Virus record (IMG/VR): IMGVR_UViG_3300045988_124542
Span: 1-64,000 of that record
Reading direction: 5' to 3' (one strand)
DNA length: 64,000 bases
Origin: a virus
Position 1 is the stretch's first letter. Every line of letters starts with the position of its first letter. Below are positions 1 to 64,000 of the stretch, piece after piece. Below the pieces are notes generated by a model, which was given only the letters and a program-made list of their open reading frames with translations, was not told the origin of the DNA and made no database searches. The translations under genes were made by a program, and so were the position numbers.

Positions 1-104
1 TCTGAACTTGTTAGAAACAATAATCAGGAGATGGTGGTAGATAGGAATGCCATTAGAGAACAGTTGTATTCAGAAGATTTGTATTAACTAAAAAATAAAA
101 CAAT

Positions 105-455
105 ATGGGATTTATAATCAGAAAGTCAATCATTTATAATATGATGGACGGCAATCAGTTAGAGTATGAATTTGACAACAGGGATTTAGATCATATCACA
201 TTTAAAGGTGATGGTAAAGAATCTTTTTCATTTAACAGAGCACTTGTTGAAAATTTAATTGAGACATTTGAAATCATGCAGAATATATACTCCGATAATT
301 ATAGGCTTAAGGTTTATACTGGTAATTGCATAATTCAATTGAACGTAAATCCAAAGGACCCCAGTGAATCCTTTTTTGACGTATATGATAGAGATGAGAT
401 GGAATTGATATACGGAATAAAGATCAGTATTCTGAAAGAAATGTTTATCATATGA
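105..455 (+). CDS. hypothetical protein
   Basis: 116-aa ORF, first in + strand block, overlaps next ORF start by 4 nt (translational coupling). Confidence 0.4.
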   Translation: MGFIIRKSIIYNMMDGNQLEYEFDNRDLDHITFKGDGKESFSFNRALVENLIETFEIMQNIYSDNYRLKVYTGNCIIQLNVNPKDPSESFFDVYDRDEMELIYGIKISILKEMFII

Positions 456-769
456 TTACTAAACAAGACATACAAGCAGCAGCATCGTATATTTTCCGAA
501 GCAGTTTTGTCTCGGAGGACCAGGCAAGGAAAGCAATGGTAAAAGCCGGCAATAACGCTACCAAGATCCTCGTCAAGACCTTTAGAGGCAAGTTGTTCAA
601 GAAAGCTTTTGAAAGAGCCCGTAGAGGAAAGGATATCAGTTCTTTTGAAAGACAGGAAAAAGAAAGTGGTTTCAATTTTCTACATAATCCTAATAATGGT
701 CGTATGCAAAGCGGTCATATTATAACAGATGGAATTGGTCTGTTTAAACAAATAATTCATGAAAGGTAA
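452..769 (+). CDS. hypothetical protein (basic)
   Basis: 105-aa ORF coupled to upstream ORF; no recognisable motif. Confidence 0.4.
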   Translation: MITKQDIQAAASYIFRSSFVSEDQARKAMVKAGNNATKILVKTFRGKLFKKAFERARRGKDISSFERQEKESGFNFLHNPNNGRMQSGHIITDGIGLFKQIIHER

Positions 770-942
770 AAAAGTTGATATTCGTTTAGGCAGAGGTCTG
801 GCGAATCAGATTAAGATAAACAAAACCATCCCAGTGTCTCATAAACCAAAAGAAGAACGTCGAATGATGTTTATTTGTGGTGATGATATTGCTTCTCTTA
901 TAAAGCGGTTTGAAAACGAATCAAAGTAATATAAAGTAGGAC

Positions 943-1302
943 ATGTATCTTGTCCGATTTTTTTTATATATTTGTGGCATGGCAAGAGGTTATTATTGGA
1001 TACCACAAACAGATGAAACGTTAAATGGCAGAAGCTATTACGTGGCTAAGATAGTAGGAGATATCACGTTTGATACTAAACGAAAAAGAATCGTATTTCA
1101 AGCTGATAGGTATTTCCCTGTAGGATCTGTTTTCCATTTTACGCACAATTGCTTCAACTATATCATAACTTGCCGACTTCGTAAGCCGGGGCTTTGGTTT
1201 GAAGCCAGGAGAGAAGATTCAGGCTCTATTTGCCCTGAAGATATTGAGCGCTTTGAATCGGGAAGGTTTATACACCGAGATGGGTACATGCATTACATAT
1301 AA
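943..1302 (+). CDS. hypothetical protein
   Basis: 119-aa ORF upstream of giant gene; weak hairpin + T-run follows at ~1355-1395. Confidence 0.3.
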   Translation: MYLVRFFLYICGMARGYYWIPQTDETLNGRSYYVAKIVGDITFDTKRKRIVFQADRYFPVGSVFHFTHNCFNYIITCRLRKPGLWFEARREDSGSICPEDIERFESGRFIHRDGYMHYI

Positions 1303-1444
1303 GCTGAACTTGACGATTTTTCGTCAGATTATAATTTTTTTTCATATTATTTTTAAGCCATCAGACTGAGAAGTTAGGTGGCTTTATTTTTTATGATATG
1401 CTTGATTTTTAACTACCTTTGTCTCATAACAAAAATGTTTTACT

Positions 1445-4400
1445 ATGACATCAACGTGTATTATTAAAAGAGATAATAAAAATAAAGTTGTTTCTGTCTC
1501 TACCAGATCAGGGGACAGGTCTATGTTGTTTGATAAAATAGCATCTATTCCTCTTATGGAGAATAGGGAACGGGCTACTACTGTTTTTAAAACCGTATTT
1601 TCTAATAAGTTCTTAAAGGCTTTTGGTGACTGGAGAAAGAGAGTGCCTATCAACAAACCGGCTTATAATAAGGTAAAATCCAACATCGATCTTATTCCGG
1701 AAGCCTATAGAGAAAGGGTGCTGGATAAGGCGTCTAAGATGAGTAACCCTGTTCTTGTGTCAAAATCAGATGCACCTTATGAAATCCAAGAATCGGGCTT
1801 TGGATTTTACAGCCAAGATCTGGGTGATAATATTATGTTGGTGGATGCTATGGTTCCGTCAAGTATTTCCGTACCGGAAGGACCTGGAATAGACGCCGGG
1901 CAGTATCTACAAGATGCTATATCTTCGGACTTTACTCCCGTATCTATGGTACAGGATAAGGGTGTTAATTATATGGTTATAAAAGACGGTCTTAAGATAT
2001 TTAGCCCAGAAGAGTTACCACAGACAGATTCTAATCCTGTGGGTGTAACGTATCAGACCGGAGAGCCTCGTTTGTTTTTCATGAATGATCGTAATCAATT
2101 ATTTGAAGATTACGGAGAAGCTCTTCGCTCTGGCGGGAATGATATCAGAATAGGATTCTTATCAGGCATCGTTCAAGAATCTACCGTGGATGGAGTGGCA
2201 GACATTACTTACAAGGCTGGAAAGTATGTTCTTAATAATCCCAAGTCTTTTATACCGGTCATGACCGCTTCTGCTTCTACTTCTTTATCAACAAAAGGCG
2301 GTATAATTAACTACCTTATAAAGAAAGGTCTTTTGTCCGGATCCAAGATATTCGATCCGGAAACAAGAAGCTATTATATTACAGGAGAAGGACATACAGG
2401 ACAAATTAGACTTTTCAATTCAGCCTTATCCTACACTGAGCTCCGTAATCATTTTGGTTCCGATGTTTCCATGAACGACCAGGGTATGATAACCATAAAT
2501 TCATTGGATAATAGTAAGGTAACTATGAGACTCGCCACCGGAGGAACAGAAAGAGTTAGCAAGGAGCAGATAAAGAGCGATCTTAAGTCTGGAAGATACA
2601 ATGAATTGGATGCTAAATACGATCACTTTGATGCGCTTGTAGTTTCATTTATATTAGAAGACAATGATCTTTATGCTGATACTAAAGCTAAGATAGTATC
2701 GGATTATAGCCAAGAGGAACGTAATCAACGAAATTCTATTGTTGAGATACTGAAAACGCTGGGCGTTAGTGTCGTTGGCATGACCGATTATATAGAGAAG
2801 TACCAAACTAAATACGGACACGAACCTTCTGCTAAGGCATTGGCGGATATTGCCAATAACGTAATAGCAGTCGGTGAAGATGCTACTTTGTCTGACTTAG
2901 TAGAAGAAACAGCACACTTTCTCGTAGAGGCGTACAGAGATCAGAATGCTGTTGAATCTGTTTTGCAAGATGTAGAAGGCACTGAAGAATGGAATCAGTA
3001 TGCAGGTCAGTATTATAATACATACGGTAAGGTATATGAAGGCTCTGAACTTGATAATGCTGTTAGGAGAGAAATTCTTGGAAAGATCCTCGCCAGGGAG
3101 ATGCAGACCGGCACAGCACAGGCGCCGGTAGAGCCCACCTCCTTCCTGGGGCGCGTCCGGCAGCTTCTCTCTGGAATTGTAAACTGGCTTAAATCAGCTT
3201 TATCAACCCAAAGACAGGATTTGAATAACGTTATTAAAAATATTCGTGATCTTGCTATTACCGACATAGATAAAGGATTTGATACTTCTCTTTTGAAGGA
3301 TAATGATTTTACATTATATTCCCTTTCTTCTATGAAGAAGAACAAGTTTCTTGAGTCTAAGATCCGGGCATTGAGAAAAACGTTAAGAGACTTACGTCAG
3401 ATAAGCTCTGATAGGGCTGTAACTACGTCTATGACCCTTGCCCAGCTTAAGACCATAGAAGATAAGATAAATAAAGTAGAGACCGAAATAGACAAGAATG
3501 AGATGGCGGCTGCCATGAACAGCATGATCTCTACAGCCGAAGCTCAGGTCAGATACTTAAGCAATGTGGTGAACACCATCCTTCATGGTGATACCAAAGA
3601 CGGTAAGCTTCATTTCAATACCAATGATCGAAAGAACGTAGATATTATCAACAATCAGGTTCTTCCGATCATGAACGATCTTCGAGGATATATCCGTAAC
3701 AGAAGTACCGAATTTGATGAGCGTGAAAAGCAGGATTATACAAATAGGATCAATACCGTCATTGCCGACATCAACGGTATTCAGTCTGATATTAAATCAG
3801 TACAAGATCTTGATGAAAGTACGTTGCTTGACAAGTTAATGAACGAACTTCATGTGCCGGCAGATAAGGTAAAGAGAGTAAAAGAGTTCTTTGATAAGGT
3901 TCAACATGATGTGTCCTGGATAAGTAGGTGGTTTGGTATATTAGAACATTCCTCCAGCCCGTTCAATAACGCTCTTGGAGCTATGATTGCCAAAGACAAT
4001 TACAATGCGATGGTGAATGCCCAGCCCGCCATATCCGACTTCCTGGCATATGCTAAAAAGCATGGTTTTAACAAATCTGAATTTGAAAAACTGCTTCAGA
4101 AAGTAGACGGCAAAACTTCTAATTACCTTCGTAGTGCTCTTGATATGGCTAAATACGATCGTAATAAGAAGCTGGCGCAGATGCGAGCGTTTGCGACTGC
4201 CATGAACATAGAGATATCAGAAGAAGAAATTGGTGATGTGGTTGACAATAACCGTAATTACGTATTTAAAAGAGAAGTAGTTGACAAGGATGGAAATACG
4301 GTTACTGAAAACGCTAAATTCAAACCATCGTCTGATAGAGTTAATACCGATATTTTTACCATCGAGCAGGAAAAGATTTATACAGAACAGATGGAAAAGT

Positions 4401-7400
4401 GGGATGCTGAAAATTCGGAACTGGAATTTAGCGAAAGTTATGCCACAAGAATGGAATCCATATACAAAAAGGCTGAAGAAGAATTAGGGTATCCGGTTTC
4501 TCAAACAACCAAAGAATACCTTAATGCTCTATCCAGGCAAAAACGGATATTGAGGCAGCCTTTTATTGATAGCGGTGGTAATTTTGATGAGGTTGCCTAT
4601 TTTAAAAGCAGCAATTACGAAGAAGAAGGACTGCTTCGTAAACAACGTAAGGAAGCAGCTTCAGAATACATATATGTAGGAACCAGGAGAGTGGAAAAAA
4701 CCGGCGACCAACTTAAGATGGCTAAAGAAATACAAGCTATAAATGAAGTTTGGAGAAAGGAATCAAATAATGTTACCAATGCCGTATCAGAATCGTTTTT
4801 GCAAAAATTAAGAACGATTCAGAGCGAGTCGGGAGGAGAAGCTGCGCTGAAGACACTTATGTTGGGAGGTCACCTGTCGTTCAATGATCGGTTTTGGAAT
4901 GAAGTAGAATCGGAACAGTCGGCGCGTACCGAATCAAATAACAAGGCTTCGTATCTTAAAATGGCGCATGATATCATTGGTTCTACGACAAGTGATAGAG
5001 ATGCGACTGACGTGGATTCGATTGTGAAAGATATAGAAAAAAATAAGGCCATTATCAAGGAAATAATCGGAAACAACCGAGATGTGGCTGATATCGGAGA
5101 AATTAACGAAGCGACATTTACCTTATCTGAAAGAGATGCTTTTAGGGCCGCATCTGAAGCTATTGAAGCTGATTACGCTATTTTAATAGATTATGCTAAG
5201 ATGGTGGGTCTTGAAGATATTGATAAGTACCTTACTAAAAGCAGTAAGGCCGAAAACGAAGTAAATCAGTCTTATTTAAATGCTCTTGCTGACTCCAAGG
5301 AAGTGGAATGGAAGTTCGTACAACGTCATACTACGGCGAAGAAAGCAAAAAGGATTCAGGCTTTAAGGGATAAGCTGTTTAAGGCTGCTGATAACCGATA
5401 TCTGTTTACCGTATCTGAAACCAACTACCTGTCAGAAAAGCTTGGTATAAGCAAAGAATTAGACGGTAGAGATTTCAGGAATGCTGTTAATGCTAAGATG
5501 GCCAGCTTGTTTTTAAATAATACAAGAGAAGAGGGTGTAGAAGAAGCTAATGCTATTGTTAATGAATTTGCCAGGGGCCAGGTCTTTTCCTACTATAAAC
5601 GCATGGCGCCTACCGGATATGCGGCTATGATCGACAAAATAGGTCGAGGTGAGATAGATGTGGCGCAGATGGTTAAGGACGTGCAAAACGGTACATCCAC
5701 CCAAGATTATGGCATGAACATATCGTACCTGTCTTTCGATCCTGCAAGGGCATGGGTGGCTGAATCTGAAGCCGAAAATAACGGCCGTAATCCTGATTAT
5801 GTAAAAGATCATGGGTATGGTCATCGAATGCCTAAGAAAAGCCTGTATCGTGATGAATCTTATTTCAATGACTTTGGTATCAAGTATGATGCTGACGGTA
5901 ATGAAGTTGCTACTAAAAACGTAGAGCAGTGGAATATGATTCAAAAACTCAAGGAAATAAAAAGACAATCCCTTGATCTATACAAAGAGCAGAGCCCGAA
6001 CCTGTATGCTATTCCACAGATATCAAAACAAGATATAGAACGTATAGAAGGATTGGGTATTAACTTCAAAAATACGGTTCGTAATTTTGTATCAGATCTG
6101 TGCCTGGACAGAGTAGACGATTCTTTATACGGTAAAACCAGGCAAGGAGAAGTGTATGATCCGGAAGACAGACTTAGGTCTATACCTAAATACTACATAT
6201 ATGAATTGGAGAACCAAGATGATGTATCTCACGATTTTGGCTACTCTTATTCGATGCTTATGATGCAGTCATCGTTATACAACGAAAAGCAGAAGTCTAT
6301 AGAGCTCGCTCAAGGACTGGAGCAGATGTTACTGAATAAACAATTTGAAGGTGGTAAAAAGGCTGAAGCAACCCAAGCATATCAGATGTTCAGGGACTTC
6401 TTCAACGATCATTATTATGGCATTAGGATGAACACCAAAAAACTTACGGTGAACATCGGAGGATATACGGTAGACCTTACAAGAATTATGATGGCTGTTG
6501 AAAGATTTATGTCGGTCATGAACTTGGCACTGTCCCCGTTTGTGGCAGCTACCGGCGCCTTAACAGGTCATATCAACCTCATCATGGAATCTGCCGTAGG
6601 ACAGTATATAAGTAAAGATTCCCTTAAATACGCATCGGCTGAATTTTCACGCCTTGCTCCATCTTGTATAGCAGAAACCGGAGACATAGATAGGAAAAGC
6701 AAATTATATGTCATAGGTGAGAGAATGGGGATATTCAATATCCGAAATCGTATGTATGGTGCCGGATACAATAGAGTGGCCAGGACCTTAATGCGTTCAC
6801 CTATGTATGCTTTTATGGAAATCCTGAACTACCCTCTTGATCCGCAGGTTATGATTGCTACTATGGACAATGTTCGTTATTACAAAGGTCGGTTCTACAC
6901 GTTCCAAGATTTCAAGATGGAAAAAGAACGCAATAAAGAACAGAGTACCATAAAAAGAGAATGGAATGCATTAAAAGATCGTACTTTATGGAGTATGGTA
7001 GACGTCGTGGATGGGAAGGTGGTTGTAAAGCCAGGATCGGGTGTTACTGTTGAGGAAGTTGAAACCCAGATGGCTATAACCAGGAATCAAGTCCGTAGCT
7101 TGTCGCAGATATGTAACGGATCTTTGAATGAAGAAAACCGAACTGCCGCATCGCGCAACTGGATAGCCAGGTTCATGACCGCCCACCGAGGATGGTTGGT
7201 GCTGGCGGCTCAACGTCTGTGGAAAAGACGTGGCTTCAATTTCCAAACAATGCAAGAAGAGGAAGGGTTGTCAATTACGTTAAAGAATATGATAGCCAAA
7301 ACATTTAGCCTGGCTTCCGAGTCTGGTATGAAAAACATCATAGATGCCTGGAACGAAAATAAAGACAATATGAATGAGGTAGAAAAAACTAATCTCAAAC

Positions 7401-7867
7401 GCCTCAGTGTCTATGCCGGCACGTTCCTTATCATGCAAGCCGTATCCATGCTTCTTGCCGGATGGCGTGATGATGATGAAAACGAAGAAAGTTGGCTTAC
7501 TCAATTTGGATCTTACGTTGGATTCAGAACCATAAACGAAATAGCTTCACAGATGCCGTTTATTATGGAGCTTAACGTTGTAGATATCATTAACGACCCG
7601 TTTGTTATGGGAAGGAAGCTGAAGGATCTTACCGATCTTAGGAATTATTCACTTGATAAAGTAACATCCGGTACATACAAAGGAGAGTCTAAGCTATTTA
7701 GGCAACTCGCCAAACAGACGTTTATCAAACAATGGTATAATATCAAGACGCCGGAAGACGTAGCGCGCGCCTATAATTGGTGGCAGCAGACAAACAACAA
7801 GTCAATGATGTTCTTCATCGGCGCTACTCCTGATTCGGAAGGAGACGATGACGTTAGTTACAAATAG
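1445..7867 (+). CDS. giant 2140-aa protein, probable virion/ejected (tail or cargo) protein; function unassigned
   Basis: Uninterrupted 6.4 kb ORF; long charged coiled-coil-like central region; C-terminal hydrophobic helices (LALSPFVAATGALTGHINLIM, VYAGTFLIMQAVSMLLAGW) reminiscent of tape-measure/ejection proteins; no polymerase DxDGD motif seen. Confidence 0.85.
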   Translation: MTSTCIIKRDNKNKVVSVSTRSGDRSMLFDKIASIPLMENRERATTVFKTVFSNKFLKAFGDWRKRVPINKPAYNKVKSNIDLIPEAYRERVLDKASKMSNPVLVSKSDAPYEIQESGFGFYSQDLGDNIMLVDAMVPSSISVPEGPGIDAGQYLQDAISSDFTPVSMVQDKGVNYMVIKDGLKIFSPEELPQTDSNPVGVTYQTGEPRLFFMNDRNQLFEDYGEALRSGGNDIRIGFLSGIVQESTVDGVADITYKAGKYVLNNPKSFIPVMTASASTSLSTKGGIINYLIKKGLLSGSKIFDPETRSYYITGEGHTGQIRLFNSALSYTELRNHFGSDVSMNDQGMITINSLDNSKVTMRLATGGTERVSKEQIKSDLKSGRYNELDAKYDHFDALVVSFILEDNDLYADTKAKIVSDYSQEERNQRNSIVEILKTLGVSVVGMTDYIEKYQTKYGHEPSAKALADIANNVIAVGEDATLSDLVEETAHFLVEAYRDQNAVESVLQDVEGTEEWNQYAGQYYNTYGKVYEGSELDNAVRREILGKILAREMQTGTAQAPVEPTSFLGRVRQLLSGIVNWLKSALSTQRQDLNNVIKNIRDLAITDIDKGFDTSLLKDNDFTLYSLSSMKKNKFLESKIRALRKTLRDLRQISSDRAVTTSMTLAQLKTIEDKINKVETEIDKNEMAAAMNSMISTAEAQVRYLSNVVNTILHGDTKDGKLHFNTNDRKNVDIINNQVLPIMNDLRGYIRNRSTEFDEREKQDYTNRINTVIADINGIQSDIKSVQDLDESTLLDKLMNELHVPADKVKRVKEFFDKVQHDVSWISRWFGILEHSSSPFNNALGAMIAKDNYNAMVNAQPAISDFLAYAKKHGFNKSEFEKLLQKVDGKTSNYLRSALDMAKYDRNKKLAQMRAFATAMNIEISEEEIGDVVDNNRNYVFKREVVDKDGNTVTENAKFKPSSDRVNTDIFTIEQEKIYTEQMEKWDAENSELEFSESYATRMESIYKKAEEELGYPVSQTTKEYLNALSRQKRILRQPFIDSGGNFDEVAYFKSSNYEEEGLLRKQRKEAASEYIYVGTRRVEKTGDQLKMAKEIQAINEVWRKESNNVTNAVSESFLQKLRTIQSESGGEAALKTLMLGGHLSFNDRFWNEVESEQSARTESNNKASYLKMAHDIIGSTTSDRDATDVDSIVKDIEKNKAIIKEIIGNNRDVADIGEINEATFTLSERDAFRAASEAIEADYAILIDYAKMVGLEDIDKYLTKSSKAENEVNQSYLNALADSKEVEWKFVQRHTTAKKAKRIQALRDKLFKAADNRYLFTVSETNYLSEKLGISKELDGRDFRNAVNAKMASLFLNNTREEGVEEANAIVNEFARGQVFSYYKRMAPTGYAAMIDKIGRGEIDVAQMVKDVQNGTSTQDYGMNISYLSFDPARAWVAESEAENNGRNPDYVKDHGYGHRMPKKSLYRDESYFNDFGIKYDADGNEVATKNVEQWNMIQKLKEIKRQSLDLYKEQSPNLYAIPQISKQDIERIEGLGINFKNTVRNFVSDLCLDRVDDSLYGKTRQGEVYDPEDRLRSIPKYYIYELENQDDVSHDFGYSYSMLMMQSSLYNEKQKSIELAQGLEQMLLNKQFEGGKKAEATQAYQMFRDFFNDHYYGIRMNTKKLTVNIGGYTVDLTRIMMAVERFMSVMNLALSPFVAATGALTGHINLIMESAVGQYISKDSLKYASAEFSRLAPSCIAETGDIDRKSKLYVIGERMGIFNIRNRMYGAGYNRVARTLMRSPMYAFMEILNYPLDPQVMIATMDNVRYYKGRFYTFQDFKMEKERNKEQSTIKREWNALKDRTLWSMVDVVDGKVVVKPGSGVTVEEVETQMAITRNQVRSLSQICNGSLNEENRTAASRNWIARFMTAHRGWLVLAAQRLWKRRGFNFQTMQEEEGLSITLKNMIAKTFSLASESGMKNIIDAWNENKDNMNEVEKTNLKRLSVYAGTFLIMQAVSMLLAGWRDDDENEESWLTQFGSYVGFRTINEIASQMPFIMELNVVDIINDPFVMGRKLKDLTDLRNYSLDKVTSGTYKGESKLFRQLAKQTFIKQWYNIKTPEDVARAYNWWQQTNNKSMMFFIGATPDSEGDDDVSYK

Positions 7868-8004
7868 ACGAAGAATATCGGACTTGCATTGTTTTTGTAT
7901 GATTCCAATATGTTATATTAGCATCGTCAAAGAGTAGATTGTACGTTTTTTTGTTCTTACTTGAAAGATTATGTAGGTTTAATTTTTTCTGAAATTGTTT
8001 TCTT

Positions 8005-8047
8005 ACCGGTTCTCAGTCAGAGATGATAGGGAACCGGTTTCTTTTAT
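8005..8047 (+). terminator. hairpin (ACCGGTTC/GAACCGGT, 8-bp stem) followed by TTTCTTTTAT; candidate terminator of giant-gene transcript
   Basis: inverted repeat read directly in sequence; lies inside the annotated 5' extension of ORF 7995-8699, arguing that gene really starts at 8081. Confidence 0.4.
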
Positions 8048-8080
8048 GTTGTCAATTATTGCTATCTTGCAAACAAAAAT

Positions 8081-8699
8081 CATGAGACGAAGATTTCAAA
8101 TAGGGATGGGGGTAAATCCCTCGCTTATAATCAATAAAGGCATATACATCCAACATGTAGATGGAGGATTATATACAAAAGAAAATTGGTCTAATAAAGG
8201 ATATTCCAATGATCTATGCAATGGAATAGCTCTTGTAGATAAAGTGTGTTTTGTTATAGCCACCGAATATATTGGCACATTTCGTTGGGGTAAGGATGGA
8301 GAAATAGACAATATATTTGCACAAGATAGTTCTCATATTGGAACTATTAAAAAGGATTATTGGGGGCGTGAAAATCAGAATGCGTATCTTGAATATGATA
8401 CCAGTAATACAGATTACGCTTTTAATAAAGCTAATAGCTATTTATTTAAAAATGGTCAAAATGGATATGTAGGTGGCGCCGGAGAGTTTTTTTTGATATC
8501 ATTGTATGCTAATGAAATAAACGAATGCCTTTTAATGGTAGGAGGTACGATAATGAGTAATAGAATGTGGACATCCACTCGAAATACAAAATCTACCTAT
8601 TCGTGGTATTATGATATAAACATCCAAGGAGATCATTTGGATACAGGTTCAAGGGGTAGTTCACATTATGTCCGCCCTTTTACTGAATTAATTTTATGA
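8081..8699 (+). CDS. hypothetical protein, MRRRF N-terminus (possible surface/receptor-binding-type protein)
   Basis: ORF track gives 7995-8699; internal start MRRRFQIGMG at 8081 matches N-terminus MRRRFENIK of the next gene and avoids the upstream hairpin. Confidence 0.45.
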
Positions 8700-8703
8700 A
8701 ATT

Positions 8704-9153
8704 ATGAGAAGAAGATTTGAAAATATTAAGACAGTTGCCGGCGTCAAGATCCCTGTTTTTGCTTGTTCGATTTCGGCCCCTACAACCACATGGCGAAATC
8801 CTGTACCTATTCTTGGTTGTAGATACCGATCTAATGGAGCAACTATGGCGGCTTCCTATGTTTTAGATGAAATTAATAATAGCAAGGTATGTACGATGGG
8901 CGGTAATCCTATAAGTTGTACGATATCAAATTCTGGACAATATATCCAGGCTTACTTTAATGAAGGACAGGTAACAGGTGATATTATATTACAGTTTACG
9001 ATTGGAGACGTTTTTTATTATTTCTTTATTACAGAAGGATCCAATCAAGTACCTCAACTGAAATTAAGTCCAAGTACTCACCTTATTCATTCAATATATA
9101 AGATAAGTACAATTGGCAGCTTTGTCCCTATTGATACCTATGTAGAATTATAA
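8704..9153 (+). CDS. hypothetical protein, MRRRF N-terminus
   Basis: 149-aa ORF starting 5 nt after previous stop; shared MRRRF start. Confidence 0.45.
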   Translation: MRRRFENIKTVAGVKIPVFACSISAPTTTWRNPVPILGCRYRSNGATMAASYVLDEINNSKVCTMGGNPISCTISNSGQYIQAYFNEGQVTGDIILQFTIGDVFYYFFITEGSNQVPQLKLSPSTHLIHSIYKISTIGSFVPIDTYVEL

Positions 9154-9218
9154 TAAAAGATATAAAAATAGTACTAAAATGTATTAGTATAAGATAAGAC
9201 GGTTATTAATCATATATT

Positions 9219-9265
9219 ACAATAATCCCCAACCGTACACCTATTGTATGGCCGGGGATTATTGT
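9219..9265. terminator. bidirectional hairpin terminator between convergent genes
   Basis: ACAATAATCCCC...GGGGATTATTGT 12-bp stem between + gene end (9153) and - gene end (9268). Confidence 0.55.
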
Positions 9266-9267
9266 AG

Positions 9268-9516
9268 TTACCATCTTTTCTTGTAACAAGAATCCACTAC
9301 CTTTACCTTTTCTTCTTTGTTCTTACCATAATTAAATTCATACGCATCTTCGAATGAATAAAAAACAGCATAATACGACACGCCAAACATATTATATTTT
9401 ATTCTGTTTTTCCATTTCCCAAAAATGTTTTGATATTGGCACCAATATTCTATTTCCCCATTAGTTAATTTCCTTTCAAATATTCTAATAGGAACATGAA
9501 ATAGATTCCTAAGCAT
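9268..9516 (-). CDS. hypothetical protein
   Basis: 82-aa ORF, first gene of long minus-strand block. Confidence 0.4.
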   Translation of the reverse strand: MLRNLFHVPIRIFERKLTNGEIEYWCQYQNIFGKWKNRIKYNMFGVSYYAVFYSFEDAYEFNYGKNKEEKVKVVDSCYKKRW

Positions 9517-9997
9517 TAGCTTTATGACCTTCCCTATCTGTGAAAACTAAACCAATACCTTCTATAATATATCCTACTACAGGAGCTTTGTCAAATTCCT
9601 CCTTCGTAGCCCAAGTGGCATTATCAGGCATCAGATCCTTAAATGCATCCGAAACATCACCTTGGCACCAGCAGTTATTTGATACAACAATGCCTTTCCC
9701 TTCGATATTGATATACATTTTTCTTCCACCGCATCCAAGGCTGTTCCATCCGCTCGGTACGTTTTCCACCATAGGCTTAAGCACCCAGCTTTCACCGTCT
9801 ATCCTAACCCATCCTGGATCGTCTTTGTGCTTGTCGTACATATTTTGCCAAAAAGAGCATTCGTAGCACCACCCCCTGTCTTCCATGACAGTTCTTATCT
9901 CACACCTTTCAAATCCATCTGCATCCATCGTGTGCGGAGAATGAGGCTGGTGAGGAGTGCCACATTTTGGACATACGAGTTTTAAATTATTTTCCAT
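9509..9997 (-). CDS. zinc-ribbon protein, paralog family member A
   Basis: N-terminal CPKCG...C..C motif; conserved blocks IDGESW and DLMPDNATW shared with ORF 29824-30267. Confidence 0.6.
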   Translation of the reverse strand: MENNLKLVCPKCGTPHQPHSPHTMDADGFERCEIRTVMEDRGWCYECSFWQNMYDKHKDDPGWVRIDGESWVLKPMVENVPSGWNSLGCGGRKMYINIEGKGIVVSNNCWCQGDVSDAFKDLMPDNATWATKEEFDKAPVVGYIIEGIGLVFTDREGHKANA

Positions 9998-10235
9998 ATT
10001 GTTTCACTTTTATGATCTTAATAGAATCTCCTATATTGTATTCCCCTTGGTATCCAACGAATTTTATAAGTCTATTACTGTTAAATATTGAAAATCCTCC
10101 GTCTTCACCATAATACATCACACGCCCACCCTGTAAAGGACGTAAATCATATATAACCCATCCGTTATTAACCTGACTATCATCATGCGAACATGATGAT
10201 AACACAAGTGCCATCAATAAAACAAAATACCTCAT
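9987..10235 (-). CDS. small lipoprotein
   Basis: MRYFVLLMALVLSSC signal peptide with lipobox cysteine. Confidence 0.5.
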   Translation of the reverse strand: MRYFVLLMALVLSSCSHDDSQVNNGWVIYDLRPLQGGRVMYYGEDGGFSIFNSNRLIKFVGYQGEYNIGDSIKIIKVKQYGK

Positions 10236-10242
10236 GTTATTT

Positions 10243-10434
10243 TCAACATAAAAATTTATAACCTGGTTTTACTGCCTCTGCTTCTTCTCTCGTATCAAAC
10301 ATTAAGATAGTAGTTGATTCTGTACCTTCACAAATGTAAGATACTTCCACCCACCACCTAAAAACCCCAGAGCCATAATCATCATAGTACGGCTCAGAAA
10401 GAACTTCTTCTACATACCCATCCAAATAATTCAC
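10243..10434 (-). CDS. hypothetical small protein
   Basis: 63-aa ORF coupled to neighbours. Confidence 0.3.
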   Translation of the reverse strand: MNYLDGYVEEVLSEPYYDDYGSGVFRWWVEVSYICEGTESTTILMFDTREEAEAVKPGYKFLC

Positions 10435-11153
10435 GATCGCTCCTCCTTATTTTTAGATTCAGCCTCTTCAAGTATGCTGATCACCTTATCAACAATATCC
10501 GAATCAGACATTTTCTCAATAAAAATATCCATTGCCTTAGTTATGTCATTGGCTTCTTTTTCCTCAAGAGCTATTTCCCCACCGGTAATAGCATCAGATA
10601 ATGATGTAGATAAGTGTCTTATCTTATCAATGCTCATAAACGTAAATGGATTACCACCTTGACCTCCACCCATTTCTTTCATGATCTGATATCCACCTGA
10701 GATAAGTCTGCCTGATGTCGTGGCCAAGGAGGATACGATTAGGGACAGTACCGCCGCTTCCGTCCGCTCCTCGGACACACCCCTCGACCACACGGCTGCC
10801 CTTATAGCGCCGGCCAGATCGTCTATGTATGGCATGAGGCAATCTTCCATCGCTTGTGTTATATCAGCTATAACCTCACTACGCTCTTTATTTATGTAGT
10901 AGATAGAAGCATTGTACCTCTTTATCTCTTTGTCCATGTCATTTAAAAGACGCTTGATATTGTGCTTATACATAGGACTGGTTTTAATTACTTCCTTTAG
11001 CTTAAGAATGTAATTATAAGCCTGGTCGTTTACGAACAACGTCATGGTCTCAACCGTTGAATGAAGCGTGTTAAGACTGTTAAGAATCTTATCGAAATTG
11101 TTTATCAAATAAGCTTTTCTGGCTTTTGCCGCGTAATTAATCATCGCATTCAA
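10431..11153 (-). CDS. hypothetical protein
   Basis: 240-aa ORF, no motif recognised. Confidence 0.5.
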   Translation of the reverse strand: MNAMINYAAKARKAYLINNFDKILNSLNTLHSTVETMTLFVNDQAYNYILKLKEVIKTSPMYKHNIKRLLNDMDKEIKRYNASIYYINKERSEVIADITQAMEDCLMPYIDDLAGAIRAAVWSRGVSEERTEAAVLSLIVSSLATTSGRLISGGYQIMKEMGGGQGGNPFTFMSIDKIRHLSTSLSDAITGGEIALEEKEANDITKAMDIFIEKMSDSDIVDKVISILEEAESKNKEERS

Positions 11154-11679
11154 ATTTTAGATTTTCAAGTTCGAGTATTTGTAACCTAAGAGACTTAATT
11201 AAATCCGTTCTCTGTTCCTCTGCATGTTTTAAAGCCTCTTCCTTGCTTTCAAAAGCACAATCCCCTATCTGATAAGGGGTGTAACGACCAGGAGTGTCGG
11301 CTAATAAAAGACCACCACAATCTTCTATTCTGGCTTTTACCTTTCTTATTTTCCCATCTTTTAGACACATGTCCGTAACCCATACGAATTTACCATATAA
11401 TTTATCATACTCTTCTAATCTCTCTTCTTGCAATTCATACCATTTAGGCTTAGGAAATCTTAATGTGAATTTAACCTCAGTATCTTTTTCTAAGACATTA
11501 ATATCGTATGCTTCCGGCCACAGCTCTTTTATGCTGTCTTCGTCTTCGGCATACACTACAAGTATGAATGAATCATCGGATTCACCACTACACCAATATG
11601 GATATTTTATAGGCCATTTGACTGGACGGTAGTCGTTACCGCAATCGGATTTTTTAATGTAAAATCTTGCTTTAATCAT
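11137..11679 (-). CDS. hypothetical protein
   Basis: 180-aa ORF overlapping neighbours by a few nt. Confidence 0.5.
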   Translation of the reverse strand: MIKARFYIKKSDCGNDYRPVKWPIKYPYWCSGESDDSFILVVYAEDEDSIKELWPEAYDINVLEKDTEVKFTLRFPKPKWYELQEERLEEYDKLYGKFVWVTDMCLKDGKIRKVKARIEDCGGLLLADTPGRYTPYQIGDCAFESKEEALKHAEEQRTDLIKSLRLQILELENLKFECDD

Positions 11680-12803
11680 GATTCTTTTATTCTTTTAAGT
11701 ATATGTTCAATCACTTTAATAGTCCACCCGTTTCCCAACATCTTGTACTGTTGGGTTTCGCTGCATTCCCATTTATACCAATCTGGTACAGTCTGTAACC
11801 TGGAGCACTCTGTAGGGGTTAATCTTCTTATTTTGAAATCGCCATGTAATGCTCTCTGTATGATAAAATTGTTTCTATCATATGAATTACAAGATAATGT
11901 TGGAGCCTTATCTTCATGAAATCCACCTTTGTTAAATCCTCTTGGTATTTGGGAAATAAGATTATCTTTCTGAACTGTTTTAAGACCATATTCTCTACAT
12001 GTAGGTTTTTCTGGATTCCTACCTCTCGTTGCTACACAAATAAGATCGTACATGTATTTACCCTTTACGGTAACAGTATTGGATTTCTCATCTTTTGTTT
12101 TAATATTAGCTCCATAATAATTTCCCCTGTCGTGATTTATTTTCAAGTGAAAAGTTAAATTGTTTAAAACTTTTTCAGATAAGTAATATTTTTCATCTAC
12201 TTCATATTCCGCTATATCACTTATAGTCAAACCTTCGTCTTTAGGTTGAGGGATAATTCCGCCTTGAATATTAGTCCAATAAATACGTTTCCTGGTTTGA
12301 GCGGAAACAAGCGCTGAATTAATATGATTGCCTTTACACCCTATAGCATCATCAAATACCAGCTCCCATTTCTTTCCCATCTTAACGTTCTCAAGAAGAA
12401 ACAATACCTCGGGATTGGTTTTTCTTGCATCATTCAAAATACGGATAAACTCCCAGAATAAGTAAGACTGACCGGAAAACTCAAATCCTTGTTTTTTTAA
12501 TTCAAGATACTCATTAAGTGATTTGATTTCTATTCCTTCTACGGTAGACAACCCTTTTCTTTTTCCAGAAAAGGACATATCCGTACATGGGCTGCCGGAT
12601 AAAATAAGATCTATGTGTCCAAGATCTTCTACATTCAAATCCCTTACATCTCCTACTTGTATAGTATTAGGGAAATTTAATTGCGTTTGTTTAATAGCAA
12701 ACTTATCTATTTCTGATGCATAATATACTTCAGGTGTGATCCCTATTTCTTTTAGCGCTATTTGACCACATGACATTCCGTCAAATAAACTTAACACTCT
12801 CAT
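11676..12803 (-). CDS. DNA (cytosine-5)-methyltransferase
   Basis: motif I LSLFDGMSCG, motif IV GSPCTDMSF (PC catalytic Cys), motif VI FLLENVK; start moved to internal MRVLSLFDG (ORF track start 12878) to remove 71-nt overlap with upstream gene. Confidence 0.85.
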   Translation of the reverse strand: MRVLSLFDGMSCGQIALKEIGITPEVYYASEIDKFAIKQTQLNFPNTIQVGDVRDLNVEDLGHIDLILSGSPCTDMSFSGKRKGLSTVEGIEIKSLNEYLELKKQGFEFSGQSYLFWEFIRILNDARKTNPEVLFLLENVKMGKKWELVFDDAIGCKGNHINSALVSAQTRKRIYWTNIQGGIIPQPKDEGLTISDIAEYEVDEKYYLSEKVLNNLTFHLKINHDRGNYYGANIKTKDEKSNTVTVKGKYMYDLICVATRGRNPEKPTCREYGLKTVQKDNLISQIPRGFNKGGFHEDKAPTLSCNSYDRNNFIIQRALHGDFKIRRLTPTECSRLQTVPDWYKWECSETQQYKMLGNGWTIKVIEHILKRIKES

Positions 12804-12807
12804 GGCA

Positions 12808-13116
12808 TTATACACATTTTTCAATTTTAATTGATTTTGATGATAGATACATATTCCATGTTCCTCTGCCTCTGTCACCTTTTTCGTTTTGTTTTTGGAT
12901 TGTCAAGTACAGATCTCCGTCTTCACATACTTCAACTTTTTTCAAGAAGCCTATCATTTCATCTCCTGTTTCGTGTAAAATACGGATCTTATCTCCTTCT
13001 TTTAACCCATAATTGGAATCAAAGTATTCTTTTTTGATTCTATCAATATTGTCTTTATGATTTTTTATAGCATAAAGCTCGTTTCTTAATAAATAATTTA
13101 GTTGTTCTATTGTCAT
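12808..13116 (-). CDS. hypothetical protein
   Basis: 102-aa ORF. Confidence 0.4.
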   Translation of the reverse strand: MTIEQLNYLLRNELYAIKNHKDNIDRIKKEYFDSNYGLKEGDKIRILHETGDEMIGFLKKVEVCEDGDLYLTIQKQNEKGDRGRGTWNMYLSSKSIKIEKCV

Positions 13117-13670
13117 TTCTTTTCCTCCTTGTTTAATGGTATCAACCCTTTTCCATGCTTGTCATACCACAGCATAGCTATACAGTTCCATGCACATTGT
13201 GCAAGATGAAAACATCCTGTATCTGAGTCTATTCTTTCCCCTTTCATGTATTCCATTAGGTGTCTGGCAGCCGCAGCACGATACCGTTCAAACCCGTTGT
13301 CAAGGTTCTGCCATTTATTGGGTCCGTACTTCTTTGCACCAGCATGATAGACTTTTACAATGTCCTCAATCTCTTCCATTGGAAGTAAATCCCATCGTAG
13401 TTTATCGTCAATGATGTCATTTTTCACCGATTTGTTTTCTCTGGATACTTTGACAGGAATAATACCCATAATGTCCGTTCCTACGATAAACGTCTCTCCA
13501 TTGCAACAAACCTCAGCATATTCATCATCTACCTCTATGTCTGATACTGCCTCCACTATAGCTCCTCTGGCTATTTCTAATTCGGAACTGATTACATCAC
13601 TTTCCAACATGCGAAAAATAGATCCTTTTGGATAAAGGATGTTTTTAGTATTATTGTCCATCTTTTCCAT
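13113..13670 (-). CDS. DUF550/MazG-like putative dNTP pyrophosphohydrolase
   Basis: GAKKYG...W...RHL...D.DTG.FHLAQCAWN pattern as I recall for phage dATP/dGTP diphosphohydrolase N-terminal domain; from memory only. Confidence 0.4.
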   Translation of the reverse strand: MEKMDNNTKNILYPKGSIFRMLESDVISSELEIARGAIVEAVSDIEVDDEYAEVCCNGETFIVGTDIMGIIPVKVSRENKSVKNDIIDDKLRWDLLPMEEIEDIVKVYHAGAKKYGPNKWQNLDNGFERYRAAAARHLMEYMKGERIDSDTGCFHLAQCAWNCIAMLWYDKHGKGLIPLNKEEKK

Positions 13671-13714
13671 TGTTTTATCGTTGTTTTAATTATTTGATAT
13701 AATAATATAGTCCA

Positions 13715-14080
13715 TCATTTTTCTTTTGCAAAGCGGTCAAATTCTTCTCCGCTCATGACAATGCGGTTAATGATAATTATGCCGTTATTGCTATAACTAT
13801 CATTTTTAACTCCCATGTCATCAAGCTCCTTCTTTAAATCTTCAAATGTAGGGCCTTTCTTGTCTTTAAAAAATAAAGTAGCATGCACAACCCTTCCGTT
13901 GTTTAGTTTTACTCTCACGGTATAGAGATATCCTTTTTCTTCTTCATCCTTTTTATTGATACCATCAAGGATGCTATTTATCATATCCTTGTCCTCACGT
14001 GATAGGTTGGATATGGCTATTCTGCCCTTTAATCTAAATATTTCGTTTTCGTTCATGACTTTCTGTTTTATTGTTTTCAA
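13715..14080 (-). CDS. hypothetical protein
   Basis: 121-aa ORF. Confidence 0.4.
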   Translation of the reverse strand: MKTIKQKVMNENEIFRLKGRIAISNLSREDKDMINSILDGINKKDEEEKGYLYTVRVKLNNGRVVHATLFFKDKKGPTFEDLKKELDDMGVKNDSYSNNGIIIINRIVMSGEEFDRFAKEK

Positions 14081-14339
14081 AATATTGTCTTACGGCTTCT
14101 ATGGCTTTATCATCATCAAAAGCTTCTTCAAACTCCGTGTAGAACCTATCTCGCTCCATGCAGAATGTGTTTTTCCCTTCCGGTATAGGACGGAACACAA
14201 CCACCCTCTCTTTGTCGTGATTGGTTCCTATTATGTTATTATCTAAGATAATAGAATACCTTCTTGAACTTTTGTTGATAACAACATCATGTTGAAGACC
14301 ATACAATTTAAGTATTTCCCTTAATTCATTTGTTTTCAT
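14034..14339 (-). CDS. hypothetical protein
   Basis: 101-aa ORF; 47-nt overlap with downstream gene suggests later start. Confidence 0.35.
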   Translation of the reverse strand: MKTNELREILKLYGLQHDVVINKSSRRYSIILDNNIIGTNHDKERVVVFRPIPEGKNTFCMERDRFYTEFEEAFDDDKAIEAVRQYFENNKTESHERKRNI

Positions 14340-14696
14340 TTATATTACTCCTTCCAAATTTACTTTAATAGAACCATTTATGGTTTTAATGCTCCCATCT
14401 ATGGTTGAAATCACATCATCTATATCATTTATAATACTTTCCATGTCATCAACCACCTCCTCCATATCAGTTACAGCCTGATCTGATTCCCAATATCTTT
14501 CTGAGTCTTGTAACGATTCCGGTATATTATCTCTCGCCTCAGTCTCTTCATCTAAAATCATATCAACATCATCTTTGGCTGAATTTATGTTGTGCTTCAA
14601 CTCCGACAACTTTGATTTGATGTATTCAAAATCTGTTTTATACTTATTTACGTTGTTAATAACATCCGATATTTTTTTTCTTCTCTTGTTGTTCAT
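14340..14696 (-). CDS. hypothetical acidic protein
   Basis: 118-aa ORF, Asp/Glu rich. Confidence 0.4.
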   Translation of the reverse strand: MNNKRRKKISDVINNVNKYKTDFEYIKSKLSELKHNINSAKDDVDMILDEETEARDNIPESLQDSERYWESDQAVTDMEEVVDDMESIINDIDDVISTIDGSIKTINGSIKVNLEGVI

Positions 14697-16114
14697 GCCT
14701 TTATCTTATTATAATATTCGATAATCTTTTCTTTCCTGTCTCCTGGTTTTACTGCCATATTCTCAGCCAAGAACCTAAAATACGACACTGGTATGTCCTT
14801 GAATCTAATTCCTTCATATTTTCCAAACCACATTATTATACTGTCAAGATCGTCTTCTCTCCTACCATCTCCATTCACAGATTTAAGCGAGGCTGCCCGG
14901 CGAAGGATCTCGTCTTTGGTAATAATATCACCCATCCTTATATTAGACAGAAGTTGATCTCCGGCAAACATACACCAGCCCTTAGAAGGGAATTGTTCGA
15001 TTGTCAAGTCTTCTATCCGGCCGAAACGCCTCATGTTGTCGCAGCAATCAACTATCAGCGCCTCTTTCTTGTCAGGATGGATGCGGACGGCGCGGCCTAA
15101 TATTTGGTAATAAGTTGAATATGAGAAAGTTGGGCGACCAAACATCACACAATCAAGTTCAGGAAAATCAAATCCGGTAGCAAGCGTTGAATAATTAAAC
15201 ACGACCTTTAACTTACCTTCTTTGAAATCGGATATGATTTGCTCTCTTTTCTTTTTGGTTGTTAGCGATGTTACGACACCGGTTATGGCTCCCATCCTGG
15301 CATTCATGAACTCTGATATTCTATTACATGATTCGATAGAATCCATACAGACCAAAATGGCTTTACGTTCGTTCATAAGTTGAAGAAGGCGCTTGTAGAT
15401 AGAGTTGTTTAAGCCGTTTCGTACAATACTTTCTTTAATAGATTCGTTGGTGTATTCAGCCCCGGTACTGTTTAACATCAGAGCCGATTCATCAAACGAC
15501 CATCGTTCGTACTTAAGTGGACACCAAAACCCTTGAGAGGTTAGTTCTTGTATTTGAGTTACATGAACTATTTTCTTGAAGAAGTTATGCTCGTCTTTCG
15601 TCAGCATATTGAGCTTGCTATAGTTTCCTTCCAGCATGGAACTGTAGGTTCGGAGGCGGCAGGGAGTGGCGGTGAAGCCCAGCACCTTCGCCTCTGGGAA
15701 CCTGTTCATAAACTCCATAAATTCAGAACCTTCTTCAGGAGAATATCCTGAATGACATTCGTCTATCAATAAGGTATCTATCCCTATATCCTTCAACCTC
15801 ACCACATCTTTCTTTATGCTCTTTAATGTTGCATAAGTCATAGCCGACAGCTCCTTTATACCACATGAAGCAGAATATATAGTAGGTTTAGAACCGAATG
15901 ATACGGCCTTTGCATAATTCTGCTCCAGAATCTCTTTTGAGGGCTGTAATACTAATGTCGGTCTATTTATTTCATGTGCTATCTTGGATATCAGAAGGCT
16001 CTTTCCACATCCGCATGGGGCTACGATTATGCCAGGCTTCTTAGATCTTCCTGTAAGAAACTTAAGCCCGGCATCTACCGCCTCTTTCTGGTAAGGTCTA
16101 AGTTCAAAGCCCAT
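14693..16114 (-). CDS. SF2 DExH-box helicase
   Basis: Walker A VAPCGCGKS, motif II LLIDECHSG, motif III FTATP, motif VI QILGRAVR. Confidence 0.85.
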   Translation of the reverse strand: MGFELRPYQKEAVDAGLKFLTGRSKKPGIIVAPCGCGKSLLISKIAHEINRPTLVLQPSKEILEQNYAKAVSFGSKPTIYSASCGIKELSAMTYATLKSIKKDVVRLKDIGIDTLLIDECHSGYSPEEGSEFMEFMNRFPEAKVLGFTATPCRLRTYSSMLEGNYSKLNMLTKDEHNFFKKIVHVTQIQELTSQGFWCPLKYERWSFDESALMLNSTGAEYTNESIKESIVRNGLNNSIYKRLLQLMNERKAILVCMDSIESCNRISEFMNARMGAITGVVTSLTTKKKREQIISDFKEGKLKVVFNYSTLATGFDFPELDCVMFGRPTFSYSTYYQILGRAVRIHPDKKEALIVDCCDNMRRFGRIEDLTIEQFPSKGWCMFAGDQLLSNIRMGDIITKDEILRRAASLKSVNGDGRREDDLDSIIMWFGKYEGIRFKDIPVSYFRFLAENMAVKPGDRKEKIIEYYNKIKA

Positions 16115-16490
16115 CGCAATCTATTATATTATTTTTTGAAAGTTCTATTATCGCCTCTTTCAACATCTCCCTTGCCTTATTCTCATTATCTTCAAACAGG
16201 CATACACTGCATGTAGCACCTTTGGAGGGGTAGTCTCTGTAGGCTTCTGCTCTTTCTACAACGTATTCACAACAATAGTCGTGACTCATGTCTTTTGCTA
16301 TACTTATAAAATGATCTTCTCCATCCATCAACACGCAATATTCAGCATCGTTTTCACATGCAATAACACCTTTGTTTTTTAAAATGGATAGCACTTTATT
16401 TCCAAAAAGTCCAATATAGACCCATATATCTTTCCCTGCATTTTTGTAAAAAATATCCATCCCTTCTTTGATTGTGACTTTCTTTTCCAT
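16104..16490 (-). CDS. hypothetical Cys-containing protein
   Basis: 128-aa ORF. Confidence 0.4.
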   Translation of the reverse strand: MEKKVTIKEGMDIFYKNAGKDIWVYIGLFGNKVLSILKNKGVIACENDAEYCVLMDGEDHFISIAKDMSHDYCCEYVVERAEAYRDYPSKGATCSVCLFEDNENKAREMLKEAIIELSKNNIIDCDGL

Positions 16491-16496
16491 AACCCC

Positions 16497-16820
16497 TTAT
16501 TTTATATCAGTAATTAAAATATATTTTTTAACAATATCTTCAAGACTCTCAGAAGAACGTATATATAGTTTTTCTTCGTACTCATATAGAGCGTACCCTT
16601 CTTTTATGTCTAATATTTTAATCACATGCTTGCCTCTTTCAAATGGATCCTCAAAGTAGTTCTTATGTTCGTATCTTTGACTTACTTTGATTTTGTCAGT
16701 TTTCTTCTTCATCTTATAACGATCTACTGCTTCACCTGTTTTTATGAAAATTGTCGTGAGCAAGTATAATAAAACTAAAAACAAAAGGATCGCTACTCCA
16801 CATATTAGATCTTCTTTCAT
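16497..16820 (-). CDS. hypothetical membrane-anchored protein
   Basis: N-terminal hydrophobic helix AILLFLVLLYLLTTIFI. Confidence 0.4.
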   Translation of the reverse strand: MKEDLICGVAILLFLVLLYLLTTIFIKTGEAVDRYKMKKKTDKIKVSQRYEHKNYFEDPFERGKHVIKILDIKEGYALYEYEEKLYIRSSESLEDIVKKYILITDIK

Positions 16821-16986
16821 TGCACTTCCTTTAAGTAGTTAAACCAAATAGCCTCAAGTTTCTCCTGGAACTCAAACGCCTTTTTAAAATTTCCGCACCG
16901 TACCGCCACGTTCCTCATCTCTTCAAGATATATGACTTCCGGATCTTGCCGGTATTTTGTTCTTAACTTTTGAACGTCCTCGTATT

Positions 16987-18006
16987 TCATCGATTTATCT
17001 TTTTAGACGGATCCCAATCTGAAGAGAAAGGGCATTCGTTTTTGTTATGTAATCCAAAGTCACAATAATAACACAGTGCCGACGGGCAGGGTAGCTTGTT
17101 TTGCGAAACAGGCTGGCTTAGGGTGGCACGCCGCTTGCTATACCTGGCTCCTTCTGCTCCCTGGATGTACGCTTGAAATGATTTTACACTATTATCTTCA
17201 AAATCATACATTTTAGATAAAGTGTCATTTAGCATCTCTATAGATTTTGTTTTACGTTCCTCATCCACCTTAACCTTTTGGTACTGCCTGGTTCTGGTAA
17301 AGAAATAGATGTTCATATCTGGTAGAACCCCACCATATTTTCTATAGATGTAAAACGAATATATAGGATGCTGTAAATTCGTTTCCAACTTCTTAGAATC
17401 AAAAACCTTATTCCCTGATTTCCAATCTATGACATAATGGTGAATTACGTTCTTGCTCTTTATAGCCAGATGAAGGTCTACTGATCCTACTATGTACACA
17501 TGGGTATGAATTACCCCATTTATGTCAACTGGCTTAGGAAGGCGGTACGGTAGCACAAAATCTTCTTCGACTCCAACTATAGCGCCGTGTCTGATAAGTT
17601 TCTCACAAGGATTAAGATCACTATCAGCTATCATAAACCTATTGCCGTCTTTTTTAAACAGATCCACAATCCAAGCAAGAAGCTCCCCAGATTGTTTCAT
17701 GGCTATCATCATATTTTCCGGTGATTGCCAAGGTATGTCTTCTTGGTAAGCATAGTAACTTATTGCTTCTCCAAGGTCTTTGCCAGAAGGCTGCCTTCCG
17801 TTCTTGAAGAAGTATTCCAGTGTCTTATGAATAACCGTACCATAAGACGTAGCTTCTTGTTTTTCTGTAGACCTTTTGCCCTCTACGTAAGTCTTATACC
17901 ATTTCATTGGACAAGTAAGAAACGTATCTATCTGGGAATAAGAAATGGCAAGACGTTTCACACCATTAAACTCCTTATATGGCAAATGCGTTTCCGGGAC
18001 CATCAT
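16987..18006 (-). CDS. Cas4/RecB-like PD-(D/E)XK exonuclease with Fe-S cysteine cluster
   Basis: N-terminal Cys (FLTCPMKW), motif III VIDWKSGNK, C-terminal CPSALCYYC...C cluster. Confidence 0.7.
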   Translation of the reverse strand: MMVPETHLPYKEFNGVKRLAISYSQIDTFLTCPMKWYKTYVEGKRSTEKQEATSYGTVIHKTLEYFFKNGRQPSGKDLGEAISYYAYQEDIPWQSPENMMIAMKQSGELLAWIVDLFKKDGNRFMIADSDLNPCEKLIRHGAIVGVEEDFVLPYRLPKPVDINGVIHTHVYIVGSVDLHLAIKSKNVIHHYVIDWKSGNKVFDSKKLETNLQHPIYSFYIYRKYGGVLPDMNIYFFTRTRQYQKVKVDEERKTKSIEMLNDTLSKMYDFEDNSVKSFQAYIQGAEGARYSKRRATLSQPVSQNKLPCPSALCYYCDFGLHNKNECPFSSDWDPSKKINR

Positions 18007-18362
18007 AAGCTATCGTCTTTAAATCCTTCTGGGTAATATACAACATATTTCTTGCCATCCTCCGGCGTCATGGCGAATTGCATGTAGTTATTACGATTAC
18101 GATGTTTGCCATCCAATCCTCGTTTCCAATACAGTATCCCGTCTATATCCACATAAGATCGGCCTCGGTCGGCTCTAACTACGTCCGTGTGCAGCAGATA
18201 CCCGTCGGAAGACACGATCCACACTTTATCCCCTTTGTTTAAATAGGATATTCTTTTTCTTACAACAACCTTTTTCTTATTATCTAATGCAAATTCCTCA
18301 TCAGTCATACTCTTCATCCTCCTCTTCTTCTGTTTCAAAATCAATTCCATAACACTGATCAT
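18003..18362 (-). CDS. hypothetical protein
   Basis: 119-aa ORF. Confidence 0.4.
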   Translation of the reverse strand: MISVMELILKQKKRRMKSMTDEEFALDNKKKVVVRKRISYLNKGDKVWIVSSDGYLLHTDVVRADRGRSYVDIDGILYWKRGLDGKHRNRNNYMQFAMTPEDGKKYVVYYPEGFKDDSL

Positions 18363-18515
18363 AATGCTTGGTCAGTTCTTCTGGTTCTAAATCTTGTCCA
18401 AAATCCATGTTAAAAATATTGTAATTAGTAAAGCACTGTCCCTGCCGGTAGGAAATCTATAAATGCTGCTTTTGCTTCTTCAATTAGGCCCAAGTGTAAC
18501 CTTGGGCCATTGTAT

Positions 18516-20222
18516 TTATTTTTTGTCATCTCCTTTTAACTTCTTTAAAGTATCTGCAATCGGAAGCTGATCAATGACTCCCAATGCCGGAGCAACGGCC
18601 TTAACAACATTGTTAAGGAAATTACCGGTGCTGTTCTGACCGCCGTCAAATACCGTGATATTTCCGAGATTGATGTGCTCGAACGCCTTAACCTGTTCTC
18701 CAGCAATTTCTTTCCACTGATTAACCATCTTGTACTGGATGGCGATCTGAGGATTGGATTCTGCTGCTTCCACCATAGCCTTAAATCCGTCGGCTTCTGC
18801 CATCAACGACTTTTTCTTACCTTCGGCTTCCGCTTCCAGCTTCATCTGAATAGCTTTTGCTTTTGCTTCCGCCTCTGCTTTTGCCAAATGTGCTGCTGCT
18901 TCAGCATCGGCCCGGCGTTTGATCTTCTCGGCCTCGGCATCAGCTTGCAACATAGCCTCCTGCTTCTGAATTTCAGCCGGCACAATCTTTTCAGCTTTAA
19001 GCGCAGCTTGAACCTTCTTAGCTTTAGCTTCTTCCACTTCTTTATCAGCAAGCTCTTTTGCCGTTTTCACAGCCGCTTCCGATTTAACTTTCTCTTCTCC
19101 GGCTTTCTTTTCTGATTGAGCTTTGATAACCTGCAATTCTGATTCTGATACAGCAACCTCTTTCTGGGCATTGTTGTAGCCTACAGAAGCATTTTTCTCA
19201 GCCTCAGCTTTCTTAATCTGAGCTTCAGAGTCTTGTATTGCTATAGCTGCTTGTTTGTCAGCTTCAGCTTTATTCTTTCCAACTTCTTCCATTCTTTCGG
19301 CTTCAGCTTTGTTTACTTCAAGTTCCGCCTTAGATCTTGCAATCGCTGATTCCTTGTCAGCCAAAGTCTTTGCTATAGCCGCAGCCCTATCTCTATCGGC
19401 TTGAGCTACACCGATCTGTTTTTCTTTATCGGTTAAAGCCAAAGCTACTTCTTTTTCTTTCTTTGTTTCAGCTACTACCGTTTCTTTTTCTTTTTCAGTA
19501 TAGGCAATTTGAATCTCTTGTTCTTTTTGGGTATTAGCTACAGCCGTTTCTTTTTCCTTCTGTTGTACAGCAATCTTAATAGCACCCAGCTTTTCCTGTT
19601 CTTCGATATTAGCCTGTGCTTCGTTCAGAGCCTTGCTTTCAGCCTCTTTACCAAGATTCATGATGTAGCCGGCTTCATCTCTGATGTCACTGATGTTAAT
19701 GTTCAAAAGATAAAGACCCAATTTATTAAGTTCGTTATCAATGTTTTTTCTTGCCTTATCCAAAAACTCATCCCTATCAGAATTAAGTTTTTCGATTGTC
19801 ATTTCGGCAATAATCAAACGCATCTGACCGTAAACGATGTCTGTAATAAGATTTTCAGTAGATTCGGTATCCATCCCCAAAAGTCTTTCTGCTGCATTTT
19901 GCATGATTTCAGGATTTGTACTGATAGCTACTGTAATAGTTGTAGGCACATCTACTCTAATATTCTGAGATGACAAAGCACCGGTAAGCCTACAATCTAT
20001 TTGCATAGGCTCCATAGATAAAATATCATAGCTTTGGATAATAGGCAACACGAATGCTGCTCCACCATGATATAATTTCGCCGATTTCTTCTCTCCACCT
20101 GTCTTACCATAAACGACCAAGACCTGATTAGGCTTACATCTACGATACCTTGATAAGACTCCGATGATTGTCAAAATAATCACTACAGCTAAGATGGCTG
20201 ACACGTACATAATTGTTGTCAT
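18516..20222 (-). CDS. flotillin-like SPFH/band-7 membrane scaffold protein
   Basis: N-terminal TM helix, SPFH-type core, long Ala/Glu-rich repeat tail (AEAEAKAKAIQMKLEAEAEG) typical of YqiK/FloT flotillins. Confidence 0.8.
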   Translation of the reverse strand: MTTIMYVSAILAVVIILTIIGVLSRYRRCKPNQVLVVYGKTGGEKKSAKLYHGGAAFVLPIIQSYDILSMEPMQIDCRLTGALSSQNIRVDVPTTITVAISTNPEIMQNAAERLLGMDTESTENLITDIVYGQMRLIIAEMTIEKLNSDRDEFLDKARKNIDNELNKLGLYLLNINISDIRDEAGYIMNLGKEAESKALNEAQANIEEQEKLGAIKIAVQQKEKETAVANTQKEQEIQIAYTEKEKETVVAETKKEKEVALALTDKEKQIGVAQADRDRAAAIAKTLADKESAIARSKAELEVNKAEAERMEEVGKNKAEADKQAAIAIQDSEAQIKKAEAEKNASVGYNNAQKEVAVSESELQVIKAQSEKKAGEEKVKSEAAVKTAKELADKEVEEAKAKKVQAALKAEKIVPAEIQKQEAMLQADAEAEKIKRRADAEAAAHLAKAEAEAKAKAIQMKLEAEAEGKKKSLMAEADGFKAMVEAAESNPQIAIQYKMVNQWKEIAGEQVKAFEHINLGNITVFDGGQNSTGNFLNNVVKAVAPALGVIDQLPIADTLKKLKGDDKK

Positions 20223-20254
20223 AACTTTTAAAATTTAATTGTTGATAAAAAAAA

Positions 20255-20749
20255 TTAGATAATTAATTCTCCTTCTTCGTATTTTATATTCACCTTGTCA
20301 CCGTTTTTGTAAGTTTTTCCAGACAAGCATCTTACTCTCATTTGCTCCTGTCTTCCATTTTTCGAAATATTTACCATATAATGATTCTTCCCTGATCTAA
20401 ACACTATCTCCACCTCTCTGCCATTTAAATCTTCCGGACATTCGTACACCATTTCTTGCTTTAACTTAAGAAGTAACTTATATACGTAAAACAAAACGAT
20501 AAAGAAAAACGACCCTATCACAACCCCTACTAAATGGGAACCCGAAAAGTAGGTAGTCCAGCTATATCCAAGAATAAAATGTGTTATGCCCTTGAATGAT
20601 ATGATGTCCGACAAAGACATACTTAAATCAGAAGCATCATCAATATCAATATCCGTATCCAGATCAGATCCTAATATCGACAACAAAAACTGTATAACAA
20701 AAGCAAATGACGCTATTAAAGCCATGCATAAAATTATGTCACTTCCCAT
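20255..20749 (-). CDS. NfeD-like (YuaF/YqiJ-type) membrane protein, SPFH partner
   Basis: three hydrophobic helices then beta-rich C-terminal ~60 aa; immediately downstream of flotillin gene as in bacterial SPFH-NfeD operons. Confidence 0.55.
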   Translation of the reverse strand: MGSDIILCMALIASFAFVIQFLLSILGSDLDTDIDIDDASDLSMSLSDIISFKGITHFILGYSWTTYFSGSHLVGVVIGSFFFIVLFYVYKLLLKLKQEMVYECPEDLNGREVEIVFRSGKNHYMVNISKNGRQEQMRVRCLSGKTYKNGDKVNIKYEEGELII

Positions 20750-20990
20750 ATCCTTCTGTTATTATTTTGTAAACAAGATCAGTCATATCTTTGATGGTCT
20801 CCATATCATAATCATTAATAACAATATTGAATTTTTGTTCCACCATCATTTCCAGTTCAATTTGATCGATAGAATCTAATCCAAGTTCTTTAAACGTCAC
20901 ATCTTCTTCATGAACTATATCTATTTCCGAATTAAGAAACTGAGTAATAATTATATCCTCTATTATCTTTCTGATTCTTACTTTTTCCAT
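20739..20990 (-). CDS. acyl carrier protein-like
   Basis: 83 aa, acidic, LGLDSIDQIELEM phosphopantetheine-attachment (DSL-like) motif. Confidence 0.75.
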   Translation of the reverse strand: MEKVRIRKIIEDIIITQFLNSEIDIVHEEDVTFKELGLDSIDQIELEMMVEQKFNIVINDYDMETIKDMTDLVYKIITEGYGK

Positions 20991-21691
20991 TGCTTTCTAA
21001 TTTTGTTAAATAAATACGTTTTTATGTTTTTCAATCGCTCTTTGTCTGTTTCAGAACTTCCGGTAAACAAATAATCCGGATTGCCTTTAGCCGGCGGCGT
21101 AGGCAATTTAGATACGGCAAACAACCAATCCATTTCCTTATTCTTCTTAGACTCCAAATAAGGCTCGGTAGCGATCTTAAATTTTTCAGCTATTAAGTCA
21201 AAGAGCTTTGAATTTTTAAGGTTCATATGGACCGAAAAGGCCTGAGAAGGCGGTTTCCATATGAAGTTACATAAGCTCATTGTATAATCTCCTGACTCTG
21301 CTATATAAGATTCCGTTACCTGAAGTATGACCTCTTTCTTGAATGAGGTGTTACCCATAAACCAACACAACCTGGATTCCGCTTCTTTTCTGCTGACACC
21401 TATGTCTTTTGAATACGATTCGTACATTCCTATCATAATCTTCAACGTTTCCAGAACCTCGTCTGTCATCTCCGGTGTCTCTATATAATTCACAAAAGAC
21501 GTTCCTTTGTTGGTCAATCTCATCACGCCTGATTTTAATTTCTCAACCAGGCCAAGCTCTATATACCTCCCAGCATCTTTTTCCAGCATGGCTTCGATCA
21601 TAACCGTATCCTTCTGTCTTATAGCAAGAAGATTAGCCAGATCATTAGGAGTCATGTCTGATGCTGCAAGTTGTCTGAAATTGATGTACAT
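20978..21691 (-). CDS. hypothetical protein
   Basis: 237-aa ORF. Confidence 0.5.
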   Translation of the reverse strand: MYINFRQLAASDMTPNDLANLLAIRQKDTVMIEAMLEKDAGRYIELGLVEKLKSGVMRLTNKGTSFVNYIETPEMTDEVLETLKIMIGMYESYSKDIGVSRKEAESRLCWFMGNTSFKKEVILQVTESYIAESGDYTMSLCNFIWKPPSQAFSVHMNLKNSKLFDLIAEKFKIATEPYLESKKNKEMDWLFAVSKLPTPPAKGNPDYLFTGSSETDKERLKNIKTYLFNKIRKQWKK

Positions 21692-21693
21692 GC

Positions 21694-21903
21694 CTAATCA
21701 GCTTTAATAAAAATAACATCCTTACCATCCTCCCTCTCTACGTGATTACACGGGCCTGCGACTACATCTACCGACCCGCATGTAATGTGGTCATTAAATA
21801 TACATCCTTCACATCCTAAGTCTGGCTCTGGAGCATCCACACATTTTAATCTCACAAGTCCGGCATCAAACACTTCTCCTACTTTAAATTCCTTCTTTTC
21901 CAT
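21694..21903 (-). CDS. hypothetical Cys-rich small protein
   Basis: 69 aa with CxxC pairs. Confidence 0.4.
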   Translation of the reverse strand: MEKKEFKVGEVFDAGLVRLKCVDAPEPDLGCEGCIFNDHITCGSVDVVAGPCNHVEREDGKDVIFIKAD

Positions 21904-21918
21904 ATTTCCTCCTTGTTT

Positions 21919-22521
21919 TTAACTGTTGTACCCTTCTTTGATAATCGAATTTCTACCGGTAGATACCGACTGTCGAAGATCGTCATGTACAGAATCTACC
22001 GTAGAATACTTGTTTCTGGTTGTAAAAATCACTTCCAGCATCTCCTTGTAATCACCTAAAGCTACTTCATATCTCGGATCTACTTTGGCTTTTCTTTCGG
22101 CCTCGGCATTACTCTTAGCCAGCTCTCGGTCAAGAAGATCTTCTTTGATTCGGTCAGCAATCATATCAAGTTCTTTTTTTATAACTTCTCCTGCTGCCCG
22201 AAGTTGACCTTCTACGTCGCCAAGCTGATCTTGGACGGTTCCTATTTCTTTCTTTAGGCGATCGTATTCGTTAATCATACCCATATCACCTGCATAGCCG
22301 GAAAAGTCCTTGATTATTCTGGTTCCTTCTTTAAGGAGTTCAATAACTCGTCTTTTACGTTCTCTGCTTATTAAAGACGGAAGACGATAATTCATATCCG
22401 CCACCGCCTTATCATGTATGGAGTTGATTAAAAACATCTCTCTTTCATCCCCTGCAAACTCAGTAAGAACCAAAAGGAACTTACTTATCAGGTATTCGTT
22501 TTCTTCTACTGTTAGTCTCAT
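21919..22521 (-). CDS. hypothetical protein
   Basis: 200-aa ORF, coiled-coil-like. Confidence 0.5.
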   Translation of the reverse strand: MRLTVEENEYLISKFLLVLTEFAGDEREMFLINSIHDKAVADMNYRLPSLISRERKRRVIELLKEGTRIIKDFSGYAGDMGMINEYDRLKKEIGTVQDQLGDVEGQLRAAGEVIKKELDMIADRIKEDLLDRELAKSNAEAERKAKVDPRYEVALGDYKEMLEVIFTTRNKYSTVDSVHDDLRQSVSTGRNSIIKEGYNS

Positions 22522-22536
22522 GGTTCTTATTTTTTT

Positions 22537-23670
22537 TTAATACAATGACTGTTCTTCCTTTGTCTCTTGTTCTTGATCTTGATTGTTCGTAACGTCTTCC
22601 ACAGTATAGAGCTTGGGCGGCGTCGGCGGCTGGTTGGGGTTCACGAACTTCGTCCCGCCCTCCCCGTACATCCATCCATGTCCCGGCAGTATCTCTGGGT
22701 GGATTGTATTAGTAAGCTCTTCCATACTAACTTGCCTTACCTTCAGTATATGATGAAACACCAGTCCGGCTGTCCTGAATGATGTTTTGTTTTCAGTTTT
22801 AAACCTATCAAGAGTCTGATACCAATCTTTCCCAAATATCATATACTTATCCAGCCCGTACCTACGAGGATTGTGCAAGCCTATCATTAACGTACATAAC
22901 TGACCCAGCGTATCAGACTGGTAAAAATCAGAAAGACGCGGAGGCTGCTCTTGTGGGCTTTTTATCCTTCCTTCTATTTCTCTGTTGAATTGGGATATGA
23001 TGAGGAAAAATATGTTTTTATATACTAATTTAGCTTCGTTCATAACCGCCACCAAATCATCTATAGCCGACTTAGGATCTAATCCCATTCTTTTTATCAA
23101 AGCAATATGATCGACTTTAAATATTATAAGACGTTTGTCTTTATGTTTGGTAGCTATATGATACACAGCCGCCTCAAACTCTTTTACCGTACACGGAGCA
23201 TCGATGTATATTATATTATTTCTGATTTCACCTTGAAGGATTTCAAACATCCTCATCTCTTCTACTGTATTAGAATCTTGCCTTCTTAATATTTCAGGAG
23301 CCCGCTTTTTCATATCCTGGCTCATTCTGCGAAGAAGAAGATCTTGAGGATTCATTTCGAACTCGCAATTAACAAGAAAATAATCTTCTGCTTGCGGGTT
23401 GATCATCGGATTCATCACATTTTCCAATATCTTTTGGGCCACATACGATTTACCTACAGATGGCCGGGCTCCTATGGCAATAGCATGCTGAGGGAAAATA
23501 CCTCCAAGCAAAGCCTCATCAATATAATCGTATCCGGTTTTAGCGGGGATAAGCTCTCCCCGCCTGTATTTCAAGATATTCTCATACGCCTCTTCCATAA
23601 CTTGTTTAGAGGTCTTGAATATCCTTCTTATATCTATCCTATTTGCTATCTCCTCTTGCATTTTTGTCAC
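22537..23670 (-). CDS. dnaB: DnaB-like replicative helicase (RecA-fold domain)
   Basis: Walker A GARPSVGKSYVA, LIISQFNREIEGR resembling DnaB ISQLNR..E.R motif. Confidence 0.75.
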   Translation of the reverse strand: MTKMQEEIANRIDIRRIFKTSKQVMEEAYENILKYRRGELIPAKTGYDYIDEALLGGIFPQHAIAIGARPSVGKSYVAQKILENVMNPMINPQAEDYFLVNCEFEMNPQDLLLRRMSQDMKKRAPEILRRQDSNTVEEMRMFEILQGEIRNNIIYIDAPCTVKEFEAAVYHIATKHKDKRLIIFKVDHIALIKRMGLDPKSAIDDLVAVMNEAKLVYKNIFFLIISQFNREIEGRIKSPQEQPPRLSDFYQSDTLGQLCTLMIGLHNPRRYGLDKYMIFGKDWYQTLDRFKTENKTSFRTAGLVFHHILKVRQVSMEELTNTIHPEILPGHGWMYGEGGTKFVNPNQPPTPPKLYTVEDVTNNQDQEQETKEEQSLY

Positions 23671-23917
23671 CTTTCGTATCCGACTTGGATCCCCTATTAG
23701 CTTTTACTGATTTATACCTAAGACCGTTCTTGGTATGAGAACAATCCTTGCCTTTCCTCCAGCCCTTGCCCTTCTTCTTGTCCGTTTCGTAGTTTTTACG
23801 ACCAAGCTCCCGGCGTTTGGCTTTCTGTTCCGGTCTGGCATTTATCTCCTTGTCCTTTTTAGCCTTTTTCTTCCTGGCTTCTGGATGAGTCCTGTAGTAC
23901 TCTGTTGATCTGCCCAT
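23639..23917 (-). CDS. hypothetical highly basic protein
   Basis: 92 aa, Lys/Arg rich. Confidence 0.4.
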   Translation of the reverse strand: MGRSTEYYRTHPEARKKKAKKDKEINARPEQKAKRRELGRKNYETDKKKGKGWRKGKDCSHTKNGLRYKSVKANRGSKSDTKGDKNARGDSK

Positions 23918-23969
23918 GTGCTTATATTTTTTTTGATTAATAATAGCACAAAGATAGGCAATTCGCGCC

Positions 23970-24536
23970 CTATTTCAACCTGCCGTAGCTCATATCAGGA
24001 TCACACCAGACATACCCATCTTTCTCATCATGGAGATACTCAGGACATCCTCTACATGCGCTACTTCCTGACACTATTTGATTGTTCTTATTAGGGCACT
24101 TATCTCCAGGCTTATGCCATTCTATTCTCGAACCTGATCGTTCTTTGTTTACATGACAGAACTGAAAGACTTTTCCCATCGTCTTCTCGCCAAACATACC
24201 TATATGTGTGTACTCTTCCGGTATAGATAGAAATTCAGATAAATCTTTATACATCCTTTCCCGTTCCTCCGGCGTAGACCATAATCTGTCAAGTTCGGCA
24301 TGGACTCTTATCTTAAGAGACCTCAGTGATGGCCCCGCAAGCCGGCCTTTAGCTTTTCCCTTATTCGGCCCTGATTCATGAACACCGACATAAGCGTTGC
24401 ATGGTTTGCACATCATAACCATCCCTAAGCCTTTTCTGCTATATATTTTATCGGCATTTACCAGCTCAGTTTCTCTTCCGCAATAAGGACAAATTTCGCC
24501 TCTTAAAACCCGTTGTTGGCGCTCATTAAGTTCCAT
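23970..24536 (-). CDS. hypothetical zinc-finger protein
   Basis: CPYCG...CKPC and CRGCPEY motifs. Confidence 0.5.
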   Translation of the reverse strand: MELNERQQRVLRGEICPYCGRETELVNADKIYSRKGLGMVMMCKPCNAYVGVHESGPNKGKAKGRLAGPSLRSLKIRVHAELDRLWSTPEERERMYKDLSEFLSIPEEYTHIGMFGEKTMGKVFQFCHVNKERSGSRIEWHKPGDKCPNKNNQIVSGSSACRGCPEYLHDEKDGYVWCDPDMSYGRLK

Positions 24537-24778
24537 ACCCTATTCTTTTGTTTTTCTTTAAACTTTTCATACAAACTGCTTTCAGTTTCCATTTCTGAGA
24601 TCTCTACCTCTACGTCCTCTCTTTTGAAAATTACTTTCTTGGCTGTCGGATACGCACATTTAGAGATACGAATAGCATTACGAATAGCGTAAACAAAATA
24701 CGTTTCTGGTGACGATTCGATCACCACTACCTCATTTAAAGTATTTTTATAATTTTCCATATTATCTGCTTGCTTCAA
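24503..24778 (-). CDS. hypothetical protein
   Basis: 91-aa ORF. Confidence 0.35.
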   Translation of the reverse strand: MKQADNMENYKNTLNEVVVIESSPETYFVYAIRNAIRISKCAYPTAKKVIFKREDVEVEISEMETESSLYEKFKEKQKNRVWNLMSANNGF

Positions 24779-25115
24779 TTATATAACCCGGATGATCTTC
24801 ACACGCCTCTTTGTATTTGATAAGAAACTTAAGAAATGAATCATAAGACCCCCATCCGTTTTCTGGTTCGTATCTCAAAAGACTCTTTCTCTTGGAGATC
24901 ATAATATATATACCTTTTGTGAGTATCTTCACCATCTCCTTAGTATCTATTTCCCTGCCCAATTCTTCCGGTCTCCAAACATAATCGTATAGTGTTTCTT
25001 TGTTTTCTGATACGAATATTTTTTGTGCCATCTTGTTCATGTTGTGGGTGATGTTTGCAACCCATTTACGATCCTCTTCTTTCTTCTTGCTCTTAATATA
25101 AACGTCCAGGCTCAT
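24762..25115 (-). CDS. hypothetical protein
   Basis: 117-aa ORF. Confidence 0.4.
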   Translation of the reverse strand: MSLDVYIKSKKKEEDRKWVANITHNMNKMAQKIFVSENKETLYDYVWRPEELGREIDTKEMVKILTKGIYIMISKRKSLLRYEPENGWGSYDSFLKFLIKYKEACEDHPGYIIEASR

Positions 25116-26106
25116 AATATTTCTCTTTTACTTTGTTATTAATTATCAAATCTGCCACATCATCTCCGTCCCCTACATTCTCAACACTCTGAAGATAGTC
25201 CGATACTTTTATCCTTGACTTCATCATCATCCCATCTATCTTTTTACTCCATGTGTCAAATGCTTGTCCTTTGTCCGGAAAAGCTACAGTCTTTCTATCT
25301 TTTAAAACATCTATCACTTCCGGTCTTAAGTTCTGCAACCCACCGGTAGCTACAAACAACTCATCTGGTTTATTCACGGCGCATATAATAGCCGTCTTTT
25401 CTGACTCCACCAAATTAACTACCTTATCTGGATACTGGCTTAGAAGATGTTCTCCAAACAGGCATTGTCTAAACAAGAAGTCTCTTGCATGCAACGAGTG
25501 ATAAAACATGACATGAGGTCGCTCATTGTCACCGTCTTTTTCCTTCACTCTTTTTACATCAATCTCATTCCCCTGGCTGTCGGTCTTTATATAAAAATCC
25601 ATAATCTTGCCGGTTCTGCATACAAAGTCCTTATCTATCTGCCAGAATATACAACACCCTTTCCATCCCCATAAGTCCATTGTTCCAACATGATACCTTC
25701 TAAATACGTCAGATACCCTTTCTTTTCCCCATAGAGACGATAAAAATCTAAATACGGTGTTTCTATCGTCTGGAACTACAGTCCTCTCAAACTCGCTAAA
25801 AGGTATGTAATTTACAACGTCAGGATTTACAGGAGGACGATAAGCTCTTATGCACTTATTTCCCGAAATCCAAAGATCTTTGTCACCTACATCCTTGCCG
25901 GTAGGTCGTTTATCATAACCGCAAGTTCGTTCATGATCGCATCTTCCAAACTCATTGCCAACGACCTGACCGGTCGCCACATCAATATAAGGGGTAAGGC
26001 ACCGGCTTTTCCCGCAAGCCGGGCAGGTTAGCTTCAGTCGGCTCCTGCCAGGCCTGCGGTCAAGTTGAAACCGAGGTACGTTTTCGTATTTTCTAAAATC
26101 AAGCAT
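25093..26106 (-). CDS. putative DNA primase (zinc-ribbon plus Toprim-like region)
   Basis: N-terminal CPACG...C..C zinc ribbon; acidic DxD-like patches; located 1.4 kb from DnaB-like helicase. Confidence 0.4.
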   Translation of the reverse strand: MLDFRKYENVPRFQLDRRPGRSRLKLTCPACGKSRCLTPYIDVATGQVVGNEFGRCDHERTCGYDKRPTGKDVGDKDLWISGNKCIRAYRPPVNPDVVNYIPFSEFERTVVPDDRNTVFRFLSSLWGKERVSDVFRRYHVGTMDLWGWKGCCIFWQIDKDFVCRTGKIMDFYIKTDSQGNEIDVKRVKEKDGDNERPHVMFYHSLHARDFLFRQCLFGEHLLSQYPDKVVNLVESEKTAIICAVNKPDELFVATGGLQNLRPEVIDVLKDRKTVAFPDKGQAFDTWSKKIDGMMMKSRIKVSDYLQSVENVGDGDDVADLIINNKVKEKYYEPGRLY

Positions 26107-26128
26107 CCTTAGCTCCTCTCATTGCTTT

Positions 26129-27457
26129 TTATATCATGAACCTTTTAGATATTTCCTCTGCAATATCATATACAACCGTATGATCCTCTTCATTGTATGG
26201 TTTATTGATATTCAACACTCCTTTTCTCACTTTGAATTTCTTATCTTTTCTAAGGTGATTCAACATACCTTGTTGGAACACACAGTCCGCCTTTTCAAGT
26301 GCTACACTGTCTTCTGTCCATTCTTTCAGCGTATATCCTTTACTGCTCGTGCTTTTTGGAGAAAAGTTCATAATACGTGCATCAATGCCATACCATGCTT
26401 TAACCATTCTTCTTTCAGCTTCCAATTGGAATGCATATGATTCCCATATTCCTCCCGATTTAAAGTCAAGAATGACCACTTCTTCTTTTTCCACTTCTCT
26501 TACTTCCTTCTTCGGATCACCTTTTTTGAACTGTCCGGTAGCCCTTTGATACACGGCTCCAAAATAACCTTCTTCTTTGTATTTGAATGTCATTTTAACC
26601 ATCGCATCAATAGGTGTTGCTACAAGGTAATCCTCTAAAGAAAGGATTCTTTCTATCATCATCGGTTTCACCTTGTAATCAGAACAGAATTTGGCAAACT
26701 TCATGACCCTGACAATCATATCGTCAAGATCATCTATGCTATTAAAGAACCGATCAAGATTTTTCTTAGATATCTTCAGCTTGCCTTCTTGCACTGTCTT
26801 AACCACAAAGCTTCGATTTAAGACCATATCTCTACCTGTTAGGTACAATCCGTATAAGTAGTGCATGATCGTTCCCTTATCGGCTTCATACTGCGCTACC
26901 TCTTCTGGATTGCGACCAAGCATCTTTATCTCTTGCTTCCATTCCTGAAGTGCTGTCTTATCATCTACATACCCATCTTTGATTAAAGTTGTTACCGAAG
27001 CATATATCTTAGCCGTCCCATCATCCATCTTTCTTACATAAAAACGATTATCGTCTAATGTCAATCTTACGAATTTGGGGGTCTCAATCTTCTTTAACTC
27101 ATCACAGATATAAAACGGCTCTAATGTTTCCTGATTTTCTGTAAACGGATTCGAATCTTCTTCTCCAGGGTTAGGAGCGGCTTCCTCCGCCTGAGCTTCC
27201 GGTTCCTCCTTCTGGACCGGCTCTGGCTCAGGCGCCGGCTCTTTAACTACTGGAACCTGTCCGCCTCTTTCTGCTATGTCTCTGTTCTTTATTAAAGACA
27301 TAACCTCCTTCTTCAACTGCTCTGGTGTTTGGTTAGGATCTGACACCGACATCACAACATCGTTCATTCTAAACAACGTATTTCCCTCTCCTTTCACCAT
27401 AGGTACAAACCCTAAATCTATTAATATTTTAATCTTTTCTTCTATCATACCTATCAA
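26129..27457 (-). CDS. PD-(D/E)XK family nuclease (RecB/Cas4-like core without Cys cluster)
   Basis: motif VVILDFKSGG resembling hhhDYKTG; Pro/Glu-rich linker. Confidence 0.4.
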   Translation of the reverse strand: MIGMIEEKIKILIDLGFVPMVKGEGNTLFRMNDVVMSVSDPNQTPEQLKKEVMSLIKNRDIAERGGQVPVVKEPAPEPEPVQKEEPEAQAEEAAPNPGEEDSNPFTENQETLEPFYICDELKKIETPKFVRLTLDDNRFYVRKMDDGTAKIYASVTTLIKDGYVDDKTALQEWKQEIKMLGRNPEEVAQYEADKGTIMHYLYGLYLTGRDMVLNRSFVVKTVQEGKLKISKKNLDRFFNSIDDLDDMIVRVMKFAKFCSDYKVKPMMIERILSLEDYLVATPIDAMVKMTFKYKEEGYFGAVYQRATGQFKKGDPKKEVREVEKEEVVILDFKSGGIWESYAFQLEAERRMVKAWYGIDARIMNFSPKSTSSKGYTLKEWTEDSVALEKADCVFQQGMLNHLRKDKKFKVRKGVLNINKPYNEEDHTVVYDIAEEISKRFMI

Positions 27458-27947
27458 TTATTTCAATAATCAACCTACCTCTTTCCTTGATCATTCCTCT
27501 GCTTTCCATATCCAGTACCTTCTTTACCGCATACTTCCACACAAAAGGAAATTCTGTTTCAAGTTTATCAAATTCCATCCGGTCAAGATACATGTCGAAT
27601 ACCGTATGCTCCGATTCATGAAGGAAAACTATATTATCCCTGCAAGTAGCAACTGACTTATATATCCTTTTCGGAAGTATGTGACAGACGTTACATACTG
27701 TAGGAAAATGAATAGCCTTACCGGTCATAGACATCCGACTATTATTTAACTCTTCCAGCATAAGACGAAAAAACCCGGATAAATCCGGGTTCTCTAACTT
27801 TTTCTTCTTGCTGCTGTTTTTAATGGATGTAATTCTGTCTTTTTTCTTCGGAGTCAACTCTTTACTCCTGCAAGCCTGGCATAAGCCATGACTTCTTATC
27901 ATCACTTTTCGTCCGCATCTTTCGCAGACGTACAATTTCTTTTCCAC
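27429..27947 (-). CDS. putative HNH-type endonuclease / zinc-ribbon protein
   Basis: CERCG...CQAC ribbon; CNVCHILPK...NIVFLHESEH resembling HNH. Confidence 0.35.
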   Translation of the reverse strand: MEKKLYVCERCGRKVMIRSHGLCQACRSKELTPKKKDRITSIKNSSKKKKLENPDLSGFFRLMLEELNNSRMSMTGKAIHFPTVCNVCHILPKRIYKSVATCRDNIVFLHESEHTVFDMYLDRMEFDKLETEFPFVWKYAVKKVLDMESRGMIKERGRLIIEIIDRYDRRKD

Positions 27948-28132
27948 TCTCTATATTTCAATACAAGTGATATAATTGAAAAGGATACTGCCGTTAAAGA
28001 TAACGTATATGGTAAGTTCATTAACCATCTCGGTACCTCTTCGGTCTTAATCACTATCAACAAAGTAGCACCTGCTACTACCAATAATACAATTGCCGTC
28101 GCAAGTGCTACACGGGAAACAACATCACTCAT
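27902..28132 (-). CDS. small two-TM membrane protein
   Basis: 76 aa with two hydrophobic helices. Confidence 0.4.
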   Translation of the reverse strand: MSDVVSRVALATAIVLLVVAGATLLIVIKTEEVPRWLMNLPYTLSLTAVSFSIISLVLKYREWKRNCTSAKDADEK

Positions 28133-28595
28133 CAGTTTTCTTTTCTCCCAATTTTTCTACACCTTTTTGCAGATCGTATTTAAACACTTCAATGATCTTT
28201 GTTTCAGCAATAGACTCGCAATTCCAGTCTCCCAACGTACCCTGCATACCTTTAGTCAACACAGCTTCGGCGTCTTTAGGATTGCCGGCTTGGACATACA
28301 TATAGCATGGCGTTTTCTTTTCTTTACCTTTCTTTTCATCCAGTGTAATGTAATTCACCTTGCACTTATACCAGTACTCAGCTTCTCCGTTGAAAAAGAT
28401 TTCTGACACTTTAATAGGGTTAATTTTTACAACCTCGAAAGAATTGTACAAATCCTTAAAGATCTCCAACGATCTTGATTCTGCCTCTGTATAAGACAAG
28501 GCATCCACCAAATACTTTTCAGTTACTTTCTTTTTTTTGCCGTTCTCGATATTATCAATCTCGGCTTTTACCGTAATTTCAAACCAGCGATTCAT
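28125..28595 (-). CDS. hypothetical protein
   Basis: 156-aa ORF. Confidence 0.5.
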   Translation of the reverse strand: MNRWFEITVKAEIDNIENGKKKKVTEKYLVDALSYTEAESRSLEIFKDLYNSFEVVKINPIKVSEIFFNGEAEYWYKCKVNYITLDEKKGKEKKTPCYMYVQAGNPKDAEAVLTKGMQGTLGDWNCESIAETKIIEVFKYDLQKGVEKLGEKKTDE

Positions 28596-28606
28596 TGTAT
28601 TAATAT

Positions 28607-28915
28607 TTAATTAGTTGATTTCTTTCCTTTCTCTATACTATTTTTAAATCTTTCAGAACACCACTGCAAAACGTCCATCATCATCATCTCATTATTAGAT
28701 AAGATACCTTTTATAACTAACGCCAATTGATGCTGTGACATTCTTTGGCTCATATCAAATCTTCTTTCCTCTTCATTTACTATCGTAGCCACGAAATACT
28801 TACACCCCTCTAAGTGCGTCAGGGCTTCAATCATAGCTTCTTTTATCTCTTTTTCTTCCATTATGTTTGTTTTTTTTGGGCAAAGATATGTCTTTTGATA
28901 ATAAAAAAGATTCAA
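28607..28915 (-). CDS. hypothetical protein
   Basis: 102-aa ORF. Confidence 0.45.
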   Translation of the reverse strand: MNLFYYQKTYLCPKKTNIMEEKEIKEAMIEALTHLEGCKYFVATIVNEEERRFDMSQRMSQHQLALVIKGILSNNEMMMMDVLQWCSERFKNSIEKGKKSTN

Positions 28916-28935
28916 AATGATTTAATTTAGCTTAA

Positions 28936-29604
28936 TTACTGCTCTTTTGATTCGTCCGGTATAGGCATGTCAAACTTTTTTCTGATAAACGACTCTGTTT
29001 CTTCATTGAATGGATAGGCTTCCTTAATAAAATTCATAGCTACCTCCATATCACCGTCTGCTATATCTTTATACCTTTCAAAGATACCAACCAGGTCATT
29101 GTTATATGAACGCTCTTGTTTTATGTTGTACACGTATTTCAACACCCTGTCTTTAATTTCATTGGCTTTTTTCACGGTGTCATTGAAGGTATTTATACTT
29201 GTCAATTCAGGGTTTTTATTTTTCTCATCTATCTTATCAAACTCTTCCTTGCTATATCCTGTTTCTCCTTTAACAGCCGGGCAAACACCCTCCTTCATGA
29301 TCCAAAACTGTTCATACGATCCTGCCAGATATCTCGATTCTGTTTTAAATGCATTATACTTGACAAGCAAATTAGCCACCTCAGTTGCACCTTCTATGGT
29401 TCTAAAACCGATGCCGATATCTTTTAACATAAATACCGGAACTCCAGTTCTTGGATACACGACTTCTTTTTTGTTCTTTATATTCCAGTTTTTAGCTTCA
29501 ATTGGAATACCTTTATTAGCAAGCTCTTTGTCTATATACAGACTTATGTCTTCGTCTGTCAATGCCACAATCTCATCTCTGCTTAAATCAAAAACTGTTT
29601 TCAT
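28936..29604 (-). CDS. hypothetical protein
   Basis: 222-aa ORF. Confidence 0.5.
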   Translation of the reverse strand: MKTVFDLSRDEIVALTDEDISLYIDKELANKGIPIEAKNWNIKNKKEVVYPRTGVPVFMLKDIGIGFRTIEGATEVANLLVKYNAFKTESRYLAGSYEQFWIMKEGVCPAVKGETGYSKEEFDKIDEKNKNPELTSINTFNDTVKKANEIKDRVLKYVYNIKQERSYNNDLVGIFERYKDIADGDMEVAMNFIKEAYPFNEETESFIRKKFDMPIPDESKEQ

Positions 29605-29804
29605 TTTTCTTTATTTATTAAATTAAACAACTTACTTCTTTGTTCAGGCTCCGTATATTCTACCCATATATCGGCCGCCACATTTCTAAGAAATTCCATA
29701 AAGTCTTGATGATCCCTGTATTCAGCAGAATCAACTTTTCTCACAAAACTTAGAATTTCCTTTAACATCTTATTGTTTTCTTCAAGAAGTTCTCTGTCGG
29801 TCAT
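29601..29804 (-). CDS. hypothetical protein
   Basis: 67-aa ORF coupled to upstream gene. Confidence 0.4.
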   Translation of the reverse strand: MTDRELLEENNKMLKEILSFVRKVDSAEYRDHQDFMEFLRNVAADIWVEYTEPEQRSKLFNLINKEK

Positions 29805-29823
29805 AACCTTTCATATTTTCTTC

Positions 29824-30267
29824 TTAACTCATTTTTACCCATTTGGCATTATCAGGTATTAAATCCTTAAATTCTTCTGGGATTTTCCCTTGATGCCACC
29901 AATCATTGGAAATGATTTTTCTCCCATCATTTGAAATAGCCTCCATCATTCTTCCTCCCATACCCATGAATCTTCGTGTTTTGTTGTTTGTATTGGGAAC
30001 AAACGGATTAGCTATCCATGATTCTCCATCTATAATCAACCAATTGGGATTATTCTTATTCTCTTCATATAGTCTGATCCAAAACGCACAAGAATAGCAA
30101 ACTCCATCTCGTTCCATAATAGACCGTATAGGACATTTACAAAAATGTTCTGGATTCATGCTATGTATATTATTTTGCCCCGACCCATCTTCGCAGCCGC
30201 ATTTGGGACATATTTTCTTCTTTTCGCTTTCCATATTGCTTATGCTGTTTTTAAGGTAATAGATCAT
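29824..30267 (-). CDS. zinc-ribbon protein, paralog family member B
   Basis: CPKCGC...C..C; IDGESW and DLIPDNAKW blocks shared with 9509-9997. Confidence 0.6.
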   Translation of the reverse strand: MIYYLKNSISNMESEKKKICPKCGCEDGSGQNNIHSMNPEHFCKCPIRSIMERDGVCYSCAFWIRLYEENKNNPNWLIIDGESWIANPFVPNTNNKTRRFMGMGGRMMEAISNDGRKIISNDWWHQGKIPEEFKDLIPDNAKWVKMS

Positions 30268-30511
30268 CTAAATAAGCCCATGATTCCATTTCATCTAATC
30301 TGTATAAAATACATCCTGGACGGCTGGATATAAAAGTTTTGTTCTCTTCCAATATACCCATAATTGGACTCTTTGATCCTATTGTTGATTTCTTGGGGAG
30401 AAACACAATAAAACGGTGGCAATCTGGAATTACTGTTATAGAATGCCACACGCTGTTAATGCGCCACTCTGCACCAGCTTTAAAAAGAGGAATAGCATAT
30501 TCTTGTTCCAT
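30251..30511 (-). CDS. hypothetical protein
   Basis: 86-aa ORF. Confidence 0.35.
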   Translation of the reverse strand: MEQEYAIPLFKAGAEWRINSVWHSITVIPDCHRFIVFLPKKSTIGSKSPIMGILEENKTFISSRPGCILYRLDEMESWAYLDDLLP

Positions 30512-30517
30512 GTCTAT

Positions 30518-30973
30518 TTAGTTTTGAATTAATGTGAAAAGAGCAATTATAGCCGCAACTGATATAATAGATAAAATAACGTTTGCCAATGCATGCTTTA
30601 AGAGGCGCCTTTCGAGATTTGCGATATGCTTTCTTAGTCCTTCGCAATGTTTTTTTGTAGATTTGGATTCTTTGAGTTCTTTGTTGTATTTTACCATATT
30701 TTTGTCGCACCATTTCATTATATCAGCACTTGCTTTGTTAAGCATATCTCTGATTTTTTCATCATCATAGAATGGTATTTCAACATCAACACAAGTATTT
30801 GGCCTGTATAATAATCCGTATGTATCAAAGCACACTTTCAATGTGACAACTTCAGGCTTAGCCATTTCTTCGGCTTGTTTCTTTATCTGCTCATCTGTTG
30901 CTTCGGCTTTAGCTTTAAGCTCATTGTAGTCTTCTATATTCAGCAAAGCCATGTTTTCAAATTCTGTATTCAT
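30518..30973 (-). CDS. hypothetical C-terminally membrane-anchored protein
   Basis: C-terminal helix VILSIISVAAIIALFTLI. Confidence 0.45.
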   Translation of the reverse strand: MNTEFENMALLNIEDYNELKAKAEATDEQIKKQAEEMAKPEVVTLKVCFDTYGLLYRPNTCVDVEIPFYDDEKIRDMLNKASADIMKWCDKNMVKYNKELKESKSTKKHCEGLRKHIANLERRLLKHALANVILSIISVAAIIALFTLIQN

Positions 30974-31159
30974 ATCTACTATTTCTTATTTAGAGTGAAT
31001 GTTTGCCAAATGCTTTATCCCAACGCCTGCTTGCTATCTGTACACATACTACCAACGCATCACGATATTTACGGGATTAGATGGTTCTTATGTGGCGGAT
31101 GTTGATAATCCTAACAACGCATTCGTACTGATTTTTGCAAACTGTTCACTCAATTATTT

Positions 31160-31411
31160 TTAATTTTTAATTAATTCAACTCCTATAATATCTTCGTAAT
31201 CAATATAGTTCATCATTGAAACACCGTTGTCATCATTAGCCATTATTTCAACACAAGCAGAACATCTATTGAATGCACCTTCGATTGTTATACCTGTTAA
31301 TTGCCTAAAGAATCCTAAAAATTTCTTTGGCCTGATAATCCTAATACGGACAAGATCATTCCAAGTTATTCCTTTATATTCACAAATAGATTTAAACTTC
31401 TCGGCTGTCAT
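31160..31411 (-). CDS. hypothetical protein
   Basis: 83-aa ORF. Confidence 0.4.
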   Translation of the reverse strand: MTAEKFKSICEYKGITWNDLVRIRIIRPKKFLGFFRQLTGITIEGAFNRCSACVEIMANDDNGVSMMNYIDYEDIIGVELIKN

Positions 31412-31430
31412 AATTCGATTATTTTAGCTG

Positions 31431-31715
31431 TTAGTCATTTTTTGGAATCCAGTTATCCGTATCACAGTGAAAGCAATATCCGGTTTTAGGATGCTCCGCA
31501 CCGTCTTTAGCTCCGCAGGTTCCGCAATAATATTCCTTATCATATTCTGGGGAAAGACCTTTATTTCGTTCTTTGATAACAGCTTTTCTTTCTTCGAGCA
31601 TCATCATTTTATCAGGATTACGACTCAAATAAAACTTTCTGACTTTATGTATTTGCTTATCAAACAGATCATCGGACTCGGCAATTTGTTTTGCTGTATA
31701 TTTACTCATGCTCAA
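31431..31715 (-). CDS. hypothetical zinc-ribbon protein
   Basis: CGTCG...CFHC. Confidence 0.4.
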   Translation of the reverse strand: MSMSKYTAKQIAESDDLFDKQIHKVRKFYLSRNPDKMMMLEERKAVIKERNKGLSPEYDKEYYCGTCGAKDGAEHPKTGYCFHCDTDNWIPKND

Positions 31716-31868
31716 TTATTTTTAAAGTTTATCTATTATTTTATCACCCATTTCCTGCCATTCATCACTCACGCTTATAACCAATCCTATGACAGTGAAT
31801 GATAATAGCAACGTAAAAATAAGCCATAACAGAAAGCAGATAAAAACACATACATACCTCATGATTTT

Positions 31869-32615
31869 TTAGTTGTTAGATAAAAGCAAAATCGGTTCAT
31901 TTGACTCCGCAATTGCTTTTATTTGTTCTGGATTGACAAAACTCTTAACTTGTTCGCTTATATTACAAATGGACTTGATCATATCAACGAATAATTTCGA
32001 GGTACATTCGTTACACTCCACTTCCATTACCTGTTTATGTCTATTGTATGATATGCTCGTTACACAATTCAGCCAGTGCGCATAAGTTCCTTTTTCTGTA
32101 TTTAACCTGCCGTATTCTACTTTTGTCTCTCCATTTCCATATTCAATTACTCTTTTTAGAAATGGTTTTGCATAAACACTAAAACCGAAAGGTTGGGTGT
32201 TTAAGGCATCTAAACGGGAAGTTCCATCTCTCCATTTTCCATTTTCATCGCCTCCTGTCCATTCCTTAGAGGGGTTAGGGACAATATTTCCGTTTTTGTC
32301 ATAGGAAAACACGCAATTCGTTTCCAGTTGATACTTAATAACAGGCACTTCTTCTACTATTTTATAACTCAAACATCTCTTCAGAACTTCCCTGATTTGA
32401 CTTTCCAAATCAGAAAGTGCTATACTATTGAAATATCCTTCGTTGCCTAATCTGTTTGTAGGTAATTTGATCCCATAAGAATGAATCTTGTCCACATCTT
32501 CTTTTGACAAGGTAGTGGTAAACACTCCTTCTTTGGTGACATTCACTTTAGCAGTTACAGACAAACTGTTATTAGCGTTCTTTTCCGTTATATTTAGTGT
32601 TGTTAATGCTGCCAT
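31869..32615 (-). CDS. hypothetical protein
   Basis: 248-aa ORF. Confidence 0.5.
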   Translation of the reverse strand: MAALTTLNITEKNANNSLSVTAKVNVTKEGVFTTTLSKEDVDKIHSYGIKLPTNRLGNEGYFNSIALSDLESQIREVLKRCLSYKIVEEVPVIKYQLETNCVFSYDKNGNIVPNPSKEWTGGDENGKWRDGTSRLDALNTQPFGFSVYAKPFLKRVIEYGNGETKVEYGRLNTEKGTYAHWLNCVTSISYNRHKQVMEVECNECTSKLFVDMIKSICNISEQVKSFVNPEQIKAIAESNEPILLLSNN

Positions 32616-32633
32616 AATCAGATCTTTTTAAAA

Positions 32634-32885
32634 TCAATTCGAATAAATATAATACATTCCTGCTTCATATACCTTATGTACATCAGGGTCATTCTTGTCT
32701 TCCGGTTCCAATTCACTCTCTTCACAAGTATAATCCCATTCAGAGTTGTAGTACATATCCTCGTCTGTTTTCTCCAAGGAACAATCTTTCATTAGATTCA
32801 TATTTTCTCCCCAGACTGCAACTTCTTTCTGTTGCTCTTCTTCTGTCATAAGAGATATTTTGTCTTTCAATTCTTTCCAGGTCAT
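32634..32885 (-). CDS. hypothetical acidic protein
   Basis: 83-aa ORF. Confidence 0.4.
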   Translation of the reverse strand: MTWKELKDKISLMTEEEQQKEVAVWGENMNLMKDCSLEKTDEDMYYNSEWDYTCEESELEPEDKNDPDVHKVYEAGMYYIYSN

Positions 32886-32909
32886 GATTTTTAAAAGATG
32901 ATTAATAAT

Positions 32910-33293
32910 TCATTCTACATCAAAAAGTTGATCTAACACCAATAATTCGGCATCCATATCTTCATCTTTCGGGAAACGAACTTTTATATTTCCAAACTTA
33001 GATGTCTTAAACAAGATGTAGGGGTTCATATCTTCGGCAGTCACCGGCTTATATTCCTTAACTTCCGACATCTTGAGATACCAGTCACCTATTTTTACAA
33101 ACCCAGAAAAGATAGAACACAGATGCGCTTTTACAGACTGTATCTCCTTTTTATCTTTGAAAGGTATAATTTCGTCCTTTCCCCTTATCCTGATTGACAA
33201 GAAAGGACGAATGTTATCTGTTTCATTTTGAAATTTGAAGCCTGTTATGGCTTGCTTGGGGATTCTTCTTCCCATTAATATAAAATAGCTCAT
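32910..33293 (-). CDS. hypothetical protein
   Basis: 127-aa ORF. Confidence 0.45.
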   Translation of the reverse strand: MSYFILMGRRIPKQAITGFKFQNETDNIRPFLSIRIRGKDEIIPFKDKKEIQSVKAHLCSIFSGFVKIGDWYLKMSEVKEYKPVTAEDMNPYILFKTSKFGNIKVRFPKDEDMDAELLVLDQLFDVE

Positions 33294-33604
33294 TGTGATA
33301 AGTGATTTTGTTTTATATCAGGTAAGTAATTTGTAATAACATCAAGTGATATCCATAACTCTGGCTCTATGCTATTTTTTATTCTATCACTGAAAAGAGA
33401 ATTATCATCACAATCACAATGAGAGATTGTGATATAACAATCTTGATAATCCCACCAATGAGCCGATTTAAAATCGTCTCCTCCATTCCAAAACCCTATT
33501 CTTATACCTCTTGGGTTGAAATCTTCATCTATCCAACTTGGGTGATAAGCCAACACTTCTTCTCCCTCTGAAGGTTTTTCCTCTTTGAATTTCTTCCAGT
33601 TCAT
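33290..33604 (-). CDS. hypothetical protein
   Basis: 104-aa ORF. Confidence 0.45.
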   Translation of the reverse strand: MNWKKFKEEKPSEGEEVLAYHPSWIDEDFNPRGIRIGFWNGGDDFKSAHWWDYQDCYITISHCDCDDNSLFSDRIKNSIEPELWISLDVITNYLPDIKQNHLSQ

Positions 33605-33704
33605 CTCACCTTTAATTAATTAGACACAAATATACAAGTTTTACTAAGATGCCCTTCTGTCATCTCTTTGACATACTCCCACACCTAAAGTTCGCGGTAG
33701 TATG

Positions 33705-34058
33705 TCAATCTATTGATTTCTTCCCAATCTTTTTAATCTTTGTTGGTCTTGACAATCGATAATCCTTTTCTATCGGCCTATCGAATACGTCATTCCTATA
33801 TCCTTTATATCCTTTCTCGTAAATACTAACCCTTGCACAAAACTCAACCACGTCGCCTGGTAATAAATCGGCGCTTTCGAATCCTTTTGTCAAATCAAAC
33901 CACAAATGATCTGTTACTATTTTATCATCGAGTAACACGTCTTGTAAAAGTATTGTCTTTACAGGTCCTTTATACCCATCCCTGAATCCAAAACGAATGA
34001 ATGTCGCTGTAAATACGTGCCGTTCTCTTGATCCTATTATTTTCAGTTCTTTTCTCAT
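33705..34058 (-). CDS. hypothetical protein
   Basis: 117-aa ORF directly downstream of ATPase gene. Confidence 0.45.
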   Translation of the reverse strand: MRKELKIIGSRERHVFTATFIRFGFRDGYKGPVKTILLQDVLLDDKIVTDHLWFDLTKGFESADLLPGDVVEFCARVSIYEKGYKGYRNDVFDRPIEKDYRLSRPTKIKKIGKKSID

Positions 34059-34064
34059 CCTCTT

Positions 34065-34871
34065 TCATTTATTTGTTTCACTTATGAAATTGACAACATC
34101 CTTTAGATATCCTTCTGTCATCTCTATGAAATTAACACAATCTAATTTGCTTAACTTGTAAATCAATGCCGGATTGTGTATTATGGCTATAATTTGTGTT
34201 TGTGGTTTATGGAATGACAATACATTATAAATTTGCATTATGTTATCAATATCAAGATTCCTGTCTGGCTCATCCATGAGAACCGTGTATTCAAAACTGC
34301 TTTTTGTTAATGCTATGCGGTTTCTTTTATAATACTTCAACAGGTTATCAATTCTTTTAATCCAAAACGCATTTGATTTTTTCTTGTATTCTACAAGATC
34401 TTGTATTGGAAATGTATAATCCTTTTGACCGAACATTAAATTGAAAAGTGATTCCAATGATAACACCACTTTCTCTCCATAAGATCTTCGAATATTATTC
34501 ACATACAAATCTAAGTTGCTGATGTTTTTCAATACGCTATCTCGATTCATCTCCGCCGATGGCAATAAACGGAATACTTTCCCTGCATAATCGGATGATA
34601 TGTCAATCCCATCAAAAACCTTATCATCGTCATCAAATATAGGTGGAAAATCCAGTGCCTCGGTCGGCATTTCAGAGCACATGGATTTCTCGCATAACGC
34701 ATACATTGATATGATGTTAAGCAAGGTTGATTTTCCGCTACCGTTTTTACCTATAATTACATTCACTCCTGGCTTGAAAATAAATTCTCTGCCATTTTCA
34801 AATGCTTCTATATCCGAAACATATTCAAATGGAGTTTTTGTATTGTCTTTTATTTTTACTGATGTTATCAT
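34065..34871 (-). CDS. ABC-type (AAA_15/21-like) ATPase
   Basis: Walker A GKNGSGKST, Walker B/D-loop VLMDEPDRNLD, H-loop IIAIIHNP; no nuclease domain fused. Confidence 0.7.
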   Translation of the reverse strand: MITSVKIKDNTKTPFEYVSDIEAFENGREFIFKPGVNVIIGKNGSGKSTLLNIISMYALCEKSMCSEMPTEALDFPPIFDDDDKVFDGIDISSDYAGKVFRLLPSAEMNRDSVLKNISNLDLYVNNIRRSYGEKVVLSLESLFNLMFGQKDYTFPIQDLVEYKKKSNAFWIKRIDNLLKYYKRNRIALTKSSFEYTVLMDEPDRNLDIDNIMQIYNVLSFHKPQTQIIAIIHNPALIYKLSKLDCVNFIEMTEGYLKDVVNFISETNK

Positions 34872-34882
34872 TGTAATCCTTT

Positions 34883-35719
34883 TTAAAAATCAATTACCGT
34901 CCGAACCATGTCTCCGATGTGCTTGTTGCCGGTGCCCGTGAGGCCACTGGAGAAGACCACGTACCACGCGACGGCCTGGCTGCTCTCAGTACTGGACCAA
35001 TACCACGTCGAGGAGAGGGGAGATGCCGAAACATAAGTGAATGCTTTGTTTAGTTCGTCCATATAATGGGCCATTAAATTTAATTGACCAAGAGATGGTA
35101 TATACTCGCCATCTTCCAGCAGATTTCTCAATTTTGGATTTCTGGCTACAAGGCGTTCCGTATTGCCGCGTCCGTCAATGTCAAACAGCGCATCACATTC
35201 ACGTTCGTAATATGTCCCACTTCCGGATTCTTCACGGCTATCATCGTCAAGCAATTGTACGATATCATGCTCCGTCAGTGAGATTGCAAATGACATGTAT
35301 CTGTGCTTCAACCCAATGTATCGTACACAATCTTTGGAGTTATCGCCGGTAAACGGCTCAGCGTGTCCATTTCCGTAGATTAGATACAAACCATCTTTTT
35401 TTGATGGTACTCTATTTTCACATACGCATCTTTCATTTTTGGGACTTACAATTATGTTCAACCCATTCAACACATGATCTTTTATAACCTCCTTACATAT
35501 TCTTCTTACAAAATCATAATCTCTTTGTTTAAGCTCATCTGCTACCATACATCTGATCCAATGTTCTATCTGATTGTTTCCTCCGTATGTATTAAGCATA
35601 CACTGTTTTACGAGTTTTTCCAATAATGGCTCTATGTTTTTGATTATATCTTCTTTGGTAAGGTGAAGTTCATTTAATATATAGTTCCTTACTGCCTTGT
35701 ATTCTTTACTTGTGCTCAT
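34883..35719 (-). CDS. hypothetical protein with C-terminal DUF1566-like (WSST...vRtV) region
   Basis: C-terminal YWSSTESSQAVAWYVVFSSG...MVRTVIDF resembles the Bacteroidota DUF1566 pattern as I recall it. Confidence 0.45.
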   Translation of the reverse strand: MSTSKEYKAVRNYILNELHLTKEDIIKNIEPLLEKLVKQCMLNTYGGNNQIEHWIRCMVADELKQRDYDFVRRICKEVIKDHVLNGLNIIVSPKNERCVCENRVPSKKDGLYLIYGNGHAEPFTGDNSKDCVRYIGLKHRYMSFAISLTEHDIVQLLDDDSREESGSGTYYERECDALFDIDGRGNTERLVARNPKLRNLLEDGEYIPSLGQLNLMAHYMDELNKAFTYVSASPLSSTWYWSSTESSQAVAWYVVFSSGLTGTGNKHIGDMVRTVIDF

Positions 35720-35875
35720 AATATATCTACTTAATACTGTGAATTATATTTTTTTTCTCTCTCCCACTATCTTCCCCTATAGGATTATTCCATCCGTATT
35801 TTACAGCCGTAGCTCTAAATAGAGGAAGTCTATAAAATCTATAATCATTCTCAAGATGAGCATATACTGTTGATT

Positions 35876-36538
35876 TCATTTCAGTTCTTTAATTAAAGCA
35901 TCCGCATATATTACAGCTAATTCAGCCGCCTTATCACACGCTTCCAATATTAATTCACCGTGAGGTCCACGTCCTGATACGGATGTGATCGGAAGCATGG
36001 TTTTTGCCATCTCGTATCTACGTTGTTCCCAATCTACATGGGTGCTACACGGTTCTTGATTGACCTGTATATATCTTCCTTCAATATTAGAAGATCTTAA
36101 TATTTCCGCATTCTCTTCGCCGAATGCAACCAGAATAGACCCACATCCTGGACTTTCACCTATTGTTCCATCTTCTCTGTGGAATTTTATCCTTCCTTTC
36201 ATGAACAATATACCTTTTGCTTTCGGGAATACAACATCCTGAAACATCTTATTGTCAAGACGATTAAAAAGAAGAGCTATTCCGTTATTGTGCTCTACCA
36301 TACGAGTAATAAAATGCTCTATAGTCGGTCTTGAATAAGGTGGGTTTAACCATACCCTTCCTTCCCATTTTTGTTTTAATCCATCTTGCTCTTTGTTATA
36401 CATAACCCTGGCTGTCCTCCATAACGGACGCATAGGCGCACATGGATCTAAATCAAATTCCCCTAAAGCGTCTATAATTTCTTTAGGTGTGTACCATTCA
36501 TCTGTACTGTTTTTAGATTTCTCAAATGATGTATTCAT
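35876..36538 (-). CDS. DNA N6-adenine methyltransferase (phage Dam-like, NPPY type)
   Basis: catalytic motif IV WLNPPYSRP. Confidence 0.75.
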   Translation of the reverse strand: MNTSFEKSKNSTDEWYTPKEIIDALGEFDLDPCAPMRPLWRTARVMYNKEQDGLKQKWEGRVWLNPPYSRPTIEHFITRMVEHNNGIALLFNRLDNKMFQDVVFPKAKGILFMKGRIKFHREDGTIGESPGCGSILVAFGEENAEILRSSNIEGRYIQVNQEPCSTHVDWEQRRYEMAKTMLPITSVSGRGPHGELILEACDKAAELAVIYADALIKELK

Positions 36539-36556
36539 ATATCTATGTTTTATAAG

Positions 36557-37219
36557 TTAATCCCATCCTCCAGTAGTGTACAAAGATACATCTTCCTCCT
36601 CTACGTTTACACCTTTAATAGCCTGTAGAAGTTTTTTCTTTGTCTCTCGGCACATATTGTAACCATATCCTTTATACCGATATGAGCGCTCCCATGTGCT
36701 TACTGGAAAAGGAATATTTTCGTCAATGACCAGCCTCTTCATATGAAGATGTTCGAAGAATTTCTCATGATAGAGTAGTTTGTACTCGTATGCTACTATA
36801 CTTGCAGATGAGAATGGAAAATAATCATCTTCCTTTTCTTCGTATTTAGGCTCCTTATAGTAGGCCATTTTTGCTACAGTAAAGTCGAAGCTCCTGAGAA
36901 TCTCTTCTGGCTTTCCAAACTCTGACTCTATGAACTCTATCCATGCCTTTTCTCCCTCTTTCTGGAACGCACATACCTTCTCATTTCTGTACTTAAATTT
37001 CCATCCTTCTTTCTGATGTTTTTCATCATTGAACAAATCAACAGCTTCCTGAAAATCGTCTTCGCTTTCAAAGAAAATATCAATATCTTTTACTCTTTCT
37101 CCGGAAAGGATATTCTTAAAACATCCACCAGCTATGAACCCCTTGTGACCTTCCATATATTTGTCAAGCCATCTTATTTGCCAGAAATTATCTGGAGTAT
37201 CTATTATAAAATTGTTCAT
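36557..37219 (-). CDS. Pol-beta superfamily nucleotidyltransferase, class-II CCA-adding-head-like
   Basis: IAGGCFKNILSGERVKDIDIFF = hG[GS]x9-13DhD, closely resembling GGaVRD...DvDh of CCA-adding/poly(A) polymerase heads; possible third Asp in SFDFT. Confidence 0.5.
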   Translation of the reverse strand: MNNFIIDTPDNFWQIRWLDKYMEGHKGFIAGGCFKNILSGERVKDIDIFFESEDDFQEAVDLFNDEKHQKEGWKFKYRNEKVCAFQKEGEKAWIEFIESEFGKPEEILRSFDFTVAKMAYYKEPKYEEKEDDYFPFSSASIVAYEYKLLYHEKFFEHLHMKRLVIDENIPFPVSTWERSYRYKGYGYNMCRETKKKLLQAIKGVNVEEEDVSLYTTGGWD

Positions 37220-37237
37220 ATTGTTTGTATTTTACTG

Positions 37238-37492
37238 TCACCAAGCGAGATAAAAATTCCGCTTTACTATAACACAGTGGGTATAGTTATCCAGATCAAC
37301 CCCATTTTCTTTGAATGTATCCAGAACCCTCTTTTCCACATGTTTCAATTTTACTATTATTCCCTTCCTAAACTCTTCTATTAACTTCCCGTTACATTCA
37401 ATAGGCCCAATAAAACAGTACCTATTTGAAGAACTGTCACATATGCAATATGTATCACACCCAAACATATTGCTTAAAATATCCTCGTTCAT
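37238..37492 (-). CDS. hypothetical protein
   Basis: 84-aa ORF. Confidence 0.4.
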   Translation of the reverse strand: MNEDILSNMFGCDTYCICDSSSNRYCFIGPIECNGKLIEEFRKGIIVKLKHVEKRVLDTFKENGVDLDNYTHCVIVKRNFYLAW

Positions 37493-37526
37493 AATTTCTC
37501 TATTGTTTTAATAATGATACTCTTTA

Positions 37527-37826
37527 TTATATTTCTTCTTCACACCATTCATCCTCCCCTATCAATTGTTTATAATATTCGCTATGCTCTATCGCCAAAA
37601 CATCTTGAGACAAATATTCTTGTAGCTCCAATTTGCGCATTGGAGCAAGGCAATCCAGATGCTTAGTGTCCATTTCTTGCCTATCTTCATCTACCCACAC
37701 CAACGTGTCGTATCCATAACATTCTGGACATTGGTCAGCTCCACGTGGAAGAAGCATTTGTACTCCACATTGAGTACATCTCACCCAGTCTCCATGCTGC
37801 ACCCCTTCGTATGTTCTTGTTTTCAT
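37527..37826 (-). CDS. hypothetical zinc-ribbon protein
   Basis: CTQCG...CPEC. Confidence 0.45.
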   Translation of the reverse strand: MKTRTYEGVQHGDWVRCTQCGVQMLLPRGADQCPECYGYDTLVWVDEDRQEMDTKHLDCLAPMRKLELQEYLSQDVLAIEHSEYYKQLIGEDEWCEEEI

Positions 37827-37828
37827 AT

Positions 37829-38023
37829 TTATTGTTTATCATTTATAACATTTACTTCTTCGCTCCACAAATGTCTCTTATATATCGGAGTGATGCCGAT
37901 CAGAATACCACTATCTTCGCCCCAATACTGAAGTGTTTTAGGCTCAATTTTATGATGCAATTCTTGTATTCCTCCTTTGTTTCTGTCATAAGGAGAAAAA
38001 TCAGATAATTTTACCGTTTTCAT
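37829..38023 (-). CDS. hypothetical protein
   Basis: 64-aa ORF. Confidence 0.35.
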   Translation of the reverse strand: MKTVKLSDFSPYDRNKGGIQELHHKIEPKTLQYWGEDSGILIGITPIYKRHLWSEEVNVINDKQ

Positions 38024-38754
38024 TTTTCTGGATTTTCAGCAGTTCCTAAAAGATATTCATTGCCCTCAAAAGGAATGCAATAAACATACACTGTTCCATT
38101 CAAGCATTCATATTTAATCTCCCCATCCTGATCGTCTGTAATTGTTCTTATGAATAAACTGGCCTCCCAATTATCGTCCTCATAATATTTTGCTAACACT
38201 TTGTCAAACGGCTTAAACTCATATTTCGTCCTTTCTTCAATTCCGAAGAAGCGTTTTAGATATTCTTTTGCTTTAGGATTTTTGCTTTTCTTTAACGCTT
38301 TAATCATCTTCTGTTTTTCCGAATCTGTTGCAAGTCTATAACATTCTATGTGGTTTTCGTGTGCAGCCAAATTATCCGATATATTAAGACTTTTTCCCGC
38401 TGCAAGACTCGCATAAAAAGATGTTAAATATTTCCCATGCGTATTTAAAATAAAAATATAACTTCCATCTTTGCTGCTTAACACATCTCCATCTTTAAAT
38501 GTAGTATATTCCGGGACTTCAAGAAGGAGGCGATTTTCGCTGCTAAATGCTTTTCCTGTAGCAGAAAACCAATCTGCCGATACAGAAATAGAATGAATTA
38601 CAACCAATAACGGACAAATTGACGAATTGTCTTCATATACTATTTCTGCTCTATTTCGTCCTTTCTCTGTCACAATCTGACCTACTCTTTCCCCTATGTT
38701 TATTTTTTTCGCCGTTTCTAAATCAAACGGGATTGTTACCATTTTATATTCCAT
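38020..38754 (-). CDS. hypothetical protein, tandem paralog 1
   Basis: shares IPFDL.TA.KI N-terminus and FKPF..VL...W...LF....DG.KYECL.G....CIP.EGNE.LLGT C-terminus with 38759-39550. Confidence 0.6.
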   Translation of the reverse strand: MEYKMVTIPFDLETAKKINIGERVGQIVTEKGRNRAEIVYEDNSSICPLLVVIHSISVSADWFSATGKAFSSENRLLLEVPEYTTFKDGDVLSSKDGSYIFILNTHGKYLTSFYASLAAGKSLNISDNLAAHENHIECYRLATDSEKQKMIKALKKSKNPKAKEYLKRFFGIEERTKYEFKPFDKVLAKYYEDDNWEASLFIRTITDDQDGEIKYECLNGTVYVYCIPFEGNEYLLGTAENPEK

Positions 38755-38758
38755 AATC

Positions 38759-39550
38759 TTATTTGTTTTTATTGGTTCCTAAAAGATGTTCGTTCCCTTC
38801 GTATGGGATACACTGACTAAATCCTACCCCTCCTAAGCATTCGTATTTATTATCTCCTACTGATTCTCTGGAAAATAGATGCAATTTCCACCTCTCTTGG
38901 TTAGTTCTTCTCACCAGCACTCGTTCAAATGGTTTGAAGTCACGTTTCGGCATCTCATCTAATAGATACTCATATTCACTTAAATATCGTTTTATTATAT
39001 CTATTTTTCTACTGTCTTCGGCTTTTATAATCTTTTCTGCTAAAAATTTCTTCTCTTCTTCTATAGCCTTTCTTACATGCCGTTTTTTATCTTCATCATA
39101 CACATCAGTCCATAATCCGCTATGATCAAACTTAATATCTCCAGATGTTACCATTCCACATATACTTCCCATTACCCCTTTGGTAATAAGTCCATCATAT
39201 ATAAATTGACATCCTTTAGTGCTTGTTAATACATCTCCTTTCTTAAAATACGCTCCAGCCTCTACCCTCAATTCCAGAGTGGTGCCGCCAATAATACAAC
39301 CTTCCGTGTTGGCATATATAGCACTTATCCCATATCCATCTTTTTTTACAAAAAGCAAATTATAAGGACCTGCACAGTCTTTCGACTCATATACAAATTC
39401 TATTTCAATATTATCAATTAATACCGAACCTTCTATTTCTCCGCTTTTAATTTTTCTCGCCGTATTTAAATCAAACGGAATAATAATTGCATTTTCCATA
39501 TTTTTCTTGTTTTTAGTTGTTATAAAATAAGATGGGTTACTTACGCCCAT
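38759..39550 (-). CDS. hypothetical protein, tandem paralog 2
   Basis: see paralog 1. Confidence 0.6.
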   Translation of the reverse strand: MGVSNPSYFITTKNKKNMENAIIIPFDLNTARKIKSGEIEGSVLIDNIEIEFVYESKDCAGPYNLLFVKKDGYGISAIYANTEGCIIGGTTLELRVEAGAYFKKGDVLTSTKGCQFIYDGLITKGVMGSICGMVTSGDIKFDHSGLWTDVYDEDKKRHVRKAIEEEKKFLAEKIIKAEDSRKIDIIKRYLSEYEYLLDEMPKRDFKPFERVLVRRTNQERWKLHLFSRESVGDNKYECLGGVGFSQCIPYEGNEHLLGTNKNK

Positions 39551-39789
39551 CCCAGTTGCTTTGCAATACTTTCCATCTCACTATACGCAATACGATGACA
39601 TCCGGCTGTCAGTATATCGTTTTCATACCGGTTTATGCTCCACTTATTGCCACCCACGTCCTCTACCAGGCCATGCCGGAACTGGCCTCCCCGGTGCAAC
39701 AGTGACACCATCTGCCACATCCTTCTGGCTTCTTCTATCCCGATTTTTATTTGTTTGCTCGTTTCAATAATTCCCCCTTTTATGCGCAT
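39541..39789 (-). CDS. hypothetical protein
   Basis: 82-aa ORF. Confidence 0.4.
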   Translation of the reverse strand: MRIKGGIIETSKQIKIGIEEARRMWQMVSLLHRGGQFRHGLVEDVGGNKWSINRYENDILTAGCHRIAYSEMESIAKQLGWA

Positions 39790-39855
39790 CCAAGCATTTA
39801 CGTCAGCACAATCAATAAAATAAGGTGATTATATACAACTTTACACCATCTATAT

Positions 39856-39901
39856 AAAACAGAAGCCGGATAATGATTAACGTATATCCGGCTTCTGTTT
39901 T
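39856..39901. terminator. perfect 17-bp-stem hairpin (AAAACAGAAGCCGGATA...TATCCGGCTTCTGTTTT) flanked by A/T runs
   Basis: read directly; lies between two minus-strand genes, immediately downstream of the transposase-associated small ORF. Confidence 0.6.
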
Positions 39902-39907
39902 ATATGG

Positions 39908-40096
39908 TTAAAATTCTTTTTCGTTACCACCTTTTTTAGAGGTGGTTTTATCAAAAAGAGGGTCGTTAGGATCTGTTTTGGGATTATAGCTAAATATACT
40001 TTTAGCTATTCTCTTCATATCCTTCTCTAATTTTCCACTTTTACTACTTCTGATCGTAGTAGTGGTTGATATTGTGAATTTCTTATTTTTTTTCAT
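39908..40096 (-). CDS. hypothetical small basic protein, coupled to transposase gene
   Basis: 62 aa; start overlaps transposase stop by 4 nt. Confidence 0.4.
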   Translation of the reverse strand: MKKNKKFTISTTTTIRSSKSGKLEKDMKRIAKSIFSYNPKTDPNDPLFDKTTSKKGGNEKEF

Positions 40097-41016
40097 GCCG
40101 TAATTTTCTTTAGTTGTGAATACCTTAATCGTCGTTTGGTATTCTGCAAAAATACATCGAATCTTTCAGATTCCGATAGATGTTTCGTGTTATATCTGAA
40201 AGATTCGCAATCTACATATCTTTGAAGATGTTTTCTCGACACCCAGAAATGGGTTCCAGAAATCATTTTCTTCAAATGGCTCCAATATCCTTCGATTGTG
40301 TTTGTTGATCTTCTGCCTATTACATACGCTCCCTTTTTGTGATATACTTTTTGATGATCAAACTTTTCTTTGTTGATCCCGTTATACGCATACCATTCGT
40401 CAGAATATATGGTAGAATTAGGATGAACGGTATTGTATATCAAAGGAAGTAAGGTTTTACCTTTTGTGTCTGTAACGACATAAGCGACAACAAATCCTTC
40501 TCGTTGGAGTGTCCCAAACACAGGGGTTTTATCTTTTAAAGATCTCCCCTGTGCATCTTTAACTTTATCCTTACTATGTCTATTCTTGTTTTTGCCACCA
40601 ATATAAGTTTCATCCACTTCAATCTCGCCTTTCAAACACGGCTCTTTTATTTCAATACTAAAACAATTATGAATACGTTGAAGCATAAACCAAGCCGTTT
40701 TCTGTGTTACTCCCACGATTTTAGACAACTGTAAAGATGATACTCCTCTTTTCATTTCAACAACAAAATAACAAGCCAACATCCATTTTCGTAATGAGAC
40801 TTTCGAATTTTCAAAAATCGTTCCTGTACGAACATTGAAATATTTACCCGTGTTTTTACACTTGTATCTATTTCCTTTGCATTTATACACCTTAGATTCC
40901 GGATCAAAAGGAGAAACAACGTGATCTCCCCACCTTTCTTTTTCAAGAAAGGTTATACACGCTTGCTCATCAGGGAACAATTTTGAAAATTCGGGAAGTG
41001 ATTTAAAATCGAACAT
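40093..41016 (-). mobile_element. IS1595-family (ISXO2-like) DDE transposase gene
   Basis: N-terminal zinc ribbon + HTH (KCKGNRYKCKNTGKYF...TQKTAWFMLQRI) and hallmark GEIEVDETYIGGK DDE block; terminal inverted repeats not identified by eye. Confidence 0.8.
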
Positions 41017-41183
41017 ACTTCTTATCTTTATATTGGATTATAAAAATACAAAAATATATTCATATAACCAACTAAAAATCAATTAAATTCATCGAATATC
41101 TGATTTTGAATTATTTTTTTTGTTGTTAAATTTCTAATTCTTTTCTATTTTTGAGGATTGTCTAACTTAATTGTAATAATATC

Positions 41184-41360
41184 ATGGAAAAGAAAATAGA
41201 ACACAAAAAAGACAAAGTGGAACTTTACAAAGACAAAAACGATAAATGGCGATGGAAAAGAATAGCTCCAAACGGAGAAGTAGTTGGTGCTTCTACCCAA
41301 GGATATGCCAATAAAAGTTACTGTAAAGAGAATGCAAGGAGAAATGGGTGTGATATATAG
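41184..41360 (+). CDS. DUF1508/YegP-like small protein (not in ORF track, 58 aa)
   Basis: MEKKIEHKKDKVELYKDKNDKWRWKRIAPNGEVVGASTQGYANKSYCKENARRNG matches the YegP-repeat pattern. Confidence 0.6.
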   Translation: MEKKIEHKKDKVELYKDKNDKWRWKRIAPNGEVVGASTQGYANKSYCKENARRNGCDI

Positions 41361-41366
41361 ACAATG

Positions 41367-41531
41367 CTAATCATTTGGAATAATCCCCACTACTTCTTCT
41401 GTTGTAGCTCTTTGTTTAACAAAATCTTCTGCTTCATTCCAAGAAGTAGCCCATATTTCACCAGCGTATTTTCGCCCGTTGATTTCAAATTCTGTCAAAA
41501 ATTTCTTTTGTTTTTCTTCTTTTGTTTTCAT
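41367..41531 (-). CDS. hypothetical small protein (54 aa, not in ORF track)
   Basis: MKTKEEKQKKFLTEFEINGRKYAGEIWATSW...; more protein-like than the overlapping + strand ORF 41364-41564. Confidence 0.35.
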   Translation of the reverse strand: MKTKEEKQKKFLTEFEINGRKYAGEIWATSWNEAEDFVKQRATTEEVVGIIPND

Positions 41532-41575
41532 AATTACAATTTTAAAAAGTTAATAATTAATTGATTTATAAAAAG

Positions 41576-41607
41576 AAAGCGGTGATAAACTAAGTTGCCA
41601 CCGCTTT
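41576..41607. terminator. hairpin AAAGCGGTG...CACCGCTTT + T-run, bidirectional
   Basis: read directly; just downstream of lipoprotein gene stop (41629). Confidence 0.5.
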
Positions 41608-41628
41608 TACTGCTTACTATTTTGTATA

Positions 41629-42024
41629 TTATTGTATCCTGTACATTGAAAAGTCTTCAAAATCTCCAGATACACAATCAAGTTTCAGCCAACCTTCTGA
41701 CACCTTTACATCATAAACAATAGGTGGCTCAGGGTCACTATCAAATACAATGACTAATTTCATTGTATTTTTATCAAAAGAGTATGTGAAAGGATCTGGG
41801 CTTTTCTTTTTGCCTTCATTGTAATATACAGTCATTACGCCTGTATCGTCATTATAAAATGTGAGTTCGAAAAATTCATCTGCGGGGAATTGCTCTCCCC
41901 ATGAACCTATTAATATGCTGTTATTGTCATTATTCACATTATCATCGTTACACGAAAATGTGAATAAAAGTAGCAAGGTTAATAATATATGTAGTACTTG
42001 TTTCATGTTATTGTTAAAATTCAT
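41629..42024 (-). CDS. lipoprotein (Bacteroidota-type signal peptide/lipobox)
   Basis: MKQVLHILLTLLLLFTFSCNDDN... Confidence 0.6.
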   Translation of the reverse strand: MNFNNNMKQVLHILLTLLLLFTFSCNDDNVNNDNNSILIGSWGEQFPADEFFELTFYNDDTGVMTVYYNEGKKKSPDPFTYSFDKNTMKLVIVFDSDPEPPIVYDVKVSEGWLKLDCVSGDFEDFSMYRIQ

Positions 42025-42718
42025 ATCCGACCTTTATACTAAATCCGTTCATGTCACCACTTCCATCTCCCCATTCTTCATCAAATGATACCTTTTGTAT
42101 AGAATATCCTATACCTAAATTAACAGCTTGTTTTTTAGTGGTCATAAACCGTACGCCAATAAAAGGGTTACAATACAATCCACCTTTTTTTGCATGTCTT
42201 GGTGCTTCTTTTGTATTGAACTTATACCCTATTCTTAATGCAATAAAAGGAGATATTGGACCATTCAAGGCATATCCTCTCACATCCGCAAATACAGGTA
42301 TGCTTACTGTTGAATAATCGGTCATATAGTGTATGCCGGTTCCACCTCCTACAAATAAATATTGATTGATTTGGCTTCCATATGTAAAATATAATTCTGG
42401 GCCTTTGTATCCACCTGCCCAGTATCCGAGATCAATCATAAATCTACTCCCTGTCAAATCGTACTTTTCATTGGATATTTTAAATGGAATTTTAGATTCT
42501 TTCTCTTCTTTGGTTATTTTACTGATATCTTCCATAGGGTACACAAACGTACTACCATCAGAAGTGCGAATAGTAATTTGCTTGTCTGGTATCTGCTCGA
42601 TAATAACCCCTTTTATAACACTTCCATTTTTTAAATGAATAGCTTCAACCATTTTGTTCTGTGAGTAAGCGCATACACTACCCAATAGAACAACTAACAA
42701 TAATAGATACTTTTTCAT
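42014..42718 (-). CDS. outer-membrane beta-barrel protein (Bacteroidota OMP-like)
   Basis: signal peptide MKKYLLLLVVLLGSVCAYSQ, alternating aromatic/Gly beta-strand pattern, C-terminal ...VGYEF. Confidence 0.65.
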   Translation of the reverse strand: MKKYLLLLVVLLGSVCAYSQNKMVEAIHLKNGSVIKGVIIEQIPDKQITIRTSDGSTFVYPMEDISKITKEEKESKIPFKISNEKYDLTGSRFMIDLGYWAGGYKGPELYFTYGSQINQYLFVGGGTGIHYMTDYSTVSIPVFADVRGYALNGPISPFIALRIGYKFNTKEAPRHAKKGGLYCNPFIGVRFMTTKKQAVNLGIGYSIQKVSFDEEWGDGSGDMNGFSIKVGYEF

Positions 42719-43213
42719 ATGAAATAATTTTGCTCTTTCTGCCTCCTTCGAAAGATTAACAAAAAAAAGAAGCGTGGAGACTATTGGATACTACCACATT
42801 GAGGTCTTGGACTACCCTTCGCACAATAGTAAACAATAGCCCCACGCCTTATGTCAGTATACTATTATCCCTCTTGTATAATCAGAATGCGTATACAACA
42901 ACATAGGCGTAGGAGCTGTATGTCTATTATCTTGTGCGAATGAAAGTGTCCAAGTTTCAATGCAAGATAATATCTTAACGCTTCTACGTCTTTATTCTAA
43001 TACGTGAGGGCAAAGATAGTTATTCTATCTAATATTTTAAAACGGCTTAAAAGGATTTAATTTGATGTAAAATGAATATTGGGAATTTTAACAGTTCGTA
43101 TTTTTGCATAAACAACAAAATATCTAAGATCATGAACAAATGCAAAAAGCCATCAAGAAAAACAGCCAGTAAAGCAGGCAAGTTATTAAGAAAGAAGATA
43201 TCTTCCAAAGATG

Positions 43214-43558
43214 TTAAAACTCTTGCAGGTTACACTTTACAAGCCGCTTCCCGTCGTGGAAAAAGTAAGAGTGGTTGCCAAAAGAAAGGAAAATAAGTTC
43301 TTTAATACAAGCTTTTGGTATGGTCATTATACCAGAAGCTTGTTCTAATGTATTGGAATTACCAACAGCATAATGACCAGCTACAGATATAGATCTCTCA
43401 TTTTCATGTACAACAATACCATAGCTCTCTATTTCTGATATATCTGTTTCGTAATCCTCCAGATCTACCCATGTTCTTTCTGATAGGTTGGAATCTATCC
43501 ACTTAACTAATACCCGCTTGTTTAAAAGCGATTCTTTTTTATGTCTATTCTTTTTCAT
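43214..43558 (-). CDS. hypothetical protein
   Basis: 114-aa ORF. Confidence 0.4.
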   Translation of the reverse strand: MKKNRHKKESLLNKRVLVKWIDSNLSERTWVDLEDYETDISEIESYGIVVHENERSISVAGHYAVGNSNTLEQASGIMTIPKACIKELIFLSFGNHSYFFHDGKRLVKCNLQEF

Positions 43559-43672
43559 AACTTGTTATATTGATTTTTTTAGTAAACGAAAAGAGATTGT
43601 GCCAGCATTTTGACACAATCTCAATTATATGGGAATAATACTAAGGAAAAGTGTAAAGTGGTATATAATTAC

Positions 43673-43957
43673 CTAATTTAAAAGCCTATACCAGCCTTTT
43701 CCCTGACATGTCTCAAAATTCCATTTTCCAACAAGCCTTCTGTATCCTCTTACTGGTATTTTCACTATTTCCCTTGGCACGATTTCAATATACTTTCCTT
43801 CTCCGATTGGTATAGTCATATTACCTGCCTCTTCCGTGCAAAAGTATTCTATTTCAGATGCCATGTCTTTATATACATAGAACCGGTATAGGTTCCCGTC
43901 AGGGTCTACCCGATCCATGTAATATAATATCACTTTGTCTACTTTTATCGTTTTCAT
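43673..43957 (-). CDS. hypothetical protein
   Basis: 94-aa ORF. Confidence 0.4.
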   Translation of the reverse strand: MKTIKVDKVILYYMDRVDPDGNLYRFYVYKDMASEIEYFCTEEAGNMTIPIGEGKYIEIVPREIVKIPVRGYRRLVGKWNFETCQGKGWYRLLN

Positions 43958-44298
43958 TCCTTTATTCTACTTATCTTTAAATTGTTATTCTTACAGTATT
44001 CCTTCAGCCAACTATCCGTTAGATAACGATTGACTCTATCATATTTCTTTTTCGAACCCTTGCTCCAGAATTTCCATTCGTTTGTGATATCATACCCATA
44101 TTTATCAAACCAATAGATATAATACACTACGTTACCGTATAAATCTACTCTTTTTCTTTCCTGTATGACTACCTCGTAAGGTATCTTCTTGTCTCTTTTC
44201 TCCATCTTTGTCCTCCTTTCTTGAATAAAAAAAAACGGCACCTGTCTTCGCAGACCAGTGCCGGTAACTAACTCGCATGGAAAACTACTTAACCTCAA
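43954..44298 (-). CDS. hypothetical protein
   Basis: 114-aa ORF. Confidence 0.4.
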   Translation of the reverse strand: MRLSSFPCELVTGTGLRRQVPFFFIQERRTKMEKRDKKIPYEVVIQERKRVDLYGNVVYYIYWFDKYGYDITNEWKFWSKGSKKKYDRVNRYLTDSWLKEYCKNNNLKISRIKE

Positions 44299-44695
44299 CT
44301 AATTCTACAGAGCTGTAGAATTTAGTGAAGCTACCAACAAATTCTCTTATATTTTTATATTCTTCTGGTCGTTTTCTGTTACCGTCTTTTATGTAATTCA
44401 CCCACAGTCTATCCTCTATGTTCTTAATCGCACTCTCTATAGTAAATTCGTCGCTGACACACATTAAGCACGAAGACCCGGTTTTCTTATGTGGTTTATA
44501 CACCCTTGAAAAAGACCACATTTTTATCCTGTCGTATATATATCCGTTGTTGGGATAAACGAATCCTATTCGTTTATCACCTTCTTTGGCGTAAAATACA
44601 CCCGGTTCCTTTCCTCCCTTTCTATATACCACAAATCCTTTTTCTTTTAGGATCTTAACTACTTTATCTAATTCATTTTCTACGTTCATTTTCAT
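44285..44695 (-). CDS. hypothetical protein
   Basis: 136-aa ORF. Confidence 0.45.
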   Translation of the reverse strand: MKMNVENELDKVVKILKEKGFVVYRKGGKEPGVFYAKEGDKRIGFVYPNNGYIYDRIKMWSFSRVYKPHKKTGSSCLMCVSDEFTIESAIKNIEDRLWVNYIKDGNRKRPEEYKNIREFVGSFTKFYSSVELVEVK

Positions 44696-45146
44696 GCAAA
44701 AATTTAAAAACGACCTTCATTACATTTCCAAAGTTCTCCACCTTAACCCACTCATGAGCTACTGCTCTAAGTACGGATGTCTCGTATGTCGGAATATCGT
44801 CTTCTTCAACCACCTTACAAGAAGCCAGAACTCCTTCGGTCGGCTTTAGTCCTCGGTCATGCAGCTCGCAGAGACCGTCCGGCTGGCGGAATGCGCACCA
44901 CCCGTCTTTCACTGTTGGCTGGATCATCGCTATTGGTTTTTCTTTCACTGCAAGATACCCTACCATCCACATTGTTTCTTTTAACCTGTCAGCGTATCCG
45001 GCATCTATGATAGCCTCTATGTCTTTTGGCGTACCAATACAAGGAACCTTACACATGTTTTTACATTTATCACATGCACAAGGTTGCTCCCATCTGTTAT
45101 GATCTATGCCTACCAACTTCTTTATCCGTTCTACTTCTTCTTTCAT
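44673..45146 (-). CDS. hypothetical Cys-cluster protein
   Basis: CACDKCKNMCKVPC cluster. Confidence 0.45.
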   Translation of the reverse strand: MKEEVERIKKLVGIDHNRWEQPCACDKCKNMCKVPCIGTPKDIEAIIDAGYADRLKETMWMVGYLAVKEKPIAMIQPTVKDGWCAFRQPDGLCELHDRGLKPTEGVLASCKVVEEDDIPTYETSVLRAVAHEWVKVENFGNVMKVVFKFLHENERRK

Positions 45147-45415
45147 ACTTCTTTTGTTAGTTCATCATAATATGCTTTCAATTCTGGTGAGGCGTATTTC
45201 ATAAATGCTTCAAATAAATATGGTACTTCTACTATCGTGTATATAGTATTCCCTATTGAAAGCTGATTAAGATCATTGCTGTACAAACACGTAACACGAG
45301 AATCGAATATATACAAATCCATCCTCACGTATTCTATACATGAAGACAACGCATCAAACAAATTCTTTACGTCATTTTTGTCAAAAAGTTCTACAAAACC
45401 TCTTAATTCTCTCAT
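45143..45415 (-). CDS. hypothetical protein
   Basis: 90-aa ORF. Confidence 0.4.
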   Translation of the reverse strand: MRELRGFVELFDKNDVKNLFDALSSCIEYVRMDLYIFDSRVTCLYSNDLNQLSIGNTIYTIVEVPYLFEAFMKYASPELKAYYDELTKEV

Positions 45416-45795
45416 TCCACTACCCTTTCCACGTGTTTAATTAATACTACTGCCATCCCCTTACCGGTTTTTATCGCACATTCCGATCCTTTTATCCATT
45501 CTACACATCCTACATACTTTTCTGTAGAATGAAAACCTGGATTGTATTTCCCAGATGTACTGAACTCTACCGTATCCCCTACCTTCAGATCATCAAAAGC
45601 AATAGACCATGTGGTCCAAATTCTATCATGTCTCCCAGGCTGAATGGCTCCGATTACGCCTTTTTTACGACCGTTTTTTATCGCCCTTAGTATTATCTTC
45701 CTATCACCTTCGATAAGGCTGCAAAAGCACCCGTAAAAGGTCAAATCAACCTGTTTTCCTCCTATTTCTTCTCTTATTTTTGTTATTCTGTTCAT
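45412..45795 (-). CDS. hypothetical protein
   Basis: 127-aa ORF. Confidence 0.45.
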   Translation of the reverse strand: MNRITKIREEIGGKQVDLTFYGCFCSLIEGDRKIILRAIKNGRKKGVIGAIQPGRHDRIWTTWSIAFDDLKVGDTVEFSTSGKYNPGFHSTEKYVGCVEWIKGSECAIKTGKGMAVVLIKHVERVVE

Positions 45796-46039
45796 TTTCT
45801 GATTTTGTTTTATTTTTTTCTTTGTTTTTTCTATCTTCTATAGAAGATGATAATAACATTATCTTTTCTATGTTACTTTTTGATTGTAAAAAAGAATCGC
45901 ATTTCATTACTACTACCACCTTCTTAAGTTCCCCATTATCGTATAGCGATACACGCATCATGTTTGGCACCTCGTCCACTATCAGACCTGGAGTAGTCTT
46001 AGCCATTTTACGTAGCTTGTTATACTCCGGTCTTTCCAT
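45746..46039 (-). CDS. hypothetical protein with basic C-terminus
   Basis: 97-aa ORF. Confidence 0.35.
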   Translation of the reverse strand: MERPEYNKLRKMAKTTPGLIVDEVPNMMRVSLYDNGELKKVVVVMKCDSFLQSKSNIEKIMLLSSSIEDRKNKEKNKTKSENEQNNKNKRRNRRKTG

Positions 46040-46304
46040 TTCCTCTGTTTATTACTCTATAGTATTTATCCTTATCCCCTTCTTTCAACTTCTCCAGATA
46101 GAAAATTCCATCATGTAAATGAGACAAACAAAACCTGTATCCGTATTTCTGTACTCTTCTTACATGATCCCTCAGTCTTATCTCTTCACTTTTGTCTTGT
46201 ACTTTGATTTTAATACTGTCTCCTTCTTTGATTGTGTATAAAATAGTTTGAATCTCTTCTTTTTTCATCTTATAAAATATTTTAACGGCAGCACCTATAC
46301 TCAC
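46020..46304 (-). CDS. hypothetical protein
   Basis: 94-aa ORF. Confidence 0.4.
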   Translation of the reverse strand: MSIGAAVKIFYKMKKEEIQTILYTIKEGDSIKIKVQDKSEEIRLRDHVRRVQKYGYRFCLSHLHDGIFYLEKLKEGDKDKYYRVINRGNGKTGV

Positions 46305-46331
46305 GCACCACTACTGCCTTATGTTTAACAA

Positions 46332-47141
46332 TTAAATACTTAACTCTTCAATGGTCAAGCCTTTTTCTTTTGCCCACTTTAGCATCGCGCATAATTCTGT
46401 TTCTGACTTATATTTCGGATCACGCCACGCCCATCCGAATTTATCCAGGACATGATGATATAATTCGTCGGCCTTTGCCGTGTAAATGTCTTTGAATAAA
46501 TGCTCCGAACCTTCCGGTATAAGCATCTCTGTTGTTGCAAAATCGGAATACGATAAACATCCGTAAGCATATTCTGTTATTTCACTCCATGCTTCTCCGG
46601 CTTTAAATCCAAATTCTTTTACAAAAGCCAAAGTTAGATACATATTTAATAATATTGTTACATCATATCCGGAATCCGACTTTCTTTCTATTATTTCCTT
46701 TTCAAATTCCTTTAAATCTTCAGGCCCTAAAAAGATGTATCCTGATACCGACCGGTAATTAGTCTCCGCATACTTCTTGCATTTATCATCATTGACAATC
46801 TTACTAATGTTAGATAACATCTTTTGCCTCCATTCATCACAAAACTCTACCTCTACGTTCATCCAATCAGTACCATAATTATATTCTTTCGGATATCCGA
46901 CCGATGTTACCTTTATACTATTCACGCCATATCCGTAAAGGCGTTCACTTACCTCATTCGCCCATTCCTGTACAAAAGGAATAAACTTATTGTAATAAGA
47001 ATCAAAATCAAAATCCGATTCCTCCTCATATTCTGGCATCTCTTCATAATCCTGTTCAAAGAAATGACGAGGATCTGCTATTGTTTCGTAGAAACTTACG
47101 TTAATGAAACAAAACTCGTTGGTTGTCGTTTTTAATATCAT
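46332..47141 (-). CDS. hypothetical protein
   Basis: 269-aa ORF. Confidence 0.5.
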   Translation of the reverse strand: MILKTTTNEFCFINVSFYETIADPRHFFEQDYEEMPEYEEESDFDFDSYYNKFIPFVQEWANEVSERLYGYGVNSIKVTSVGYPKEYNYGTDWMNVEVEFCDEWRQKMLSNISKIVNDDKCKKYAETNYRSVSGYIFLGPEDLKEFEKEIIERKSDSGYDVTILLNMYLTLAFVKEFGFKAGEAWSEITEYAYGCLSYSDFATTEMLIPEGSEHLFKDIYTAKADELYHHVLDKFGWAWRDPKYKSETELCAMLKWAKEKGLTIEELSI

Positions 47142-47392
47142 AACTTTTTGTATTTACGTACATTTTTCTTGCCATAGAATCTACACATGGCACGAATCTG
47201 ACTATAAAATACTTTTGTCCTCCTGGCCTCAAAGTATTTAAACATTTCTTCATTCTTTGTTTCCCAAACGTAATCCGTTTGGGAACTCATGCGATCTTTC
47301 TCCTTGCGTGAATAATGGTAATATGATACCACAACACGTTTCATACCATTCTTTACAGGTACGATATTTACGTCTATACTATTCTCTGTCAT
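47138..47392 (-). CDS. hypothetical protein
   Basis: 84-aa ORF. Confidence 0.4.
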   Translation of the reverse strand: MTENSIDVNIVPVKNGMKRVVVSYYHYSRKEKDRMSSQTDYVWETKNEEMFKYFEARRTKVFYSQIRAMCRFYGKKNVRKYKKL

Positions 47393-47413
47393 ATTATTAT
47401 TGTTTTATGTTAT

Positions 47414-47797
47414 TTAATGGTAATACTGATCCCATTTATGTGTCAGATGATAATTAAACATGGTGTAAAGTTGTATATAACCACCTTCTAATTCTTTTAT
47501 AATATCTTTCACAATATTCAGCCTTACCTCCTTCGTTTCTGGACTAAGACAACCAAACCACCCATAAAACGTTCTTGTTTCCTCTGGTTCTGTGGCCATA
47601 CTTATCTTCTCCTCCAATTCCGGGAAATATATTCTCACCATTTCGTCTGAACGAAACTCATAGATATTTTTATGTGTTTTGAAATACATAAACACTACAT
47701 TTCTTAACGCAACACATATGTATTCCCCATCCTCTAACCTATCAATCATCTCATATACCTTTTTCCATATGAATAATCGCTCTTCTTTTGTAAACAT
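47414..47797 (-). CDS. hypothetical protein
   Basis: 127-aa ORF. Confidence 0.45.
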   Translation of the reverse strand: MFTKEERLFIWKKVYEMIDRLEDGEYICVALRNVVFMYFKTHKNIYEFRSDEMVRIYFPELEEKISMATEPEETRTFYGWFGCLSPETKEVRLNIVKDIIKELEGGYIQLYTMFNYHLTHKWDQYYH

Positions 47798-47805
47798 ATC
47801 TTTCT

Positions 47806-48153
47806 TTATTTTTGTGGTATTATTTGACTGTACGCAGACTTTTCCATGTACACAATACTATGCTCCTGTCCAAGTATTTTCTTTGCTGCTTCTTTCTTTA
47901 TCGCGCAATATCTCCCTGTACGATACGGATTCTTTTGATCTGATCCATCCTCAACTTCGATAATAAAACAACCTCCGTCATCTATTATCTTTTTGCAATT
48001 GTCACATATTTCTCCCGTGCATATATGATGCGGCGCCTGCCCTTTGATGTTATTCCCTAATAAAGCAATCCCCATCTCTTCACCGCATACTATGCATAGT
48101 TCTATGGATGGATTCAACCCATGCTCTGGATGCAATACAATACCGTCTTTCAT
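47806..48153 (-). CDS. hypothetical zinc-ribbon protein
   Basis: CIVCG...CTGEICDNC. Confidence 0.45.
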   Translation of the reverse strand: MKDGIVLHPEHGLNPSIELCIVCGEEMGIALLGNNIKGQAPHHICTGEICDNCKKIIDDGGCFIIEVEDGSDQKNPYRTGRYCAIKKEAAKKILGQEHSIVYMEKSAYSQIIPQK

Positions 48154-48554
48154 TTTCTATCCTCCTTTATTAATTCTATTATAAACTTTTTATCTTGTTC
48201 CCACAATGGCAGCCCTTCTTTTACTGTGTATGCCACTGTTTCCCTCTCTCCTATTAATCGCACGGCAATCTCTCTTGCTTTCAAGTCATCCTCCTCATGC
48301 GATTTGTTTATTAAATCATAGGCACATGATTCCACCTTTTGCCTTTCGATTATTATCGAACCCATTAACTCGCTTATATGCGATCCTAAAAACGATAAGA
48401 CATTAATAGCTTTCCCAATATCATTTGAAATAGCACTTGCTAAATACATCTTATCCATATACTCCGGCAAAGCCTCGTATGCCGTTTCTATGTTTTTATA
48501 CTGATTTTCGTTTACCTCCCTTTTAATCAGTTCTTCAAATTCTTCTTTTAACAT
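48150..48554 (-). CDS. hypothetical protein (start trimmed to MLKEEFEEL)
   Basis: ORF track start 48701 is GTG and its first 49 codons overlay a tRNA-like element; ATG at 48552-48554 more plausible. Confidence 0.4.
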   Translation of the reverse strand: MLKEEFEELIKREVNENQYKNIETAYEALPEYMDKMYLASAISNDIGKAINVLSFLGSHISELMGSIIIERQKVESCAYDLINKSHEEDDLKAREIAVRLIGERETVAYTVKEGLPLWEQDKKFIIELIKEDRK

Positions 48555-48891
48555 GTTCTTCCCTATTTTAATGTTGTGTGAGATCGCCGGAATCGAACCG
48601 ACTTGCTGCACCATGAATCCCATAAAGCAAATGCTCCGATCTTCGCAGATGGGAGCATTCTGTCTAAAGCATAAGAAAATTAATGAAGAAATTTTTCTCA
48701 CTTACGCCATAGCATCTAAAATAGCTATCAGCACTATTTCTATGACAAACATAATAGAAAATATCTTAAATGCCTTTTTCATATCGCTATCTCCTCCTTT
48801 TTATTTTTTTTTTAGTTCCACAATAAACTGTTCCGGCTCTGCTCCGACCTACGTTCCACCTACAACCGCAGGCCTTAGCCCAAGGCGCCGC

Positions 48892-49161
48892 CTACTCCCC
48901 CTCTATGGCAGCCTGTTCGTACCTACAAATCCAATCTCCATCTATACAACTATCACTACGCGATAATAAACATTTATCCTTATAACAATCATAAAAAATA
49001 CACCTATCACAACTGTAATCCTTAACGTCTACACAGCTAACTACCTTAGCATATACTATTCCATCACTGCCTTCTATTCCTTTTACCCCGAAAATAGAAC
49101 CTTCTACCTCCTTACTCAAATCTAAGTCAGGCGCAAAGTCATATACGTTCATACCATCCAT
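48892..49161 (-). CDS. hypothetical Cys-rich protein
   Basis: 89-aa ORF. Confidence 0.4.
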   Translation of the reverse strand: MDGMNVYDFAPDLDLSKEVEGSIFGVKGIEGSDGIVYAKVVSCVDVKDYSCDRCIFYDCYKDKCLLSRSDSCIDGDWICRYEQAAIEGE

Positions 49162-49250
49162 ATTTTAATTGTTAAACATCCCGCTTAAAAAAAAATACTC
49201 ACATAATGCAGTCCTCAACCCTTAATCTGTTGGAAGGAACCTATATAATG

Positions 49251-49336
49251 CTGTTTTAAACCCTTATCATATTGAATTTTGTGGAAATGATCTACAGAAC
49301 ACTGTTTTAAAACGCTTATCTATTGAATTTTGTTGG
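49251..49336. repeat. two ~35-bp direct repeats (CTGTTTTAAA.C..TTATC.TATTGAATTTTGT.GG) 16 bp apart
   Basis: read directly in intergenic DNA. Confidence 0.7.
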
Positions 49337-50064
49337 TAGGGAGTGCCCTCCCTCTCCCCCTCTCCAACTCCCGCTAATCCTCCGGCTTTCCGCATAGAAC
49401 CCACGCCCTACCGCCTCACTACCGGCATACGGAGAGCGCTACAAGCTTATACTCTGGCATGGAGTATGGGGGATTTGGAGATAATATCATTCCATAGAGA
49501 GAATAGAGAGACTTCAGCCCACGCCCTACCGCCTGCTCCTCCTATCAAGATAGATATTCAGACCTATAATCAAAGCCAAAAACGAAAAGCAAAAAACCAT
49601 CACAATATTATACTGATCTGGTCCGTACTCTAACATAGACCTTACTCCAACCGATAAAAAATACAGGTCAGCTACTAATAAAAACCACCACATAAAATAA
49701 AAAATTTACAATAAGTGTGTCCGAAAATACGGGTATCATAAAACCTAACTAATTGATAATCAAGCATACCTTATTTTTAAGAAAAGTACAATAAGACTAA
49801 TTTTCAATCCATAGAGATGAAAAAGGCGGCATCCGACACCCTATTTTGGGTCAGAAAACCGCCTCAAGTTTCGTTTTAGACCAATTTTAACGACATGATA
49901 TAGACAAAATACCGGAATTATATCCGAACGCTCCTATTTTAGTTTCGTTTTAGACCAATATGGCTCACATCCGACGTTCACTCTCAGAATATCCTACCCA
50001 TGAATATAAAGAGTAAGATACAAAAATAGGGCTGCTCCGATATTCGAAACAACCCTATTCCTAT

Positions 50065-50271
50065 TTAAATGCTGTTTATGTTTTCCTTCACGTATGTTCG
50101 TGATGTATGGACTTTGCGTTTGCATTTGTCCTTTCCTGTATCGGCATGATACGCTTCTTTGAGATCACGATACAACATAAATTCACGATACGCTCTTTTT
50201 CGCTTTTCTTTAGCTTCTTTCCTGGACAGACCGCGGACGTCTACCATATGAGATTTAAATTTCCTTTCCAT
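50065..50271 (-). CDS. hypothetical small basic protein
   Basis: 68-aa ORF in otherwise noncoding region. Confidence 0.35.
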   Translation of the reverse strand: MERKFKSHMVDVRGLSRKEAKEKRKRAYREFMLYRDLKEAYHADTGKDKCKRKVHTSRTYVKENINSI

Positions 50272-50294
50272 TTTCTTTATGCTTTAATTATGAT

Positions 50295-50464
50295 TAACTC
50301 CATCTATTAAGTGCTTCAATATAGAAACTCTCCGCCTCTTTATACTCATTTTCACTAAGTGTTTCCACCGTCTCGATATAGTTACGCAATGTTATTTTTA
50401 CGCAACTGTTTTTAGATTTATTGAACGCTTCAATTAAAGCGTTGATCATTGCTTTCTTTTCCAT
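50295..50464 (-). CDS. hypothetical small protein (56 aa, not in ORF track)
   Basis: MEKKAMINALIEAFNKSKNSCVKITLRNYIETVETLSENEYKEAESFYIEALNRWS; ATG start, tandem with 50065-50271. Confidence 0.3.
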
Positions 50465-51046
50465 GCTATTATATTATTTATAATTTAGAGGTTGCTCCGG
50501 AATCGAACCGGACACGCATTCCTATCCTATAGAGATTTTATGCTACAACCAACAGCCCGTAATTAGTACGTAGTTCTTTCGTACAGGCTCGTACTATGTT
50601 GTTATTATATTTTCCGTCTGCTACACTATTTCGCCACACATAACGGCATAGTGTCCTTGCGTTTTGATACGGCACGTCCCTACATGGTAGGCTACATGCT
50701 TGTACCCTGTAATTTAATCTACAGCCTTGTTCTATTTTTCGTGTAAGCAAGTAAGACACGTTTCGATCTGGAGACGAACCTCGTACAACGGTATGCTTTC
50801 TAAACTATACTTACATACCTAACATAAACCGCGCTTATTCAACGTAGTTCATGCAGTAATACCAACCCTTTGACTGCCAACGGCAAGGGCCGGTATATCT
50901 ATCCCCAATATATAAAAGAACTTTTTGTTTTGGTAGCTTCTGTCTAAAGCATTCGCGGGACGTGCACCCACTACCAATGGCGAACAGGCGCGTTAAGGTA
51001 CGCGCCGAACCTTTGGCGGACTTAACGGCGTCCCCCCCCTACCTTG

Positions 51047-51586
51047 TTACTGCTGAGTGCTTTCGTGTGCAAGGTATTCACTTACACACTTTGCCACAGT
51101 GCGAATAGAATAAGATTTGATCTTAACAGCCACATAAGTAGCTTTATACTCGTCGTTTTCTTTTATCAACCATTTAGTGCTTTTTTTGGTCTCCAATGAT
51201 TCGGCAGTAGTAAAACCAAATGATTTATATTCGCTACCGTAAACCACATTCTCAGCGCACCAATCAGCCGTTTTAGCCTCAACGCCTTTCTCTTTGTCTG
51301 CATTGGTATCCTTATACACTTTAGAGTATAAAGCAAATTTAACAAATGTATCGTCAACTTTCGGTAACATTTGGCTACACACAGCTACCAGGCGTTTTTT
51401 ATCCTTGGCGAGGGCTGCAACCTTTACGGCGTATTCTGCCGGTATTTCCAAGGCCTTGCAAATAGACTTAAGATCAGCACCATTAGCAAATAAAGCGTTG
51501 TATAACTTTACAGCACCAACCAAATTTGCAGCATTTTCTTTGATAACAGCGTTCTGTAGCTTGTTAATGTTTTTTTTCGTAATCAT
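51047..51586 (-). CDS. hypothetical protein
   Basis: 179-aa ORF, only substantial gene in the 49.2-52.2 kb noncoding region. Confidence 0.55.
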   Translation of the reverse strand: MITKKNINKLQNAVIKENAANLVGAVKLYNALFANGADLKSICKALEIPAEYAVKVAALAKDKKRLVAVCSQMLPKVDDTFVKFALYSKVYKDTNADKEKGVEAKTADWCAENVVYGSEYKSFGFTTAESLETKKSTKWLIKENDEYKATYVAVKIKSYSIRTVAKCVSEYLAHESTQQ

Positions 51587-52065
51587 AACATTATGTATTT
51601 ATTTGTTAAACAAGTGATATTCAATTCAATAGCCCACAACGCAAGCTATTAACAGATACAGATATAGCGTTATCCAACGGATATACTATATAGGTTCATC
51701 ATGTCAGCATGTGTTATCGCTTTAACACATTGCAAATATACTACTTTTATTGTTACTACAAATATATATACTATCTTTTTTTTGTTAACTTGTATTAATT
51801 TCGATTCTATCATCTGATTATCAGCAATTTACAAAACATACAAGAGCAGTATTATGCGCGTACATTAATATGTGGGATATATGTTTATTTAAGTAGCTTA
51901 TAATCAATAGGTTACAATAATACATTGATTATCAATAATTTAAATAAACTATTGATAATCAGCGAGTTTGTAGGTTTGAGGTAAAAACGCGTTTCCGGTT
52001 TTCCAGCGAAGGGGGTGTGGGGGAGAAAACGCGTTTCGGGGGCGGGAGGTTCGTGATAGGTACCC

Positions 52066-52182
52066 CCTCTCTCTCATCACATAAATATTTTTTCTCATAT
52101 CTCTCATCACATAAACCTCTTTCTCATATCTCTCCTATCACATAAACATTTCACCATTCCTCTCCCTCATCACATAAAAGTA
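52066..52182. repeat. four tandem iteron-like repeats (C)TCATCACATAAA with 30-32 bp period
   Basis: copies at ~52073, 52103, 52133, 52165; interleaved TTTCTCATATCTC copies. Confidence 0.75.
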
Positions 52183-52210
52183 TGGGGAACCTATCCAAAG
52201 TTCCCCATAC
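52180..52210. terminator. perfect 11-bp-stem hairpin GTATGGGGAAC...GTTCCCCATAC; terminator for minus-strand gene ending at 52229
   Basis: read directly; T-run on minus strand follows. Confidence 0.6.
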
Positions 52211-52228
52211 TTATTTTACGACCAGTAA

Positions 52229-52621
52229 TTATTTACTTTCCCATATTAGTTTATCTTCGGCTATTCCGATCTTTACTTCCTCGCACTTTCTTCCTATCCA
52301 TCCATTGAGATACGAGAATGGTTCTGAGTTTTTTACTTCTTCTCCTAAGAAATTAAAAGCTTCAGTAGAAACATGGGATGCTTCATGGCAAACTGTTTCA
52401 AAATCAATTATTTTCTTATTAATAAACCATATCAAAAATCCCGTATTAGGATTTAATTTACACCCTCCGTATGGAACGGATACAGTTACAGCCTTGCTAT
52501 TATATACGTAACTAAAATCGTTATTGAAACATTCTACCATGCCAGATACGTCTTTTCCTACGTATATCCACAGATTAAAAGGATAGACTTCCGGATAGAA
52601 CTGATATAATTCACACTTCAT
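52229..52621 (-). CDS. small HExxH-motif protein (putative zinc metallopeptidase-like)
   Basis: CHEASHVSTEAFNFLGEE (HExxH + downstream Glu); last gene of 4-gene operon. Confidence 0.35.
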   Translation of the reverse strand: MKCELYQFYPEVYPFNLWIYVGKDVSGMVECFNNDFSYVYNSKAVTVSVPYGGCKLNPNTGFLIWFINKKIIDFETVCHEASHVSTEAFNFLGEEVKNSEPFSYLNGWIGRKCEEVKIGIAEDKLIWESK

Positions 52622-53586
52622 TTCGATAAAAGTTTTTTACTTTCAAGGAAGTCCTTAAACTGGTCACTTGATACGTCTATAACGAATCCAGCAGCACCAG
52701 CATGTCCTCCACCACCAAATCTCTTACTTACCTCACAGCAATCTACGCCGTCTTCCACGCATTCATAAAGAGAGAACCGGACTTTACCACCTGGCATAAT
52801 ACAAAATGGCATCAGGGCTTTAATTTTTCTACCATCTAACCAGTCAGGTGTAAGAGAATCAAATACTTTGGAACTAAATTCTGTAGTATTCATCGCCACG
52901 ACCTTAACCTCGTCTACGTAAGCTTCGAACGAGCACGCACTTACCTCTTGTTCGTTTTTGCCGGCCATGTAGTTAATTATAGCACGTCCTTCTTTAGCGA
53001 GATCATAGAAAATTAAATCCACCTCATTGTCCTTCATATTTTCTTTAAAATGGTCATACAAATACGACAATGCTATTAACACATTGAGTCTTATTTTTGA
53101 TCTCAAGGCATACTGGACGGCTACCACCGTATCCCAGCCTAAACCGGATTCTTTATTCCACACATCGTAGTCTGATAAGCACCTGACTATCGCCGGCACC
53201 TTCCCCATCAGCAGGTCCGAGGCCAGTGCGCACGCACCGGTACCGACTCTCCTCAACCCTGGAACTACGAACCCCCATGTCTTACTATCTTCGATAATTC
53301 CCTTGTGATGATCTATCCACATCAGGCTCTTTCCTTCATCAAGCCATTTCTTGAAAATCGTTTTAGAATCGGCTCCGAAAGACACGTCAAGAACGTAAAC
53401 AACCCCACATTCATCTACTTTATCAATAACTTTCTTTACATCATCTTCATACGAATACGGGATATAAATAACATCCTTGTTTTTACTGTTTTCGTACATG
53501 GTTGCGATGGCTGCCGACACAACGCCATCTAAATCCGATTTATGATAAACTATCGCCGTTTTATTCACCTTCATAATATTGCACAT
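52618..53586 (-). CDS. DHH-DHHA1 phosphoesterase (NrnA-like nanoRNase/pAp or cyclic-oligonucleotide phosphodiesterase family)
   Basis: motif I IVYHKSDLDGVVSA, DHH motif WIDHHKG, DHHA1 GGGH motif FGGGGHAGAAG; 322 aa. Confidence 0.75.
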   Translation of the reverse strand: MCNIMKVNKTAIVYHKSDLDGVVSAAIATMYENSKNKDVIYIPYSYEDDVKKVIDKVDECGVVYVLDVSFGADSKTIFKKWLDEGKSLMWIDHHKGIIEDSKTWGFVVPGLRRVGTGACALASDLLMGKVPAIVRCLSDYDVWNKESGLGWDTVVAVQYALRSKIRLNVLIALSYLYDHFKENMKDNEVDLIFYDLAKEGRAIINYMAGKNEQEVSACSFEAYVDEVKVVAMNTTEFSSKVFDSLTPDWLDGRKIKALMPFCIMPGGKVRFSLYECVEDGVDCCEVSKRFGGGGHAGAAGFVIDVSSDQFKDFLESKKLLSK

Positions 53587-53598
53587 AACTACCTAAAA

Positions 53599-54159
53599 TT
53601 ATTTACCAACAAACGTGATAACGTCCATATAGTCAATACCGGCATTCTCAGCACATACCTTATCCGAATCAGAGAACTGCCCTGGCAGACCACTGGCGTC
53701 TCCGACCATCAACGAACATCCCTTAAGTTGACTAAAGTTCATACCACGCATTACCGTGTCTTTACACTTCATAAGAATATCATCAATCATGCCCGTGTTA
53801 GGCTTCCTCATCGGATTTTGTTCGTCATTTGAATAACACAACCTTTTTTCATATAGGACGCCTCTTATGCCACGTTTTACCGCCAGATCATGTACGGACC
53901 TCAGTACGTATTCTATCTTAGCTTCAATATCAGCTCCAGAAACAAACCCAGCTTCTACTCCTCCTTGATTGCTTACGATAGCAAACACCTTAACGCCGTT
54001 CTCCTGCATGAGGTCAAGAGCCTTATTCACCACATCCATCTTAATCCTCATATCTGTCAAGTCTGTAGCGAACGTATTCCCAGAAGCGGTTTCTATAAGC
54101 GTCCCGTCAAAATCGAATAGCAGTATTCTTTTGTTTTTAATATCCAAATCGTTCATCAT
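53599..54159 (-). CDS. HAD-superfamily polynucleotide 3'-phosphatase (PNKP-phosphatase-like)
   Basis: motif I FDFDGTL, IVSNQGGV, KPNTGM, MVGDASG: the four PNK 3'-phosphatase-family motifs. Confidence 0.7.
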   Translation of the reverse strand: MMNDLDIKNKRILLFDFDGTLIETASGNTFATDLTDMRIKMDVVNKALDLMQENGVKVFAIVSNQGGVEAGFVSGADIEAKIEYVLRSVHDLAVKRGIRGVLYEKRLCYSNDEQNPMRKPNTGMIDDILMKCKDTVMRGMNFSQLKGCSLMVGDASGLPGQFSDSDKVCAENAGIDYMDVITFVGK

Positions 54160-54566
54160 TTTTCACTCCTACTCTTTTTTATTACCCTAAGCTGAAGACG
54201 GAATAGATTACTGTCTTCTTTTATAATATCATACACAGCATAAGAATTTTCTCCTATATCCCATCCAAGATAATCGAGCAGGTCTTTTAAGTAAACTCTC
54301 TTGTATTTTACACCAAGGTTATTTACCTTAAACGATCTCTCGTCTTCAACATCAGAAGCAGCCAGATAAAAGACCGTATTTTCAACTCCTTCAAATATCT
54401 TCCCTTCTTCTAAGCCGATAACAACCGCATCCGTTACCCCCATCCAATTCAAATTATCGACAGAGATAGTCATTATCTTACTTTTGCTGATTGACAACTT
54501 CCGGATCTTGCTTTCTTTAGTTTTAGATCCTAAAAAATCCTTACTGTTAAAAAAATCTACTTTCAT
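54156..54566 (-). CDS. hypothetical protein, first gene of DHH/phosphatase operon
   Basis: 136-aa ORF with 4-nt overlap to next gene. Confidence 0.45.
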   Translation of the reverse strand: MKVDFFNSKDFLGSKTKESKIRKLSISKSKIMTISVDNLNWMGVTDAVVIGLEEGKIFEGVENTVFYLAASDVEDERSFKVNNLGVKYKRVYLKDLLDYLGWDIGENSYAVYDIIKEDSNLFRLQLRVIKKSRSEK

Positions 54567-54712
54567 GGTTATAATGTTTTATATTGATGTTGCAAATATA
54601 CATAATAAATAATCAACAAAGAAATAAATAGGATTAAAACACGATAAAAAAACCCATAGCACTACGTATTTAATAAAAATAAATCAATGACGTAAGAGAA
54701 TAAAAATAATCA

Positions 54713-54720
54713 TATATTTG
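54713..54720 (+). promoter_or_regulatory. candidate Bacteroidota -7 promoter element TATATTTG (TAnnTTTG)
   Basis: ~30 nt upstream of + gene start 54752 in AT-rich divergent intergenic region. Confidence 0.3.
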
Positions 54721-54751
54721 TCGGTATCTTAATCAATTAAAAATAAATGTC

Positions 54752-55407
54752 ATGGCAGAAATGAAAATAGGTTTTGTAACCTTCAATCCGGGATCAGGTG
54801 ATGGTGATCAGGCGGTTACCGTATCAGGTGAAAAATACGAAGGTCGTGTACAACGCACGCAACAAGTAGAATTTGGTGCCGAATCAGGGGGTGTTAAGAA
54901 AAGTGCTACCATCAACCAATCTCCGGTAGCTGAGTTCGTAAAAATAGATCCTACTGCATCTGTAGGGAAGAAGGTGGTACTGTAACAATCAACGGTACAA
55001 GTAACTCAACTAAATTAACGTTCTCCTTAACTCCGGACGAAACTCATCCTCTGACGTTGGAAATACCTACCTCCTATCAGGCGGCAGGTAAGGCTACCAA
55101 CAACGGCGCTGTTATCGCCGACGACCCTGGTGCAACAGGAGCCTTTGCTTTCAGTATCGTATTCTCCGATATTGCTGCGAACACTGATGTAAACGATCTG
55201 GTAAATACTCTTAAGGTGACGGCCGCCGGAGGTCAGACGGCTAATACGGTTATTACCCAGACAGCAGGTGATCCGTTCTTGGAAATAGACAAGGAGGTAA
55301 TTAACTTGGATGCAAACGGTACTCCTCAGACTATCAACGTTAATGCAAACATCAGGTGGACTATCACTCAAGCTGTTTCTAAGTTGGTAAGGAAAGTAAT
55401 GAAATAA
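54752..55407 (+). pseudogene. Ig-like/BACON-like surface-type protein gene split by a frameshift (ORFs 54752-54985 and 54934/55057-55407)
   Basis: both halves are Gly/Thr/Val-rich with similar beta-repeat character (DQAVTVSGEKYEG vs GGTVTINGTSNST); second reading frame is open from 54934 and only has a TTG start at 55057. Confidence 0.45.
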
Positions 55408-55426
55408 CAATTACTTACAGAAAAAG

Positions 55427-55455
55427 AAAAGGGGCGTCTATTTGGCGTCCCTTTT
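55427..55455. terminator. bidirectional terminator AAAAGGGGCGTC-TATTT-GGCGTCCCTTTT
   Basis: 12-bp stem (with G.U pairs) flanked by A- and T-runs between convergent genes. Confidence 0.65.
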
Positions 55456-55707
55456 TTCTATGCATTGTATGTAGTATTTATCTTTTTGCCTACTGACAAA
55501 AATCTTTTTAAAAATCATCTGTTTTATGATATGGACTCTTTTCCCGTCATCTAATTCCCTCCATATTTCATTAAAGATCAAATCTATTAATTCCATGACC
55601 TTCTTATCAGAGACAAGATTCTTTCTACCGGGGCTGACCCATCCATCATCAGTCATCTTACTGGCTATTTTATTAGCTATCCTGCTTAATTCACGTGGGG
55701 TGCTCAT
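55438..55707 (-). CDS. hypothetical protein
   Basis: 89-aa ORF. Confidence 0.4.
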   Translation of the reverse strand: MSTPRELSRIANKIASKMTDDGWVSPGRKNLVSDKKVMELIDLIFNEIWRELDDGKRVHIIKQMIFKKIFVSRQKDKYYIQCIEKRDAK

Positions 55708-56396
55708 TTTAATACGTTTTTAAATATTCTACCTTTTTCACACTGAAGTATGCAGTCTCTCATGGGATGATCTTGTTCATGATCGTCACACATCGGAAAT
55801 TCTTTTCCATAGGGAAAAGCGATGTGCGGGCACTGCGCCCTGAACGCATCCCAGGCCGACTTCCTTACAGCCTCAGCTCCGGCACGCACGCCCTTCTCTC
55901 TTTCCTTGGCTGGGTCAGCATACACGTTTGAAATAGCTCTTTTCTTCCAAGTAAGCATATTGTAGTAAAACTTATCCACCAGTTTCCTGCCCACTACATC
56001 AAACTTCTGTCTATGAATTAAAGGTGCGGCCTTAACGATGTTCTTCCTATTTTTACTAACATCGACATAAATCAGTCCAGCATAAGACGGAACTTCACTT
56101 ACGTCAATCATATTAGGCGGACAGGCGTAGTAGAAATAGTTTGGAGGATAGCTTATGACACCACCTACCTTAATAATGCCGTCTTTAAGAACCTTATGTT
56201 TTTTATCCTTTTTGAAGTCGTTAAAGAAATCTTGTTTAGACATCTTGACCTCTACTTCATAAGCGTACAATGATCTTGTTATGGCCAGGAAGTCAGATTC
56301 CCAATCATATATATGAAGATTGTTAATAACATACATCGGATTACTTAACAGATCCCTATTAAGGATCTTAAGCATTTGTTGCTCTGGGTAGTTCAT
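55704..56396 (-). CDS. hypothetical protein with C-terminal Cys/His cluster
   Basis: 230-aa ORF. Confidence 0.5.
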   Translation of the reverse strand: MNYPEQQMLKILNRDLLSNPMYVINNLHIYDWESDFLAITRSLYAYEVEVKMSKQDFFNDFKKDKKHKVLKDGIIKVGGVISYPPNYFYYACPPNMIDVSEVPSYAGLIYVDVSKNRKNIVKAAPLIHRQKFDVVGRKLVDKFYYNMLTWKKRAISNVYADPAKEREKGVRAGAEAVRKSAWDAFRAQCPHIAFPYGKEFPMCDDHEQDHPMRDCILQCEKGRIFKNVLK

Positions 56397-56413
56397 TGTC
56401 TTACTTTTTTTAG

Positions 56414-56485
56414 AGGCTTGTGGCGGAATCGAACCGCCCTACGAGATTTTGCAGATCCCTGACTAAACCACTCATCCAACAAGCC
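56414..56485 (-). tRNA. tRNA-Cys (GCA)
   Basis: cloverleaf folded by hand: acceptor GGCTTGT/ACAAGCC, T-arm GGCGG-TTCGATT-CCGCC, anticodon loop CTGCAAA; no encoded CCA. Confidence 0.7.
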
Positions 56486-56488
56486 ATG

Positions 56489-56560
56489 TAGCCCATGCCT
56501 GAATCGAACAGGCAACTTTTGATTAGGACTCAAGGGTTTTATCCGTTAAACTAATGGGCC
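56489..56560 (-). tRNA. tRNA-Arg (CCT), slightly atypical
   Basis: acceptor GGCCCAT/ATGGGCT, T-arm GCCTG-TTCGATT-CAGGC, anticodon loop GTCCTAA; one C.A mismatch in anticodon stem. Confidence 0.5.
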
Positions 56561-56630
56561 ATTTAATGTTTGCTATGTTCACACACCACAAACACTTAGA
56601 TAATTAACACTTTACACAAAATATGTACCG

Positions 56631-56701
56631 TTATCCAAGGAGGATTCGAACCTCCGCTAACAGAACCAAAATCTGTTGTGCTACCACTACACCATTGGAC
56701 A
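56631..56701 (-). tRNA. tRNA-Gln (TTG)
   Basis: U1-A72 acceptor start typical of bacterial tRNA-Gln, T-arm GGAGG-TTCGAAT-CCTCC, anticodon loop TTTTGGT. Confidence 0.65.
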
Positions 56702-56702
56702 G

Positions 56703-56775
56703 TGGTCCCGGAGGGATTTGAACCCACGATCTCGATGTTATGAGCATCTTGCTTTCACCACTAAGCCACAGGACC
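56703..56775 (-). tRNA. tRNA-Met (CAT) (elongator Met or Ile2 type)
   Basis: acceptor GGTCCTG/CGGGACC, T-loop TTCAAAT, anticodon loop CTCATAA. Confidence 0.65.
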
Positions 56776-56781
56776 TTAAAA

Positions 56782-56813
56782 ATATGCAGGAGCCTTCACA
56801 GACGCCTGCATAT
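56782..56813 (-). terminator. hairpin ATATGCAGG...CCTGCATAT followed by T-run on minus strand
   Basis: downstream of gene ending at 56921. Confidence 0.5.
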
Positions 56814-56920
56814 AACAGCTAAATTTTTAACCAATAATTATCCTAAAAACTCTCTCAACGCAAAGTTAAGTACTAACCCATAATATGGCAAACATTAAAA
56901 TATAAAAAGGATTAAAATAC

Positions 56921-57679
56921 CTACTTCTTTTTTTTCTTCTTCTTTTTAGTGTCTTTTACTCGTTCAGCTTCGTTTTCGGGCTCCACAATGTCACCTGCTT
57001 CTTCCTGAATCACATCTGTATCAAGAAGCGTATTGTATTTAACTTCCTTATTTTTATCAAATTTCTCCGATTCTGCCACATCCTTATCTGACTCCTCATC
57101 TTTATCCAATTCCGGCTCAGCGACATTGTTTTTATCTTTCCCGATTATACCTATTTGGTAGCCTCTTAATTCTACTTGCATTAATTTCAGCTTCGATTCT
57201 AACTCTTGTATTGTTTTGGACCCAACCGAAACCTCGTTTTCCAAATCTCCGATTCTGATCCTGGCTTCAATCAATGCATTTGATTTCTTTTTTAATTCAG
57301 ATGAGATACTGTTTTTCTTTTCTTCCAAGTTTCTGATTTTGTAATTAGCCTCATCAAGATCAGACCTGGCTTTGTCAAGATCGACATTGACAGCATCAAG
57401 TTCTTCCGTTTTCTTCTTGACGCTTTTTATCAACTTTTTCTGATTTTCCTTCAAGGCGTCAATCTTTTCCTTAGACTCAGAAAGATCTTTGCCAACAGAT
57501 AAAATCTCTTTATCCTTTGAAGCGATATCTGACTTGAGTTCGGAAAGCCTTTCCTTGTAAGAAGCGGCCTTATCCTGCATTTCCTCAATTTCCTTTGCAA
57601 GATTTTCGGATTTAATAGCTTTCTCCCTGTACATTGACAGCTTGCTGTCTGTGATGAATGTAAAACCTAACATGCTCAT
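56921..57679 (-). CDS. coiled-coil protein with poly-Lys C-terminus
   Basis: 252 aa, heptad-like charged repeats, ends KKKKKKKK. Confidence 0.5.
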   Translation of the reverse strand: MSMLGFTFITDSKLSMYREKAIKSENLAKEIEEMQDKAASYKERLSELKSDIASKDKEILSVGKDLSESKEKIDALKENQKKLIKSVKKKTEELDAVNVDLDKARSDLDEANYKIRNLEEKKNSISSELKKKSNALIEARIRIGDLENEVSVGSKTIQELESKLKLMQVELRGYQIGIIGKDKNNVAEPELDKDEESDKDVAESEKFDKNKEVKYNTLLDTDVIQEEAGDIVEPENEAERVKDTKKKKKKKK

Positions 57680-57697
57680 TTTAAAAATATTTAAACA

Positions 57698-58369
57698 TTA
57701 CTTAACTCCAGAACTACCAAGACCTTTTTCTCCACGTTCATTCCCGTCTTCTACCTCAATATCTGTTACTTCTTCCAATACCATTTTGTATTGTGGAACG
57801 ATTTCCATCTGAGCTATTCGATCGTTTTTGCGGATTACGGTCGGTTTTTTATTGATTTTAGTAAGATTAACCATATACTCTCCTTTGTAGATAAATTCGC
57901 ATTTGCCAGGAGCGTTAGTAACTACCACTCCCTCGTCAAAAGAGAATCCAGATCTTCCTTCCACATTCACACACCAACCTTCTGGTATATTCAACTTGAA
58001 TCCTGTTCCGATTCTAACAGAATAACCTTGATATAAGGTAATTGATTCAAAATCGGAAGGAACATCTATTTCTACTCCCATGTCATTCATCATCTTCACT
58101 ACTCTATATGCACGAATATCACAACAGGCATCACCATCATGTTTGTATTCAGGTGCCACGACATCAGGATACAGCTTCTTAATACCTACCTGAACAGTCT
58201 TCTGATACCCTGGAGTCAAATACGATTCAGGTATTTTATTAACGACCTTATCCTCTTTTTTATGTTTGTTGTTCTTTTCAGAAACAGTATCCTTCTTATT
58301 ATCTTCTTTTTCATAAAGAAGTCTTTCAATATCTTCTAACTTATCCATAATCATATTTTTATAGTACAA
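57698..58369 (-). CDS. dUTPase-family protein (divergent motif III)
   Basis: motif I GDACCDIRAY, II GRSGFSF, III GKCEFIYKGEY (Asp residues replaced), IV DRIAQM, V ERGEKGLGSSG; ~60-aa N-terminal extension. Confidence 0.65.
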   Translation of the reverse strand: MYYKNMIMDKLEDIERLLYEKEDNKKDTVSEKNNKHKKEDKVVNKIPESYLTPGYQKTVQVGIKKLYPDVVAPEYKHDGDACCDIRAYRVVKMMNDMGVEIDVPSDFESITLYQGYSVRIGTGFKLNIPEGWCVNVEGRSGFSFDEGVVVTNAPGKCEFIYKGEYMVNLTKINKKPTVIRKNDRIAQMEIVPQYKMVLEEVTDIEVEDGNERGEKGLGSSGVK

Positions 58370-58608
58370 TAAACAATACCTTCTTTTTTTATGTCCTTCG
58401 TTGATTCATAGCACTCACGAAAAGTACTTATGTCTGCATCATTAGGATCATCGACCCACTCATCTCCTTGCTTATATTTTTCTCTGGTTTCTGAGTAGAT
58501 CATACATAATTTATCCCCATGCTTCGCCATAATCCTTTCTTCTGTCACTTTCCTACGAAGCTTAATAAGGGGAAATCTTGTAACTATTTCTACTGTCATT
58601 CTACACAA
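58351..58608 (-). CDS. hypothetical protein
   Basis: 85-aa ORF. Confidence 0.4.
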   Translation of the reverse strand: MCRMTVEIVTRFPLIKLRRKVTEERIMAKHGDKLCMIYSETREKYKQGDEWVDDPNDADISTFRECYESTKDIKKEGIVYCTIKI

Positions 58609-58654
58609 TCTTTAAAAGCCCAAGAGATGTTATTCTCCTGGGCTGATGTTTATA

Positions 58655-59623
58655 TTAAAATGGAAGGTCATCTTCTTCCATAGGAGGAAAGTTCGGCATC
58701 TGTGCTTGCGGCTGTGGCTGCGTCTGATGCTGAGGCTTGGTGCTCCTTGTAGCAGGCGCCGGGGCAGGTGCAGCAGGCTGAGCAGTCGGCTGTGGCGTAT
58801 AAGCCGGTGCCTGATACTGTGCTGGCTGTTGAGCAGGCTGTTGATAATTCTGATACGGAATAGCACTCGGAACAGACTGAGGTTGTTGAACCTGTTGAGG
58901 CGCGGCCGGCTGCTGGGGATAAGTCTGAGGAGCTGTAGGATCTTGCTGAGCATTTCCTCCTAAACCTAATTTAGCCATTATACCTGCTCTGATATCTTTA
59001 ATAGAAGCATTGAATCTGTTTGAATATTCAGTAATCTTCTGATAAGTGAAGTTGTTTTGAGCTGAATAATCAAGGCTTTTCTTGCCATCAAATCCTGTAA
59101 CTTCAACAGGGTCAGGCCAACCATTTACGCCTTTTTTATAAAAACGTTCAACAAGCTGATCGTTTTCTCCGTCTACTCCGGCATATGCGATAATAAGTTC
59201 CGAAGATCCAAACTCGTCATCTTTCTTCTTCTTAAAGACATTGAAATAAATTTCACGACTGAAATCGATGTTTTCGTAGTATTTTACGAAGCTCTTAACA
59301 AAGCCCTTGATATTTCCTTTTTGATTGACGAGAGGTATGGAAATACAATAGTTTTCATTAAGCTCGTAATCTTTTAATACGATAAGGAAATTAGTAACAG
59401 TATTTCCATTAGAGAAAGAGCTTGACTTTAACCCGATGTAGTTAATGTATCCAACTACTCCATTATAATACTCTTTCCAATATCCCGCCGGCTGACCGCT
59501 ATTAGGATTTATGTGCTGAACAAAACCTTCTTTTGGTTCGTTACTTTTTTCATACAAGTTACCATCTGAATTAATATACAGATAATAAGTTGTACCAAAA
59601 CTTCTGTTTTCTCTAAAAGCCAT
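58655..59623 (-). CDS. SSB-like protein with Gln/Pro-rich linker and acidic C-terminal tip MEEDDLPF
   Basis: C-terminus mimics bacterial SSB DDDIPF tail; N-terminal domain not a recognisable canonical OB by eye. Confidence 0.5.
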   Translation of the reverse strand: MAFRENRSFGTTYYLYINSDGNLYEKSNEPKEGFVQHINPNSGQPAGYWKEYYNGVVGYINYIGLKSSSFSNGNTVTNFLIVLKDYELNENYCISIPLVNQKGNIKGFVKSFVKYYENIDFSREIYFNVFKKKKDDEFGSSELIIAYAGVDGENDQLVERFYKKGVNGWPDPVEVTGFDGKKSLDYSAQNNFTYQKITEYSNRFNASIKDIRAGIMAKLGLGGNAQQDPTAPQTYPQQPAAPQQVQQPQSVPSAIPYQNYQQPAQQPAQYQAPAYTPQPTAQPAAPAPAPATRSTKPQHQTQPQPQAQMPNFPPMEEDDLPF

Positions 59624-59635
59624 ATTATTAATTGT

Positions 59636-60745
59636 TTATAGATTATACAATGTTTGATTTAAGACGTATGTTGATTCGTATTTAGGATTGAACATCTTTA
59701 TCATCTTATACTGATCAGACCAATCCATGACAGTATCTCCTTTTATAAGTGATTTTACGGAAGACAGTATATTTTCCTTACCGATAGAAAAATTAAAACA
59801 CGGACCTTCGAGCGCATTCAAAGGCATTGATTCCATTATCTTTTTTCTATTTCCAAAATCCTCAGACATTACCGTTATGCCGTTTTCTTCATCTACCTTG
59901 ACATTAACAACATTATCCACCAAAGTCATGGAATTAAGAACCGATATAAGTAAATCCCGGTCAAACTTAACTCTCGACGATTTTTCGAATTTGCTACATA
60001 CGTATTCGTAGTTAGGATACTGTTGTTCTACGTTCATATCCGATATAATTACATTATCAAAGCATAAGAACGTCCTAACTCCATCTGTAGAAATACTGAT
60101 CTCCGTATCTTTATCAGATAGAAAGCGGTACAAGATAGAAGCCGCAACCTCGCTTAGCATAATCGACCTTTCTTCTGATGCATTAGCATACTCTTTCCTG
60201 TTTATAAACAGACGGAACATATCAGTAGAAACAATGTCAATATAGTCCTTCTTCACATTAAGAAGAATCGAGCATATAGCTGGTCTAAATTCATCCGATC
60301 CAACAAACGCAAAAGATCTTTTCATAGACTGAATGAAAGACGAACTCATAACACGAATACCGTCACCTACAGGATAAAAGAAATCAGGGAAAGCCTTATC
60401 CTCAATCCAAGTAGAAGAAAAAGATCCTCTATCGTATTTAAAAACGATACTGTAATCATTTTTAATCTCTATCTCTATATCCTGGTTATGATTTTTAAAA
60501 AATGAAATAAGAGTCCCGGCATCTACTAAAAGAGAAAACTTCTGGTCACAAGAAATATCAGTATTCACATCGAAAATATCATCCGTATATGTTATACGTT
60601 CGTTCATGGCTTGTATCCGGATATGATCAAAATATAAAGTAATTTTTATATTCGATGTGACACAATCCTTTAGAACCTTATCAAACATCTTTGAAATGTT
60701 TGAAAGTTTCTCATTCATTAGTATGCCAGGAACTCTTACTTTCAT
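59636..60745 (-). CDS. possible DNA polymerase sliding-clamp-like protein
   Basis: 369 aa (beta-clamp size), position between SSB-like and RuvC-like genes; no decisive motif. Confidence 0.3.
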   Translation of the reverse strand: MKVRVPGILMNEKLSNISKMFDKVLKDCVTSNIKITLYFDHIRIQAMNERITYTDDIFDVNTDISCDQKFSLLVDAGTLISFFKNHNQDIEIEIKNDYSIVFKYDRGSFSSTWIEDKAFPDFFYPVGDGIRVMSSSFIQSMKRSFAFVGSDEFRPAICSILLNVKKDYIDIVSTDMFRLFINRKEYANASEERSIMLSEVAASILYRFLSDKDTEISISTDGVRTFLCFDNVIISDMNVEQQYPNYEYVCSKFEKSSRVKFDRDLLISVLNSMTLVDNVVNVKVDEENGITVMSEDFGNRKKIMESMPLNALEGPCFNFSIGKENILSSVKSLIKGDTVMDWSDQYKMIKMFNPKYESTYVLNQTLYNL

Positions 60746-60841
60746 TTTTTAAAACTTACGATTATGACTATCTAACACTGCAAATGTATTATTTTAAAAT
60801 CTAATTACTAATTAATTTGATTTAAAATGATTTAAAATAGA

Positions 60842-61375
60842 TTAAATGGTTCTTCTTGCTGCCTCTGCTATAAGCATTGCATCAACTATACCGTCATGGG
60901 CTGTCTTACATCTTTCGTTTTTAACGAACGTATCGTTTGGCCACAGCCTTTTAGCGCAAGCCAATGACGTTTTCTTAGTATTTACCTTACTGGCTTCCAT
61001 AACCTTATCAGAATGCGTCCAAACCAATTTCTGCCATGTTTTAGGGGCTATGAAATTAACGGAGCAACTTATGTCCGGAAATGCCATACAGAGGGATAGG
61101 AACAGCCCATGCAGTTGGCCTTTGTTCTCCATGAGAGAAGCTGTAGAGGACGTGCTGACCCCGTACAGGGCGTGGACGTCCTCTATGACAAACACTACCC
61201 TATCAGGATTGTTTTCTACGATCATATCCCGGCAAAAAACATATTCTTTAGTCAAGTCTACCGGCCCTGAAGCTGATATTCTTGGAGTGGAGATTCTTGA
61301 TATTAGTTTACTGTCTTGATCGATGCAGGCTATGGCTCCATCTTTTCCCGGATCTGCTGCTATATATAACACCAT
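60842..61375 (-). CDS. ruvC: RuvC-like Holliday junction resolvase
   Basis: N-terminal LYIAADPGKDGAIACID (RuvC motif I) and C-terminal HDGIVDAMLIAEAA. Confidence 0.6.
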   Translation of the reverse strand: MVLYIAADPGKDGAIACIDQDSKLISRISTPRISASGPVDLTKEYVFCRDMIVENNPDRVVFVIEDVHALYGVSTSSTASLMENKGQLHGLFLSLCMAFPDISCSVNFIAPKTWQKLVWTHSDKVMEASKVNTKKTSLACAKRLWPNDTFVKNERCKTAHDGIVDAMLIAEAARRTI

Positions 61376-61382
61376 ACCTACA

Positions 61383-61817
61383 CTAATTTAAATTCATGTC
61401 GATTTTACCAATGCTGTCATCATCTTCAAAACCTCCATTGTCAGTAAGTTCGTAATCAATAGCCACAGAGCCGTTACTAAGAATATAAAAGCCTTTAAAC
61501 ATCTTTCCTATTTCAATAGGATACACGACATTCACGTCCCTTCCAATATCCTCAAACGGCATAGCGATATCTTCTGATTTAGCTTCCTTTTGTTTTGCTA
61601 ATACACCAACGGGTATATTTTTACCTTTTATAGATGCGTATGTAACCATATACAGAATATCGTTATTGACAAACGCCCTATCACTACTCACCTTATCCAA
61701 GCTGACATATATAATATGTTTTATAAAACTATTGATATCTCCACATATGTTAATAGCTTCTACCTCTTTAGGAATAACGACTTCCACTTCTTCTGGTTTT
61801 ATATTTTTCTTTTTCAT
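61383..61817 (-). CDS. hypothetical protein
   Basis: 144-aa ORF. Confidence 0.45.
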   Translation of the reverse strand: MKKKNIKPEEVEVVIPKEVEAINICGDINSFIKHIIYVSLDKVSSDRAFVNNDILYMVTYASIKGKNIPVGVLAKQKEAKSEDIAMPFEDIGRDVNVVYPIEIGKMFKGFYILSNGSVAIDYELTDNGGFEDDDSIGKIDMNLN

Positions 61818-62062
61818 TGCATTAATCTTTTTGTATTTTGTTTTACTTCTTCAACAAGATCCTGATCTTTCATCATCTCTTGCTTAAGTTTCTCATTCTC
61901 CTTAATTCTTTTCACCCTATCGGCAAGAATCTTCTTATATTTCTTATCCGATATTTTAATAAACCAAGGACAGTTCCTTGATGGAATCCTTTTACATGGA
62001 TAGTCAGTTAGACCGTTAGGTCCAAACTGCTCGCATCGGTTACATTTTTCTTCTCCTGTCAT
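61814..62062 (-). CDS. hypothetical Cys-rich protein
   Basis: CNRC...CKR...NCPW. Confidence 0.4.
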   Translation of the reverse strand: MTGEEKCNRCEQFGPNGLTDYPCKRIPSRNCPWFIKISDKKYKKILADRVKRIKENEKLKQEMMKDQDLVEEVKQNTKRLMQ

Positions 62063-62130
62063 TACATCATATTTTAGGGAAACATTCTTCCAGCTCTCTA
62101 TAAGAGCACTCTACTACAACAGAGTCTCCT

Positions 62131-62370
62131 TTAGGGAGAAATACCAAAATAGAATCGATAGAAAAAAACACTATCTACTTTTCTTACAAGTTGGCCATGT
62201 TTGTAAGAAGACATGACCAACCTAATTCCATATGAATCCGAATAAGATCCTTTCCTACATGGAAGTATGTTTTCAACAACATAATTAAAACCTCCTACAT
62301 TAACTTCATCTCCGGCATTGATTTCCATGATAGGAACCATCTTAACCCTTCGATCTATACTTATTTTCAT
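62131..62370 (-). CDS. hypothetical protein
   Basis: 79-aa ORF coupled to ThyA-like gene. Confidence 0.35.
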   Translation of the reverse strand: MKISIDRRVKMVPIMEINAGDEVNVGGFNYVVENILPCRKGSYSDSYGIRLVMSSYKHGQLVRKVDSVFFYRFYFGISP

Positions 62371-63308
62371 TTCGCTACTTCGAATTTGATTTGCTCCTTT
62401 GGTTCATAATTCCATACCTCAAAATCATCCGGAGTGAAATCATAGAATCCTTTCCCTTCCATACGAGACGAGATAGTAACCTGCGGAACCGGCCCGAATA
62501 GGGATCGACGAAGGAGCTCGTTTGCCTGTTCTTCGTGACGATCATACACATGCATATCTTGGATGAAGTGCGTAAAAACAGCCGGCTTCAGACCCGCGTC
62601 GTGAGCAAACATCATCATCAACGCCGCGTACTGTGCTACATTCCATAGGCCGGCAACAATAGCATCCTGGCTACGTTGATAAAGCGTCATATAAAGCTCA
62701 TCTCCTTTAACAGATAAATTAATCTGGAACGCGCATTCTTGAAGAGGTTTAACAGAATTAGTAACAGGGTTAAACATAGATGCTATGATACGTCTTGATG
62801 ACTTATCATTTTTCAACGACCATAGAATAAAATCTGTTTGATTTTCAAATCCATACCCTTCATAAGCACGACCTACTATTTCATTTCCATTAATAAAATA
62901 ACCATTCTGGTTAATTATGTAAGTATCGTTTTTAGCATCATCTAATATAACGGGAGTGTTAATCATATCACCATAACATCCTTCAATCTTCCCATTTTTA
63001 TCAGCCCACTGATCCCAGATATGGAGACCAAGTTCTTTAACATCTACTGATCTTTTTTGCCAAATCCACAAAATTTCTTTTATGGAGTTTTTAAGATTAG
63101 TAGGTCTAAGTGAACCAAGAGGAAATTCCCGACGAAGATCGTACTGGTTGCATACTTGCAGGATACGCTTCACCTTTACGCCTGTCCCGTCACCGTAGAC
63201 CGGTCGCTTTACCTCTTCCAACGGCTGGCTCATTATAAGAGCCAAATTGTCTTGAAATATTTTATCTACTCTTGACATGTTTATATTTTTATAAATTAAA
63301 CTCTGCAA
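62367..63308 (-). CDS. thyA: thymidylate synthase family protein (ThyA-like; dUMP methyl- or hydroxymethyl-transferase)
   Basis: FPL...ELLWF-like block (EILWIWQ), SRRIIASMFNP, catalytic Cys in LQECAFQ, LYQRSQDAIVAGLWNVAQYAAL (Asn retained = dUMP-type), FTHFIQDMHVY; the YGFQWR loop is replaced. Confidence 0.7.
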   Translation of the reverse strand: MQSLIYKNINMSRVDKIFQDNLALIMSQPLEEVKRPVYGDGTGVKVKRILQVCNQYDLRREFPLGSLRPTNLKNSIKEILWIWQKRSVDVKELGLHIWDQWADKNGKIEGCYGDMINTPVILDDAKNDTYIINQNGYFINGNEIVGRAYEGYGFENQTDFILWSLKNDKSSRRIIASMFNPVTNSVKPLQECAFQINLSVKGDELYMTLYQRSQDAIVAGLWNVAQYAALMMMFAHDAGLKPAVFTHFIQDMHVYDRHEEQANELLRRSLFGPVPQVTISSRMEGKGFYDFTPDDFEVWNYEPKEQIKFEVAK

Positions 63309-64000
63309 AATCTATTTCAGATCCGGTTGACAAATTGATCATTGATTTTTCAAGCTCTTCCATTGGAATAGGTTCAACGATTCCTTCGTTTGAAAGTGTT
63401 TTATTATAGAAATCAATAACCACCGGATCACTTGTCTTTACCATTTTAGGGATAGGTTGACGAAGATACATTCCATCTAAGCTTTTCACTCTGGAAAGTG
63501 CCGTATATAACTGTCCTGTTTCAAAAGAGTTCGATACGTCCATCATGGCAGCATCTAACGTAAGACCTTGGCAGCGATGAACAGTTATCGAATAACCGGC
63601 TTTTATCGGATACTGAACAATAGAACCAATAACTTCAGATTCTACCTTGTACCCATTTCTGACGTATTTTACCTTATCAAACGAACATGGTGTGATAATA
63701 ACCTTAACATGCTCTTCATCTTTAGGACGATCAAGAACTACTTCAATCTCCCCATTTTTAATAGAAGACACAACGCCAAGAGATCCGTTTACGTACTCTC
63801 CTCCGTTTCTGGTAATCATAACCCTGGAACCTTCTTTTATAAGAAGCGTCTTTTCAACAGGAGCTTCTTTAGGATAATCACCTTTTATAATAGCTTCGAA
63901 TTTTCTTAATGATCCAGGTACGGAATTTATCCTCATTTCATTAATGGCCGTAGCCTTGGCATTAGTCGTAACAATCTCAACATATCCTGCGCCATTTTCA
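63289..64000 (-). CDS. RecD/Pif1-like helicase, C-terminal part (gene continues beyond window end)
   Basis: TVHRCQGLTLD = helicase motif VI (TvHksQG) near C-terminus; reading frame stays open upstream of the annotated Met to position 64000. Confidence 0.6.
   Translation of the reverse strand, partial: ENGAGYVEIVTTNAKATAINEMRINSVPGSLRKFEAIIKGDYPKEAPVEKTLLIKEGSRVMITRNGGEYVNGSLGVVSSIKNGEIEVVLDRPKDEEHVKVIITPCSFDKVKYVRNGYKVESEVIGSIVQYPIKAGYSITVHRCQGLTLDAAMMDVSNSFETGQLYTALSRVKSLDGMYLRQPIPKMVKTSDPVVIDFYNKTLSNEGIVEPIPMEELEKSMINLSTGSEIDFAEFNL

What the first reader, a model, noticed from the sequence alone, without database searches (positions are those of the whole stretch)
52229..54566. RNA-end processing operon (DHH-DHHA1 phosphoesterase + PNKP-type 3'-phosphatase + HExxH protein) beside the tRNA cluster
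Four translationally coupled genes: an unknown 136-aa protein; a HAD phosphatase carrying all four polynucleotide-3'-phosphatase motifs (FDFDGTL, SNQGG, KPNTGM, VGDASG); a 322-aa DHH/DHHA1 enzyme (DHH and GGGH motifs) of the NrnA/pAp-phosphatase/cyclic-dinucleotide phosphodiesterase family; and a 130-aa HExxH protein. This is an end-healing/oligonucleotide-degrading toolkit. In T4-like phages such enzymes repair tRNAs cut by host anticodon nucleases. DHH-DHHA1 enzymes can also degrade signalling nucleotides (c-di-AMP, cyclic oligoadenylates, pGpG), which would make this an anti-defence (anti-CBASS/type III CRISPR) candidate. No partner kinase or ligase was seen, so the system may be incomplete or novel.
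Basis: partly seen in the sequence, partly recalled or inferred. Interest (0 to 1): 0.65.

Follow-up and report, generated by a model that had tools for sequence, protein, structure and literature searches.

The report
Phage 3'-phosphatase plus DHH phosphoesterase operon
A gut crAss-like phage carries a small operon with a 3'-phosphatase of the DNA-repair (PNKP) type and a divergent DHH nuclease/phosphodiesterase; it most likely cleans and trims nucleic-acid ends within the phage's DNA and nucleotide metabolism rather than repairing tRNA, and both enzyme types are already known.

Summary
Four co-directional minus-strand genes (136, 186, 322 and 130 aa) lie at 52229-54566 with 4-nt overlaps or a 12-nt gap. 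A Bacteroidetes-type promoter motif precedes them and a strong hairpin follows. All quoted motifs are present.

The window is about 94% identical to epsilon crAss-like phage csAssE-Sib, where two of the genes are already annotated as phosphodiesterase and PNK 3'-phosphatase.

- **HAD protein:** a true PNK3P-family member. Its only solved relatives are mammalian PNKP.
- **DHH protein:** a confident DHH-DHHA1 fold with all catalytic residues. It is 12-18% identical to NrnA, Rv2837c, TmPDE, DhhP and RecJ, is not a pyrophosphatase, and belongs to a phage-borne clade.
- **HExxH protein:** a widespread small phage zincin-like family, present in only a third of close relatives.

The RNA/tRNA-repair reading is not supported. 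No ligase or kinase was found, and tRNA proximity is plain synteny. HAD homologues in other crAss-like phages sit beside ThyX, dNMP kinase and DNA polymerase. DHH relatives sit among helicases and nucleases.

Best reading (confidence about 0.4): a DNA or oligonucleotide 3'-end cleaning and trimming pair. An anti-signalling phosphodiesterase role remains open. This is a new member of known kinds, of moderate to low interest.

The parts
54590..54601 (-). Promoter-like motif GTATATTTGCAA (Bacteroidetes -7 type, TAnnTTTG), 24 nt upstream of the first ATG
   Evidence: Seen in the sequence. There are two exact copies in the window (54590 and 51730), each upstream of a minus-strand gene. The consensus itself is from my own knowledge of Bacteroides promoters. 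Function is inferred.
54156..54566 (-). 136-aa protein of unknown function, lineage-specific
   Evidence: No hit in Pfam, PHROGs, NCBIfam or PADLOC. Homologues exist only at 58% identity or more, in close relatives. It occurs in at least three allelic types (>90%, one locus at 76%, and about 62% identity to the window copy) and always lies directly upstream of the HAD gene.
53599..54159 (-). Stand-alone HAD-IIIA phosphatase of the PNK3P (polynucleotide 3'-phosphatase) family, 186 aa
   Evidence: PF08645 scores 77.6 bits over residues 12-178. TIGR01662 is passed. TIGR01664 'DNA 3'-phosphatase' scores 74 bits, below its 107.65 cut-off. The only PDB sequence relatives are mammalian PNKP phosphatase domains (E=8e-7). 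Motifs I-IV and the family-typical FSDSD..CAENxG tail are invariant in 5 homologues.
52618..53586 (-). Stand-alone DHH-DHHA1 phosphoesterase, 322 aa, from a phage-borne divergent clade
   Evidence: In 30 homologues H15, D18, D20, D67, D92-H93-H94, D141 and G292-G-G-H295 are invariant. The AF2 model has pLDDT 92. Foldseek hits in the PDB are only DHH-DHHA1 nucleotide or nucleic-acid enzymes, with no pyrophosphatase. The profile against PDB sequences gives 6mtz, DhhP and Rv2837c as best hits.
52229..52621 (-). 130-aa HExxH+E zincin-like protein (phrog_1365); accessory member of the operon
52178..52212 (-). Terminator-like hairpin (13-15 bp stem) followed by UUUUAU, directly after the last stop codon
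   Evidence: Inverted repeat I5 is 100% complementary. The RNA fold gives -28.8 kcal/mol, z=-5.5, and 0 of 200 shuffles fold as well.

Best explanation
The operon encodes a two-enzyme pair for processing nucleic-acid ends, and it belongs to the phage's DNA-replication, recombination and nucleotide-metabolism module.

- **HAD protein.** It is a PNKP-type 3'-phosphatase. It would use Asp16 as nucleophile and Asp18 as general acid, with Ser63, Lys119 and Asp154 completing the Mg2+ site. It removes 3'-phosphate groups from DNA ends, from short oligonucleotides, or possibly from 3'-nucleotides.
- **DHH-DHHA1 protein.** It is a two-metal phosphodiesterase or exonuclease that degrades short single-stranded oligonucleotides to 5'-mononucleotides.
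- **Working together.** Removing the blocking 3'-phosphate makes ends extendable or ligatable, which is repair of nicked phage DNA. It also makes fragments digestible, which is salvage of breakdown products of host nucleic acid into the dNMP pool. That pool feeds the neighbouring dUTPase and thymidylate synthase steps.
- **The other two genes.** The small HExxH zincin-like protein is a facultative helper of unknown substrate. The 136-aa protein is a lineage-specific addition.

Shown here: family membership, intact catalytic residues, folds, operon structure, and conservation and context in relatives. Inferred: the substrates (DNA versus RNA, polymer versus oligomer), the order of action and the physiological purpose.
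For: 1. The HAD is a true PNK3P member, and its only solved relatives are the DNA-repair enzyme PNKP.
2. HAD homologues in other crAss-like lineages lie in deoxynucleotide and replication clusters. In MH616963.1 the order is kDNA-ligase-like, dNMP kinase, ThyX, HAD, then dUTPase nearby. In MT835492.1 the genes are PolA, HAD, ThyX and a dNMP-kinase-like gene. Across 80 loci of that clade, ThyX lies within 8 kb in 33 and PolA in 32.
3. In the window the same-strand neighbours are an MmcB-like PDDEXK protein, dUTPase, SSB, sliding clamp, a RuvC-like resolvase and ThyA.
4. DHH relatives sit next to helicases and nucleases. In L091 and L005 these are PDDEXK_1 and a DEAD helicase. In L093 the order is AAA_24, RecD2 helicase, an SMC/Rad50-like ATPase, then DHH. 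L095 is a prophage.
5. The DHH fold matches NrnA, Rv2837c, TmPDE, DhhP and RecJ, all of which cut short nucleic acids or dinucleotides.
6. HAD->DHH adjacency is kept in both epsilon crAss-like genus-level groups even though DHH identity falls to 36%.
7. The HExxH family recurs next to HAD and/or DHH in four arrangements: the window, L004, L005 and L181-type loci.
Against: - No substrate was tested.
- The HAD scores below the TIGR01664 equivalog cut-off.
- The DHH is only 12-18% identical to any characterised enzyme, so its specificity is open. It could act on signalling nucleotides.
- Gene context in large phage genomes is weak evidence, because all non-structural genes cluster together.
- HAD-DHH adjacency is limited to epsilon crAss-like phages. 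DHH was found within 8 kb of HAD in 0 of 80 loci of the other HAD clade.
- 17 of 18 'type-2' HAD alleles in close relatives carry Ser or Asn in place of the motif-IV Asp. Phosphatase chemistry may therefore be altered or dispensable in part of the population.
- In-frame HAD-DHH fusion proteins exist only as singletons and are absent from 75 IMG/VR loci.
- In L002 the ATPase next to DHH is an orthologue of a window gene that lies 18 kb from the operon. That adjacency therefore carries no functional weight.
Confidence: 0.4

Rival explanations
1. Anti-defence phosphodiesterase. The DHH enzyme destroys a host immune second messenger. Candidates are CBASS cyclic di- or trinucleotides, type III CRISPR cyclic oligoadenylates, and the SAM-AMP signal of the Bacteroides type III-B system. 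The HAD then dephosphorylates the product or a 3'-phosphorylated signal.
For: - Phage DHH enzymes were predicted to counter such signals (PMC7824862).
- A 2026 preprint reports that a mimivirus DHH enzyme degrades 3'3'-cGAMP. One phage DHH enzyme also blocked 3'3'-cGAMP signalling in a cell-based reporter, although its catalytic mutant gave non-specific inhibition (bioRxiv 10.64898/2026.07.21.739742).
- The predicted hosts are Bacteroidia (PMC11054128).
- The common B. fragilis type III-B system signals with SAM-AMP, which a DHH-family NrN enzyme degrades (PMC10600005).
- The locus is mosaic, with several alleles of the 136-aa and HAD genes, a C-terminal extension that is present or absent, an accessory HExxH gene and IscB-like insertions.
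- The DHH gene seems to have been exchanged between lineages. The syntenic relative is 36% identical, while non-syntenic ones are 40-46%.
- In L005 the DHH lies near a Tad2-like gene and DNA methyltransferases.
Against: - No hit to any PADLOC model.
- No close cellular relative. The best is 30% identity, in phage-like contexts, so there is no sign of capture of a host NrN or GdpP.
- The DHH itself is conserved (at least 86% identical in all but one of 80 close loci, where it is 73%) and is core in that population.
- This reading gives the tightly linked PNKP-type phosphatase no role.
- Most contexts are replication or recombination rather than recognised anti-defence islands.
Confidence: 0.25
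2. RNA or tRNA end-healing. The HAD removes 3'- or 2',3'-cyclic phosphates left by host anticodon nucleases or other RNases. This would allow tRNAs to be repaired, for example by the phage nucleotidyltransferase that resembles CCA-adding enzymes, while the DHH clears RNA fragments.
For: - Stand-alone HAD phosphatases are part of predicted phage RNA-repair sets (PMC7824862).
- The near-identical relative encodes a Ro60/TROVE-like protein and a poly(A)-polymerase/CCA-adding-like nucleotidyltransferase. The latter lies at window 36557-37219.
- The phage carries six tRNAs, four of them 1.85 kb from the operon.
Against: - No RNA ligase and no 5'-kinase in the annotated 151-kb relative or in 20 further window ORFs.
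- The HAD fits the DNA 3'-phosphatase family and not the T4 Pnkp HAD.
- The Ro60-like and nucleotidyltransferase genes are tens of kb away.
- tRNA genes are near HAD or DHH only in syntenic relatives and are absent in six other contexts.
- HAD homologues elsewhere sit with ThyX, dNMP kinase and PolA.
Confidence: 0.12
3. Small-molecule nucleotide-pool control. The pair acts on mononucleotides or dinucleotides only, such as pAp, 3'-(d)NMP, pNpN nanoRNA or an unwanted canonical nucleotide. It would reshape the pool, perhaps together with the phage dATP/dGTP diphosphohydrolase, rather than act on polymer ends.
For: - NrnA-type enzymes hydrolyse pAp and dinucleotides (PMC9779919).
- The phage encodes a dATP/dGTP diphosphohydrolase (window 13113-13670). 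In L002 that gene lies directly after the DHH gene.
- HAD homologues adjoin ThyX and dNMP kinase.
Against: - Characterised PNK3P enzymes prefer polynucleotide 3'-ends (my own knowledge).
- The diphosphohydrolase is about 40 kb from the operon in the window.
Confidence: 0.15

Closest known systems
Phosphatase domain of mammalian PNKP, with yeast Tpp1 and plant ZDP (Pfam PF08645 PNK3P; TIGR01664 DNA 3'-phosphatase)
   Same: HAD-IIIA fold with DxDGT, S/T, K and GDxxG motifs. The family-typical 'T.SG..F' insert follows motif I, and the 'FSDSD..AENxG' tail follows motif IV. Pfam covers residues 12-178. The only PDB sequence hits are PNKP.
   Different: It is a stand-alone 186-aa protein with no kinase and no FHA domain. 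It scores below the TIGR01664 equivalog cut-off. The ancestral form in relatives carries an unrelated C-terminal extension of about 80-105 aa. The substrate is untested.
Phage T4 Pnkp (PseT) with Rnl1, the tRNA-repair pathway
   Same: A phage-encoded HAD 3'-phosphatase, in a phage that also carries tRNA genes.
   Different: The T4-type HAD model PF25109 is not met (14.5 against 27.6 bits). There is no kinase domain and no RNA ligase anywhere in the relative's genome.
Stand-alone DHH-DHHA1 enzymes: NrnA, NrnB, Rv2837c/CnpB, T. maritima PDE TM1595, Borrelia DhhP, and archaeal PAP phosphatase
   Same: Two-lobe DHH plus DHHA1 architecture of about 320 aa. Motifs I-IV and GGGH are all invariant. 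These are the top Foldseek and profile hits. Distant homologues are labelled NrnB/COG2404 by JGI.
   Different: Only 12-18% identity. The NrnA equivalog model scores 12.9 against 350 bits. A 33-residue ordered helix (186-218) links the lobes. The DHHA1 'RxRxR' phosphate clamp is reduced to R-x-S-L-Y, as read from the A1 consensus. The clade is phage-borne.
RecJ catalytic core
   Same: DHH domain, long connecting helix, DHHA1 domain. Foldseek probability is 1.0 and TM is about 0.5. The genomic context is recombination and replication.
   Different: There is no OB-fold and no extra RecJ domain. TIGR00644 scores 21 against 397 bits.
Viral and CRISPR-associated DHH signal-degrading enzymes: the mimivirus DHH phosphodiesterase of the 2026 preprint, and B. 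fragilis NrN (SAM-AMP phosphodiesterase)
   Same: The DHH-DHHA1 fold. The preprint notes an ordered inter-lobe helix in viral groups 4 and 5. The host class is Bacteroidia.
   Different: No specific sequence link could be shown. There is no PADLOC hit and no close cellular homologue. Activity is untested.
Small phage zincin-like proteins (phrog_1365; entries named PolyVal metallopeptidase or SprT-like in BFVD)
   Same: The HExxH helix followed by a helix carrying a conserved Glu. Size is 110-140 aa. Foldseek TM is 0.6-0.75 to many phage proteins.

Membership tests
PNK3P polynucleotide 3'-phosphatase (PF08645) | Score above Pfam's gathering threshold over the whole domain | tested here: met
   77.6 bits against 22; residues 12-178 match profile positions 2-155 of 161.
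PNK3P polynucleotide 3'-phosphatase (PF08645) | HAD catalytic motifs I-IV (DxDGT, S/T, K, GDxxG) | tested here: met
   FDFDGTL, SNQGG, KPNTGM and VGDASG are in the translation. They are invariant in 5 homologues, except that motif IV Asp is Asn or Ser in the type-2 allele.
DNA 3'-phosphatase equivalog (TIGR01664) | Score above NCBIfam's curated cut-off | tested here: not met
   74.1 bits against 107.65. It is still the best NCBIfam hit.
PNK3P polynucleotide 3'-phosphatase (PF08645) | Hydrolysis of 3'-phosphate on DNA or RNA ends | not testable with these tools
   Needs an enzyme assay.
T4-type Pnkp end-healing enzyme | T4-type HAD domain (PF25109) joined to a P-loop 5'-kinase | tested here: not met
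   PF25109 scores 14.5 against 27.6 bits. The protein is 186 aa with the HAD domain only.
Phage RNA-repair system (healing plus sealing) | An RNA ligase (Rnl1, Rnl2 or RtcB) and a 5'-kinase encoded with the phosphatase | tested here: not met
   None is annotated in the 151-kb relative. None was found in 20 further window ORFs. The scan is not exhaustive for very divergent proteins.
DHH-DHHA1 phosphoesterase superfamily | DHH motifs I-IV and the DHHA1 GGGH motif | tested here: met
   H15, D18, D20, D67, D92-H93-H94, D141 and G292-G-G-H295 are invariant in 30 sequences. PF02272 scores 29.9 against 25.9. PF01368 scores 22.7, below its 28.1 cut-off.
DHH-DHHA1 phosphoesterase superfamily | Two-lobe fold shared with solved members | tested here: met
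   The model has pLDDT 92. There are 79 PDB matches with E<=0.001, and all 50 listed are DHH-family enzymes at probability 1.0.
NrnA (bifunctional oligoribonuclease / pAp phosphatase) equivalog | NCBIfam NF053633 cut-off | tested here: not met
   12.9 against 350 bits. Identity to solved NrnA structures is 14-15%.
RecJ | TIGR00644 cut-off and the OB-fold domain | tested here: not met
   21.3 against 396.9 bits. The 322-aa protein has only the two core lobes.
Family II inorganic pyrophosphatase (DHH-DHHA2) | DHHA2 C-terminal domain and fold match to pyrophosphatases | tested here: not met
   The C-terminal domain is DHHA1. No pyrophosphatase appears among the 50 listed Foldseek hits or the 15 profile hits.
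Zincin / gluzincin metallopeptidases | HExxH plus a downstream Glu as third zinc ligand | tested here: met
   H79, E80 and H83 are invariant, and E100 is kept in at least 90% of 45 homologues.
Zincin / gluzincin metallopeptidases | Fold match to solved zincins, or a Pfam peptidase family | tested here: inconclusive
Known anti-defence or defence-associated signal phosphodiesterases | Sequence match to a defence-system-associated model, or demonstrated cleavage of a signal | tested here: inconclusive
   No PADLOC hit at E<=0.1, but PADLOC holds defence proteins rather than anti-defence proteins. Cleavage cannot be tested here.

The most novel reading that the evidence does not exclude
The phage-borne DHH-DHHA1 enzyme is an anti-CRISPR or anti-CBASS enzyme tuned to Bacteroidia. 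It would hydrolyse the SAM-AMP signal of the common Bacteroides type III-B CorA system, or cyclic oligonucleotides. The fused-in-operon PNKP-type phosphatase and the small zincin-like protein would finish or broaden the inactivation. This would be a multi-enzyme signal-erasing cassette that is core to epsilon crAss-like phages.
Probability: 0.15. Interest if true: 0.75.

Novelty: new member of a known kind. Interest (0 to 1): 0.35.

Why it matters
Epsilon crAss-like phages make up a sizeable share of the human gut virome. They encode a minimal replication apparatus and no DNA polymerase (PMC7886860). A conserved 3'-phosphatase and DHH nuclease pair may therefore help explain how they keep DNA ends usable or recycle host nucleic acid. 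If the DHH enzyme instead degrades immune signalling nucleotides, it would be a ready candidate for the first counter-defence enzyme of this phage group against Bacteroides type III CRISPR or CBASS. Either outcome can be tested with two small soluble proteins. As it stands, both enzyme families are known, both genes are already annotated in GenBank for the close relative, and the idea of phage DHH counter-defence is already published.

Tried and rejected
- **RNA ligase or kinase.** I read the full annotation of the 151-kb relative and ran Pfam scans on 20 unannotated window ORFs. Nothing was found. The scans instead showed a Dam methylase, an IS1595 transposase and a DUF3268 zinc-finger protein.
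- **HAD-DHH fusion proteins as linkage evidence.** P0003 and P0008 look like fusions. Each is a singleton, and none of the 75 DHH-containing ORFs found in the 80 IMG/VR close loci has an in-frame fusion. I treat this as weak evidence and a possible assembly artefact.
- **DHH as an Mre11/SbcD substitute next to a Rad50-like ATPase.** In L002 the neighbouring 264-aa ATPase is a 70%-identical orthologue of window 34065-34871, which lies 18 kb from the operon. It is also unrelated to the long SMC-like protein of L093. Only L093 supports the idea.
- **The 'Zincin superfamily protease' near the HAD in crAssphage ctbg_1.** It is not a clear homologue of the HExxH family. hhalign gives probability 56%, confined to the motif region.
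- **The 144-aa gene between HExxH and HAD in L004.** It is not related to the 136-aa protein.
- **PADLOC scan** of all four proteins gave no hits.
- **Rfam scan** of the whole window found only the four tRNAs.
- **Foldseek against afdb50** was not available. The HExxH model was searched against BFVD instead.
- **The crAssE-Sib paper and Yutin et al. 2021** do not mention these genes.
Full report
**Observation**

One search confirms four co-directional minus-strand ORFs:
- 54566-54156, 136 aa
- 54159-53599, 186 aa
- 53586-52618, 322 aa
- 52621-52229, 130 aa

The first two overlap by 4 nt. The second and third are separated by 12 nt. The last two overlap by 4 nt.

The unit has plausible boundaries. 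GTATATTTGCAA lies 24 nt upstream of the first ATG; it is a TAnnTTTG-type element, which I know as the Bacteroides -7 promoter consensus. A second exact copy precedes the next downstream gene. A 15-bp hairpin followed by a U-run sits directly after the last stop codon (-28.8 kcal/mol, z=-5.5). The four tRNA genes (56413-56775) are 1.85 kb upstream, with three genes in between.

**Origin**

The region is about 94% identical to phage csAssE-Sib (OR575929.1, 151 kb, human gut). PMC11054128 describes this phage as an epsilon crAss-like phage whose likely hosts are Bacteroidia. In GenBank the DHH gene is already annotated 'phosphodiesterase (NrnA)' and the HAD gene 'polynucleotide kinase, 3 phosphatase'. 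Neither that paper nor Yutin et al. 2021 discusses them.

**The HAD protein**

- PF08645 PNK3P scores 77.6 bits (cut-off 22) over the whole domain.
- TIGR01662 HAD-IIIA is passed.
- TIGR01664 'DNA 3'-phosphatase' is the best NCBIfam hit but scores below its cut-off (74 against 108).
- The T4-type HAD model PF25109 is not met.

The only PDB sequence relatives are mammalian PNKP phosphatase domains. Five homologues keep motifs I-IV and the family-typical FSDSD..CAENxG tail. It is therefore a stand-alone PNKP-type 3'-phosphatase and not a sugar phosphatase.

In relatives the gene is usually longer, at 264-291 aa, because of an unassignable C-terminal extension. The window copy is a deletion form.

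**The DHH protein**

Thirty homologues down to 29% identity keep H15, D18, D20, D67, D92-H93-H94, D141 and the GGGH motif. The AlphaFold model is confident (pLDDT 92). It shows two lobes joined by a 33-residue helix.

Foldseek against the PDB returns only DHH-DHHA1 nucleotide or nucleic-acid enzymes, all at 12-18% identity. These are an uncharacterised H. pylori protein, archaeal PAP phosphatase, NrnA, TM1595, DhhP, Rv2837c, RecJ and GdpP. No pyrophosphatase appears. A profile search against PDB sequences agrees.

The equivalog models for NrnA and RecJ fail by a wide margin. A scan of 185,579 species genomes found only relatives at 30% identity or less, in phage-like or prophage contexts. The clade is therefore phage-borne, and its substrate cannot be read from homology.

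**The HExxH protein**

A full HMMER search found 253 clusters of 110-140-aa proteins. H79, E80 and H83 are invariant and E100 nearly so. This is an HExxH+E pattern like that of gluzincins.

The 136-aa protein has no family and only close homologues.

**Conservation among close relatives**

Among 80 close viral loci, the 136-aa, HAD and DHH genes are adjacent wherever the contig allows. One search gives the counts:
- HExxH is present in 24 of 72 loci.
- The HAD occurs as two alleles that are 66% identical, in 52 and 18 loci.
- 17 of the 18 type-2 alleles have Ser or Asn in place of the motif-IV Asp.
- The C-terminal extension is present in 41 of 70 loci.
- The 136-aa gene has at least three alleles.
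- These variants combine freely.

Six loci carry an insertion of more than 1 kb between HAD and DHH. In L066 it is a 408-aa RuvC/HNH (IscB-like) gene.

**Conservation among distant relatives**

A syntenic genus-level relative (L004, L092) keeps HAD->DHH. Identities to the window proteins there are dUTPase 77%, the 179-aa protein 68%, MmcB-like 60%, HAD 54% and DHH 36%.

Non-syntenic DHH genes are closer to the window's, at 40-46% identity. This suggests the DHH gene has been replaced in one lineage.

In-frame HAD-DHH fusions exist only as singleton proteins. None was seen in the 75 DHH-containing ORFs found in those loci.

**Context elsewhere**

HAD homologues in other crAss-like phages lie in deoxynucleotide and replication clusters:
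- MH616963.1: kDNA-ligase-like, dNMP kinase, ThyX, HAD, with dUTPase nearby.
- MT835492.1: PolA, HAD, ThyX and a dNMP-kinase-like gene.
- Across 80 loci of that clade, within 8 kb of the HAD: ThyX in 33, PolA in 32, DHH in 0, and the HExxH family in 9, as HExxH, a 114-aa gene, then HAD.

DHH relatives lie among helicases and nucleases:
- After PDDEXK_1 and a DEAD helicase in L091 and L005.
- After AAA_24, RecD2 and an SMC-like ATPase in L093.
- In a prophage in L095.
- Next to the dATP/dGTP diphosphohydrolase in L002.

The ATPase adjacent to DHH in L002 is an orthologue of a window gene 18 kb away, so that adjacency means little. tRNA genes accompany HAD or DHH only in the syntenic relatives.

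**Interpretation**

The RNA or tRNA-repair reading lacks its defining partners. No ligase or kinase was found. The HAD type and the gene context also argue against it. The relative does encode a Ro60-like protein and a CCA-adding-like nucleotidyltransferase far from the operon, so a minor RNA role cannot be excluded.

The best-supported reading is a pair that cleans 3'-ends and trims them exonucleolytically, serving DNA repair and/or salvage of oligonucleotides within the replication and nucleotide-metabolism module (confidence 0.4).

The main rival is a signal-degrading anti-defence phosphodiesterase (0.25). It rests on published ideas and partial experiments for viral DHH enzymes. It also rests on the SAM-AMP/NrN biology of Bacteroides and on the mosaic nature of the locus. 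No specific sequence link supports it.

**Novelty**

Both enzyme families are known, and the genes are already annotated in the close relative. The pairing itself is uncharacterised and confined to one phage group. I rate it a new member of a known kind, with interest 0.35.

Noticed in passing
window 54752-55407 (+ strand), around 54970: The BACON-like carbohydrate-binding gene is an intact 218-aa ORF in csAssE-Sib, where it is annotated 'glycosyl hydrolase family 5 protein'. In the window it is split into 77-aa and 116-aa ORFs by a 1-nt deletion in an A-run (GGGAAAG -> GGGAAG), relative to csAssE-Sib and to L009. L009 is otherwise identical in the operon. This is either a real frameshift or an assembly error.
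   Followed up: partly
window 51814-52178: The intergenic region downstream of the operon is complex. It holds four direct repeats of about 20 nt (TTTATGTGATGAGAGAGG-like) spaced 30-32 nt apart (52066-52178). It also holds two copies of the palindromic AAAACGCGTTTC(C/G)GG (51984-52040) and several TGATTATCA-type inverted repeats (51814-51968). Rfam finds nothing here. The small 'hypothetical protein' annotated over the equivalent repeats in csAssE-Sib (1938-2105) is probably not a gene.
   Followed up: partly
L066 4751-5977 (also L044, L045, L059, L072 and L069-type loci): In about six close relatives an insertion of more than 1 kb lies between the HAD and DHH genes. In L066 it is a 408-aa ORF with a RuvC-like N-terminus and an HNH motif (IscB-like or RRXRR-type mobile nuclease). 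The junction seems to be a hotspot for mobile elements.
   Followed up: partly
close relatives L021, L022, L026 etc.; L001 3537-4412: A second HAD allele is 66% identical to the window's. It carries SNQCD in place of SNQGG, and Asn or Ser in place of the motif-IV Asp, in 17 of 18 loci. This raises the question whether these copies are still active phosphatases.
   Followed up: partly
window 40093-41016 (-): An IS1595-family (ISXO2-like DDE) transposase gene lies inside the phage genome (Pfam E=3e-42). csAssE-Sib instead has TnpB/IS605-type genes elsewhere.
   Followed up: no
window 13113-13670 (-); L002 6900-7718: A dATP/dGTP diphosphohydrolase (PF18909) is encoded by the phage. In the related contig L002 it lies directly after the DHH gene. 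It may indicate depletion of a canonical purine dNTP and possibly modified DNA.
   Followed up: no
window 36557-37219 (-) and 35876-36538 (-): The 220-aa orthologue of the csAssE-Sib 'polyA polymerase / CCA-adding enzyme' has a GG..K..L.G....DIDIF nucleotidyltransferase motif but no Pfam hit. It lies next to a Dam-type methyltransferase that csAssE-Sib lacks at that position.
   Followed up: partly
L002 1042-3510, L003 689-4081: The helicase gene upstream of the DHH gene in these related contigs carries an intein with a LAGLIDADG homing endonuclease. The product is 822 aa in one contig and 1130 aa in the other.
   Followed up: no
L005 6001-7416 (P0036-P0041): One DHH subgroup (44-46% identity) carries an extra C-terminal domain of about 150 aa with no Pfam match. 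In L005 the gene lies among DNA methyltransferases and a Tad2-like (PF11195) gene.
   Followed up: partly
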